A stretch of DNA of 64,000 nucleotides from assembly GCA_951406725.2 (NCBI GenBank), contig OX597832.1, forward strand, positions 18,600,001 to 18,664,000, read 5' to 3'. This DNA is from Octopus vulgaris. Taxonomy: Eukaryota. Made by a program: the position numbers and the translations under genes. The notes under the pieces were generated by a model. It searched no databases and was not told the origin of the DNA. It saw only the letters and a program-made list of their open reading frames with translations. The number at the start of each line of letters is the position of its first letter. Within the stretch, counting starts at the first letter, position 1. Shown piece by piece: positions 1 to 64,000 of the stretch.

Positions 1-56
1 CCTTGTTTGTCCTCTCTATGTTTAGCCCCTTGTGTGTAGTAAAGAAATAGGTATTG

Positions 57-295
57 AAGGCGGCGAGTTGGCAGAAGCGTTAGCACGCCGGGCGAAATGC
101 TTAGCGTTATTTCGTTTGTCACTACGTTGTGAGTTCAAATTCCGCCGAGGTCGACTTTGCCTTTCATCCTTTCGGGGTCGATAAATTAAGTACCAGTTAC
201 GCACTGGAGTCGATGTAATCGACTTAATACCTATGTCTGTCCTTGTTTGTCTCCTCTATGTTTAGCCCCTTGTGGGTAATAAAGAAATAGGTATT
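57..295 (+). mobile_element. tRNA-derived SINE, family A (AAGGCGGCGAGCTGGCAGAA head); preceded by the 3' end of another unit at 1-55
   Basis: A-box-like TGGCAGAAGCGTT, B-box GAGTTCAAATTCC, central GCCTTTCATCCTTTCGGGGTCGATAAATTAAGTACCAG; near-identical to copies at 20661 and 26015. Confidence 0.9.
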
Positions 296-1261
296 GTTCC
301 GAACGACAATTCTTGTCAATAATAATGGTGGTAATAGGGATGATGGTGATGGTCGTGGCCGTGTTGCGTTGAGGGGTGTTGGAGGAATTGGTGATGGCAT
401 TAGTAATAGTTGTGGTGACAATGGTCAGAAGAATAAGTTGGGGAATGAACCTTCTTCCCTTTTCTTCTTCGGTGTTTGTTTTCTTTCCTGAATGTCAGTT
501 GGAATTTACTTCAAATGAAACAAACGCGACAAATAAACAAAAGGACTACACAACTATTGATGTTGTGGGATATGCTGTGCTGTGTTATGTGTGTTTTGTT
601 GGTCGATTTTGTGTTGCTTGCATGTACTGTTGCTATTGTTATAACTGGTAACGTGTGTTGTTGGGTTTTCTCGTTGCGATATATTTTGTTATTGAAGTCA
701 GTGTGAATAGCAATGACACACAAGCTCGGCTGAATAGAGAGAATAAATTGGAAGTGAAATAGAAGAGAAAATACTTAACAAAACCAAAATTAAAAACATA
801 ATATAAGCATTGGTACATTCTAAAAAGCTTTACTAATAATATATACATGTACGCGCGTTTATTCATATACATGTAAACATATATTTTTATGTATACACAC
901 AAGCACACATACACACAAGGCCCAAACGCGCACGTGTATACATCACAGTATCGACATGATTATCATATACTGTAGTACACTGCTAGTCAGAATGAGCTCC
1001 CAATTCCTTCTTGATTGCGTCATTCTTTTCCATCTTTACACAAAGCGTTTTAACTAAATTGATTTTTTATAGTCATACAGGCCCTCAAAATGGCATTTTC
1101 CAGTCTCACGGATACCAGTCGGCAACTGCACGATTCCTTCTGGTGTCTGTGAAACTTACGATATGTCCAGCTGAGAGTTAAGTTTGCTTTCGGTATTCTA
1201 TGATGACATTGTTCACTCCGCTCCGTTCTCGAAATATTTTAATTTTGAATATGCTTTCCTA

Positions 1262-1409
1262 ATTGAGTTCAAATTCCACTGAGGTCGTCTTTGCCTTTCA
1301 ACCTTTCGGAGTCGATAAATTAAATACCAATTTGCGTACTGGGATCGATATAATCCACTGGGCACTCCTCCCTAAAATTTTCGGGCCTTGTGCCTAGAGT
1401 AAAAAAGAA
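1262..1409 (+). mobile_element. SINE family A, 5'-truncated
   Basis: GAGTTCAAATTCCACTGAGGTCG...GTCGATAAATTAAATACCA...GGGCCTTGTGCCTAG matches family body. Confidence 0.8.
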
Positions 1410-2914
1410 TATGCTCTCCCATTGGTATTACTAGCATAGATCTTTCTATGGCCCTTTGGGCCGTAGCCAATTGATGTTCTATCCCCTTCGTTGAAAACCA
1501 CGTCTAAACTGCGTATAGGAGCGTAGGCATGTGCTACTGAAGCGTCTGGCAGATATGGTATTATCTTCTGTATTTTCATTACATTCTGAAAGCAGGTAAT
1601 GCTACTGGAAAGACGGCCTCATAACAGTTATGTTAAGACGCGGGGGTGGAATGCTGCAGAAAATCGTCATACGCATCAATTTTTATTTGAAGGAAAGTTA
1701 GATACCATAGTTGTTGAAAGTGTCTATTACTAACTTGCTTCATAAGAAGATAAAATATCTGTCTCAAGTTCCAGTGGATATGACGCTTGGATCAGATATT
1801 GCGCCAATGTGTAGACACGAGAGTCTCAATCATTTTTTGATAGTGGACGGCTTTGATTCTTATTTTACTCTACTGGACCCAAACAGCCATTTCAAATTTT
1901 GAAAACAAAAAGAAAAAGCACCCATTATAGTTTTCTAATTAAATATCATTGGGAATTGTGCAAGGTTAAATGAAGGCCTTCCAGTTTTTATTGAATATGA
2001 AGCTAGGGTTTTAAATATACAGTTATTATCAAAAGCGATATAAATTTGAATTTTTGGTTTCGTCTGCGTCAAATACAATAACATGCCGAATATTAATGTA
2101 AACTGGTGTACACTTAAGCAATTTAAAAATGTGTAGATAAATTTTCCAGCTTACTTTAGAAAGCTGGAAACTAAATCACAATATACAATTTCGCGTCCTG
2201 CTCTAACAATAGGTCCGCACGGATGAATGCCATGCGAGGGAATTTTGTAGCTGGAAACATTGTGAAAGACAGTCATGTATGTATGTGTGTGCAGAAGGGA
2301 TTTTCTGGGCCTTTGTCTGTGTCTGTGTTTGCGCTTATTTGTTATGTTATTGATTTCCTTTTTCTATGACTGGCAACCAAAGTTGGCTTGTTTACCTGCC
2401 CTTCATTTAGCGGTTCTGCAAAAGGTGTCCACTGACTGAAACAGGTAAAAGGTTTGATATAAAAGATACATAACATTTATTACTGCTTCCTCGTGAAATA
2501 TCATCAATAGTTAGCAAACAAACTTAGAGCACGATATCATTACAATAATTAATATCACAAAGTACAGTAGCATGTGATAAAATTATTAAATGAATAGGAC
2601 TACCGTAACCATGCGTCTGCGTGTTAGAGGACAAGAGATGAAGATAGAAATGTGATCCTGGCTGTCAGAGTATGCTTCGATGTGGGACATTCTTAGATTG
2701 GCCTTAATGTGAAGGTCTCTAGTGTTTGAAATTCTTCAGCATCCGTATGTTCACATATTTTTCTACGAAGTATACTTTTCTATTTCATATCCTTCGCCTC
2801 TGCCTTTGTTAGTATGATCTTTCTGAATTACCCGCAAAAACTTGAGAACATTTTTTTTTTTTGAGTGTACCAAAATGTTTTGCTCTTGTAGCAAATATAA
2901 GCAACTGTCGTCGT

Positions 2915-3101
2915 GGTCATCAATCACCATCATCATAATAATTATCATCATAATCATATTCATTATAATGATCATTATCATCATCGTCGTCGTCGTTGAC
3001 GTCGTCATCATCATCATCATCATCATCATCGTTCTAGTGGATACTACTACCATACAAGTACTAATGCACCTGCCAATGCTGCCGAGGCTCTACCGCTGGC
3101 G

Positions 3102-3181
<80 letters not shown>

Positions 3182-3195
3182 GCTACTACTACTAT
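2915..3195. repeat. (CAT)n and (TAC)n trinucleotide microsatellites
   Basis: Direct reading; (CTA)n run at about 3100-3195. Confidence 0.95.
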
Positions 3196-3432
3196 TAGGT
3201 AGATATATACGCATTACAACGAAAGCAAAAACATTATCCGTGAGGAAAACGCAAACTATTTCATGGGAAAATTTATGCAAAACAAAAGAAAAGAAACACA
3301 TAAAAGTTGTGACATCCAGATAATATTTCTCATAAAGTGTGACGTACAGGAGTTTTATGTTTTTCTTTAACTCGAATATACATACATATATGTATATACA
3401 TACATACATACATACATACATACATACATACA

Positions 3433-3466
<34 letters not shown>

Positions 3467-3487
3467 CACACACATATATATATATAA

Positions 3488-3555
3488 ACATTAATCCCTC
3501 GCCATATCGCGGGGGATTTGGCGCGTAACACCCACGATAGTCGAGGGTTTAATGT
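3488..3555. mobile_element. Tiny fold-back element with piggyBac-like termini
   Basis: ACATTAATCCCTCGCCATATCGCGGG...CCCACGATAGTCGAGGGTTTAATGT imperfect inverted repeat; TTAA(T)CCCT...AGGG(T)TTAA. Confidence 0.45.
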
Positions 3556-3743
3556 ATATCTCTGTCTGTCTTTCTCTCTCTCTCTTTATATATCTGCCTA
3601 TATCATTAGGTATTCATACAGTCTAATCTTAAATATTTTTAGCATTCTAAAGTTTATATATCCCCACCTTTACTTTGTCATGCATACATACCTACGTATG
3701 TGTATGTATATATGTATGTATATATGCATATATATAGATATGT

Positions 3744-3780
<37 letters not shown>

Positions 3781-3785
<5 letters not shown>

Positions 3786-4322
3786 CAAAATGGGACAAGA
3801 ACGCAAAACATCAAGATGGTTATGTGATACAAAAAAGGGACAATATATCCAAATAGATGATACAAAGAAAAAAAACAAGGACGGATCATTTGTAGTTTTC
3901 TTTCCTCCGTCGAATTACACATTATCTTTGCAATTTCGGCTAGTTATACCCGAGATTGCTCCAATCTGGCCAGTTCGAAATAAAAACTAAGCTAAGAGCA
4001 TTAGATTCCTTGAAGAAAAGCAGCGAATGTATACGAAAACAAGGACGGAAAAAATCGAAGAATGTTACACAAATACAAATGCCAATAACACTAAGGACAA
4101 GCCTTACGGCAGGAATATGAGACTTGACAGGCACAGGGAGGAAGATTTGTGTTGCATGAATGGTAGTCGAACCAAGAAAGAAATATCAGGGTTGCCCGAA
4201 CATCGGTCACAGCTGAACAGAAAACACCGAATGTCACTAACTCCTCACCAATTATCAGCAAGAGGGTCAAACGCAATTTTGGCTGCTATCGATAGCTCTG
4301 ATTCCATATCTGCGGGCACCAG
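3781..4322. mobile_element. (TA)n-associated interspersed repeat, family T
   Basis: AAAATGGGACAAGAACGCAAAACATC terminus and GCAATTTCGGCT...GAGATTGCTCCAATCTG core shared with 8731 and 63861; core also at 21780-21935 (inverted); (TA)n on both sides. Confidence 0.8.
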
Positions 4323-4868
4323 ATTTATATATATATATATATACATCTGACATGCGCACATTTTCATGGCACGAATTTGATGCAAGTTTGAGGACGTGCC
4401 TCTCCAATGATATTACCTAATATTTCTTTTAGAATTTTCGCGTAAACTGGCGTTGCAAGTGGAGATGGAGCAGAAACATTTGTAACACATAATTAAACAA
4501 GTGTAAGGGAATTTTCTTTGTCTTCTTCTGTTCTTAGGATTCTTTAGTCTTCGCCTAAACCATAAGATAGTATAATTGTCGTGAAACTTGGATTTTCTAC
4601 TTCAGATTATTCCTGCCTCGGCTTGGATCATAACAGTGTTGATATCCCAGTATTCGGGTTGAGAGCTTCTCTGGAGATGCCCCAAATTCTCACCCAACTG
4701 ACCTTAGCCATTTTCTCTCTTTCTCTTTTCTCATTATCCCTCATTTTCTCCCTTTCTCTGTCTATCTGTCTTTCTGTCTCTATCTCTCTCTCTCTATATA
4801 TATATACATATACATATATGCCTATCATATATGTGTGTGTTTGTGTGTATACATATAAATACATATGT

Positions 4869-4900
<32 letters not shown>

Positions 4901-5310
4901 GAATACAGAGAAGAAAAGAATGAAAGTTTCTTTAATATTTGATGTAGTGTGTTATATGTCTGATGAAATGAGATAACAAAATTACGAAACCGTTTAAATT
5001 CATAATCCAATGTAATTAAGGCTGTAACGGCATGTCATGACATGAGAAAAAAATAAACCATTTTGTCTATTTTTGTCGGAATTTGCACTAAAGTTTGCAA
5101 TCTCTGGTTGTTCTTATTACAACTGGGGAAACGAATAAACGTGTTTCGTTCGTAGCAGACACCCTTAGGCACATTCTTCATACTTCGTATACATACATGC
5201 ATATATATACATACATACATATATATTTAAATATATATGCACATGCATATGTATATATACATGTACATATATATATCATATAAACACCCATACATACATA
5301 CAACATAAAA

Positions 5311-5363
<53 letters not shown>

Positions 5364-5944
5364 TACGTATATATATATAGAGAGAGAGAGTGAGAGAGGG
5401 AAAGAGAGAGAGGTGGGTTAGAGACAGAAAAAGTGATTGAAGTGAAATTGGTCATGCATAATACAGGCGCACTCATACACACATACCCACTGAAACACAC
5501 ATATATAAATATGTGTAAGTATGTACACGTGTGTGTATGTATATATGTATATGTGTATGTATGTATGTATGTATGCATGTACTTAAATTGCACTTTAATT
5601 ATCCCCCATAGATAGTGAAAATATTTTCCATCGTAAGGAAAGACTCTATCACTAAGTTGAGACCCATAAACCCTGTGATTCTATCCAACAAGAGAAAGAT
5701 TCAGGAAATGCGTATTTGTGTGTGCGTGTTTGTGCTTTTTTGTATATGTGTGTTTGTGTGTGTGCGCGCGCTCGTGTTTGTGCGTGCGTGCATGTGTTTG
5801 TCTGTGTGCGTGTGTTTGTTTGTGTGTCTCCATGTGTCTGTATGTGTGTGTGTATGATGGTCGTTCCACGAAATTTAAGACTTTTTTTCAGAGATGTACT
5901 TATGTGTGTCTTGAGTTCTAGTACGATTTCTATATCATTATTAT

Positions 5945-6440
5945 ACGTCAAAAAATACGACATCCCATATTTTTTCCTATTTGTGACTGAAGTAGGCGAC
6001 TGCAACAGCACTTTTAATTCAACCTGCTACACACAGCTTGTCACAACTGACTAGTTTGCAGACGTTGGGACGTGAAGCGAATTTCGAAAGTTGCTATGCA
6101 ATGAACTTTTGCGTGAAACCGGGCAAAAACGCTATAGAATCTTTTGAAACGCTCCAGACTACTTATAGTTTAACATTTTCGCTTGCACAAGAGCTTTAGT
6201 ACCTGTCGTGGGGAGATGAGTGTTGGTGAAAGGTGTGGGTAGACAAGAAACCTCAGAACAAGAGACCTTAGATGTATTTGAGAAAATATGTAATTTTCTG
6301 TATAAAGACTGTTTTGTGATGTTAAAGACAACAGACATATACTCGTAAGTTAGTATGGCAACTGTGTAGAGACATTTTTACGAAGATCTTTGCATGTGCA
6401 AAAGTTATGCAAAACTTGTTCTCAGGGTGCTCAGTGACAA
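5945..6440 (+). mobile_element. Decayed Tc1/mariner transposase, N-terminal HTH region
   Basis: Frameshifted translation CYAMNFCVKPGKNAIESFETLQTTY...FRLHKSF...VSMATV*RHFYEDLCMCKSYAKLVLRVLSD resembles mariner RYAIKFCVKLGKSATETFEML...EDLGMRKVCAKFVPRVL. Confidence 0.8.
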
Positions 6441-7300
6441 ACATCCTGATAACCAAATAGGTCGTTTATATAGACTATAAATAGAAGCAGGCCCAAGATA
6501 TTCCTCTCAGGGACAGCTGGACTTGTTTGGATTCCACTGATCATAATGAGATGTGTTCTCTTCTCCAGGGAATACTCAGTCCAGTGTAATAGTTTTCAAC
6601 TGATTCCAACATTTCACAATTTTTACAGTAGGATATTGTGGTCAACTCTATAAAAGATTTATTGAAGAAAAGATATATGACATTAGAGTTTGAATCTGTT
6701 CCCAAGGCTTTAAGGACATCATCGATATGGTGTATGAGCTGTGTTAGACCGTTCCAGCTGCACCGAAAGACATGGTTTTAATTTAGGAAATTCTAGCTCT
6801 CCAGGGAGCTAGCTATCCCTAATCTCACCACCCTTTCAAACATTTTAATGAAATGGGAGGCGAATGATATTAGGCAATAATTGAGCGCGAGGGATATGTT
6901 TGCCTCTTTGAAAACCGGGAAAACAAACTGGGTTAAGAGCTGTTTCCGTATATATCCTGAGTCTAAAGAATTTCTCCAGAGGTTGGTTAGAAGGACTGCA
7001 AGATGGTATCGACATTCCTTCAGGAGACTAGCGGGGAATCCATCAGGGCCTACAGCAGAAGAGTATTTCATCTGATTGAATGCTGCTATGATGACTGAAG
7101 CAATAAGGGTTATGTCCGTGGGATCACTGAAGACAGAAGAATTTTGTTTCTGCAGTACTTCTGCCATATCTTTAGCATCATGTTGGAGAATGACGGTATC
7201 ATCAATCAGTGGACGGAGGGATGAGACATCGGTCTTAAGCTTACTTGCTTACTTGCATGTGAATAGAAAACTTTGGGGTTTGATTCTTTTTGATTCTTTT
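6441..7300 (-). mobile_element. Decayed CR1-like LINE reverse transcriptase fragment
   Basis: ORF 6793-7167 SSAVGPDGFPASLLKEC...LWRNSLDSG...PVFK...NYCLISFASHFIKMFERVV, continuing past stops to LTQLIHHIDD...VIYLFFNKSFYRVDHNILL. Confidence 0.88.
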
Positions 7301-7377
7301 TGAGTACCCATGGTCCCATTGTATCTTTTTGATTTTCAATGCAAATTTTCATGTGGGCCTGCAGATGAAGTGATATA

Positions 7378-7440
<63 letters not shown>

Positions 7441-7467
7441 TATATATATAGATATATAGATATATAT

Positions 7468-7526
7468 AGGCTGTTCTGTTGATCGGATCAACTGGAACCC
7501 TCGTCGCTCTAACCGATGGAGTGTCG
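7468..7526 (+). mobile_element. 3' tail fragment of SINE family C inside (TA)n
   Basis: GGATCAACTGGAACCCTCGTCGCTCTAACCGATGGAGTG matches the 3' end of the copy at 43775-44153. Confidence 0.75.
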
Positions 7527-7576
<50 letters not shown>

Positions 7577-8652
7577 AACCTAAGATCCATGAATCAATGT
7601 GTTAGAAAGCAGTAAGCTTCGCCTGGTCGGTAGAATGTATAAAAAGCAACTTTCAGGAACAATAACAGTTATTGACTTTGAAGGTTGTAATCATTTCCCA
7701 TATAGCTGTTCGATAAGCACTAAAAAGTAATTTTATAGTTCACGGTTAGCAACTGGGGCACTGTATATTTATGTATGTATGTATATATGTATGTATGTAT
7801 GTATGTATCTATTTATCTATCTATCTATCAATCTACTTATCCATTTATATCGAGAGAGATAAAGATAGATAGACAGACACATACATACATATATACACGC
7901 ATACATATTCTTATATATAATTATACATATATCGAAGCACGGCTACAAAGATTCGCACATGTCTCTACATACGTTTATACATTCATACATACATACATAG
8001 ATTCATGTATACATACATACATACATGCATGCATACATACATACTCACGCATTCAAAGCGTACGGCGGACATGATCCTGTATACACGCGTTCGCTCATGC
8101 ACACGTATACACATACACCCATGCAATACCTAGTCCGTTCATGGGAAATAATGTATTTTTATATTTCTCTATTGTAAAACTCCATGGGAATACAGCGTCG
8201 TCTCTTTGAAATACCTCAGCGACACTACAGAGAAACATCTTTTGTTTTCTTTGTCTCACACTGCAGACATATATTTCATACCGACTTTGGTTTTGTTTAG
8301 ATGAGATTATTGCTTTATTCATTCGCATAAATAAAACAAAGCAACAAATATTTAAAACAAAACAGCCAAAACATAAACTTCCAGTACGGTGTTGTTTATT
8401 GTTTTTTTTAATATTCTTTCATTTATTTTCTTTTCCATACATTTGGGTTTTTTTTGTTTTTTGTTATTCAACTGTTTCTGCGGCTCTTGGCGGGTTTTAC
8501 CAGAAATGTATCCTAGCTTTCATAAATTCTTGTCTGGAATATTGTTTAATAACTCTGATTTATTAAAACTGTCGACACCAACAAAATATTTTAGGGGAAA
8601 TATTTAATGCCGAGTTTAGTATAAACTCCACGATATAGCTGCTCTGTATGTC

Positions 8653-8730
<78 letters not shown>

Positions 8731-8736
<6 letters not shown>

Positions 8737-9012
8737 GGACAAGAACGCAAAACATCCGGACAACTAGGCGATACAAAAAGGGACAACAAAACATCCAGAT
8801 AGACGATACAGAAAACACGGATGGGTCATTCGAAGGCTTTAATCTTCAGTCAAGGACCGGATCATCCTCGCAATTTCGGCTGATTAATTTTGAGATTGCT
8901 CCAATCTGACCAGTCCCAACGAAAAACTAAGCTAAGGGCATTAGATTCCTTGAAAAAAGGCATAAAGTATCGAATGTGTACGAAACGAAGAAAGAAAAAC
9001 GGACGATGTTAC

Positions 9013-9017
<5 letters not shown>
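8731..9017. mobile_element. (TA)n-associated repeat, family T
   Basis: Homologous to 3781 and 63861 copies; flanked on both sides by long (TA)n. Confidence 0.85.
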
Positions 9018-9064
<47 letters not shown>

Positions 9065-9406
9065 GATTGACTTCGTCGATATTTTGTTTCGTATGCGTTA
9101 GCCTAATTATAAGCATGTATATTTGACTTTATTTGTGTAACGGCTAACTTCAGTAGAATAATTTTGTCAAATTAACTGACAAAAATAATTTTGGTGCGTA
9201 AACAAACTGATGATATGAACGCTAATGTTCAAAAGAAATTTCTTCTTATTTCCATAAAACGACATAAAATAAAACGAACTTCTCTCATAAATATTTTTTA
9301 AAAAATATATCAATTTGATTTTGCTTCTTAATTTTAGCAAATAATTTGTCTACTCTATATAATCTCAGCAAATTTGTACTCATCCCAAAATTGCAGTTTC
9401 TTTTCA

Positions 9407-9445
<39 letters not shown>

Positions 9446-9659
9446 AACATCCTAAATTTCTCTGATTCTTTCAATCTCACTGTATGTGTAGAGAGATTCT
9501 ATTACTCATTGCCTGCCACCAAATCTAGCATTTGGACTCATCCTCTTTCATTTATATTAACTCTCGCTGCATAGATTTTTTATCCTCTCATCATATCTGT
9601 ATATAATGTAACACGTGACTGGTGAAATCAATCAACCATGCATCATTACATCAGCTATT

Positions 9660-9715
<56 letters not shown>

Positions 9716-9820
9716 TTATTTATCTATCTCCCTCTGTATTTTTCTCTGTCTCACTTTTTCTCTCTTGCTCTGTATATATGTATGTGTGTGTATATATATA
9801 TATATATATATGCATGTATA

Positions 9821-10090
9821 TTTGACTGCGGGGACGTAAACACACCACCATCGGTTGTCAAGCGATGTTAGGGGGACAAACACCGACTCACAAACATATA
9901 CACACACTTACACATATGTACATATATACGACGGGCTTCTTTCAGTTTCCGTCTACCAAATCCACTCTCATGGATTTTGTCGGCCCGAGGTTATTGTAGA
10001 AAACACATGCCTAATTGCCACGCAGTGATACTGAACTCGCAACCATGTGATTGGTAAGCAAGCTACTTACCACACAGCCATTTCTGCGCC
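9821..10090 (-). mobile_element. tRNA-derived SINE, family B (GGCGCAGGAGTGGCTGTGTGGTAAG head), internally deleted
   Basis: ACGGGCTTCTTTCAGTTTCCGTCTACCAAATCCACTC...CTTACCACACAGCCA is the reverse complement of the 61312 copy. Confidence 0.85.
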
Positions 10091-10484
10091 TTTTAATAAT
10101 TTCTAATATTGTACCCATACCTATATTTCGTCGAGGCCTGTCGCCCGAGAGAGGGACAAAGGCGTGCATATTGCCCTCATCAGCAGAAAAAATTGAAAAG
10201 ATCTTTTATATGTGTGGGTACATGACTCAAGCTACATACGCTACAATATCATAGTAAAGGAAATATATTTCTTATTAAATGTATAAAGTAGAATCTACAC
10301 TCATAAAAAATACCGCTGTCTGTCGCATACAGGCCTGTCCTGCGACGAAAATTTTACCGGACGGGGCATTACGAGATACTGGACGGTTTTATTTCTTAAT
10401 GGTGAAAAAGATCGTGATTTACAAATATAGTGGAGAATTTGGACATCGTTGATGAAAGAGGGAGGGGATGCTTATGGTCATTAG

Positions 10485-11146
10485 GAAGAGTATGGTGGCG
10501 GTGCAAGTGTAGGTGGTAGTGGGGGGTGATGGTGATAGTGGTGGTTGGTTGTTGTTGGTGGTGGTGGTGGTGTTGGCGGTTGGCGGCGGCAATCATGATG
10601 GTGAGGAAGAGGAGGATGAAGGAGGAGCTGGGGAAGTGGAGTAAGTGGAGGGAGATGAGGTGTAAGAGGAGGAGGAGAAGGATGTACAAAGGGAAAGGTG
10701 GAGGAAAGGAGGATGGGGAAGGAGGGTGAGGGGATGAAGTGTGGAGGAAGGTGTCGATGAGTTATACGAAGAAAAAGAAGCAGAGGTACAAGAAAAGGAG
10801 AAAGAAAAGGGGGATAAGGTGGTGGAGGAGGGGGAGGATGGGGAAGCAGCAGCAGCAGAAGAAGAAGAGGATGAAGAAGATGCTGAAGAAGTGGAAGCAG
10901 GAGAAAGAGAAAAAGAAGGAGAAGAAGAGGAAAGAGGAGAAGAGAAGTTGATGATGATGATGGCGATGATGATGATGATGTTGGTGATGATGATGGCGTT
11001 GATGATGATGATGTTGGTGATGACGATGGCGTTGATGATGATGATGTTGGTGATGACGATGGCGATGATGATGATGTTGGTGATGATGATGGCGATGATG
11101 ATGATGATGTTGGTGATGATGATGATGATGATGACGACGACGATGA

Positions 11147-11180
<34 letters not shown>

Positions 11181-11200
11181 GGTGGTGGTGGTGGTGGTGG

Positions 11201-11243
<43 letters not shown>
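10485..11243. repeat. Purine/G-rich low-complexity block: (GGT)n, (GAG/GAA)n, (GAT)n with a ~33-36 bp higher-order unit
   Basis: Direct reading; GATGATGATGATGTTGGTGATGA(C/T)GATGGC repeated about 5 times. Confidence 0.9.
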
Positions 11244-11589
11244 CAAAATAAATCTCCGGCAGCTAGGTGTAAAATCGTAGCAAGATATTAACTAACTCGG
11301 GAGAGAAAGCCGTTGAAATCAAGGAAGAAAAAATAATACTAAGTAAATAAATAAAAAAATCAGGGGAAAAATAATAAAACAAAACAGCGTCGAAAGGAAG
11401 AAAGATTGGCTCCCTTAAGAAATGTTTGCGGGGGTTTTTGCTGCTTATGGGAGTGGCTTACCATTCTTTTCTCTCATTTGTCATGTGGAAATTGTGTAGT
11501 AATGGAGGGCCGTGGTGGTGGAGGGGCATAGATACTTAATATATGAGGAATATGTCAGCATTTGATTGTGGTAGTTATGATGGCAGGGG

Positions 11590-12640
<1,051 letters not shown>

Positions 12641-12659
12641 TGATGATACGAGGAAGAGT

Positions 12660-13145
12660 AGCAGAATAGGTGGCGGTGGTAGTGGTGGTGGCGCTGGTAG
12701 TGGTGGTGGTGGTAGTGGTGGTGGTGGTGTGGTGGTGGTGGTGGCGTTAGTGGTAGTGGTGTTGTTGGTGGGAGAGGTGGTCTCGTTCTTAATGGTAGTG
12801 AAGGTTACGAGTTTAGTGGTGGTGGTGGTGGTGGTGGTGGTGGTGGTGGTGGTGGTGGTGGTGGTGGCGGTGGTCGTGCTAGCGGTGGGTGTGATGGTGA
12901 TGGTGGTTTTGGGAGGGTTATGCTGAAGGTGATGGTATTGGTGGGTTGATGGATGAGGTGGAGGTGATGGTGATGTTCTTGTATTCGTTGTTGTTGTTGA
13001 TGGTGGTGATCGTGGCGGCGGTGGCCGCGGTGGTGGTGGTGGTGGTGGTGGTGGTGGTAATTGTGGAATATGGTGATGGCAGTGCTACGATGAGTTTGGG
13101 GACTTTAGAGGAGCTGTCATGAAAATGATCGTTGCGATGGTGGTG
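12660..13145. repeat. (GGT)n low-complexity block
   Basis: Direct reading. Confidence 0.9.
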
Positions 13146-13634
13146 CTAGGAGGTAGGTTGTTGAGCTGAGGGAGACGAAAACCCCCAAAAAACAAAGAAG
13201 GCAAAAAATAGAAATAATAATAAAGAAGAAAAATAGTAAAAGTTCCCGAGAACAACAACAGCAAAAAGAAAAAAAAAAAAGCATGTGGTTGATATGAGAG
13301 AAAAGAATGGGATGTAAAAGAGGCGAAAAGAAAAAAATGAAGCAGAAAGAAAAAACACTGCAACATCATAATGATTGACGGATGGACATAAGGAGTAGGG
13401 CGTGAGGGGAAAAAGGAGAGAAAAAGGAAAAAGAATTGAGGGACGAAAAGGGTGAGGTGCATACAATGAAAAATAATTACAGAGGATGAGAAATCTGTTA
13501 AAAAACAAAGATACGAATTTGAAGTGAGAAAAGAGGTTGAGGAAAATAGAAGATCGTTCCACCTGCGAGATTTAGATGATGGAATATAACGGTAAATGAA
13601 GAAAAAAAGCAGAATCAGATCAACGTATTAAATG

Positions 13635-14225
13635 TTGGTTTCAGTTTCTGGCACAAGGCCCGCAATTTCTTGGGTAAATCTATTACATCGTCCTCAATGC
13701 TCAACTGGTACTTATTTTGTCGACCCCGAAAGGACGATAAGGAAAGTGAATCTCAGCGTTATTTGGATCGGAAGGTGGCCATTTGCCCAAATTTGAAATC
13801 AGTATTTAAAGCAGTGACCCGGAAGAATCGTTAACACGTTAGGAAAAATGCTTAGTTATATTTCGTCCATCTTCGCGACCTGCGTTCAAATTCAGCCGAC
13901 GCCGTCAATAGGTTTACTCCTTTAAGGGTCAATAAAATAAATGTCAGTTGATATTAACGATTCGATTAACTTAGCCACCACCAGCACACCGAAATTTCTG
14001 GCCTTGTGCTAAAATTTGAAACCAAAAGTAATATCAAATTTAAGGCGGCGAAGTAACAGAAACAAAATCGCGACTAACAAATTACTTAGCGGCTTTTCGT
14101 CACCTTCGCGTTCTTAGTTAAAATTTCGCCGATTAAGCAACTACCAGTTGAGCACTAGGGTCACCTTAATTGATTTAAGCCCTTACCCTAACTTTTCGTC
14201 TTTGTGCCAAAAATTTGAAACCAAT
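13635..14225. mobile_element. Cluster of three decayed SINE family A copies (one minus at about 13635-13770; two plus at about 13808-14025 and 14042-14225)
   Basis: CTGGTACTTATTTTGTCGACCCCGAAAGGA; GTTCAAATTCAGCCG; AAGGCGGCGAAGTAACAGAA; shared TGTGCCAAAA(A)TTTGAAACCAA ends. Confidence 0.75.
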
Positions 14226-14939
14226 TTTAATATCAGATGTTTAAATTTGAAGATTTTGCATTAAAAGTATTTTGAAGAATTAAGTTTGCACATTGTACAA
14301 TAAGAAATACATTTGAGCGATTCATCATAGCATCGTATGTATAAGGGACTTTAAACAGATCTACAGTGCAATTTGAGGTTTCGATCGCGAGACAATCAAA
14401 ACGAAAGAAATATAAAAGAAGGTGAGGAATCTGATGGAAAATGATCGGAATAGCCGTATGTGAAAGATCACGAATGATTTTGTATTGAATAAACAAACAT
14501 ATGGAAAAGAATAATACACACACACAAACGCACACACGTAGATACATGCATGCATCTATACATAAAATATGTAAATATTTTACGTTTCTAACGAAAGATT
14601 TCCGGACAATGGAAATGGGTGAGAATAAGAAATGTAATAAACGAGTGAAAAACGAATATGTAGCGCGTGTTCATTTGCCCCCCCCCCCCCCAAAAAAAAA
14701 AAAGCAACCTGAAATACAACAATGCACACATAAACACACACAACATATACAGGTTTGGTCAAATGTCATCTGACAGTAAATCAAAATCATTTAGGTATTA
14801 GATTTAATTATGTTTAACAACTGAATGAATTTCATAAAAGCATCTAAATATGAAATATGAAAATTTTTCTTCTTCAGCGACACATTTTTTCATTCAAAAC
14901 AATACAGAATTACAAATATAATTTAATATCGAGTGAACC

Positions 14940-15014
<75 letters not shown>

Positions 15015-15061
15015 ATTTATATATATATATATATATATGTATGTATATATATATGTATATG

Positions 15062-15111
<50 letters not shown>

Positions 15112-15117
15112 CATATA

Positions 15118-15303
15118 GGGAGAATTAACTTAAAAACAAAAGAGGAAGACAGGTGGCGTAGAAAACAAGCAGATCTATTAGAACAACGCTCGGGAATTGA
15201 AAAAGTAGTTTACGTTTCAAGCCTACGCTCTTCTACAGAAAGAAACAAGGAGATAAACATAGATCAGTAGCTACTACACACATAGTTTCTCTCCTTGTTT
15301 CCC
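15118..15303 (-). mobile_element. Short element with decayed hammerhead motif, family H2
   Basis: Minus strand CTGTAGA-A-GAGC-GTAG-GCTT-GAA-ACGT-A; homologous to 57004-57197; internal inverted repeat GAAACAAGGAGA/TCTCCTTGTTTC; follows (TA)n. Confidence 0.6.
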
Positions 15304-15442
15304 TTTATTATTATACGTGGAGCGCTGTTGAGCGAGAAGTCAATAAAAGACCTTGTAACACCAAAGATGAAATAAAGGCAGGCATTAAGGCAGCATCCTC
15401 TAGCTTAAACAGGAGATTCCCAAGTCGTCTGCAGGCCGTTGT

Positions 15443-15531
<89 letters not shown>

Positions 15532-15590
15532 ATATATATGTATATATATATATATGTATATATTTACATATATATACATATATATATATA

Positions 15591-15632
<42 letters not shown>

Positions 15633-15872
15633 CGTGTGTATGTGTGTATGTGTGCTGGATTCAGCTACATAACATTGAGAAAGAGGCAAATATCCAGAAC
15701 TAGTCTGTGGATGTTGAATCAGGAAGAGGAAGCTGCTGACCTCCCCTGTCAGAAGGTTGTAATAAAGGTTTGTGTGTCACATAACTAGGTGGAGGCGATA
15801 GCCTCTTAGAGGCAATCAACGCTAGCATCCGTCCTATTTTCCTGGTCTGCCCTGTTAACTTTGCGATAACTA

Positions 15873-15954
<82 letters not shown>

Positions 15955-15955
15955 C

Positions 15956-16014
<59 letters not shown>

Positions 16015-16025
16015 AATATACATAT

Positions 16026-16075
<50 letters not shown>

Positions 16076-16317
16076 ATATATATGTATGTATGTATATGTG
16101 TATTATGTATGTGTATATATATGTGTGCTTGTGTATGTATCTTTATGCGGAGACGCACACATATACGCACACATATGTTCATACATACTCATGCACATAC
16201 ACACGCAGTCTGCCCGTATGTTTCCACCAAAAACTTCGTAATTGGTGTGAAATTGCACACGACACGCAATACAAGCAGTATTTATCGAACATACATCACT
16301 CATACACACACACACAC

Positions 16318-16364
<47 letters not shown>

Positions 16365-16674
16365 TAATAAATAAAACATATGCATATATATATACATATA
16401 TGTACGTACCTACCTCTACATCTATATATACCCGCATATATGAGTACAGGACACCAAAAAAACGTCGTAGACAATGAGAAACGAAAACATAGACACAAAC
16501 CCAAGGAACTGGACACTTTTTTTAAACAACAAAAAAATAGAGTACAGGACAAATAACACCAAAGAAAAAAAAACGCTTCTTCAGTCGCCATGGTTTCATC
16601 TACTCTACGTTTCGAAGGTGAAGGCGAGATGTATCTTCGATAAGAAACTTTCCTTCCTGCGAATATATATATAT

Positions 16675-16722
<48 letters not shown>

Positions 16723-16959
16723 ATACGTCCATAATATCATCGTTCTTGCTATCATATAAAAAATATTACAGACACACCACACAAAACACATACTTGGGGA
16801 CGACGTCACGTCCCTTAACACAGAAGACATCCTATAAATTGGTTATAACCCTCGTTTCAGGAATCGCCACCGCTGCCGCAGCCACGTCCCTCTCAGAACC
16901 GCTGGACGATATTAATTTTAAGGTCTCCCTAATCAACATCCTCATCACAATTATCACTA

Positions 16960-17300
16960 GAGTTGCAATGGTCAACACTACCATCGCCATCACAATTCTT
17001 GTCGCTCCTTTCTTTTCTTCCACCTGCCTTCTCTGCCTCCACTTTTTCTTCCTACTCTTGAACATCCTCATTCTCAACCTCCTCCTCCACCTCATCATCA
17101 TCATCATTATCGGGAGCATCAGCATCATCATCATAATCAACATCATCCACATTATCATAACCGTTGTCGTCGCCGTCGAGTCGTTGTTGTTGTCGTCATT
17201 CACCATCATCAATGCATTCACCCTTGCCATCATCATCACCACCACCAACACTACCACCATCACCACTACCACCACCACCACCACCACCACCACCACCACC

Positions 17301-17346
<46 letters not shown>

Positions 17347-17423
17347 CCATCATCATCACCATCATCATCATCATCATCATCATCGTCCTCGTCGTCCTCG
17401 TTATCGTCGTCATCATCGTCATC

Positions 17424-17455
<32 letters not shown>

Positions 17456-17534
17456 CATCAATATCATCAGCATCATCATCATCATCATCATCATCATCGT
17501 CCTCGTCGTCCTCGTTATCGTCATCATCGTCATC

Positions 17535-17603
<69 letters not shown>

Positions 17604-17673
17604 GTCATCGTCCTCGTCGTCCTCGTTATCGTCGTCCTCGTTATCGTCGTCATCATCGTCATCATCATCATCG

Positions 17674-17713
<40 letters not shown>

Positions 17714-18460
17714 AACCGTCGTCGTGTACGTGATCATCGCTACCGTCGCATCACCGTCATCGTCCCATCATTGACATCCTGAATGTCATCATCCTCGTTC
17801 TCATCATCATCGTCATTACCAACGCCTCCATCCATGCGTTCAACTTCGTGATCATCATCATCATCATCATCCCCATTACCATCACCATAATGATGATGAT
17901 CATCATCCACGGTGTCATCGTCTACGTGGTCATCGTCATAATCCTCATTATCATTATCCTGAATTTCATCATGATCGCCATCGTCATCTGCACCACCAAC
18001 ACCAGCACCATCATCATCCTCATGAACATCATCGTCATCGTCATCTGCCTCCTTTTCATCATAAACATCGTGAACATCATCGTCATCATCCTTCTCTGCC
18101 TCCTCCCCATCATCATGAACATCATCGTTGTATTCGTCATCCTCCTCCTCATCAACATCACCATCATCCTCATCATTCTCATCATTCTCATCATCCTGAT
18201 CATCCTCATCCTCCTTCTCTTCTTCTTCCTCCTCCTCATCGTCATGAACATCATTGTTGTCTTCGTCATCCTCATCATCACCATACTCTTTTTCTACCTC
18301 TTCCTCATCGTCATGAGCATCATCATCGTCCTCGTCATCCTCATCATTTTCATCATCCTCATCATCCTCATCATCATCATCATCCTCTTTTTCTTCCTCC
18401 TCCTCATCATCATGAACATCATTATCGTCGTCATCGCCCTCACCATCATCACCATCATCA
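16960..18460. repeat. (CAT)n/(CAC)n/(CCT)n low-complexity block with higher-order repeats
   Basis: CATCGTCCTCGTCGTCCTCGTTATCGT unit x3; CATGAACATCAT unit x5-6. Confidence 0.9.
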
Positions 18461-19139
18461 TTCTTCCACACCTGGCTACACTCTATTACACTCACCCTCA
18501 GCACTATTGACTTGTCCCCTTTCTATGTTCTCTTCTCCTCTCCATCTCATCGCTTCCTTCTTTCGTTACTTCTCCTTCTTTTCCTTTTTCACATTTATCT
18601 CACTTTTCCTTTCTTTTTCTTTTTCTCGCCCTTTTTCTTTTTCTCCAATCATTTCTTCCTTCCTTCCGCTCTTTATTCCTTGCCTTCACATTTCTTTCTT
18701 TCTCCTTTTTTTATTCTATCCCTTTTTCTTAACTTTCTACCTGCCTCCTTTTTATTCTTCCCGAGCATCTCATCTTCATCCTTTTTCTCGCCCTATTTCG
18801 TCACGTCAACCTCTTCCATTCTCCAACCCCACCTCCTTGCAGCTAAGAAAGCTTCGCGTATCCGAGTCAAAACAGCGAAATAGATAGAGAGAGAAGGGTG
18901 TGAGAGAGAGAGAGAGCGGTAGTATAAGGGAACGAGATAGAGAAAGAGAGAGAAAGAGAGAGAGAGGGGGAGAGAAAGAAGACGGGGAGGTCCTGTGCCT
19001 CATGACACGGGACGTCAGTGTTGATTAGTAGCACACTCATTTACTTTTTTTTAATTTTTGTTCTTTTTTGTTTTGTATTTTCAAATTTATTTCGCCTTTA
19101 TTTCCTTTCAATTGAAATCTCTAACCATCTCTTACCCCC

Positions 19140-19466
19140 ACCCGCACCCCACTCACCCACCATCACCACCACCACCACCACCACCACTACCACTGCTTCC
19201 ATCGTCACCACATCTGCTAACGACAACACTACTACTACCATTATACCTCCGTAAGCCATCCACCACTAACACCACCACCGCCACCACCAACACCACCACC
19301 ACCACCACCGCCGCCGCCACCACCACTATCACCACGGTCAACAGCAGCAGCAACATCATCATCAGCAACGAGTAGCAGCATCACAAGTTGCAGCACAAGT
19401 ACCCCCAACATTTTCATCAGCCCCCACCCCCCAATACCACCACCACCATCACAATCACTATCAGCA
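19140..19466. repeat. (CAC)n low-complexity block
   Basis: Direct reading; similar composition resumes after 20412. Confidence 0.9.
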
Positions 19467-19474
19467 CTACAACT

Positions 19475-20404
19475 GGATCTTTTCAAATTTGTGGCCAGGA
19501 CCCCAGATCTTTCTAGTTAACTAAATAATTTGAAACTTCGTGTACTCATAGAGTGGAACTAGTTTATTCGCCAGTTGGAACTACTTTATTTGAGAAAAAT
19601 CTATTTTATGACTTTAATCGTAGATTAAAACTGCGAATTTTAACCAATGAGATTGCTTGTTTTCATATCTAAAACGTTACTGCGATCTGTTAGTGTGACG
19701 TTGAAAGCAGTTTTGTGACGTAGTTGAAGACGGCTTATAAGCACGTGTGTTGAAGTCTGGTGTGTGTGTGTGATGATAGGCAAAATCGACCTCGGCGGAA
19801 TTTGAACTCAGAACGTAACGGCAGACGAAATACGGCTACGCATTTCGCCCGGCGTGCTAACGTTTCTGCCAGCTCTTTGCTTTTTTAATATTAAATTTCT
19901 TGCCTTTTGCACAAATAAATACAATAAGTGAAATGAAACGCATTAGCTTAGAAACGAAATCTTGTTAGAAGCCTCGTCAATGAGATGCCACTTCTTAATA
20001 GCAAACGAAAGCAAGTACTAACAGAATGGAAACATTTTCAATTTAATACATGTGGCTTATTAACTAGTTTTAAATATTGTTATTAGAAGGTGGCTGACTA
20101 TAGGATCCTGGAAACATGAGTACGTTAAATAATTAGAAGGATGCGCTTGTTTACATTTAAGATGTTTAATACGTCACGAAATTGGTGGTCGAGACGGAGT
20201 AAATAAAATAAAGCCGAATGACGGAATATCATTGGTTAAAATTCTAATTATTAAACAACGTTAAACTTAGAAGTTACAATTCCGTTTTCATTCTGGTTTA
20301 CAATTAAGTTTACGTTTGACACATTCTACCAGTATACGAAGTTTCAAATTGTTTGGTTCAGTAGGAAAAATTTGAAAAAACTGGCTTCCGAATAGAAAAG
20401 ATCC
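19475..20404. mobile_element. Non-autonomous DNA transposon (MITE) with long imperfect TIRs and 8-bp TSD
   Basis: Termini GGATCTTTTC / GAAAAGATCC; internal inverted blocks AATTTGAAACTTCGT and GAATTTTAACCAATGA; TSD CTACAACT at 19467-19474 and 20405-20412. Confidence 0.85.
19778..19874 (-). mobile_element. SINE family A head fragment nested in the MITE
   Basis: TCGACCTCGGCGGAATTTGAACTCAGAACG...CCGGCGTGCTAACGTTTCTGCCAGCTC. Confidence 0.9.
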
Positions 20405-20546
20405 CTACAACTCCTTCTACCAACACTACCACGTTTCTTTAGCCCTCATCATTTTCATCACCGCCAATATGAACACCATTCGCAGCATCACTACGACCTA
20501 TTAGAAAAGGATTTGCCCTCCATCATTAGGTTTAATACCATTTCCA

Positions 20547-21214
20547 ATACCTATTTTTTTATTACCCGCAAGGGGCTAAACATATAGGGGACAAACAAGG
20601 ACAGACATAGATATTAAGTCGATTACATCGATCCCAGTGCGTAACTGGTACTTAATTTGTAAGGCGGCGAGCTGGCAGAAACGTTAGCACGCCGGGCGAA
20701 ATGTTTAATGGTATTTCGTCTGCGGTTAGGTTGTGAGTTCAAATTCCGCCGAGGTCGACTTTGCCTTTCATCCTTTCGGGGTCGATAAATTAAGTACCAG
20801 TTACGCACTGGGGTCGATGTAATCGACTTAATCCGTTTGTCTGTCCTTGTTTGTCCTCTCTGTGTTTAGCCCCTTGTGGGTAGTAAAGAAATAGGTCCTT
20901 AATTTATCGACCCCGAAAGGATGAAAGGCAAAGTCGACTTCGGCGGAATTTGAACTCAGAACGTAACGGCAGACGAAATACCTATTTCTTTATTACCCAC
21001 AAGGGGCTAAACACAGAGGGGACAAACAAGGACAGACATAGGTATTAAGTCGATTACATCGACCCCAGCGCGTAACTGGTACTTAATTTATCCACCCCGA
21101 AAGGATGAAAGGCAAAGTCGACCTCGGCGGAATTTGAACTTAGAACGTAACGGCTGACGAAATACCGCAAAGCATTTCGCCCAGCGTGCTAACGATTCTG
21201 CCAGCTCACCGCCT
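20547..21214 (-). mobile_element. SINE family A with duplicated body, interrupted by an opposite-strand copy
   Basis: Head at about 21214, two body units; sequence resumes at about 20894 after the insert. Confidence 0.9.
20661..20895 (+). mobile_element. SINE family A inserted into another family A copy
   Basis: Full head and body; imperfect TSD GGTACTTAATTT (20648-20659) / GGTCCTTAATTT (20894-20905). Confidence 0.9.
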
Positions 21215-21611
21215 ACCGCCCATACCATCAATGCTGTTTTCATTACCTTAGCCGAACCGGTACCACAGCATACCCCCAACCATCTAAATCAGTGTCTATC
21301 TACCGGGGTCTATATATATATTGCACAAGATCTCGTTGGTTGTGTCGAGAACGGTGGAAATGTTCTGAAAATTTTACATTGGCCTCTGAGCAGGTATCGC
21401 GAAGCTATTACCAAAGATTGACATAGATTCTCTGTGAACTTTCTCTGTCATGGTCAAAGCGACGATCACATGCTACACATCTTCCTTCCAACCACTGCTG
21501 TGAACAGCGGAATTAAGCTAGAACATTATAACTCAATCATTGCCAAGCAACTTCACTCGCTATGGCAACAGTGCGGATACTTATTGATCAGACCACGCGT
21601 ATATATATATA

Positions 21612-22279
21612 TAAGGCACTCCTCTACAAGCCAGCCCCAAACTCAACTCGTCCTGTCGAAAGACCCTTGTCCTGACGTCCTGGTTTTCTTTTTATCCTTA
21701 CCATTATTGTTTTTACGTTTTTGTATTCTTATTCGTGCTTTCCTTATTGTTTTCACGTATTTTTGTAATTTTATTCGTGTACATCGTCCGTTTTCCGTCC
21801 TTGTGTTGTATACACTCGAGGCTTTCTTCCAAGGGATCTAATGCGCTTGGCTTAGATTTCCCTTGGCGGCTGCCCAGGTCGGAGCAATCTCAAGATTAAT
21901 CAGCCGAAATTGCGAGGATGATCCGGTTCTTGACTGATCTTTCCTCTCTTTCTTCTCCTCCCCTGTTCATCTTCTCTCTCTCCTCATCTGTCCCTTTCTC
22001 CTCTCTTTTGTCCTCACGTGACCAGCAAGCCACTGCCGTTTTGCCTTTTCGTATCCAGCAGTCGTTGTAGCAACACGTATTTGTTTGTTTCCCGTGGCCA
22101 TAAGGCACTCCTCTACAAGCCATCTCCAAACTCAACTCGTCCTGTCGAAAGACCCTTGTCCTGACGTCCTGGTTTTGTTTTTATCCTTACCATTATTGTT
22201 TTTACGTTTTTGTATTCTTATTCTTATTCGTGCTTTCCTTATTGTCTTCACGTATTTTTGTATTTTTATTCGTGTACAT
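21612..22279 (+). mobile_element. Family T element, opposite orientation to the other copies, with ~175-bp terminal direct repeats
   Basis: TAAGGCACTCCTCTACAAGCC...TTATTCGTGTACAT at 21612-21784 and 22101-22279; 21780-21935 is the reverse complement of the family T core. Confidence 0.8.
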
Positions 22280-23379
22280 TGATGTGAGAAATAGATTATG
22301 ACGTTGCAGATGATGGTTTTCATATACCGTCTTATTATACAACAAAACTAGTCTGTTATAACGGAAGGCCACGAAGGAGCCAAAACGATGACTCTTGATA
22401 GAAAACCGAGCTCAATACAGATGGAATAAGTAAAGGTTCTTTAGTAGTAAATTTGAGAATCAATATTCTAAAGTCTTGAATGCAATTATTATAACAATAC
22501 TTGAGATTTTTATAGAGAGTTATATAAGTGATTACATTTTCCTTACCACACTAATATCATATATATTTCGAATCACTTCATGTTAAACTAAAATATTATC
22601 GTTGTTTCAAGTATCACGGAAGAGTACAGAAAATAAACATTGGTACAACACCTACTCCAGTAACAGAATTGCAATAGGCGATATGATTCCACAATCTTGA
22701 ATTTTATTTTTGATATATATTGAAGCCTCTGAATATCGTAGAATATAGAGCCATATTCTCTTCACTCCAAGATATCGAGCATAGCTATGTTAGTTTAAAA
22801 GCCTACTACTACTAGGGCAAAATAACCGATAATTAAATCCTTATATTTCCCCAACGAAACGATTAATTCGTTCAATATGGTCCCAATTTGAAGACTAGAT
22901 ACTATTCACAGGATTTTCAAAGTATAATCTGATGCAACACCTTAAGAACATTTTTTCACAGCAGTATATTTCATAACTCTACGCATTGGCTTTTGCAAAA
23001 ACTACGTATTCTGAGGAATCTTGTGGTAACACTTAACATAGGATCAGATTTCTGGTAAATATCAGATAGTTGTTCGTTTCTTCTCGATCCATTCCTGGCT
23101 CATATGGGCTGGATTCCCAGTTTCCTTGGCGTAATTTCATGTAGTAATATACATGTCCATCTTGCGATAAACTTCACCCCATGATCAAATTTAACAATGA
23201 GAAAATGAAGATAGAAATTAATGCCTATATAAACAACACTTAAGTTTTAAATAAGAATTGCAAGTCTACAAATATATATTTTGTGCAAAATATATTACTG
23301 CACACACTTGACTAGAAACACACACACACACACACACACACGTGCTTGCAAAGACAGGGAAATACACACGCACACCCAC

Positions 23380-23920
23380 ATGCTGCCTAATGGCTAGGAT
23401 GCTGTATTAACGATTTCTAGATCGTGGGTTCGATTCCCGGTTCATTTCACGTTACTCCAGTCCAATCAACTGTAGACGAGTATCTTTGTAACGAACTAGT
23501 TTCCTGGTCAGTGGGGAGTAATGTTGAAACGATCACCTGGTCGCTACTCAGCGGCATGGCATCACATGAATGTTAAGACGAAGCAATGCGCATTGTGTCC
23601 AGCGTTGTGCAGAAGTGTGGTCTATCGCGTGGGACCTTGGGCAAGTGTCTTCTACTATAGCCTCGGGCCGACCAAAGCCATGTGAGTGGATTTGGTAGAC
23701 GGAAACTGAAAGAAACCTGTCGTATATTTGTATATATATATATATGTATATATGTATATGTGTGTATATGTTTGTCCCCCAAATTCGCTTGATAACCGAT
23801 GCTGGTTGTGTTTACCTCTCCGTAACATAGCGTAACTTACGTCCCCGTAACTCGACTAAAGGCGATGCTCCAGCATGGCAACAGTCAAATGACTGAAACA
23901 AGTAAAAGAGTAAAAGAGAG
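23380..23920 (+). mobile_element. Decayed tRNA-head SINE abutting a 5'-truncated family B SINE (from about 23630)
   Basis: GGGTTCGATTCCCGG B-box; ACCTTGGGCAAGTGTCTTCTACTATAGCCTCGGGCCGACCAAAG...GACTGAAACAAGTAAAAGAG. Confidence 0.8.
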
Positions 23921-24759
23921 TATATATAAATATATGCGTGTGTGTGCGTGTATGTGTGTGTATGAATGTCTATCTATCTCCATCCATCTATCTATCTATC
24001 TATCTATCTCTCTCTCTCTATATATATAGAGAGAGAGAGATAGATAGATACATACATACATATATACATACATAAAAAACTACACACATACACAAACACA
24101 AACATACGGGTGTTTGTATATATAACTCTGTATATTCCTATATATATAAATACATATAGTTATGCACACGCAAACACACCCATATATTTACGCATGCTTT
24201 TGTGTATGTGGCTATGCTTGGGTGAATAGAGGTGACGCTCTATATGAATACGGGACTGTGCGTGCGCAAGCCATGAAAGTTCAATATATTTTGAAACTTA
24301 TCGCGTACAATATTTGTTGTTTTTCTTTTTCTCATACCCGAAACAGCTTTATTTATTCTTTGCTCGAGTAATAAATATATTATTTTAATTAATAAAGAAA
24401 ATTAGTATTTACTGGTGCACATCATATGTCTAACCGAGTAAGTTAGTATGGACCAATTATTGCAAGACAGGCGATATGAATAGAGGCTGGAATTTCACAC
24501 TCTTCTGAACATTGTAGTGTCCGTTAAAAGAAAATTAATTTTCAATGTGGTTAGATACGGATAGAATAATCTCATTCATGCGTGCAATCAATAACGAAGT
24601 CATATTCAAATTGGAAGAAAATAAACTTAAATTTTCATAGACATGATTAAAATACCATGAAACACACAGATTTACAACACATATAATAGATTATATTCAC
24701 AATCAACCATACCATAGCGTGTACGTATTTCGACGCATAAACATACGTAAACATATGAC

Positions 24760-24812
24760 TGTCTGCCTATCATCTATCTATCTATCTGTCTGTCTATCTC
24801 TCTATCTGTCTG

Positions 24813-24885
<73 letters not shown>

Positions 24886-25087
24886 ATATATATATCCATC
24901 TATCTATCTATCTCCCTGTCTGTCTGTCTATCTGTCTATCTATTTACATACATATGTGTGTGTAAGTGTGTGGGTGGGTGTCTCATCACACACACATATA
25001 TATTTCTGTGCATGCGCATGTATATGACGGTGACACGATGTGGTGAGCTTATGAGTTTATATAATTATATATATATATATACACACA

Positions 25088-25171
<84 letters not shown>

Positions 25172-25267
25172 CATATGTATATTATTGTTGTGCCACTAAT
25201 TCCTATATATATATATATATACACATATATGTGTGTTTGTGTTTGTGTGTGCATGTGTTTGTGTGTT

Positions 25268-25321
<54 letters not shown>

Positions 25322-25330
25322 TGTGTGTAT
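24760..25330. repeat. (TCTA)n, (CA)n, (TA)n, (TG)n microsatellites
   Basis: Direct reading. Confidence 0.95.
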
Positions 25331-26014
25331 AGCCTCAATAAAATGATAATTTACTCAGGCAATATTTAAAATTTAACAATAAAATTAGTGTGAATGCGTT
25401 CTTTCAGAAGCAGTTCATGAATGGATGCGTTACCACAATTCTTGGCAAAGTTCGTGGAATTATCTAAGTAGCTCTATCATTTTTGCGAATTATTTCCGAC
25501 AAGTTGTCATTGCCACTCCAAAATTTTTGAAGTTATTTGACGCACGAAATAGAAAATTTAGACATACTTGGGCAGGGACAAAATTTTCCCACAATCACAT
25601 GCCTCCAAACAGGACCTCAAGACATAGATATACGGTTTCCTGCATCCGACTAGGAAGATATTAGTCGAATATGTGTACTCCAAAATATATTTAATATTTG
25701 TCAATACGCAGTCATCATATTCTTGACAAAGGTATTTTATCTGGCAGAATTTTTGTGTTTGCCCATATGCCTTACGTTGGAAATGTCTCCTGTAGAACAA
25801 AGTAATTTTGAATTATTCCCATGAGATCTGCAGTCTTAAATGGGTGATTTTGAAATTACAAAACATATGACCAACATAAATCTGCTAGCTCAAGCTATAC
25901 ACCAGTCACTAATATTTTGTCAATAGTATAAATTCTGTTTCACGTCACACGGGCGGCCTCATTTCAGTGTAACATATCACCATTTGCATTGCTAATATAG
26001 TACTTTTATAACTT

Positions 26015-26817
26015 AAGGCGGTGAGCTGGCGGAAACGTTAGCACGCCGGGCGAAATGCTTAGCGTTATTTCGCCTGCGTTGCGTTGTGAGTTCAAATTCC
26101 GCCGAGGTCGACTTTGCCTTTCATCCTTTCGGGGTCGCTAAATATAGTACCAGTTACACACTGGGGTCGATGTAATCGACTTAATACCTATGTCTGTCCT
26201 TGTTTGTCCCCTCTGTGTTTAGCCCCTTGTGAGTAATAAAGAAATAGGTATTTTGTCTGCCGATACGTTCTGAGTTCAAATTCTGCTGAAGTCGACTTTG
26301 CCTTTCATCATTTTGGGGTTGATATATAAAGTACCAGTTACGCACTGGGGTTGATGTAATCGACTTAATCCGTTTATCTGTCCTTGTTTGTCCCCTCTGT
26401 GTTTAGCCCTTTGTGGGTAGTAAAGAAATATATATTTCTATTGCCGTTACGTTTTGAGTTCAAATTCCGCCGAGGTCTACTTTGCCTTTGATCCTTTCGG
26501 GGTCGATTAAATAAGTACCAGTTACGCACTGAGGTCGATATAATCGACTTAATCCGTTTGTCTGTCCTTGTTTGTCCCCTCTGTGTGTAGCCCCTTGTGG
26601 GCAGTAAAGAGATAAATATCGTTAGCACACCGAGTGAAATGCTTATTGGTATTTCGTCTGTCTTTATGTTCTGAGTTCAGATTCGGCCGACGTCGACTTT
26701 GCCTTTCATCTTTTCGGGCTCGATTAAATAAGTACCAGTTACGTACAAGGGTCGATCTAATCGACTGGTCCCCTACCCAGAAATTTCGGACTTTGTGCCT
26801 ATATTAGAAAAGAATAT
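26015..26817 (+). mobile_element. Tandem array of four SINE family A body units
   Basis: GAGTTCA(A/G)ATTC...AAGTACCAGTTAC unit repeats at about 185-bp spacing (B-boxes near 26088, 26273, 26456, 26673). Confidence 0.9.
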
Positions 26818-26833
26818 ATTACTTGCATAACTC

Positions 26834-27045
26834 AAGGCGTTGAGCTGGCAGAATCGTTAGCACGCCGGGCGCTACTTATCTGCATTTCGTTCTGCCTATA
26901 TTTTCTGAGATGAAATTCCGCCGAAGCCGACTTTGCTTTTATCCTTTCGTGAAGGATGAAATAAGTACCAGTTGAAGACTGGACACAATATAATTGACAT
27001 AGCACCTGCCCCGAATTTTCTTGCATTTTGCCAAAATTTGACAAT
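26834..27045 (+). mobile_element. Older SINE family A copy
   Basis: AAGGCGTTGAGCTGGCAGAATCGTTAGCACGCCGGGCG...AATAAGTACCAGTTG. Confidence 0.85.
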
Positions 27046-28174
27046 AATATTATTTCATTTTTACTGAAACTAAAATAAAATATACTATATTCACCTTATT
27101 ACTTTAATTTATAATATCATTAATATAAGGCCATGCTTGCCTTTTAGGTGCAGGTGAGGCTACATAATTTGCGTTTGTGTGTGTGTGTGTTTATTCGCAT
27201 ATGCGTTTGCATTGGTTTGTATACACCTGCAAAATATATGAGTCAGGTAAAAGAGACCCGACTTTTAAAATTTATTTCGACTACTTCCTTCAACGTGGTG
27301 TCTAGAATCGCCGCTGTTTATCGAGTGAAAGAAACAAAAGGTGATATTTCAATCTCGTTTTCATGGTAAATATTAATACGATTGTGATGATGATGATGAT
27401 GATGATGATGGTGTGGTCTATGAAGATGATGATGGAGATGAAAATGAAGCTGACGACTAGGATTATGATAAGGTGATGCAGATGTACAAGATGACGATAG
27501 ATCTATTTCTTCCAGGGCTCTGAGTCATTGTTATTTGGAAAAAAAAAATAAACGGGAAAACTCATAAATAGCAAAAAAATGTGAGTTGGCAAAAACGTGA
27601 TCAGTTGTTACTTAATTTTTTTTGACCCAGAACATCGGTCTTTCTACTCGCCATTCTGTCACTCTTTGGTCCCTTCTCTAAGACACTGTTCCAAAAAAAT
27701 AAAAAAAGGTAAAGCTAAAAAAGCGGGCTTTCTTAAAGTAAAAGAAAAGAACACAACAAAAAATAGCAAGAACGTGCTATTTGTCAATGAAGAGAGGGCC
27801 ATAGTTAACATGTATAGTCGAATGACACGTGTAAAATTCTCTTTAAACGTTTTAAGATCCATCTGGGAGATTTTTGCACTAGAAAATATTTCTTTGAACA
27901 GACTAAGATGTCCAAAATTGTTTCAATGGTGGAAATGGAAAGAAATGAGAAGAAAGACTCAGATGTTATGACGTAGAAACGTCGCACTGCTTAAAAGGTT
28001 TTAGCAAAATTAAGTAACACATTTCCAACAAGGAATCAAGTTACGTTTGTTCATGTTGTTTATAATATAATACTTGTCATATGCATATTGAAATATACGC
28101 AAGCACGCAGACGTGCACATACACACAGGCTGCCGCGCGCCCACGCAAACATATACACACACACACACACTCAA

Positions 28175-28215
<41 letters not shown>

Positions 28216-28375
28216 GCCTTGTATTTTGTATATAGCAGATGTCTACCAGTGCACTCATAATATATTTATATATATGCATATAAACATATATACAGATAGA
28301 TAAATATATAGATAGATAAGTAGATAGATACCTACATACATACACACACACATACATACATACATACATACATAT

Positions 28376-28420
<45 letters not shown>

Positions 28421-28743
28421 TATATACAAACCATAAGGCTTTGTAAGTTACGGAGAGAAAGCGAAGATGGAAATTTGTCATAGAATATCTATAATAGTAT
28501 ATCATAATACTAATATTATATAGAGATATTCTCCGATTAAAGCGACATTTATATATTTAAAAAATGACTGAAAAATATTGAGGTAACGCTAGCCAGAATC
28601 GAACCCACATATCAAAGCCTACACGGCTACATGCCCATCCCATTGTGTCAAAAGCTCACACATCAATTTCAACCAAATCAGAGAATATATATATTATTGT
28701 TATTTTATCATAGTTATTATTGCACACACACACACACGCACAT

Positions 28744-28804
<61 letters not shown>

Positions 28805-29102
28805 TACACACAAACATATGGAAAGAGAAAGATAGATAGTTATGTAGGTGGATATATAGAATATATACAGGAACACTAGCTAGTGTTCCATGAGGAAATG
28901 TTATTTGTTGAGCAGCTATATGTATTTGGAACGTTTTTCAGAGGTTTATAAACAAACCTAACATTGAAAGGCATGTTGGAACCTCAACATAAAGCAGATT
29001 CGATTATGATTGTATACGTGGAGTTGTAAACGTAACACTAGTTGTCGTACCTCTATCTGTATAGACACAATTTCCATTAAAGGCGCCAAGAAAGGCGCCA
29101 GA

Positions 29103-29393
29103 CTCTTAGGACCGACTGACCCGTGCTCAAACGCCGTTTGCACGGAACCATTCTCCACTTCGATCTTCGAAGGTTTCGTTCGAATATTTGCTACTACCAC
29201 CGAGATCTGCACCTGCGATCGGCTTCACCCGGGCTCATGCCCGCGGCTTCCATGCACACCACGACGCCCTCCTACTCGACCGGGTATCGGAAAGTCGCCT
29301 CGCCTCCGATCGTGCAACTTGTCACCCGGCCAGTCCGGCATCGGTCGCTCGCTCAAGCGCCATCCGTTTTCGGGGCTGGTCGATTCGACAGGT
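29103..29393 (-). pseudogene. Isolated 28S rRNA fragment (~290 bp)
   Basis: Plus strand CTTAGGACCGACTGACCC, GAATATTTGCTACTACCACC.AGATCTGCAC, CCCTCCTACTCG, AGCGCCATCC.TTTTC.GGGCT.GT.GATTCG are reverse complements of conserved eukaryotic LSU blocks; sharp GC rise; no flanking rDNA. Confidence 0.92.
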
Positions 29394-29419
29394 TGTTGGA
29401 GAATTGTTAGGGGTTCTTG

Positions 29420-29628
29420 AGCATCAAACTAGCAGAATGGTTAACGCATCATAAAATGCGTAGAGGCATTTCTTCCGTGTCTTTACGTTTTCTGTTTAAA
29501 TTTTGCCGTGGTCGACATTGCCTCTTATCCTTTGCGGAAATCAAGGTGAGAAATCTGAACAACTGATGCGTAAACATTTATATACATACCCACACATACA
29601 CACATACACACATATGTGTGTATCTGTG

Positions 29629-29673
<45 letters not shown>

Positions 29674-30810
29674 CATGCATATATACACATCAAAGAAGCA
29701 TATTGGTTTCAAATTTTGGCATAAGGCCAGCAGGTCGATTACAGCGGCAGGTCGGTTACATCGCCTCAGTTTCTCAACCGGAACTTATTTTATCAACCCC
29801 ACAAAGGATGGAAAGCAAATTCGGCCGCGGTGGAATTTTAACTCGGACGAAATAACCCTAAGCATTTTGCCCAAGTTCTAACGAATCTGCCAGGACACCA
29901 AATTATATGTCTCCATGCATATTAGGAATAATATCATCGAGGTTTTATTACCGTGAAGTGTTTTGCATTTAGACGAAATATACAATTATTTGTTTATAGC
30001 AGTTTAATAAATAAAATTAAGATAAAATAAGATAACAAATTCAATTGATCTTCTGTATAAACTTCTTTGTAGTATAAGTAATTGTCAGTTTTCGTTTCTC
30101 GTAAACATGCAAGGCTAATGATCTGGATTCATTAACCACACATAAATTAATGATACTGTCGACATCAACAGACAGAAATAATGGTGTGCTTTAAGGCAGA
30201 AAGCTGAGAGAATCGCTTGCACACCGAGAAATATATTTAACGGTATCTTGTCCATCTTTACGTTCGGAGCTGAAAATCTGCCGAGGCCGACTTTGCTTTT
30301 CATCGTTCGGAGTCGATAGAATAAGTACAAGTTGAACACTCGGATGGATAAAATATACTTAGCCCGTTCCTCAAACTTTTTGACCGTGTGGCAACACTTG
30401 AAACCAATAATTCAACGGCTTTAGGCGGCGAGATGCAAGAATCATGAGCATGCTGGGGAAAATGGTTAGCCACATTTTGTCATACTCCACATACCGATTT
30501 CAAATTCGGCAAAAGTAGACCATGCCATTCATTATTGGGGTGTCGATAAAATAAGTACCATATTCACATTGGGGTGGATTGAATGTACTTAGCTTGTCTA
30601 CCGATCTTCATAATCAGTATTTCGGTGCATTAATGCTGAGAAATGCTTAGTGGCATTTCGTCTGTTTTTTTCTTTCTGAGTTCAAATTCTACTATGGTCC
30701 ACTTTGCATTTCACCCATTCGGGTACGATAAAATAAGTATCAGTCCATCACAAGGTCGATGTAATCTCCCCACCCCAAATTGCAGGCTTTGGACCAAAAT
30801 ATCATATTTG
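29420..30810. mobile_element. Cluster of five decayed SINE family A copies (about 29420-29540 +, 29701-29899 -, 30192-30410 +, 30423-30600 +, 30632-30810 +)
   Basis: Recurrent GTCGATAAAATAAGTACCA and GCTTTTCATC motifs and AAGGCGG-like heads. Confidence 0.7.
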
Positions 30811-31234
30811 AAATATGTTTATCTTTTAAATTTTGCTAAACAAATTTAAATATAAAAATGGAGACGAGTCACTTTTTCAACAAACTTCGTTTCGTGCTAA
30901 TTGGTAACCTTCTTGTACCATTAGAGATAATTAATTATTTTACTTTTGATTAACTTTTAGGGGATAAATTTTGTCTTGTTAAATTTCAATTTCTTTTTTG
31001 TTGTTCATATTTTATCTAGTATCATATTATTTCTATTTACTGTCTCTTTTTCTTAATGAAGTCCCTTAGTCTCCCTTTCACACCTCCCTGAGGACATCGC
31101 TCGCCTGTTTACTTTTCACGCTGTCTTTCTAGCTTATTTTCTTCATCGTTCTACATTCTGTCTGCCTGTAAGTGTGTACTTATATATGCATGTATGTATG
31201 TATGTAATCATGCATGCATACATGGATATATATA

Positions 31235-31269
<35 letters not shown>

Positions 31270-31400
31270 TTACATACATACATATATATATATACATATA
31301 TATATGTACATACATACATACATACATATATATATATAAAAATATATATACATACATGTATATAAATATATAAATATATCTATATATACATATATATACA

Positions 31401-31453
<53 letters not shown>

Positions 31454-31568
31454 ATGTATAGGCAGAGACAGAAAGATAGATAGATCGATAGATATATAGA
31501 TAGATAGATCGATCGATCGATAGATAGATAGATACATACATACATACATAGACCCCTATATTAGCACT

Positions 31569-31616
<48 letters not shown>

Positions 31617-31954
31617 GCGCTCTGTGCCTCTTTCTCACACTTTTTATTTATATTTCACATAATTTACATTTCATTAATCCCATTTTCATCACGATTTCCT
31701 CAACGTATTTATAGTTCAAAATTAATTGTATGCTTGAAAATGTTATATTTAGATATTTTGGTAGAACGCATCTCAGCTTGGCAATCAATTTGAAATTATG
31801 AAAAGATGACAGAGTATTTAATCACCTTCTTCGCTTAATTGTTGTACTTATTATAAGTTCATTTTTTTTTCTTCTCCGTCACTGCTTCTCAAATATCATC
31901 ATTATCATTGCTATACACCTTCACCAATACCTCATCGACCTCCTTCTCCTTCTC

Positions 31955-32180
<226 letters not shown>

Positions 32181-32400
32181 AGACAGCGAACTGGCAGAAT
32201 CGTTAGCGAGCAGGGCAAAATATTCAGCAGCATTTACGTTTAGCCTTTACGATCTGAGTTCGAATTCCGCCGAGTTCGACTCTGCCTTTCAGCCTTCCGG
32301 GGTCGATGAATTAAGTACCAGGGAATCACCGAACCGATGTGATTGACTACTAACCTCCCCGCAAATATCTGACTTTGTGTCTTTAGTTGAAAAGATTATT
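32181..32400 (+). mobile_element. SINE family A
   Basis: CTGGCAGAATCGTTAGC...GAGTTCGAATTCCGCCGAG...GGGGTCGATGAATTAAGTACCAG. Confidence 0.85.
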
Positions 32401-33376
32401 ATACTATTAAGAAATGTCTTTGTATTATTGTTAAGAGAGCGGATCAAAAGCCTTATGAATTTATTTAGGGTTTTTTTCCCCACTAAGTTGCAGACCATTC
32501 TGATTGGTCTGCTTATTAGTGAAGCATTTTCCTGGTAAGGAGGATGAATTCTCTATTCTCATCAACGAAAGCAAATGTCGTTCAGAGTTGTATTTGTTGC
32601 TTTCGCGGCAAATGGAAAAAAAAAAAACTTAATCTAAATCAGAAAAGTTTGAAAGAAATCTACTATCATATTTTTAAAATAGTTAGCTAGTGTATCTTGT
32701 AAGTTAAATATTTTTGAATTGACGTCAATTTAAGTTTCGTTCAAAAGAATAGTTTGTAAGTTGCAGCCAATGTAGTCTTTTCTGAAGCGAATTTAGACGT
32801 GTGTGTATTTGAGTGTGTGTGTTTGAATTTCAGTGTTTAATATTAGTCAAACTCTTCTGTAATACTCTCTCCTAATTTTCACTTTTATTTCTGTGTGTTG
32901 TATTTTAGCTGATTCTTCTATTCCTGAATATTTGTATGGGTGGTTATGGTCTAATTCTCTAATTTCTGCGTCTATGTCGAGTGCAATGTGTTCAGTGTTG
33001 AATATGTTGCCTCTTCTGAATATGTCATTGCCTGTTTAATATATTTTAGCTGTAGTGGGGCTACCTTATTTATGTGGGGACATTATAATTTCCATGAGTG
33101 TGGAAGACTGTCGAATGCTTTCTGGTAATCAATCCACGTCATGTCCTTACACTCCACAATATTTGCACAATTTATCACAAGTTGCTCCTTACAACCATAA
33201 TTCCCTCTCCGGCATCCTTTTTGCTCTTCTGGTAAGACATTGTTATTTTCCAGGTGCTTTCTAAGCTGGCTGTAGATGACTGATATTAGGGTTTTGTAGG
33301 ATGTTAATAGACATGTCATTGGTGTGTAAATTAGGGTGATTTACCTTTCCAGCATCCAGTTTAGTGTTGATTCTTG

Positions 33377-33678
33377 TTTTGATCCTTCACGAGCCATGCC
33401 TGGTTTATAAGGGTCTGTTTCCCGGTTTCTTGGTGTATAGGTTCCCCACCTAGACGGGACGCCGGTCCGTCACAGGTGAGCTGCAAGATGCAGGAAGAAA
33501 GAGTGAGAGAAAGTTGTGGCGGAAGAGTCAGCAGAAGTTCGCCATTAACTTCTGCCGGAGCCGCGTGGTGCTTAGGTGTTTCGCTCATAAACACACACAT
33601 CGCCCGGTCTGAGATTCGAAATGGCGATTCCTCGACCGCGAGTCCGCTGCTCTAGCCACTAGGCCATGTGCCTCCACA
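33377..33678 (-). mobile_element. tRNA-derived SINE, family C-type head
   Basis: Minus strand TGGAGGCACATGGCCTAGTGGCTAGAGCAGCGGACTCGCGGTC...TTCGAATCTC with A and B boxes; head shared with 43775 copy. Confidence 0.85.
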
Positions 33679-33699
33679 CAAATAAAGGAAGGCGCCCTT

Positions 33700-33942
33700 T
33701 TTTTTAAAGCCTAGCCAGGCTCATGGGCCCGGTTTCCCGATTTTTATGGCGTATGTGTTCCCCAGCTGGACGGAACGCCAGTCCATCGCAGCGTTACTCA
33801 TTTTTGCCAGCTGAGTGGACAGGAGCAACGTGAAATGAAGTGTTTTGCTCAAGAACACAACGCGTTGCCAGGTCCAGGAATCGAAACCACAATCTTACGA
33901 TCATGATGCTGACACCCAAACCACTATGCCACGCGCCTTCAC
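33700..33942 (-). mobile_element. tRNA-derived SINE with A-rich tail
   Basis: Minus strand GAAGGCGCGTGGCATAGTGG...GGTTTCGATTCCTGG...TTCTTGAGCAAAACACTTCATTTCACGTTGCTCC; 3' part related to the neighbouring SINE. Confidence 0.85.
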
Positions 33943-34987
33943 CAGTGTTGATTCTTGCACAATTTTCAATAAACTGAACGTTGCCGCTAAGTGGTTACAG
34001 ATATTGGTGAGGTGTTCGAACCAGAAGTTGGGACCCGTATCTATCCTTGGAGATTTCTAGTTGCTGGTTCTCCTCAGCGTGTCCATATCACTTGGCCTGG
34101 GTTGATGGGCCATATCTGTTGTTCTTTTGGGTTATTCCTATCCTTTCCCCTACTAATCTACTGAGCATTTTTGTGTATTTTTGGTTCGCTCCATATTGCT
34201 TCCCAGTAGGACTTAATCGCTGATATTGTTGACATGGCAGCTACTGATATAGCATTTCTTTTTTTTTATTTAACTTTCTATAAAAGCTTGTTTTGTTTAT
34301 TTCGAATTCTCACTTTAGTTAGAAGAAGTGTTCCAGTTTTTCAAACCATTTTAGGCGGTAAGTTTTTACTGCTATGCCGTTTAATTGTTTCTTTTACCTC
34401 CCAGGTATCTGCTTTATTTTTATGTGCATTGTTTTGTTATATGGGGGCTTTGTACTTACTTTTCATATATAATACATTTTTCTCTAATTAACAAAGTGGT
34501 GATAAGCCCTTATTTCCTTTTTGAAATTTTTGGATTACGATCACTTTCCCTTATGGGGTTTCAGATTTGGCAGGTATTATTTTTTCCTTGTAAGGGTCAA
34601 GAGCAGTTTCCCTAGATATCGCTGGTGAGTAGATTGAGTTATTTAGTTTATTGACATCTAGTGTAACTTTTGATATGGTCATGATTACTAGTAAGGCTCT
34701 GTTGTATCTATTTATCCTTTCATAGAGCTGTTTACATTTTTGTAGCCTGGGGAGACACTTGTCTATATTTATCGATTGTTTGATGATTAGTTCTTCATCT
34801 ACTTTTGTTGTTTCTTCAGCGTTTTCGTCTCGGTCCTCGATTAGAGCTTGTCAGTTATGGTGTGTGTTATTTTGTTGTTCTTGTTTCCTGCTTCAGTATT
34901 CGCCTGTCTATGTGTATTATTGATTTGCTATGTTGTTCTATTTATTTCTGGATTGGGACGCTGTGTAGAGATTTTATTATTATTATT

Positions 34988-35301
34988 GAGTGATGGAGCA
35001 GTGCATGCCATCAAAGTGACAGTGGAGTAAAATATACGAAGCCCAATATACCCATCATGACTATTGGTAATCAATTCAAATACTAGAGACTTCCTCTCAA
35101 CACATAACTACGATGCTCCTTTACTACTCCTGCTTTTAATAAGAGTTGCACATGTATCAACAAGAGATATGCTCATCTGGCTAAGGTTAACCCACTGACA
35201 TTCAAATCTGTAGTACTGTGCAGATATTTGGAGTAACCCATTTTCATATCAAGGCAAAACAATGTCCATGACAACACATCCAATCAGTTACGATAAAAAG
35301 C

Positions 35302-35302
<1 letters not shown>
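34988..35302. mobile_element. Interspersed repeat between (TTA)n tracts, possibly Dong-associated
   Basis: GAGCAGTGCATGCCATCAAAGTGACA... bounded on both sides by (TTA)n and adjacent to the R4/Dong fragment; single copy in the window. Confidence 0.45.
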
Positions 35303-35374
<72 letters not shown>

Positions 35375-35395
35375 ATTATTATTATTATTATTATA

Positions 35396-35439
<44 letters not shown>

Positions 35440-35808
35440 GAGTATTATTATTACTCTTTTTCACTCTATTTTAAACATTTACTTGTTTCAGTCATTTAAC
35501 TGCGGCCATGCTGGAGCACCGCCTTTTGCCTTTTGTCGAACCGCTATGTTACGGGGACGTAAACACACCAGTATTGGTTGTCAAGCGATGTTGACGCAGA
35601 CACACAAACATATACACATACATATTTTATATATATATATATATACATATATACGACGGGCTTCTTTCAGTTTCCATTTACGAAATCCACTCACAATGCT
35701 TTGGTCGGACGGAGGCTACAGTAGAAGACACTTTCACAAGGTGCCACGCAGTGGGACTGAACCGGGAGCCATGTGGTTGGTAAACAAGTTACTTACCACT
35801 CCTGCGTC

Positions 35809-35862
<54 letters not shown>

Positions 35863-35895
35863 CATTATTATTATTATTATTATTATCATTATTTT
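35303..35895. repeat. (TTA)n microsatellite split by a family B SINE
   Basis: Runs at 35303-35452 and 35809-35895. Confidence 0.95.
35470..35808 (-). mobile_element. SINE family B
   Basis: TTACTTGTTTCAGTCATT...GGCCATGCTGGAGCACCGCC...GTGCCACGCAGTGGGACTGAACC. Confidence 0.9.
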
Positions 35896-36255
35896 GATCA
35901 GCATCATCATCCGAAAAGTCCGAAGCAGCATGTTCAGATTCGAAACATACATAAAACCATAACATCTGTAGATGTATTATTGTGTGTGTATGTGTGTGTG
36001 TGTGTTTGCGCGCGTGTGTGTGTTGGTGTGTACTGCGCAAGAACTGGAGAATGCATAAATGATTCGAAAGTTTGCTTTCCTAAATGTACAGTTTGGAAAT
36101 GCACTTTCACTTTCCTACTTAATCCTTCAATCCTTCATTCATAGGTTAAGATGTAGAAATGTTGGAATGTTGCTACAATATAATAGAACAACCCCTACCC
36201 AAAATATACACGAGCTAGCGCGCACACGCTTGTATAATATACATACATACAAACC

Positions 36256-36290
<35 letters not shown>

Positions 36291-36517
36291 GTATGTATGT
36301 ATATTTCGTTACATTCATACATATATATATGCAAATTAGCGTCAGGTTTTACATATGTTCACTGTTCTATTTGATAAGTATACATACGTGTGTGTATCTA
36401 ACTTGCCTATCGTATCCTAATTCTTATATAAGTAAGCATTTCTCTCTGCCGGTATCTGTGCGTATATATATATGTATATATATATATACATACATACATA
36501 CATATATACATATATGT

Positions 36518-36578
<61 letters not shown>

Positions 36579-37959
36579 TATATGTGTGTGTGTGTATGTA
36601 TATATATGTATGTGTTACTTTTATCTTCTTTCATTGAAGAAACCCTCTCCACAACCTATACCCACAACACCCAAACAATAATAAAAAAAATCTATAAAAC
36701 ATAACTACAGAAATCTAGTGAAAATAAAATAAGATAAAATAAATAAAATAAAATAAAATAAAATAAAATAAAAATAACGAAAGTAATGCGAGAAAACACA
36801 AAATACTTTAAAAGCTATGTTTTGATACGGCGCTAGAAAAATACGTGCTTACACTTCCACATTGATTGATGTAGCAGGCACAAGGGGAACATTTAGCCTT
36901 ATGCATCTTGATACACAAAATTTTTGGATACACGCGTAATTCATGTGCACATAAGCACGCAGCGCTTCTTAACCCTTAGGCCCCCGTACTATTCAAACTG
37001 CACGCACAAATGCGTGAGACTGCATCGAAGCGTTCTAGTTTTGAGATCTTTCCCGAGACCTACACCTGCAAACCCGTGCGTGTTGCCATACAATAGAGAT
37101 TCGGTGGTCAACTAAACAATACAACGCAAGAATCTTTACTGGAAACGTGACTTAAGAATAATGTAAACTGCTCGTAAGTCTGAGACCAGTGTTAAATAAG
37201 AAGAGGGGAGTTTCAAATCTATAGAATAAGACATTTCGCTTTCTCTCTAGAACACTGCAATATCAATAAAATGGAGGATGGTACTTTTGCATCGGATTTT
37301 TTATATATTTTATTTATTCCTGTTTCTGTTCTTTTTTCTTTATGCCTTTTTTTTTTATCCTGAAAGTTTTTTTATGTGTATTTATTTATGTATTATGTGT
37401 ATGTTATTTTTTTTTTTATTTGCTTTGCAATATTAAGTTTTGTTTCTCAGATTTTCTTATCGCAGTGAAAGCAGAGATTTCTTTTCTTGTTATATATTTT
37501 ATAAAAAAAAAAAATTACGTTATATATACGTGCATACATAGGTATGTAGAAACATACACCTACATACATAATCCACACTCGGACATACAAACACACATAC
37601 GTGCATGTAAGTCATACTTCGTAAAAGTTTGTTCAGAGGTACTATATGTATGTGTGTGTGTATGGACGATTTTATATATATATGTGTATGTGTGTGTGTG
37701 TGTGTATAAACATACAAATATAAACCCTTATCTACAAACACACACATATATATATATATATATATATGTGCATATATATATGTATATATGTACGTGTATA
37801 TATATATATATATGTGTATATAAATATATATATATGTATGTATGTATATATATTTACATATATATATATATATATATATATATGCATAGATATATATATG
37901 TGTATATATATATGTGTATATATATATGTATGTATATATATATCTATGTATATATATAG

Positions 37960-38005
<46 letters not shown>

Positions 38006-38475
38006 TATTATAAACTTGAGTGATCTTTCTCTTTCCGTTACGTTTTACTCTTCGTTAAATACTCCTAGACCGTTGATGGAAGCACAACGAAACTCAAACC
38101 AGCAACTCCCCTAATCTCAGAAAATTTTCATAGGAGGTCCATTTTTTTTAAGGTCCGCATAAATGAAGACCCATTCACTCCCTATTTTAAACTAAATACA
38201 TTTTAGTTTAAATTTTACATGCATTTTAAACTAAATATATGTCATTGGCGAATAACTTGGAGCAATGACAGTGAATTTCATACCATAAACTCTCAAGGAG
38301 TATCGTAAGGAGGTTCACTTTCTGAAGTGCCGCTGCCCCACCCACTCTTTTTATTTCATTTACCTCGCTCCTACGCTTATTCATTAAACTATGATCAGCA
38401 TCAAAATAAAGTTTTAAAACAGGTACGTTTCAAGCGTTGTAGTGTGGATATTTATATTCTGTACTTCATAAGAAA

Positions 38476-38688
38476 TTTTTTGCGTGATAAGATACAAAAT
38501 ACCAAGGCCGTATAGATATTAGAGAATTTATATATATCTAGACTAACTATGACTTAACTTTCCTCTCACACCGTCTCCGATGAAGAGACATTATTAACTA
38601 ATATCCTAGCAACAGCTGTAAGACCTTCTATCTATAAATGTTCTAATATCTATACAGCCTTGGTTTCTTTATCTTATTACGCAAAAAA
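38476..38688 (+). mobile_element. Short element: decayed type I hammerhead plus inverted terminal duplication
   Basis: GTCT-CCGATGA-A-...-GCA-ACAGCTGT-A-AGAC at 38573-38624; inverted arms 38476-38532 / 38633-38688. Confidence 0.7.
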
Positions 38689-39052
38689 TATACATAGACA
38701 CGCTGGCATAGAACCAACGTTGAACCCTTTATTCGCAATATTACCGAATCTGGAACTTAATAATTGTCGCCGGAAATCGATCTACGTTCGCAAGCCGAAT
38801 ACGCTAACCACTCAACCACGCGCTTTCAATAGAAAACCTGTACGTCTTTGGTAATTTGTATGATTCGAACAAAAATCAGCTCCCCGCTAATATGATTAGC
38901 AATGTAGTGATTCCAGCGTTATGACCGTGTTTCTTTGTACGAATTCAGCATTACCTGACACCTCTGGGTCTCAATGACACCATTTTGTAGTTTATTAAAC
39001 TTATGTCTAGTATATGTATATGCAAGAAAAATATTAAAAAGAAAAAAAGACT

Positions 39053-39375
39053 GACACTCCGTCGCTTACGACGACTAGGGTCCCAGCTGTTCCGATCAAC
39101 GGAACAGATTGCCAATGAAATAAACGAGCAAGTGGCTGATTACTCCACAGACACGCGTAGCCCTTCGCATATTTCGCAGGGAGATTGAGTGTGAAACAGA
39201 GTGTGACAAGGTTGGCATTTTGAAATAAAGGTAGTACTCATTTACGAAAGCTGAGCGAAGTGGAGCACTGTGAAATAAAGTGTCTTGCTCAAGGACACAA
39301 CGCGTCGCCGGAAATCGATCTCGCGACCCTACGATCGCAAGCCGAATACGCTAACCTCTCAGCCACGAGCTTTCA
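39053..39375 (-). mobile_element. tRNA-derived SINE with family C tail
   Basis: ACTCCGTCGCTTACGACG...CTCCACAGACACG...TGTGACAAGG is the reverse complement of the 43775 copy tail; tRNA-like head at about 39310-39375. Confidence 0.8.
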
Positions 39376-40236
39376 ATAGAAAACCTGCATGTCTTTGGTG
39401 ATTTGTATGATTCGAACAAAAATCAACTCCACGATAATATGATTAGCAATGTAGTGATTCCAGTGTTATGACCGCGTTTCTTTGTACGAATCGTAATTAC
39501 AATGGGAAAATAATTCAATGCATTCGATTCCGATATTGCAACACCAAACTGTAATAACTTTTCTTAAAGGTTGATCGTAAATATATATCTTCTGCAAACA
39601 ACCAAGAAAGATGTGAAGATTTCAGTTTCAAGTACAAATCTCTAACGATGAAAACAAAAGTAGTATACATACACACACAGTCATGTACACATACAATTAC
39701 AGTCAAAAATACATACATACAGGGAGAAAGATGGAGGGAGACAGAGATACATTTGCATAATATTTACAAAAGTGTGTTATCTACATTAAGGGTAAAATGA
39801 AAATACAAAACCGAAAATATAGATATATGTATGTTTATATTCCGATTCTGAATTACCAGAATCTCACGTTTGTAGAGAAAAAGAATCCTATTTGTTTTTC
39901 TATTTTCTTAAATTAGAATATTTTAATCAAATTCCTGAATACATGCAGAGGCATGTAAAAATTGACAACTCTGCATTTCATTGAAAGCGATATGTATGCG
40001 CATAAAGAATATAAATAATATATAAATTATATATATGTGTATATATATATGTGTGTGTGTGCATATATAGATATATATGTATATAGATACATATATATAT
40101 ATACATATATACATATATAAAACATATATGTATATATATATACATACATATATATATATATACATACATATATATATGTGTGTGTGTGTGAATATATAAA
40201 TATGTGAATATATAAATATACATATACACAACACAT

Positions 40237-40296
<60 letters not shown>

Positions 40297-40956
40297 ATAT
40301 ACATATATATGTATACAGACACACAAACGCACACACACACATACACACTCACACACATATATACTTATATACGGATATTGTTATATATATTGTTTTATAT
40401 ATTGTTATATATATGCATGTATGTAGGTATGTGCATTAAACATCACCAAACTGTCGCATCCATCCATATTTTCCTTAAGCACACGCATAGAAGAATAACC
40501 TGTGTGTACGTGTGTACGTGTGTGTGTGTGTGTGTATCCTCATACATAAATATATACATATTTGTATGTGGCTACACATACGAAAATACCTACAGGTATA
40601 CCTACACATTTACATATATACTTACACAATTATATACGTACTGATAACCTCCGTATACATGTCAATGTATACGGAAATCTATTAATTACTGAAGGCTTGA
40701 AAAGCAATTATGCAAATCAGCGTGTGACACATTAGCGATGTCAAGTATGGCAATAAGAAAACACATTTGCTCCATCAGATTAGATGTTTATGCATTTTTG
40801 AGGATATAAAGGCCAATCTTTGTGTTTTACCCGCAGAAAGTACATACACAGCTATGCATAAATATGTGTACATGTTCCAACGGATGTATGCATGAGTGTA
40901 AAATGTTTGTGGGTGGGTGGATGTCTGTATACATATATGTATGTATATATATGATA

Positions 40957-41050
<94 letters not shown>

Positions 41051-41185
41051 AAGTATAGTTTGAAATGGGAAAACAATTTTTGTCCTACACAATAATGAAG
41101 GGACACATTTGCAAATATATATCATGAAAGCGCGTATTGGGTATGTATCTATGTAGGTATACACGTATGTATGCAAGTATGGGCT

Positions 41186-41222
<37 letters not shown>

Positions 41223-41344
41223 ATGTAACTATACGTATATGTATATATATATATATATATATATCATGTACAGTGCGTATATATTCTTCAAATACACATA
41301 TACAGAGAAAGCGAAAGACAGAGTGAAATTGGGAGATGTGCTTG

Positions 41345-41383
<39 letters not shown>

Positions 41384-41837
41384 ATTTGCGTGAGTGCTTC
41401 ATATGTTTATGCGTGTACCCGTCTTCGTATAAACAAATCTGCTTCACAGATCACATGAACATTCAATTACTTATTTTTAAGGCATTGAAGCGTAAGATAT
41501 TTACCTCATTAATTTTTCCCACGGAATCAACCACATTAAATGTCTTATGATTTTTTTCCCCCCATCGATATGATGTGAAGAGAACGGAATGTGGAAGTCT
41601 CAAATATGTCTCACTTAACTTATGCTATTGCATTTCCATAAACTGAAGAAGTATTGTTTTTGTCTTTAAAATATATAGGGGCAATAATCGCATCAATTGG
41701 AATTCTTTTTTTAAATAATTGTTCTTCATTCACCCGAGTGGCATAGTTTCGTCAGAAACTGATGGAGATGCGACGATATAAAGACGCACACACGATCGCA
41801 CATACATGAACACGTATATTTGCACACGATATACATT

Positions 41838-41984
41838 GGCGCAGGCGTAGCAGTGTGGTAAGAAGCTTGCTTCGCTGGCACATGTTTCCGGGTTCAGTCC
41901 TTCTGTCTGGCACCTTGGTTAAGTGTTTTCAACTATAACCTCGGACCAACCAAAGACTTGTGAGTGAAACTCAAAGAAGACCGT

Positions 41985-42072
<88 letters not shown>

Positions 42073-42430
42073 TGTCTGTACTTGGCTTACAAAGATTAAA
42101 TCCTAGGGTCAATTTACAGATGCATATCTAAGAGATGAGGAATTAAATTCATTATTTAAATTATTTACATTTGACGTATATTTGACCTCATCTTGATTCT
42201 TGTAAGCACAACGTTTCAACTGATATACATACCCTCCAGCCTTCATTAGGTATCTTGGTGAAATTTCTAACCTTGGTTCTCATTCCTAAGCTATTATTCG
42301 ATGTTTTTGATATTATTAACAACAAAAAGGATGAGAACAAATATCCGTCAAATATAAATAATGTAGGGTCAATTTTTAGAGTAAAGGCCGTGTTCCATCA
42401 TGGCCGCAGTCAAACGACCGAAACAAATAA
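41838..42430 (+). mobile_element. SINE family B interrupted by a 248-bp insertion
   Basis: GGCGCAGGCGTAGCAGTGTGGTAAG head; tail TAAAGGCCGTGTTCCATCATGGCCGCAGTC resumes after the TSD. Confidence 0.85.
42116..42363 (-). mobile_element. TSD-bounded mini-element with decayed hammerhead and inverted repeat (Penelope-like end)
   Basis: 12-bp TSD TAGGGTCAATTT at 42104-42115 and 42364-42375; minus strand CTAATGA-A-GGCTGGA...TCAGTT-GAA-ACGT-T; inverted arms about 42161-42203 / 42318-42361. Confidence 0.8.
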
Positions 42431-42772
42431 GCGATCACGTGCTCGCACACACAAGCACAGACATGCACACACATAGATGTATTTCTGAAACTTATGCAGT
42501 GAATTCAAATTATTATCGCTTCCTAAGCAGCCGAAGTGACATGGTTAAAGTAATAGATGAATGTCATCTTACGAAGATTACTGGATAATTTTCATATGGG
42601 TCGAAGTGTTTCTGGTACAAGGATTAAAATACTTTATTGATCGACTCACGTTTTCTTTTATTTTTCACGTCTTTTGTCCAAACCTGTTTGAAGCGAACCA
42701 ACTGCTTCTCCGCGATAGTTTTGATTCCATTGTCATATGATTGAGAGTCATAGACACATAACTTTCAAACAC

Positions 42773-42809
<37 letters not shown>

Positions 42810-42829
42810 CACAAACACGTAGACACGCT

Positions 42830-43322
<493 letters not shown>

Positions 43323-43774
43323 TATATACATATATACGTTCAAATTTGAATGGTGGTTTCCTTATTTTCAATTTGACTCGTTAATAATCTTTTTATTAAT
43401 CACCAAGTCGTTGCCCGCCTGTTTACTTTATTCCTGATACCTAACACGTTATGTAACCAGTTATAAACTTTAAAAATATTTTTTTTATTGTGTAAGGCGA
43501 AGTGAAAATTGCTCCTGAAACAATTGTAGCAGTATGTAATACCCATAAAACGACCGATAAAATAAGTACTAGTTTGTCCCCTCAATGTTTAGCACGTTAT
43601 AGGCAATAAAGAAATAAGAAATATATTAAAGAAGAATGTAACCAATTTCTATCTTTCAAATCATTCAGGAGTCATAATGTAAAAACCATTTGCACACACA
43701 CACCTATATATATATATATATATCTACACTTGAGCCCTGAGAAGGTAGACGTTATGTAACTATATGTGTTTGTA

Positions 43775-44153
43775 TGGAGGCGTAATGGTTCAGTGGTTAG
43801 GGAAGCGGACTCGCGGTCATAGTATCGCCGTTTCAATTCCCAGACCCGGCGTTGTTAGTGTTTATTAAGCGAAAACACCTAATTCTCTCCGAGGCTCCGG
43901 CAAGAGGTGGTGGTGAACCCTGCTGTATTCTTTCATCTCAACATTCTCTCACTCTTTCTTCCTGTTTCTATTGTGCTTGTATTTCAAAGGGCCAGCCTTG
44001 TCGCACTCTGTGTCACGCTGAATTTCCCCCCGAGAACTACTTTGACGGTACACGTGTCTGTGGAGTGCTCAGCCTCTTGCATGTTAATTTCACGAGCAGG
44101 GTGTTTGGTCAGATTGGATCAACTGGAAACCTCGTCGTCGTAACCGACGGAGT
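43775..44153 (+). mobile_element. Full-length tRNA-derived SINE, family C
   Basis: TGGAGGCGTAATGGTTCAGTGGTTAGGGAAGCGGACTCGCGGTC...GTTTCAATTCCC head; tail CCTCGTCGTCGTAACCGACGGAGT. Confidence 0.85.
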
Positions 44154-44633
44154 ACATATGTATGTGAGTGCGCGCGTGTGGATTTGATTGTTTACGTGCG
44201 CGCGTATGTGTGCGTGCGAGTGAGTTAGCGCGCGATTATGTATGTGTATGTACGTACACACAAAATCATGTGCTAAGAAAAGGGTGGTGATAAAAAAGCA
44301 TTACTCTATTCAGGTACGGTAAGGAAATGTCACATATCGATATATTTCTCTATCAGCTCACTAAATTTGTGATACAGACGGTGTTTAGCATATTAAAGTG
44401 TATTCTAAAACGTAGACTGTGAACCCTCTACCTTTGAATGTACATTTATATTTTGTGCGTTTGTGTATACTTAAGTGTACAATCACAGACACATACATAC
44501 TTATGCACAAATATGTAGGCTGCTAAAGATATAAAAAGGACAAGTTTTCCTACGTGCAAACGTATGCATGCATATATACAGTCACACATACAAACATATA
44601 TATAAATATATACATAAACACTCACATAAGTTA

Positions 44634-44671
<38 letters not shown>

Positions 44672-44741
44672 CATTTGGGTGTGTATGTGTATGTAGTACA
44701 CCTACATATAAATCTTGTCGAAAAAAGTTAAGAGACAATGA

Positions 44742-44838
<97 letters not shown>

Positions 44839-45609
44839 TGTGTGTACGTATGTATGTGTGCATGTGTGTGTATTTATAATCCTACACATTGACACGCACA
44901 CATGGATTATTTATGTGTGCGTGTATGCGTGTTTATCAGTGTACTCCTGTGATATTTCCTCGTCATCGAATTGTAACCGCAATGGAAACACGATCTTCAG
45001 ATGAAAATGGAAGAAAATTAAGTTAATTCCACGAAATTTTAAAGATAAAAAAAAAATCCGAAATGAGAAGCGATATGAGCAAAACTGAAACAGGGGGAAG
45101 TATTGAGTATGAGGATTGAATGTTAGGGAAGAGAACAGAGAGTGAGAGAGAGAGGGGGAGAGAGAGAGAATAGAGTGTCAGTGACTGAGAGAGTGTGAAA
45201 ATTAGTTTGACTGGTAAGGGAGAGAATTAAAAATTAAATTGTATTTATATCATACATTAAAGACAAAAAATAAAAATGATCAAAGTATAGATTTTCTTTT
45301 AAGCATGTGTTAAGTTTAGGTACAAAAATATACTAAATAACGGAAATTGAATGAAATACAATCTTCTTTATCGTATTTATTATTTGCAGTTTTATGTCAT
45401 TTTATTTCTTTAATTACGTTATGCTTCCTTTTTTATTTTTTTTTTTGCCTCCGATCTTAAGATAATATCTCATGGTGGTAAAATAAAATTTTCATTTCAA
45501 TTACTTATCACTAGAGATTCTCGATATGTGACTGCTGTCTTACAATTTTCTGCATGTTTATTATGATTACACACTTCCGATTGGAATAAAACACAGAAAG
45601 AAAGAAAGC

Positions 45610-45652
<43 letters not shown>

Positions 45653-45914
45653 GAAAAAAGAAAGAAAGAATTGAAAATTACGTGTTATTTAATTTTTTTT
45701 TGTCAATCTCTAAATTGATCTAAATTCGATTTACACACACCTACTGCGTGAATAATTCCATATCATATATATATGCGTTTTTGTTTACAGTTTATCGGTT
45801 TCATAGTCAGAATTAACATGATCCCCGTAAAGGATTTTTAGTTTGAGTCTGTATCTATTCATTATTTACTCGTTTTCTACTGCTTTTAAGTGCAGCAATC
45901 CTTCTTCTATTTTC

Positions 45915-46494
45915 TATTTGTTTCAGTAATTAGATTGCAGCCTTGCTGGAACAACGCCCTGAAGAAATTTATTCGAACGAACGAATCGACCCCAGTTCTA
46001 TTTTTAAAGCATAATGCTGGTTTTATCAGTCATATGCATATACGATCATCGTTGTCAAGCGGTGGCGGGGAACAACCACAGACATACACACACACACACA
46101 CGTAGATGGTTATATATACACCCAGAATGACGCTAATTTAGGATTTCTCGGGTTTCTGTGAATCAATTTTGTTAAAACTTTTCTCAGCTGGTTTGCACAC
46201 TATGGCAACACCATGGTCATTTTGAAATTTTCTTTTATTCTTTCATTTCTCTTATCTTTATCTTTCACTTGCTTTAGTCATTGTACTGTGCCAGTGCTGG
46301 AAGATCCCTTGAAAGATTTTCTCGAAAAATCGCCCCCATCCTTTAGGGTATTATCCCAATTGCCTCTTAACCGAACGGCCGATTTACAGGACCGTAAACA
46401 AAGCAGCACCATTTGTTAAGTGCTATTGAACACAAATACACACATAGACATATACATAGATCTTATACATACATATTTATATGCATACACACGT

Positions 46495-46547
<53 letters not shown>

Positions 46548-46550
46548 CAC

Positions 46551-46581
<31 letters not shown>

Positions 46582-46825
46582 TATATATATATACGTATGC
46601 ACACACACACACACATATATATATATATAAATAGAGAGAGAGAGAGGCGGAGAGAGAGAAGGAAAGATTGAGAGGGTTATTTCAGTTTTTCTCTACCTAA
46701 TCTACTCACAAAGCGTTGGCCAAAGGATATAATACAAGACATTTTCCCAAACAGCCACACAAAGGGACTGTACCAGGAGCCATGTTGTTGTGAAACAGAA
46801 TGCTCCCTATAGAGCCATGACCCGC
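45915..46825 (-). mobile_element. Two decayed family B SINEs (about 45915-46095 and 46245-46825)
   Basis: TTGTTTCAGT...TGCTGGAACAACGCC, TCGACCCCAG, GTTGTCAAGCG, TTCAGTTTTTCTCTACCTAATCTACTCACAA. Confidence 0.65.
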
Positions 46826-48980
46826 GTGTATATACTTATTTTGTAGTATGCTAGACGAGAGTCGATCGTCATGCTGTAGATCAACTTCCCTTCAATTATT
46901 TGTCTGAAAGGAACATTGTAGCAAGCCTAAAACAATACACTTACAGCAGAACATAACCAATTATGAGTGAAAGAGACAAACTTTGACTCCAGTAATTGAC
47001 CGGGGGTTCATTTATCGACTCCACAGATGTTAGCAAAAAAGATTACTCCAACGGAATTTTATCTCAGAATGGAAAGCACCACAACTTTATTTATGCGTAA
47101 TATTTTACAACTAGCTGAGCTCTGACTACAGTTATTCCATTGTATAGTGTCTAATCTATTACTTGATTCAGTGATTATTCTACGACTAGGCTTGGAAAAA
47201 AACTTGAAGCGTAAATTAGGTAGTTAATGTAAATTGATCGCTTTTAAGAAAAACTTCAAAAATCCGAAGTAAACGATGATTTTGTAACGGCGAAACATTT
47301 GCATAACCACGGGAATCGATACAGACGCAGAGACATATACATTCATGCATACATCCATAGATTCATACATACACATTCATAGGTACATAGATACAAAAAT
47401 TTAAACAAAAATACCCAGTTGTTGATGTTGAAATTCCAATGTAGGAGCCTTGGAGCTAGGTTAGAAACCGGTTCTTTCTCTATTGGTAAGAAAGCGTGAA
47501 AAAACTGAGCAATGACATACATACATGCATACATACATACATGCATATATACATACATATTTGTATACATATACACATACATATATACATACATTCATAG
47601 ATACATACATGAATACGTGAATAGCTACATACATACATTGATACAAATATGCATACATGCATACATGCATGCATACATATATATATACATACATAAATAA
47701 ATATATACATACATTCATACATACCTGTATACATAAACACACATCTTTACATGCATTTATAGATACATACATGATTGAATACGTGAATACCTACATTCAT
47801 ACATGCGTGCATGTATGCATTCATACATGCATATATATATATATATATACATATATACATATATACATGCATACATTCATAAATATATGCATACATATAA
47901 ACATACATATGTACATACATAAATATATAAATATATATATTCACACATACTTTGTTTCCTCATACTATATTCAATCTAACTATATTAAGCGGCCAAATTT
48001 CGTGCAGTTTGCAGTGCAGTAAGACTAAAAATCCAATTTGTTTTAATGGCTAAGGAAACGGCAATGCCATATGGTGTAATAAAATTAACGCATTTCTCTT
48101 TGAAATGGAAAACAAAAATATCAATCCATGTGAGACATTTAACGCTTGTCTAAATCCCATTCTCAATATTATGCATGCGGTAGAAAAATACTTATTAAGA
48201 GCCTTATTACGGAAACTAGTATTTATCCTTTATTTTACCGACAACTTGGGTTGAATATTAAATACACACATGTCAAACAAGCAAAACTTAAGAATGTAAA
48301 ACAGCTCTCGGAACGATATACAGAATATATCAGTGAGTATCTAAAACAATATGTTTATTTCATCTCCGACGAAGAGTCCTTGCTTGAAATCGTTAAATTC
48401 ACACTTTCCCCCAATCCACGCAGTCTTATTGATCGTAGCTAAAACAAATTATGACTAGATTCCCTGAACTCTGTATCTGACTATTTGTTTTCATTTTCCG
48501 ATCGCACATATCGATTTTCACCCAAGTCTGAAACAGATCATTCCAAGATGTGCACTTTATTTACTTGTACGTATGAGTTATATTTCCTGGCAAACAGTAG
48601 CAAGTTTGTTTATGTTCTAATTTACATTTCCTTGCCAAACTACAACAGATATTTCTTTTGTCAGTCTTCCATGTATTAATATCATTTCGCATCTAAGAAT
48701 AAACTGGTCATATAATTTAGTAGTCGGTTGTGTTGATTATGATCAATCTATATATTTATCTGTCTCTCCATCTATGTATCTACCTGGCTATCTCAGAATC
48801 AGCCTATCAATTTATGTATGTATGTATGTATGTATGTATGTATGTATGTATGTATGTATGCATGTATGTATGTATACATGTATGTATGTATGTATCTATC
48901 TATCAATCTATATCTATATCTATATATATATATAATATATATGTATATATATATATATATGTATCTATCTATCTCTCTAA

Positions 48981-49011
<31 letters not shown>

Positions 49012-49206
49012 CATGTATGTATACATATATATGTGTTTTTGTGTGAACGTGTGTGTGTATGTGTGGGTATACACACAGATATATATGTATGTATATATGC
49101 ATATACATATACATATACATATAAACACGCAGGCACACACACATATATATACATCCTTATGTGTATCTATATATATGAATATATATGTATATGTATATAT
49201 ATATAG

Positions 49207-49259
<53 letters not shown>

Positions 49260-50019
49260 TATAGTTATTATTGCGAGGATATATATATATATACCTCAGA
49301 AGAGAGAAAATCATATTCCAGCAAACATTGCAATTTTTCTCTTTCTTGCAACCTTTACACGATCACAGACACTCACATACCAACGTACCAGCACACACAC
49401 TCACACATGTACACTAATACACAAACAACACACACACACACAGAAACACAAGAACACATTATATACATATATGTCTGTGTATCTATATATCTTTATAATT
49501 GTGTGCGTATTCATGAGATTTTTTCGTAGCGCTAACTACCGGAAATTAAGCGTTTGTTTCAAGAAGTGATCTTCGAAGATTAACATTGAGAATTGGCAAC
49601 GCATAAGTATATTTGATGGAATAAGAGAGAAGCGAGTTATTGGAGAAATCCGTTCAATAACTGTCCAGCTTCTATCCTTCGTTTTTATTTTTATTCATAT
49701 TATTTTTTTCTTGTTTCATTTATATATAACCACTTTCAATATTTTCCAGTTATTTGTCTTTCGTATAATCGCCGATTAACAAACTCATACTGTGATACAT
49801 ATGTATGTATTTTAAATAGTTAATACATGTGTACATGCAAAACACACACACACACACATATACATATGTATAAACAGACATATCAAATACGCACACGTAA
49901 AAAGACAAATATTGATAGATATATTGGTCTGATGAATACACATATAGATGAGTGGGTTTGTACGTGTGAGCATGTAACTACCTATCTTTGGTCGCACATG
50001 CGCATACAACTATATATGT

Positions 50020-50148
<129 letters not shown>

Positions 50149-50644
50149 CACTATTGTGTTCATCTCAATATCACCATGTTTAATTTTAGTAATTATGTAT
50201 ATTGCCTGTATTCCTTCTAGCAGCATTTTCGTCGACCATGTAAAGGTCACATAAGTACACTAATTAGAAGATTGCTGTGAAAACATATTTATAAGCATTC
50301 ATTTATTTCCTTTCACGTTTTGGGTTCAAACCTCGGTCGAGTTTCCGGTCAGCATTAGGTTTCTTCATCATGGATCGATACAGTGAATAGCAATCAACTC
50401 AAAGACCGGCACCTAGGCATAACCTCCATTTTCTCTTTTGGTTTTGAAATTGTTTCTGTAAACTTTATTAAATTATTTTCCTAAGTTGGATAGCAAAGTG
50501 GTACATTGACCTGTAGCATCGTATTCGTGGGTTGGAGAAATTTGTTTTATAGGTGGTACGTGTTCTACGGATACACACACGCACACACACATGTACACAC
50601 ATATGCACACACATACACAAACATATTTTTATTCGTTTATGCTT

Positions 50645-50874
50645 TTTCTTGTTTCAGTATTTTGATCGCGGCCATGCTGGAGCACCGCCTTTAATCGAAC
50701 AAATCAACTCCATGTCCTATTTATTGTCGGCTTACTACTCATTCTACGGTCACTTTTATCGAACCAATAAGTTACGGGGACGTAAACATACCAACATTTG
50801 TTGTCAAGCAACGACGGGGGAAAAAACAGACACACACACACACACACATAAATACATACAAACACACATACTTT

Positions 50875-50912
<38 letters not shown>

Positions 50913-51045
50913 TACACACACATACACATATATATATACGACGGGTTTCTTTCAGTTTCCCTCTGCCAAATCAACTCTCACTTTTTGACTGAGATACTTG
51001 CCCAAGTTACTGCGCAGTGGGACTGGCCCCGGAACCATGTGTTTA
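50645..51045 (-). mobile_element. SINE family B
   Basis: CTTGTTTCAG...GGCCATGCTGGAGCACCGCCTTTA...AAGTTACGGGGACGTAAAC...GCAGTGGGACTG. Confidence 0.85.
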
Positions 51046-51119
51046 GAATAAGTCTTTTTAAATGTATATATATATATATAAGTATATATACGAGAAATAA
51101 GCAACAAGAATGGATTAGT

Positions 51120-51210
51120 TTTTAGTACAATTGTTTCATACAAAGACAGGCTTTATTACAAGTTGCAAAAATTGCAGCAGATAAAAGTGTCCCGTACTCA
51201 TCAGCTAAAA
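51120..51210 (-). ncRNA. Type I hammerhead ribozyme, intact core, long stem II
   Basis: Minus strand UUUUAG-CUGAUGA-GUACGGGACA...UGCAAUUUUUGCA...UGUCUUUGUAU-GAA-ACAAUUGU-A-CUAAAA: 6-bp stem I, palindromic stem III, GUA cleavage triplet. Confidence 0.85.
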
Positions 51211-52309
51211 TACATGAGTTCTCCAAACATCTTAGTGGGTGAGGTTATACTCATGAAATATTGGAGATAAGTATATATATATATATGTGTGAAGAAACGT
51301 GATCGTATTGTGCACTTTGTAATTAGTACAATGCTGTGTACTTGGATAACATTTTCACAGTTCTGAACTCCATGTTTTTTATGTTATACGACGTATTATA
51401 ACATGCGTTAACCTCGTTACAGATAAATCTTTAACCACCACCATTATCAAAATCACCATAAATATTGCTGTTTCTCATCTTTTAGCATAGTGTTATTGGT
51501 AGTATCATTTTTAATAGCATCATGCATTTAGTGCAGTCTATCAGTTGCTATTGATCTCTGTTAGACTATATTCCACAGAATCAATCATCATTAGTCTGAT
51601 GATGATATCCGAATTTAAGATCTGTCACCGTCATCTTTTTTTTTCTCTATCTTATATATTTATTTATGTCTAGTTATCATCAGCATGGCATCTGTCATTT
51701 CTGACACAGAAAAGATAACTCGTAAATCAAGACATACAAAAACAACAGAAACAAATAAAAGAATAAATTTCTTAAACATGGAAAACGAAACATCAAAACA
51801 GAAATCCCACCCAAATATTATAGAAAAGATATTGTTATGACGTGACCTTTGCAACCATTGACACCTGACCTGTAATTGTCTGGTGTTGGTCGAATCTCCA
51901 CACTCTTCACAATTTCCAGAATGACATGTCATTTTATTTTTAAATATTTTTCAAATATTTTTCTCGTAAGATTCTTAAAAAATGAAAAAAAAAAAAACAG
52001 ACAAGAAACGAGACGTACTTTCTTTGAAATTTTACATGATAATAGCTTGTTTTTTTCTCAAGACATTTTCGTCTTCATCTGCCGAGGTTTAAGATATGGT
52101 GCCGTTTGTGACAAGTAGTTCATTTTCTAGTTTTTATTTATTTATTTTTTTCGAATTCCTCTTCTATGATAAATTGTAAATCTATATGTATATAGTGTTA
52201 GTGTAACATGAAGGAAGAGAGGAAACGAGGCGCTTACAGACACAAATACAGTCATATATATGTGCATGTGTGTGTCTGTGCAGATGTGAGTGTGTGTATA
52301 TATATATGC

Positions 52310-52454
<145 letters not shown>

Positions 52455-52677
52455 AATAGACGAATGCATACTCACAAACACACACACACTGACATATATA
52501 CTTTGTGTATATGCATGAAGTAAAATCTACTTGTGTATTGACCTCTGCCTGACTGTATATTCTTAATAAGATGGTGTGTTGGAGAATCGAACGCACAATC
52601 ACATGCTCGCGATGATAACTACTTTACTATCTGACATGTTCCATTCACATACACAAATAAACGCATATACAGAGAAA

Positions 52678-52715
<38 letters not shown>

Positions 52716-52721
<6 letters not shown>

Positions 52722-52904
52722 ATAGAAGGAGCTTCTACAGGACTAGGACTGTTTCATTCAAATGAAATCATCAGGAAGCTCGTAAATCATTTGAATGAAA
52801 CAGTTCTAGTCCTGTAGAAGCTCCTTCTATAAAATAAATTAATTTACTCTGCCATGTATTGAGTACCTTATTTACTGTTGTTAACCCCGACTCAACCCGG
52901 GACC

Positions 52905-52907
<3 letters not shown>
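52716..52907. mobile_element. Mini-element in (TA)n with a 50-bp inverted repeat carrying the hammerhead
   Basis: Arms 52716-52765 / 52787-52836 with one mismatch; (TA)n on both sides. Confidence 0.8.
52729..52781 (-). ncRNA. Type I hammerhead ribozyme, intact core
   Basis: Minus strand GAGCUUC-CUGAUGA-UUUCAUUUGAAU-GAA-ACAG-UCCUAGUC-CUGU-A-GAAGCUC: 7-bp stem I, 4-bp stem III, GUA triplet; U.U at the first stem II position. Confidence 0.85.
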
Positions 52908-53003
<96 letters not shown>

Positions 53004-53372
53004 GATAGATAGATAGATAGACATATAGAGATATTTTTCGTATAGAATAAACTTATATTGCTCAAGGATTCAGACTTGAGATAGTATAGAAGCAAAAGTA
53101 GAGATAGGCGTGTTAGACACAAAGCTTATCAAATAAATGGATGTATGCATATTTAAAAGGTCGAAATTACACAGAGCACAAATGATGTAGAAAATTCAAG
53201 GGATGGAATAAAGGTATTAAAAATTGAACAACTGTTAGAGGGGGCTCGGTGATCCATAATAATCTTTGCAGATTAATTCCATCAGAGAATGCGGCCATAT
53301 CGATGGATTTAACAAAGGATGAGTGATCTTATGTTTGAGACCGTGAAATAGAAAAGTAGAGCGCAATGAAAA

Positions 53373-53582
53373 TATTGGTTTCAAATTTTGACACAAGGTC
53401 AGCTGTTTTTTTGTGGTGGGGGGAGCCTAATCCATTAAATTGATCCTAGTTCTCAACTGGTAAATTTTTTATTGAGCTTGAAAGTCAACGTTGGCGGAAT
53501 TTGAACTGGCATCATTAAAATCGTACGGAATTCCGCTAAGTATTTTGCACAGCTTGCTAACGGTTATGCCAGGTCGCTACCT
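53373..53582 (-). mobile_element. Decayed SINE family A
   Basis: ATTGGTTTCAAATTTTGACACAAGG...GGCGGAATTTGAACT...GCTAACGGTTATGCCAG. Confidence 0.75.
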
Positions 53583-53899
53583 TTTGGAAATTTAAATAAT
53601 GAAAAAAAAGCATTCAATCCTTTCAATTTGATTGCGCCCATGTTGTGGCTTCACATTAAACTGTTTAGTCATATGATTAGTCTCTTGTCGATCTTGCTAG
53701 AGTAGTGTTAATTAGAACCCATCATGAATTCACCCCACCCGCAACACACACAGACACACACAAACACTCGAAAACGAAAGGAGAGAGAGAGAAAACAGTA
53801 CAGGGCAGGGTCGCATATATTTCCATGTAAGTGTGTATATATATAAGGTGACAGATAGAATATAAAATATATTTGTGTATGTGCGTTTGTAACCACGGT

Positions 53900-54060
53900 G
53901 GGATTCGTCCAGTTTCCGCCTACCAATTCCACACACAAGGCTTCAGTCGGCTCGAGGTTATAGTAGAGTAGACATGCCCAACATGCCACGCAGTGGGACT
54001 GAACCTGGAATCATGTGATTATGAAGCAAGCTTCTTTCCACATACACACGCCATAGCCTA
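53900..54060 (-). mobile_element. SINE family B 5' half
   Basis: CAGTTTCCGCCTACCAATTCCACACACAAGGCTT...TGCCACGCAGTGGGACTGAACC. Confidence 0.8.
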
Positions 54061-54677
54061 TATACACATTTGCTTCCATACATATATACGCATTCATACG
54101 GGAGAGTGAGTGAGTGTGTGTATGTGTGTGTGGGGGGTGCGTGCGTGTGTGCTTGTGTGTAACCGAGTTCACATTAGCGGAAAGTGCCTCGCAGCATCAC
54201 CGAACCCGGAGCCATATGCTTACGAAGGTAGCTTCTTAACCATGCGGCCATATCTAAACCTAACAAGTTAAATGCAGAAACATTTCGACTAACACGCTAA
54301 CTGGTTGTACTAATGTATACACGGTAATTAGCTTTTGCTAAATTGACAGATCAGAAGACGTATCCGTTTCCCTTTAATCTATAATCCTCTTGATTACTGT
54401 ATTTCTCATTAATCATTTACATGAAAGAAATATTCGACGTCAGATTGAAAATATGTAACTTTAATCTACTCGAACATTTTTGTTCTGTTTTTGTCTAATA
54501 TTGATCGATTATTCATATTTAATGTATATGGCTTAAAGATACATGCATCATTATATTTACATCTGTCTATTTCTCTCTCACCCCACCTCCCTCTCTCTCT
54601 CTCTCTCCTTCTATTTCTTTCCCTGTATATATTAACACAGGCTGACGCAGGGAGAGAGTGTTCTTTACAAAGTGCTC

Positions 54678-54930
<253 letters not shown>

Positions 54931-55437
54931 CAAAGCTGGATTTACTGCATTATTTATCAACTGGAAATCATAAAACATTCCGTAGAGAACACAGTATTTT
55001 TCATCGTATCAAATCCCAAATCACATTTGGGGTTGCATTTTGCAGACGGGCACGTTTGGAAGGAATCCTTGCAAAAGTTTAGTACACTTGATAGGTAAGG
55101 GGAAAAGAAAATAGAACAGGAAATAGAACAGGAAAGGGTTACGAAAATAATGCACTGATGAGAGAAGAAACATTGAGGAGAAGGGGTAGAAGATGAAATA
55201 TAAGTGCAAGTGTACTTATGAAAACATGGTTGTGTATGTGTCCGTGTGTGTGCACGCGCGAACGTTTGTATGCATAGTGATGGATAATTAGAATCACATA
55301 TTGATCTTTATCGAATGTGAATCATGAAAGACCATGTTGAAAATTTCAAAGAATCATAAGTGTTTAATATAGAGCTACATAATCCAGAATTAAACCGATT
55401 TCGGAGGGGCTTGTTCGTGCGTGGATGTGTCTGTGTC

Positions 55438-55485
<48 letters not shown>

Positions 55486-56623
55486 CGTATATATATATGT
55501 GTGTGTTTGTGTATGAGTATATCTATTTACCTAGCTATCTATCTGTCTATAAATAATCTTGTATTCTTTTATTCATTTACACAAAAAGTCAGCGGCTATG
55601 ATGGGGCACCATTAGTATTATCACCTTTTCAGCGACCATTCTTATTTGGCTTTTCGGAATGAGATTGTTTGAGATTGCTGCCTTTTTTTTTCTTTTAGTT
55701 TCTTGCAATGGTGCCAATCCATCTGCTAGAGGTCAAGGTACCTCTAAAATATATGTACTTCCACTCTGTAGTTTTTCACAAGATTTTAAATGGCTGTAGT
55801 CTTTTGAATCCCAGTAACAGCAATATCCCCTTCTTACTCTAGACTGCACACATATCCCGTTATCTCTCCAAGGAGCCGAGTCGTAATTCTTTCAGTCTTT
55901 TTCTTTGGATCAACTGCTTCCTTGACGGAATTTTCATGGGGTAGAACTCCTGAGCACCCTCGACTTCTGTGAAATTTTCGTAGATGCAGTAGTGCAAACG
56001 GCTGAGAACAAATGTCGTCAATCGGAAAGTATAGATACCCTGCCGTTATTCTCAATGTCTTCTGAATCCATCCAGACATTCGTCTTCACAATGCCACCAT
56101 CATGGTGTTATGTGCATAAAAAGAAACATTTTTGCACATATGGATCACTCATTCACACACTGCTTTTGACTATTGTTGCTCATGTTGGTGGAAACTATCT
56201 TTGTTTTGGCGAGTTGGCACAAGTTGGTTGATAATAGAAGGCTTAGAAATTTCCTGCATTAAAGCGATAGGTGTTTGCTAACCTGCTTGCAATATTTATC
56301 GGGTGCAGATCGCAAGTATAACCATGTGGGGTTAAAACTCTCCTTAGGTTAAAAATAGCAGTAACGTCGGTTCCTACAGAACAGCCATATTGAAGTACAC
56401 GTAGTTTTAAATGTAAAAAGTGTTTTGTTTTCAATAGAACTTGTTAATTTGTCGTACATGTATATTTTAGCCGATATTTTAATTGCCAGCATCAGTACCC
56501 GGTACACATTTAAGATATGGTACGGTAAGGTAGGGTATTAAGTTATTTTAAACGAGGAGGGTGGTCGATGCGGGATGAAAATGATTAAAGGGAGTCGAGG
56601 AGGAAGGAGAAGTAGCTAAAGGT

Positions 56624-56658
56624 GCCGGTCGATGGTCGAAAAAGTTTGGCGACCCTTG
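56624..56658 (-). mobile_element. Solo hAT/Charlie-like terminal inverted repeat
   Basis: Minus strand CAAGGGTCGCCAAACTTTTTCGACCATCGACCGG resembles CAGGGGTCGCCAAACTTTTT hAT termini; partner end not located. Confidence 0.55.
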
Positions 56659-57003
56659 GTATACAGAAACGCATATATAATATGTACCCGGTAATGTATA
56701 CCAACACGCATGTTTATGTATATTGGTCAGTGTGTTTGCGTATATATGAGTAGAAAAAGGGAAATGGATAACGGTGATGAATACAGAGAGAGAAAGAAAG
56801 ATCAAGATATATTCTCACGTAAAGAGAGGATTTTACGTAATTAATTACATTCTTAATTAACGCTGTGTTAATTTCCCTATTTCTTCTACAAAACTGCGTT
56901 ACAATCCCAGAAACGGAAAGTAGTACATAATATAAACATAAAAACTGAAATCGGAATCCTTATTCCTTGTGTATATGTATGCATGTATGTATATATGTAT
57001 GTA

Positions 57004-57197
57004 AAGGGAAAGTTTACGAAAATAAACAAAAGGCGAAGGCAAGTGGAGTACAAACAGACAAATGTATTAGTATAACGCTCAGGAATAGAAAAGTCTTTAA
57101 CGTTTCAAGCCTACGCTCTTCGACAGAAAGATACACAGAAAAAAACAAGGAGAGAAAAAAATGCGTGTAGGAGCTAACGATCTATCATGGCGTCCTG
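57004..57197 (-). mobile_element. Short element with decayed hammerhead, family H2
   Basis: Minus strand TCTTT-CTGTCGA-A-GAGC-GTAG-GCTT-GAA-ACGT-T-AAAGA; homologous to 15118-15303; embedded in (ATGT)n. Confidence 0.65.
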
Positions 57198-57535
57198 ATG
57201 TATTTATATATGTATGTATGCATGTATGTATGCATGTATGTATGTATGTATGCATGTATGTATGTATGTTTGTATGTATGTATGTATGTATGTATCTATG
57301 TATGTATGTATGTATGTATGTATGTATGTATGTATGTATGTTTGTATGTATGTATGTATGTATGTATGTATGCATGTATGTATGTATATATGTATGTATG
57401 CATGTATGTATGTATATATGTATGTATGCATGTATGCATGTATGCATGTATGTATGTATGTATGTATGCATGTATGTATGTATGTATGCATGTATGTATG
57501 CATGCATGTATGCATGTATGCATGTATGTATGTAT
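57198..57535. repeat. (ATGT)n microsatellite
   Basis: Direct reading. Confidence 0.97.
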
Positions 57536-60500
57536 ACGCATCTAGAAACAAGCATGTATTTATAAATACTGAAACTTCCTTTTGCGGAAGATGAGGGCTT
57601 CTTCGTGGTGAATTCTATGTTCTTTGTCTTAAACAAAACCGTAGCAAATAAAAGTAAATATTGCTAACTATTACCACCAATCCTAGAATACTCAGTTTAT
57701 CTCATGAATATACGAAGTGATTAGAAGTTATATAATTTCCCTTTCCGATTGTGCCACTTATTCCTTACCTTCGCATACCTATTCACTCACTTTACGTAGC
57801 TGTTTTACTGCTTTATCTCTCTAAACTTGTAGTAGTTTCTTGTGTTTCGGATTTTCTCTTGAATGTTTTGGAAGCATTTTTGCGTTTTCAAGCCACATTC
57901 ATATTAAATCTTCAATAAGTGTCTTTTAGATAAGAGAAAAATTTACCTTTGTCTGTTTATATGCGATAAAACCTTTGATTCTCGTATCTTTTTTTCGTAT
58001 TTGTGAATATGCTTTAGTCTTATATTTTGTATTGCTTCTAAAGAAGGAAATAGTTACATAAAGCAATAATTCACTTAATTTGCGATGAGATTCCTTGAAA
58101 GCATACATACACGCACACACACACACATATATATATATAATGTACACACACAGCCACACGTACACATGCACACACACATACCTATCTATATACATATATA
58201 TATATTCGCGAATATGATCTAATCTGTATAGGTTTCAATGAAAATCATATAATTTATGACGCTGCATTGCTACTGATGATGTCCTTAAAACACTTTTCGA
58301 GAATATTCGGACTAATCTAATTAGAGCAAATTTTTATCCTTTATGTTTTAAAAAGAATTTCTATGCATCGGAACTTCATCGCTAACTTTAACTGAAAACA
58401 TCCGTATTTTATTTACATAGTTAAAAGCAATTAGAATGCATATTTATGTATAGTGTCCTTTCGTTCATTCACCGGGAATATAAGAAAATGATGAACCCAG
58501 ATCGTTAAATTCTAAGATTTTAGCGATTCATCTTTGGTTTCTTTTGTAAAACTCAGGACATCTGTAGAACCGTCTGTCTTGTCGAACCCTAGGCCAGCCT
58601 TGGTTTAATATATACCACGGAATTTATGATTATTGTGTCTTTATTTTACAGACCAAATAAAATTTAGATTTATACTTGCAATATTTTTTTAAACATTACG
58701 ATCCTTCATGAGAATTTTCGAAAATGATTCTTAACAGGTTGAATTTCCACATAGAGGATTACACAAACGTTTGTTTAGAATGATACTATTATGCATTCGT
58801 ATATCTATAAGCGACTTATATATAATTCCCTCTGACAAATGCGTAAGTAAATCAAATCATATATTATAGATACGGCAAAGAACTGGTAAGTACTAGTTGG
58901 AAGGATTCTGATAATTAATTTAAAGTGCTTTATTAAACGCATCAGGTACATCATAATTTAAATTAATTAAGAAAATCAAATACTGTTTGTAGAAGACAGA
59001 ATTAATATGAGTGAGCTTCTTCCACACATGCCGAATAAGACGATTTAATCATGCTATTTACAGGGACACGCACACACGTAAATAACACATACACACATAA
59101 ATGCCTATGCACACACACACGTGTGTGGGTGTGTGCGCGTGCGTACCTGTGGCTCGATTTCTTTATGTGTAAGTTAGCGTAAAGTTGTATGTAATCATTG
59201 TAAGCGTTTAATCATACAACGACACAACCGCACCAGAATTACAGAATGATATAACACGCATATTTCAAACCAGAATCGAAAGTTTAAATATATTGACCTA
59301 TATTATATTCTTTAGCATATATATTGTTTAACGTATAAATATATATGTGTATATATGTGTGCATGTATGTATATAGGTATATGCATGAGCATATAAATTC
59401 GTTTATTACGTGTCTAATACACGTGTGTGTGTGTGAATGCGCTCTCTTGCAAGTCGTGTTGCGCGCAAATTTATATATGTGCGCCCGCATCAGCATGTGT
59501 GTATATGTGTGTATGTGTGTGTGTGTGTATGTGTATTTGTAGTTGTGTTCGTGTATATGCACGCGTGCGTCTTCATAGCGTGTGAGCTGTCTTATGTTTT
59601 TACAAAAATAATTTATAATCAACAGTTATCTCACACGATATTTTCTATTATAATTCCCATCGTATTATGATTCACACAGAGCAAGGAGATATCTATGAAT
59701 AGTTCTTTCTGTCGATTATCAAGAACGAAAAATAAGTGACACAAAATAAAAAACAAAAAAAAAAAAAAAAAGAAAGAGTAAAAATAAAGACCAAATAACA
59801 GAAAGAAAGAAAGAAAGAAATTCTTTCACGGAGGTTATCAGCAAATTTGTGAAAGAAAGTATAAGATAATAGTTAAAAACAAAAGGGAAAAAAATACATG
59901 AATAAAGATAGCTAACGTTAAAAACTTAACAACAAACATAGTTATCTTTAAGAATGAGAATCGCTCTTTAATATTCAATCGCCAGAAGCATTTACACACG
60001 TTATTATAATGATGATCATCACGATTATATTTCATAACCGTGATTATTATTATCATTATTATTTTTTATTATAATTATTATCAAAAATTAAAATTATGGT
60101 TAATATTATTTGTATTATTATTCTATATTTTTTATTTTAAAAATATATCATGGATATTTTAAAGTTTCTTCTTTTTCTTTTGTTTATCGTTGGTACTATT
60201 ATTAATATTATTCTTATTATACTTTATTGTAAGTCCGTTATTATTAATATTTTTTTCATTGTTATTGCGATTATAAATGACTGTAGATGATTAGCAATAA
60301 CTTTGTATTCATTTAAATATTCGTCAGACAAAGCCGCTTTAATTTTCAAACAGTTTTTTATAAAATTTGATACAAAGGAAAACAGATAGACAAATATAAA
60401 TATAACTGTACACGTGTGTATGCGTGTGTGTGATTTTTATGCAGGCCTGCGTGTGCTAGTTGTTGTGTGTGCATTTATTTCAGTACGTGAGTGTCTTTGC

Positions 60501-60826
60501 GTGTACGATAGCGAAAAATCTGTTTCTTCCTAGCAATAATTGTACTGATATCTACAATTTAAGGAGTTGTATGCTTGCGTGAGTTAATGGAATTATCTAC
60601 TTATAACGCAAAAGGTTAGCACAATTGATGAAGATAAACAAGTTATACAGAATGACAAACATTCACACGTTTATATACACATAACATACGTATATATACA
60701 CGCGCAGTTACACTCATGTGCCTATGTATGTTTGCATGTATGTATGTATAAATGTGTGAATATATATGTATGAATATATATATTTATATACGTGTGTATG
60801 TATGTATATATTTATACTCTACTTTG

Positions 60827-60868
<42 letters not shown>

Positions 60869-61311
60869 GTACACATATGTAAGGACGTATTTATACATCA
60901 AACGTATATATATACACAAATATATATATTCACTTCACATATATACATTTATATATGTGTGTGATTGTGTGTGGTACTGAGTGTTACTTGTAGTATGTAA
61001 CGTAATACAACCAGTGGCACGTTAAGTCATGCATGTATGTGTGTATGTGTGTATGTATGTATGTATGTATGTATGCATGCATGTATGTATGTAAGTATGT
61101 ATGTATGTATGTATGTATGTATGTATGTTGGTTTGTTTGTACGAAGGTATGTTCTTGTGTGTGTTTCTGAGTATTTGTGTGACTGAGCATATTTGGGAAG
61201 CCCTCATCTAAAAACTGTCTGAGGCTTGGTCATGAATTTTACGTCCGTGAAGATGAGACCTCTTTATAGTAGTTTGCTTTGTAAGTGTCACAACAATAAA
61301 AAGGAAAATAT

Positions 61312-61725
61312 GAGGACTGGATGTGTGGTAAGTAGCTTGCTTACCAACCACATGGCTCCGGGTTCAGTCCCATTGCGTGACACCTTGGGCAAGTGTCTTC
61401 TACTATAGCCTCGGGCTGACCAAAGTCTTGTAAGTGGATTTGGTAGACAGAAACTGAAAGAAGCCTGTCGTATATATGTATATATATATATATGTGTGTA
61501 TGTATGTGTGTGTGTATATGATTTTTTGTCTGTGTTTGTCCTCCCAACATCGCTTGATAACAGATGCTGGTGTGTTCACGTCCCCGTAACTTAGCGGTTC
61601 GGCTAAAGAGATCGATAGAATAAATACTGGGCTTACAAAGAAAAAGTCCTGGGGTCGATTTGCTCAACTAAAGGCGGTGCTCTAGCATGGCCACAGTCAC
61701 ATGACTGAAACAAGTAAAAGAGTAA
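61312..61725 (+). mobile_element. Near full-length SINE family B
   Basis: TGTGTGGTAAGTAGCTTGCTTACCAACCAC...GGTTCAGTCCC...ACCTTGGGCAAGTG...internal (TA)/(TG)...GACTGAAACAAGTAAAAGAG. Confidence 0.92.
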
Positions 61726-62359
61726 ACAGTAACTACAAAATGCGCCATTTTAAGCTAAGCTGCGTTACAAGTTACCAGTACCAAATACGTACATACACAC
61801 ATACACGCACATTTTAAGAGCCACTCCTCTTCACTCTTTAGGCTCCCTATGTTTTGCCATGCTATAGCATCATCGAAGATAATGCCTAATATTGTTTATA
61901 GACATATTTCACATAGTTCTAAGTTGTCAAGTTTAGGAATTTTAATGTAGATATATATAGAATTAACCAATATTGAATTAGATAAATAAATAAGATGCCT
62001 TATTTTCTTATAAAACTAAATGAGGAAATATTCACTGCATATCAATCACTTTAATGTCTAGAGTTTCTAATTAAACTTAATTCCGCTGGGAGAAGCTTCA
62101 TGACAATTCTTGACTCGCCGTTGCAAATATTTATTGATCTAAACATGTAGATGGTGTGAAAGTTGTGTTTGTGGTTATTAAATGTTCAGTAAAGTTGCCA
62201 CAAAGAGTCAGGTTATCACTTCTGTTTGTTTGTTTGCTTCTTTCTTTCTTTCTTCGTTTTTTTTCTTTTTGCAGTAATCAGCTATTGGAACTGACTGTTC
62301 AGTGGCTGAAACATATTTGAATTAAATACCTGGAGCAAGAATTGATGGACACGGAGATA

Positions 62360-62610
62360 AACATACATGGATACACAAATAAATACATACACACACATAC
62401 ATACATACATACACATACGTACATACATACATACATGCATACATACATACATACATACATACATACATGCATACATACACATACATACATATATATATAC
62501 ATACATACATACATACACATACATACATATATACACACACATACATAATACATACATACATACATACATACATACATACATACATACATACATGCATACA
62601 TACATACATC
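62360..62610. repeat. (CATA)n microsatellite
   Basis: Direct reading. Confidence 0.95.
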
Positions 62611-63778
62611 TATATTCTATATTCACAGCTATATTAAGTTCGACATTTTCTTTCTTGTCTGTAAACTAGCAAACACATTTGACACTTCTAGAGTCTACGT
62701 TATGATCCACATCTCCCATTAATAAATAAAATTTACCTCATCATGCTCATACATTTAATAATAGAGATAAAGCAAGATCAAAATCGCTCGTTCGCGAAGG
62801 TCTGTGAATTAAAGTACAAACATGTAGTTTCAACAAACGTAGAACATCGCTACACACACTAAGCCTTACATTGGCGATATATATGTTCCAGTCTCTGCAG
62901 CTTTGAATTGGTGTAACTCTTAAAGTGTATGTCTACTTGTATTAAGAGGTCGGATAAATTATGGATCAAATGCCCGTATCCTATCCATAATCTGAGCTGA
63001 TGCAATAAAGTCGCCTCCGAGGGCAAACTAGTTATATATAACCCTACAGTATAGACCTTAATTACTTAGTAATTAAATTCATGGATTATATATAAGTAGC
63101 ATAGCGTCTCTTAATACAATTAATCCATATAAGTGATAATATTTAGGCTACATGTATCCGCTCTTTTTACCAACAACATATGATGGACTAATTTTATATG
63201 ATTTAATTTAATTTAATTTAATAAATGTATCCAATTTGCTTCTATCCTTAGGAAAAGACTTAAGAATATTGTTTCGTCCACAAAATTATGGCCTATATAC
63301 ATCTTTATAATTCGTTTTAATCCTATGAATTATTTTAGCCTTTATTAATATTGATTGATCTTTATAATTCGTTAAACATATTCAACATTCTTATAATATT
63401 TTCTTCATAGTCTGTGCTATGATATATTAGAAAATGTTTGTGAACGTGTTTGGCAACTGCAACTGTTTCGACAAATGTAAATATTCTGTCTATGCAAAAT
63501 GGTTTTCAAGAGAGCATAAGAGCACGGGTTCTGATAAAGGCCTTCTTTAAGTGTGCCTGTGGAAGTCCTCATATATGTATTATCCTGTACAGCGTAACCA
63601 CTTTGTGGGGCTACGAATATATTTTCGTCTGTAGTGGGGCATGATTCCATTCTTTTTATTTAGAATATACATGCTTTGGTGCCCCTGCAATTGTGCAAGT
63701 TGAGGATAAGATATATATATATATATATATAAAGAGAGAGAAAGAGAGAGAGAGAGAGAATAAAGAGTACGTACGTCG

Positions 63779-63816
<38 letters not shown>

Positions 63817-63824
63817 CGACGTAC

Positions 63825-63860
<36 letters not shown>

Positions 63861-63864
<4 letters not shown>

Positions 63865-64000
63865 AAAAATGGGACAAAACGCAAAACATTCAGAAGACGA
63901 TACAAAAAACACGGGCGGGTCATTCGAAGCCTTCAATCTTCAGTCAAGAACCGGATCATCTTCGCAATTTCGGCTGATTAATCTTGAGATTGCTCCATAC
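63861..64000. mobile_element. (TA)n-associated repeat, family T (runs off the window)
   Basis: AAAATGGGACAAAACGCAAAACAT...CGCAATTTCGGCTGATTAATCTTGAGATTGCTCC immediately after (TA)n. Confidence 0.85.

Follow-up and report, generated by a model that had tools for sequence, protein, structure and literature searches.

A decayed head-to-head pair of Penelope-like pseudo-LTR arms inside an Octopus vulgaris SINE, and its candidate tRNA-headed parent element

The window analyzed here is the whole 64,000-nucleotide stretch of Octopus vulgaris contig OX597832.1 (GCA_951406725.2, positions 18,600,001 to 18,664,000, forward strand), and positions below are counted from its first letter. Within it, a tRNA-type SINE of family B is split by an insert composed of a long arm and a short inverted arm, both of them fragments of the pseudo-LTR of a Penelope-like element (PLE). 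The features of the locus are as follows:

41838-42115, plus strand: 5′ part of the host tRNA-type SINE (family B) through the left target copy; its 5′ 165 nt differ by 17% from the family majority
42104-42115, plus strand: left copy of the 12-bp target-site duplication, the last T of which also fits the element 3′ end
42115-42304, minus strand: long arm, the 3′ 186 nt of the Penelope pseudo-LTR up to its distal 3′ end, differing by 12% from the family majority
42115-42156, minus strand: tail of ~40 nt, found in the long arm only
42204-42254, minus strand: decayed minimal type I hammerhead with G5 changed to A (42247; core numbering as in PMC4209133), a 4-nt insertion in loop II and weakened stems
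Between 42209 and 42208, minus strand: predicted hammerhead cut
42116-42283, minus strand: decayed first ~55 codons of the parent open reading frame (ORF), with the start codon at 42283-42281 and the frame broken by the 4-nt insertion
42305-42315, minus strand: what is left of the (AAT)n/(AAC)n linker, where the two arms meet; fuller copies have a tRNA-like head 5′ of the linker, which this copy lacks
42316-42365, plus strand: short inverted arm, pseudo-LTR positions 95-144 of 186, up to the proximal 3′ end
42364-42375, plus strand: right copy of the target-site duplication, the first two letters of which also fit the short arm
42364-42430, plus strand: 3′ remainder of the host SINE

The 12-mer that bounds the insert occurs exactly twice in the 64-kb window, at 42104-42115 and 42364-42375 with 248 nt between the copies, and its chance per site is 1.2e-7 from base composition. 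Without the insert and one copy of the 12-mer, the flanks are collinear with the 3′ part of the host SINE majority apart from one 1-nt gap, and both copies show the same two differences from that majority; this collinearity, together with the two common changes, marks a true duplication. The initial annotation had described a 248-bp retro-insertion with a 12-bp target-site duplication in a SINE tail, and the unique 12-mer pair and collinear flanks bear it out. Its claim of unambiguous boundaries holds for the insertion site and fails for the exact ends, which are uncertain by 1-2 nt because the element sequence (42115-42365) reaches 1 nt into the left copy of the duplication and 2 nt into the right copy. 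The insert carries a long 3′ end at left and a short one at right, and 42319-42365 is an inverted match of 42157-42203 (47 nt, 81% identity, E 7e-7); the inverted copy of a post-cleavage segment noticed earlier is therefore real, except that it starts ~5 nt past the predicted cut and not at the cut. The hammerhead remnant reported on the minus strand is present at 42254-42204. The insert had also been described as lacking an ORF, which is right in that no frame is open and incomplete in that the long arm retains the decayed first codons of the parent ORF. A blastx search with the insert against 120 relatives returned nothing significant (best relevant E 1.5). Among the contig joints listed from 7 runs of 5 organisms, none skips the insert to give an empty site and no contig spanned the locus; the right junction is matched by one contig each of organisms B and C, with just 24 letters on the insert side against a bar of 31.

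A scan of the genome (2.8 Gb in 227 contigs) with a reverse transcriptase (RT) motif pattern that we take to be of Penelope/Poseidon type gave 145 matches, compared with 3 for the control. The insert's repeat is carried by 25 of 30 RT-motif loci, and in 17 of the 30 the repeat head lies in sense ~1 kb downstream of the motif, just past the ORF stop codon. The parent ORF matches RVT_1 and resembles RT/GIY-YIG-type proteins at up to 65% identity, among them relatives with the same domain set; its majority frame of 705 codons contains RT motifs and, near the C-terminus, GIY-YIG-like words. The pseudo-LTR stands at both element ends in L116 and L117. The ORF begins inside the repeat, passes through the hammerhead and runs on into the body, and the reading frame of the repeat aligns with the N-terminal part of the relative P0004 (residues 11-55 at 50%, E 2e-8 against 120 proteins), which together make the insert a pair of pseudo-LTR fragments holding the decayed first codons of a PLE. 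A short intron in the tail (GT...AG words) was considered and dropped, as the frame reads through and matches P0004.

We provisionally assign the parent to the endonuclease-positive PLEs of the Penelope/Poseidon clade because of the RT motif and because a Cys-rich linker is lacking, unlike in the genome's other PLEs. The GIY-YIG matches of the genome belong mostly to other PLE families without the insert's repeat. The Cys-linker PLEs, presumably Neptune-like, were rejected as partner, with no common tail in 30 loci and one unlinked copy in 20 longer stretches. A Cys-linker family that includes L061 and L062 has many 781-codon open frames as well as an upstream frame of 330-360 codons, and looks recently active. 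The sampled copies of the insert's own family are all old, with a mean of 6.6% from their own majority (37 segments) compared with 12% for the window long arm.

A DNA search with the insert gave 4,185 candidates. Scores were computed for 40, and apart from the insert itself 37 of 39 match the long arm only, at 82-87% identity. One end is fixed and common to the matching places; on the other side an (AAT)n tract leads to a tRNA-like head, often with a second, inverted arm beyond it. A DNA search with the head returned nothing but the head itself, as such searches pass over common words. The best match of this head among 30 tRNA loci of six isotypes is the genome's own tRNA-Arg(TCG), with a score of 44 against 14 for shuffles (maximum 26); the A and B boxes are intact at tRNA spacing and the acceptor stem is lost. 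No tRNA was called in the head by ARAGORN (23 loci) or by Rfam at gathering score (5 loci). Of 72 head-anchored arms, 11 continue into the ORF and 2 run on for 14-24 nt. The other 59 end at tRNA positions -8 to +16, no more than 24 nt upstream of the anchor, some of the +12 to +16 values being too high because the extension was ungapped; 45 of the 72 stop between -8 and +6. Loci anchored just inside the 5′ part of the ORF reach the head in 3 of 30 cases, two of which (L310 and L319) begin at the head while the third is tandem. A 12-nt palindrome sits at the 5′ edge of the head and could end cDNA synthesis without any start site.

The sense strand of the 2.6-kb majority contains no TTTT, where shuffles give 5.1 and control elements predict 7.8, and the deeper 666-nt 5′ majority likewise has none on its sense strand. 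The control comprises eight frames of other elements with 29 TTTT in 9,747 nt (2.98 per kb, Poisson P 4e-4), and decayed copies of the parent reach 0.31 per kb. Stricter nulls give the deficit a P of 0.09 (first-order Markov), 0.27 (second-order Markov) or 0.03-0.05 (synonymous-codon). GGGG is also absent from the 2.6-kb sense strand (0 vs 2.8), two further control stretches have just 1 and 2 TTTT runs in 1.2 kb, and the low Phe content of the parent protein is common to its four closest relatives.

The head is tRNA-derived and promoter-like, arm 5′ ends pile up at it, both non-tandem copies with a full 5′ end begin there, and the coding strand has no run of four T, which would act as a polymerase III terminator; these features suggest transcription by polymerase III. 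A short repeat-only RNA would probably be made by this polymerase; for the full element mRNA the same origin is a tentative idea, rated somewhat below an even chance. The proposal that joins these parts is just as tentative: an autonomous protein-coding PLE may have swapped its promoter for a tRNA-Arg-derived polymerase III module, purged TTTT from its 2.6-kb sense strand and had its mRNA made by polymerase III, while the short RNAs of solo repeats would spread like a SINE built into its carrier and each insertion would consist of two reverse transcriptions from two fixed starts. Autonomous elements are argued to need polymerase II in the available part of PMC10886601, and the Drosophila Penelope promoter is LINE-like and TATA-less according to the excerpt of PMC2377424.

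It is also possible, although we lean away from it, that the head is a captured piece of a tRNA or SINE in the 3′ UTR, that polymerase II reads the element and that the 5′ ends pile up where RT stalls at structure. Such an origin would agree with the polymerase II-like promoters of known Penelope elements (PMC2377424 and PMC3846280, in their accessible sections), with the two AATAAA words in the element body and with a TTTT deficit that is marginal under codon-aware nulls. It accords less well with the start at the head of both non-tandem copies that have a complete 5′ end (L310 and L319), with the retention of A and B boxes at tRNA spacing though the acceptor stem is lost, and with the scarcity of TTTT even in decayed copies relative to the control elements.

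The shape of the insertions was surveyed in 70 tail-anchored loci, in the order in which they lie on one contig; 67 were kept after removal of 3 duplicates. Head-to-head insertions of two arms make up 39 of the 67, with lengths of 149-960 nt. The 3′ ends of arms cluster twice on the 186-nt tail reference, at 138-159 and at 176-186, and one long end is paired with one short end (~40 nt shorter) in 35 of the 39 (p 1.5e-7 against independence, with 50% expected), the remainder having two short ends (3/39) or two long ends (1/39). The same pairing is seen in 10 of 11 clear cases among ORF-bearing insertions, L102 having been left out as interrupted. Duplications scoring at least 9 accompany 22 of the 39 two-arm insertions compared with 1 of 150 shuffled pairs, and a clear duplication is absent in 15 of the 39. 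The head or the ORF may be on either arm, and in many pairs (L177, L181, L184 and L021 among them) each arm contains sequence that the other lacks, so that in many pairs neither arm can have been copied from the other. Junction microhomology taken from BLAST ends is too coarse to count.

The pairing of a long with a short end is consistent with reverse transcription having started twice, once on each target strand. In the part of PMC11167929 available, the Poseidon protein cleaves and extends both strands in vitro and two RNA start sites bound the tail; the origin of PLE inverted repeats with a one-sided tail is described as unresolved in the accessible sections of PMC8557442 and PMC11167929. 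Our preferred reading, to which we give a probability of roughly 0.8, is that the insert represents decayed, head-to-head, 5′-truncated pseudo-LTR arms of an abundant autonomous Penelope/Poseidon-type element, likely laid down by two target-primed reverse transcriptions, each on its own strand of a cut staggered by 12 nt, with a template RNA likely made by polymerase III from the tRNA-derived head. The element's endonuclease would nick both strands ~12 nt apart at an A/T-rich spot of the SINE; one cDNA would begin at the distal start and stop in the (AAT)n linker, and the other would begin at the proximal start and stop after ~50 nt. The two cDNAs would then be joined at 3-4 nt of microhomology, and filling of the gaps would yield the duplication.

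With the same parent, the second arm might instead arise by fold-back, in which a single cDNA folds onto itself at a short palindrome or at microhomology and serves as its own template, with later central deletions producing the asymmetry. The short arm of the window copy lies wholly within the long arm, so fold-back or central deletion of a longer palindrome would fit this copy too; many arms end in a hairpin centered at the 5′ edge of the head, and self-priming is proposed for palindromic junctions in the available text of PMC3846280. We nevertheless regard fold-back as unlikely, since single arms also end at either site, and pairs with the distal tail on the short arm and the head or 1-2 kb of ORF on the long arm would need a much larger ancestral palindrome.

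Exact 24-mers were matched genome-wide 4,703 times for the tail, 1,712 times for the head and 705 times for the ORF end, with 0 for controls; where copies are decayed these counts are minima, and the head 24-mer is rich in CpG. Headless two-arm insertions like the window copy account for 9 of the 39 and measure 149-373 nt, none of them 248, and an exact pattern for the window-type junction occurs at 3 places genome-wide. It is very improbable that the insert is a discrete mini-element (248 bp, non-autonomous, with a hammerhead) or else a SINE of its own that Penelope carries: repeat-only copies do far exceed ORF-linked ones and L021 and L114 have nearly the junction of the window insert, yet head, linker and tail all belong to the autonomous element, headless pairs have no constant length, and arm lengths vary among the three places with an exact junction match. 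The mini-element of the initial annotation thus gives way to variable-length ends of an autonomous Penelope-like element, and the comparison of copy lengths argues against a fixed unit. A separate Penelope-carried SINE was dropped, as the head stands just behind the parent stop codon and also at the parent 5′ end. As regards SINE features, a tRNA-derived head with A and B boxes is found in the fuller copies and is absent from the window copy, and the head is part of the autonomous partner, unlike that of a separate SINE. As regards non-LTR retrozymes, head-to-tail tandem units with intact hammerheads were not found and head-to-head arms dominate. The window copy is a dead stub of a known PLE class.

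The insert had been taken to place these elements as younger than SINE family B. This is correct for the window insert with respect to the SINE copy that it splits and does not extend to the family, as nesting occurs both ways and the divergence ranges overlap. At 2 loci (L028 and L211) a SINE B copy interrupts the (AAT)n tract of the repeat, and at 2 (the window and L290) it is the repeat that interrupts SINE B. SINE B has the higher median divergence, 8.6% over 101 hits (quartiles 5.5-13.4%), against 5.9% over 41 hits of the repeat (quartiles 5.0-8.1%). SINE B and the PLE were apparently active over overlapping periods, the PLE being somewhat younger on average. The (AAT)n tract also serves as a landing pad for other sequences, with RT-coding ends inside it in L014, L016 and L020 and a second common repeat in L008, L013 and L017. 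The RT-coding ends look R4/Dong-like to us.

The family majority of the repeat folds as a minimal type I hammerhead with stems I and II (-13.6 kcal/mol). Hammerhead cores were read in 64 arms, of which 36 are canonical and 13 differ at the free position 7 only (49/64 together), and the core change of the window copy, G5A, is seen in 2 of the 64. G5A in the hammerhead core blocks cleavage. The window copy combines this change with the 4-nt loop insertion and with stems that do not form in the predicted fold, and its hammerhead is predicted to be inactive. An Rfam scan of the whole window and of the insert detected no hammerhead. The family majority resembles the metazoan PLE minimal type I hammerheads, as far as they are described in the available part of PMC4209133, in its 5-bp stem I and long stem II, in the extra base after position 9 and the G10.1-C11.1 pair, and in a palindromic zero-loop stem III; the window copy differs from them in having neither G5 nor the fold.

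Elsewhere in the window, a small inverted pair at 52640-52790 lies beside a TA tract and includes a hammerhead-like motif at 52752-52774 (minus strand); it is 90% identical over 99 nt to a repeat adjoining a Cys-linker PLE in L078 and represents a second, unrelated PLE end family. Another hammerhead-like motif at 51134-51204 (minus strand) has 71-72% matches in L039 and L072, both with Cys-linker PLEs, and hammerhead-core-like words at 4960-4989 have no match among the loci compared. A decayed large-subunit rRNA fragment at 28955-29400 (minus strand) scores above the Rfam gathering score.

Among known systems, Poseidon_Ac of the green anole (PMC11167929, available part) is similar in that its hammerhead overlaps the ORF start, two RT starts ~30-40 nt apart define the tail, both target strands are extended and insertion has no need of hammerhead cleavage; unlike here, the part available mentions no tRNA-type head and does not state a strict long/short pairing per insertion. 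Pen2/Pen2a of Adineta vaga and the general PLE layout, in the accessible sections of PMC3846280 and PMC8557442, share the inverted 5′-truncated pseudo-LTR, the tail at one end, duplications of 8-10 bp, the first codons in the repeat and a palindrome at the repeat 5′ end, but the Pen2/Pen2a repeat has a putative TATA and initiator where the octopus repeat begins with A and B boxes. The hammerhead SINE-like repeats Sm-alpha of Schistosoma (PMC6765202, in part) likewise have a polymerase III-type promoter followed by a hammerhead; they are non-coding and tandem, whereas the octopus repeat bounds a protein-coding element as its terminal repeat, and its arms are inserted head-to-head. The TRIMp3 elements Cassandra, Helenus and Ajax, as covered by the excerpt of PMC10886601, also have a small-RNA-derived polymerase III promoter in the terminal repeat, but they are non-autonomous LTR elements of <1.3 kb whose autonomous partners are expected to use polymerase II. 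Animal non-LTR retrozymes have a type I hammerhead related to PLE pseudo-LTRs and, in contrast to the octopus family, form head-to-tail tandem units with intact ribozymes (10.64898/2026.07.22.740005, available portion).

A literature search, with Repbase, Dfam, most subscription journals and the 1994 octopus SINE paper outside its scope, found no description of a tRNA-type head in a PLE pseudo-LTR, and the main text of PMC13282606, which covers 190 Penelope-like families, has no mention of hammerhead or pseudo-LTR in the part available. The family is a tRNA-headed autonomous PLE with strictly paired ends. A PLE driven by a tRNA-type promoter and free of polymerase III terminators, if true, would be an exception to the assumption that protein-coding retroelements use polymerase II (PMC10886601, in part); it would show how a SINE-like element could derive from a PLE and raise the matter of how an uncapped RNA is translated. 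With thousands of copies in the genome, the pairing of long and short ends would allow the two-primer model to be tested directly.

Several rearranged copies were noticed along the way. At the palindrome center of L028 and L015 stand several tandem repeats of the initial ~30 nt of the tRNA-like head, as if synthesis had been re-primed time and again at the RNA 5′ end. In seven loci (L313, L315-L317, L325, L333 and L335) the copy breaks off shortly after entering the ORF and resumes in another head or repeat, so that the result is a partial tandem with an internal deletion. L126-L128 (contig C3, 140.42-140.46 Mb) contain the same rearranged two-arm PLE insertion three times, ~17 kb apart, as a local tandem duplication.

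Follow-up and report, generated by a model that had tools for sequence, protein, structure and literature searches.

The hairpin at positions 52716-52907 of the window, by which we mean the whole stretch of 64,000 nucleotides of Octopus vulgaris DNA that was analyzed, raises the question why a hammerhead ribozyme (HHR) motif should lie inside an almost perfect inverted repeat. The initial annotation had supposed a young insertion whose long hairpin would probably silence the ribozyme or generate double-stranded RNA. Here we arrive at another answer. To judge from its sequence, the unit is a stub, without a promoter, that a Penelope-like element (PLE) of the Hydra clade left in a (TA)n microsatellite; the feature is real, and the locus is ordinary debris of a known kind of element. 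The unit and its flanks consist of the following parts, with positions within the element counted, here and throughout, from C3 of the HHR (C3 = 0).

52682-52715, no strand: (TA)n target microsatellite, left flank.
52716-52781, minus: inverted arm (-7 to +58), a copy of the element RNA from the putative cap to the inner (short) reverse transcription start at TATAAAATA.
52747, minus: single mismatch between the arms (+27, loop III), at a site that also differs among subfamilies.
52780, minus: A at -6, where stem I begins; putative transcription start, with TATAAAT 29 nt before it in parent copies.
52781, minus: non-parental G at -7, a putative cap-templated nucleotide, which gives stem I its 7th pair.
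52782-52786, plus: junction filler of 5 nt between the arms, private to this copy.
52787-52836, plus: direct arm (+9 to +58), the 3' part of the HHR without CUGAUGA.
52837-52907, plus: tail (+59 to +129), which the inverted arm does not have; in parents it runs on into the 5' UTR and the ORF.
52908-52960, no strand: (TA)n target microsatellite, right flank.

The 192-bp unit is flanked on both sides by (TA)n tracts, and its arms do form the near-perfect inverted repeat that had been described: between 52716-52765 and 52787-52836, 49 of the 50 positions pair and one (52747/52805) does not, and the spacer measures 21 nt. This spacer has one match in the 2.8 Gb genome and is therefore a private junction; the same single occurrence led us to reject the idea that it is upstream sequence of the parent. 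The window copy is a variant stub, in that its direct arm begins at +9 after the 5-nt filler. Because CUGAUGA is absent from this arm, its plus strand contains no complete ribozyme motif. Two other features of the window were noted in passing: perfect 41-bp inverted arms, 103 nt apart and outside a microsatellite (20754-20938), which look like a common short repeat, and a minus-strand fragment of eukaryotic LSU rRNA (28955-29198, 55.7 bits).

On the minus strand, 52781-52729 carries the 53-nt HHR motif proposed in the initial annotation, which is of type I: the core (CUGANGA, GAA and NUH) and stems I-III are all present, and the predicted cut lies between 52736 and 52735. Since Rfam lists no hammerhead family here, neither at the gathering score nor at E values up to 10, the assignment rests on the motif anatomy, as follows.

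52781-52775 with 52735-52729, minus: stem I, 7 bp.
52774-52768, minus: CUGAUGA.
52767-52756, minus: stem II region, with U.U, 3 bp and a tetraloop.
52755-52753, minus: GAA.
52752-52749 with 52740-52737, minus: stem III, 4 bp, then GUA.

The G10.1-C11.1 pair is absent, and U.U stands at the base of stem II in 27 of 27 promoter-bearing haplotypes. Thus, the first stem II pair, which had been regarded as a lesion in need of repair, is a family-wide character. Most changes in the recurrent promoter-bearing haplotypes affect N7, loop II or loop III; one lies in stem II, and there are a few indels (variable sites were judged by inspection, the automatic count being inflated by ungapped indels). This concentration suggests that the fold may be under selection in the parent. 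The core alone folds with an MFE of -12.1 (z -2.1) into a structure that is not the catalytic one, an HHR-like fold scoring -9.6. For the full hairpin the MFE is -78.7 kcal/mol when the minus strand is folded and -81.3 for the plus strand, with z about -18; none of 200 shuffles did as well. In silico, the probability of stem I is about zero in the full minus-strand transcript, which agrees with the earlier expectation that the hairpin would out-compete the HHR in read-through RNA.

The inverted layout is not special to this locus. Firstly, the 27-nt end of the tail has 1,883 exact matches genome-wide and the perfectly palindromic centre has 354, the fuller palindrome being the typical copy. 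Secondly, in a sample made up of the first 100 tail matches (contig C1; the tail pattern misses the subfamily to which most of the promoter-bearing copies belong), 60 are short head-to-head stubs; 82 had been flagged, including microsatellite matches, from which those with outer ends at +55 to +66 were retained and one (L168) was removed by hand. The inverted arm of these stubs ends at +58 to +65, at TA repeats, and their direct arm extends to +129. The core is kept on both arms in 26 of the 60, and some copies have the tail on both arms (L203, L205 and L213). The inversion is therefore an ordinary insertion footprint. Thirdly, of 597 candidates for the whole unit, inversion included, the top 40 that were scored are 94-100% identical, and they comprise 39 other full-length matches at 94-95%. 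The youth ascribed to the insertion is hence a property of the family, of which the inversion is the norm, and not the mark of a one-off event. Longer head-to-head copies with other junction points, some of them on short palindromes, were also seen (L073, L151, L154 and L177), as were two identical insertions with identical flanks lying 8 kb apart, a local duplication (L140 and L141; G000:C1:57300331 and 57308469).

The junctions of the stubs differ from copy to copy. The stubs also mirror several parent subfamilies and therefore arose repeatedly. Furthermore, the two arms share the +11 variant in 45 of 45 informative stubs (hand count), which means that both arms of a stub derive from one RNA or one source. 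The stubs do not include the TATA region, and the window stub has no promoter of its own, so that they would be dead ends.

At the family level the inverted layout is not an assembly artefact: in short-read contigs of another run the inverted arm is joined at the same base (24 loose ends). The window locus itself is bridged by no short-read contig. As to expression, one run that we guess to be RNA contains sequence of the family only (a weak indication), and no locus-specific RNA was seen at the window stub, the depth over the unique flank being 0 in that run.

The parent can be recognized because the same HHR and tail flank ORFs of 587-722 aa in five of six fetched loci, the sixth copy being without such a long frame. 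These ORFs, with up to 722 open codons, contain YRDDG, CxCX5C and GIY-YIG motifs, as read by eye; Pfam returned no RT, GIY-YIG or other relevant family for either PLE protein. The HHR/tail repeats are inverted in four parent loci (L127, L129, L130 and L131) and direct in one (L128). In the latter the tail continues as ATAT and then reaches the ORF start, which identifies the tail as 5' UTR. The endonuclease part of the parent has 20,990 first-look candidates in the genome. Two traits of endonuclease-bearing (EN+) PLEs are found, namely an RT linked to a C-terminal GIY-YIG in one ORF, and an inverted 5'-truncated copy beside a direct copy with a tail at one end, as in the window and the 60 sampled stubs. 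The placement within the Hydra clade was made by comparing protein motifs with the clade definition in the accessible part of PMC8557442: RWK and DKT correspond to IRWR and DKTKN in L128, the CxCX5C linker to CNCPDKTTC, and the CxxC/CxH arrangement around E and N to CDLC..E..N..CMH, CCHH being absent (by eye). The preference for (TA)n is seen in the 3' flanks, which are of TA/CA type in 88 of the 100 sampled copies.

Several further arrangements were encountered among the fetched loci. A truncated parent (L092:848-5570) has inverted repeats at both ends; some 300 bp of its flank recur on the far side, followed by one more short inverted arm, indicating a nested or duplicated insertion. Another locus (L096:7383-8999, minus) contains an open frame of 539 codons, which we take to resemble a non-LTR RT of another family. 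At G000:C8:91475367-91483204 (L220-L232) the same PLE family forms a palindromic array in which about 27 units, each about 271 bp long, follow one another in tandem; every unit has the TATA region, the HHR, the tail and the ORF start, so that the array is retrozyme-like with the promoter kept.

The inner ends of the stubs pile up at a fixed point. The deepest reach of either arm falls at -8 to -5 in 39 of the 60 stubs (it is shorter in 14 and longer in 7), and the point of the pile-up, -6, is where stem I begins. TATAAAT or CATAAAT starts 29 nt before -6 in all but one of 12 promoter-bearing arms, the distance being 30 nt in the remaining one; 15 of 22 positions of the intervening spacer vary between subfamilies, while TATAAAT is kept. 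This spacing, together with a pyrimidine at -7 and a purine at -6, is what we would expect of a TATA box and an initiator.

In addition, many inner ends carry one base that the parents do not have. G stands at -7 in 17 of 27 junction arms and in 0 of 19 parental arms (Fisher p 6e-6). For about 6 of these 17 cases the opposite arm is an equally readable source of the G; in the hand-pruned set G is present in 11 of 18 (p 0.001 vs 25%). Genome-wide there are 971 arms with G at -7, and the promoter is kept in none of them. Conversely, a pattern that allows A, G or T at -7 (C being outside it) finds 2,673 promoter-bearing arms, and among the 100 matches listed -7 is T in 98 and A in 2. G-ended arms also abut unrelated DNA, such as (TA)n (L236), host flank (L239) or ORF (L258); others lie at the 5' end of a copy that has an ORF (L203) or at tandem joints within a copy (L213 and L216), and one short-read contig of another run keeps the G at a joint. 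The next base out is G as well in 16 of 30 G-ended arms, mostly in an ambiguous opposite-arm context. We consider it likely that -6 is the transcription start and that the G at -7 was copied from the m7G cap. In L1/SVA insertions, a single G that no template accounts for at the 5' end is described in the available text of PMC3287187 as a mark of cap reverse transcription. Two other sources of the G were considered. A parent subfamily with G at -7 was rejected, there being 0 matches in the genome and 0 among 157 promoter-bearing arms in the fetched loci (overlaps counted twice). A spliced 5' exon, suggested by the acceptor-like AG at -6/-5 and by the D. virilis intron that ends at helix I, is not favoured because no sequence beyond the G is shared. 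As far as our literature searches reached, with subscription papers and bioRxiv supplements outside that reach, no cap or start-site reading of PLE stubs is described, and the pile-up at -6 with its extra G is new. As a separate observation, L215/L216 (G000:C7:106788893-106789069), L204 and L213 contain short repeats in head-to-tail order, which run on for 20-120 nt beyond the tail and then begin anew at -7 to -4; they resemble template jumps from the RNA start.

The best overall explanation, and in our judgement a probable one, is that each stub consists of two short cDNAs, copied to the likely capped first base and joined head to head in (TA)n. The enzyme of the element would prime them from the two nicked strands of the target. 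Reverse transcription likely begins at two TA-like sites able to pair with the target, at +58 to +65 and at +129. Both cDNAs would copy the sense RNA to its likely capped first base (-6), gaining the cap-templated G, and since both would run to the cap, they must join at their 3' ends. We somewhat favour end-joining with deletions and fillers for this last step; the perfect centres might arise when the joining proceeds by annealing at AGCT.

The alternative that survives best assigns the fixed boundary to the HHR fold rather than to a transcription start: the fold would end the cDNA, whose nascent end, once the 5' strand of stem I has been copied, would snap back on its own 3'-strand copy, detach from the RNA and gain one templated base as the apparent G, stem I setting the position. 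It accounts for a boundary at the exact edge of stem I and for a G that lengthens this stem by one pair, and 2-3 of 50 listed junctions do extend further along the template, continuing as the 3' stem I sequence would. Most of the unambiguous G-ended arms, however, go no further than a single base, which is followed by A or T (14 of 30), and the long copies, that is, the promoter-bearing arms counted above, read freely through stem I. Nor does the snap-back explain why TATAAAT lies at 29 nt and is kept across subfamilies despite the variable spacer. We therefore regard it as unlikely.

Less likely still is that a single cDNA folds back at an AGCT micro-palindrome, or that an antisense RNA primes itself, as the palindromes at inverted junctions of rotifer PLEs are read in the accessible part of PMC3846280; the varied junctions would then be later damage to the hairpin tip. 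In favour of this route, the 354 perfect centres lie around AGCT and the arms always share subfamily variants; identical arms are equally compatible with fold-back self-priming and with twin priming. Against it, junctions with both arms intact to the G at -7 and 1-6 nt between them are found at 85 loci, compared with 10 distinct loci for the parental-base control. Such double-G junctions are not easily self-primed, although the second G is often ambiguous and can in many of them be read as a templated duplication, and they suggest two cDNAs joined head to head rather than the published antisense self-priming. Moreover, a G foreign to the parents at the 5' end of the sense strand is what a capped sense template would leave, and the inverted arm has a fixed outer end of its own.

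The third alternative is a self-propagating non-autonomous palindromic element (MITE-, SINE- or retrozyme-like) spread from a few master copies. The stereotyped length of about 195 bp and hundreds of near-identical copies give it some appeal. It is nevertheless very improbable: the stubs are without the TATA region, mirror several parent subfamilies and vary at their junctions; no terminal inverted repeat bounds the whole unit, the repeat being internal with the 71-nt tail outside it, as would not be expected of a MITE; and the window unit is a single inverted pair, as the 60 stubs likewise are not tandem HHR monomers of the kind that define non-LTR retrozymes. The remaining view, a young locus-specific inversion acting as a ribozyme-silencing switch or as a source of double-stranded or small RNA, is the least credible of all, since the loss of stem I in silico and the family sequence in the presumed RNA run are outweighed by an inversion that is the family norm, a stub without a promoter of its own and a unique flank at depth 0.

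On our explanation the hairpin is a by-product, not a regulatory device. As for the HHR of the parent, a start at -6 would make it the opening 51 nt of the mRNA, and cleavage, should it occur, would cut off a 45-nt leader together with the cap. The RNA was presumably mostly uncleaved when copied, because the stubs span the predicted cut site intact. A cluster of indels at +39 to +42, just 3' of the predicted cut, which affects 12 of 118 stub arms and accounts for 16 of 22 events (p 6e-9), and in which one or both of the G bases at +39 and +42 are lost, was examined as a possible scar of in vivo cleavage and set aside as probable assembly error: it is found in 0 of 24 matching non-stub arms, no such deletions are listed at a 1% share in the contigs assembled from short reads of four runs, and comparable losses are seen in an array with evident errors (L225 and L226). 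Metazoan PLE hammerheads are described, in the literature at hand, as weakly active in vitro. A larger picture can be offered tentatively, and we hold it to be possible rather than probable: the stubs would record twin priming on sense, capped RNA, and the HHR would be a self-decapping switch between uncleaved, capped RNA that serves as template and cleaved RNA that is destroyed or translated cap-free. For the latter there is a precedent in RNA viruses, whose translation can be made independent of the cap by HHR cleavage within a 5' UTR according to the accessible part of PMC13725137, which provides a concrete rival to simple decay of the cleaved PLE RNA.

Among known systems, the closest is Hydra-1_Obim (Craig et al. 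2021, PMC8557442), and the combination of an inverted truncated copy, a tail and a (TA)n target is already published there for Hydra-clade PLEs. In the available parts of that paper the likeness extends to a single ORF with RT followed by GIY-YIG, RWR in place of RWK, DKT, CxCX5C and CxxC/CxH around E and N, as well as to an HHR in the repeat, the (TA)n target and an inverted 5'-truncated copy with a tail. By inspection the octopus family is distinct, since its HHR and protein differ, and its tail is about 70 nt long rather than 30-40 nt. Those parts describe no transcription start and no cap-ended stubs. Penelope of Adineta vaga (PMC3846280, in part) likewise has head-to-head inverted pLTRs, a junction palindrome and a tail on one arm; antisense self-priming was inferred there, whereas in the octopus the presence of a non-parental 5' G on both arms speaks for a template that is sense and capped.

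With regard to the enzyme, the portion of Frangieh et al. (2024, PMC11167929) at hand reports that a PLE protein nicks and extends both strands, and that two internal start sites define the tail. This system, Poseidon PAc of Anolis, therefore resembles our proposal in its two tail-defining RT starts, in the nicking and extension of both strands and in having uncleaved RNA as its main substrate. It belongs to another clade, however, and its starts are located within the ORF and share no homology with the target; those of the octopus lie in the 5' UTR at TA-like stretches.

As to the ribozyme, Cervera and de la Pena (2014, PMC4209133, in part) had already noted opposite-strand HHR pairs 100-700 bp apart. 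The PLE hammerheads described there share with ours the type I HHR in the pLTR and the palindromic loop III; they have a minimal helix where the octopus has a 4-bp stem III with an 8-nt loop, and the octopus HHR differs further in being without the G10.1-C11.1 pair and in having a stem I that begins at the putative RNA start. The D. virilis Penelope promoter is reported as TATA-less and internal, with a start well upstream of the HHR (PMC2377424 and PMC4209133, both in part), so the octopus layout, with a TATA box and a putative start at the HHR, does not hold for PLEs at large. Animal non-LTR retrozymes (Li, Clavereau and Pollet 2026, 10.64898/2026.07.22.740005; PMC7229834; accessible parts) are also non-coding, PLE-derived and equipped with a type I HHR. 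They are tandem monomers bounded by cleavage sites, whereas the octopus unit is an inverted pair bounded by a putative start.

Finally, the single untemplated G of L1/SVA (PMC3287187, in part) is found at the 5' end of copies that reach the start; in the octopus PLE it is found at the inner ends of stubs. If our reading is correct, the cap mark on hundreds of stubs would settle that the template is sense, capped RNA, would pin down the transcription start to the nucleotide with no other source than DNA, and would place the ribozyme where its cleavage removes the cap. Both the origin of the head-to-head repeats of PLEs and the role of their hammerhead are stated as open in the accessible parts of PMC8557442 and PMC3846280, and the family-level boundary with its extra G makes these two questions testable.
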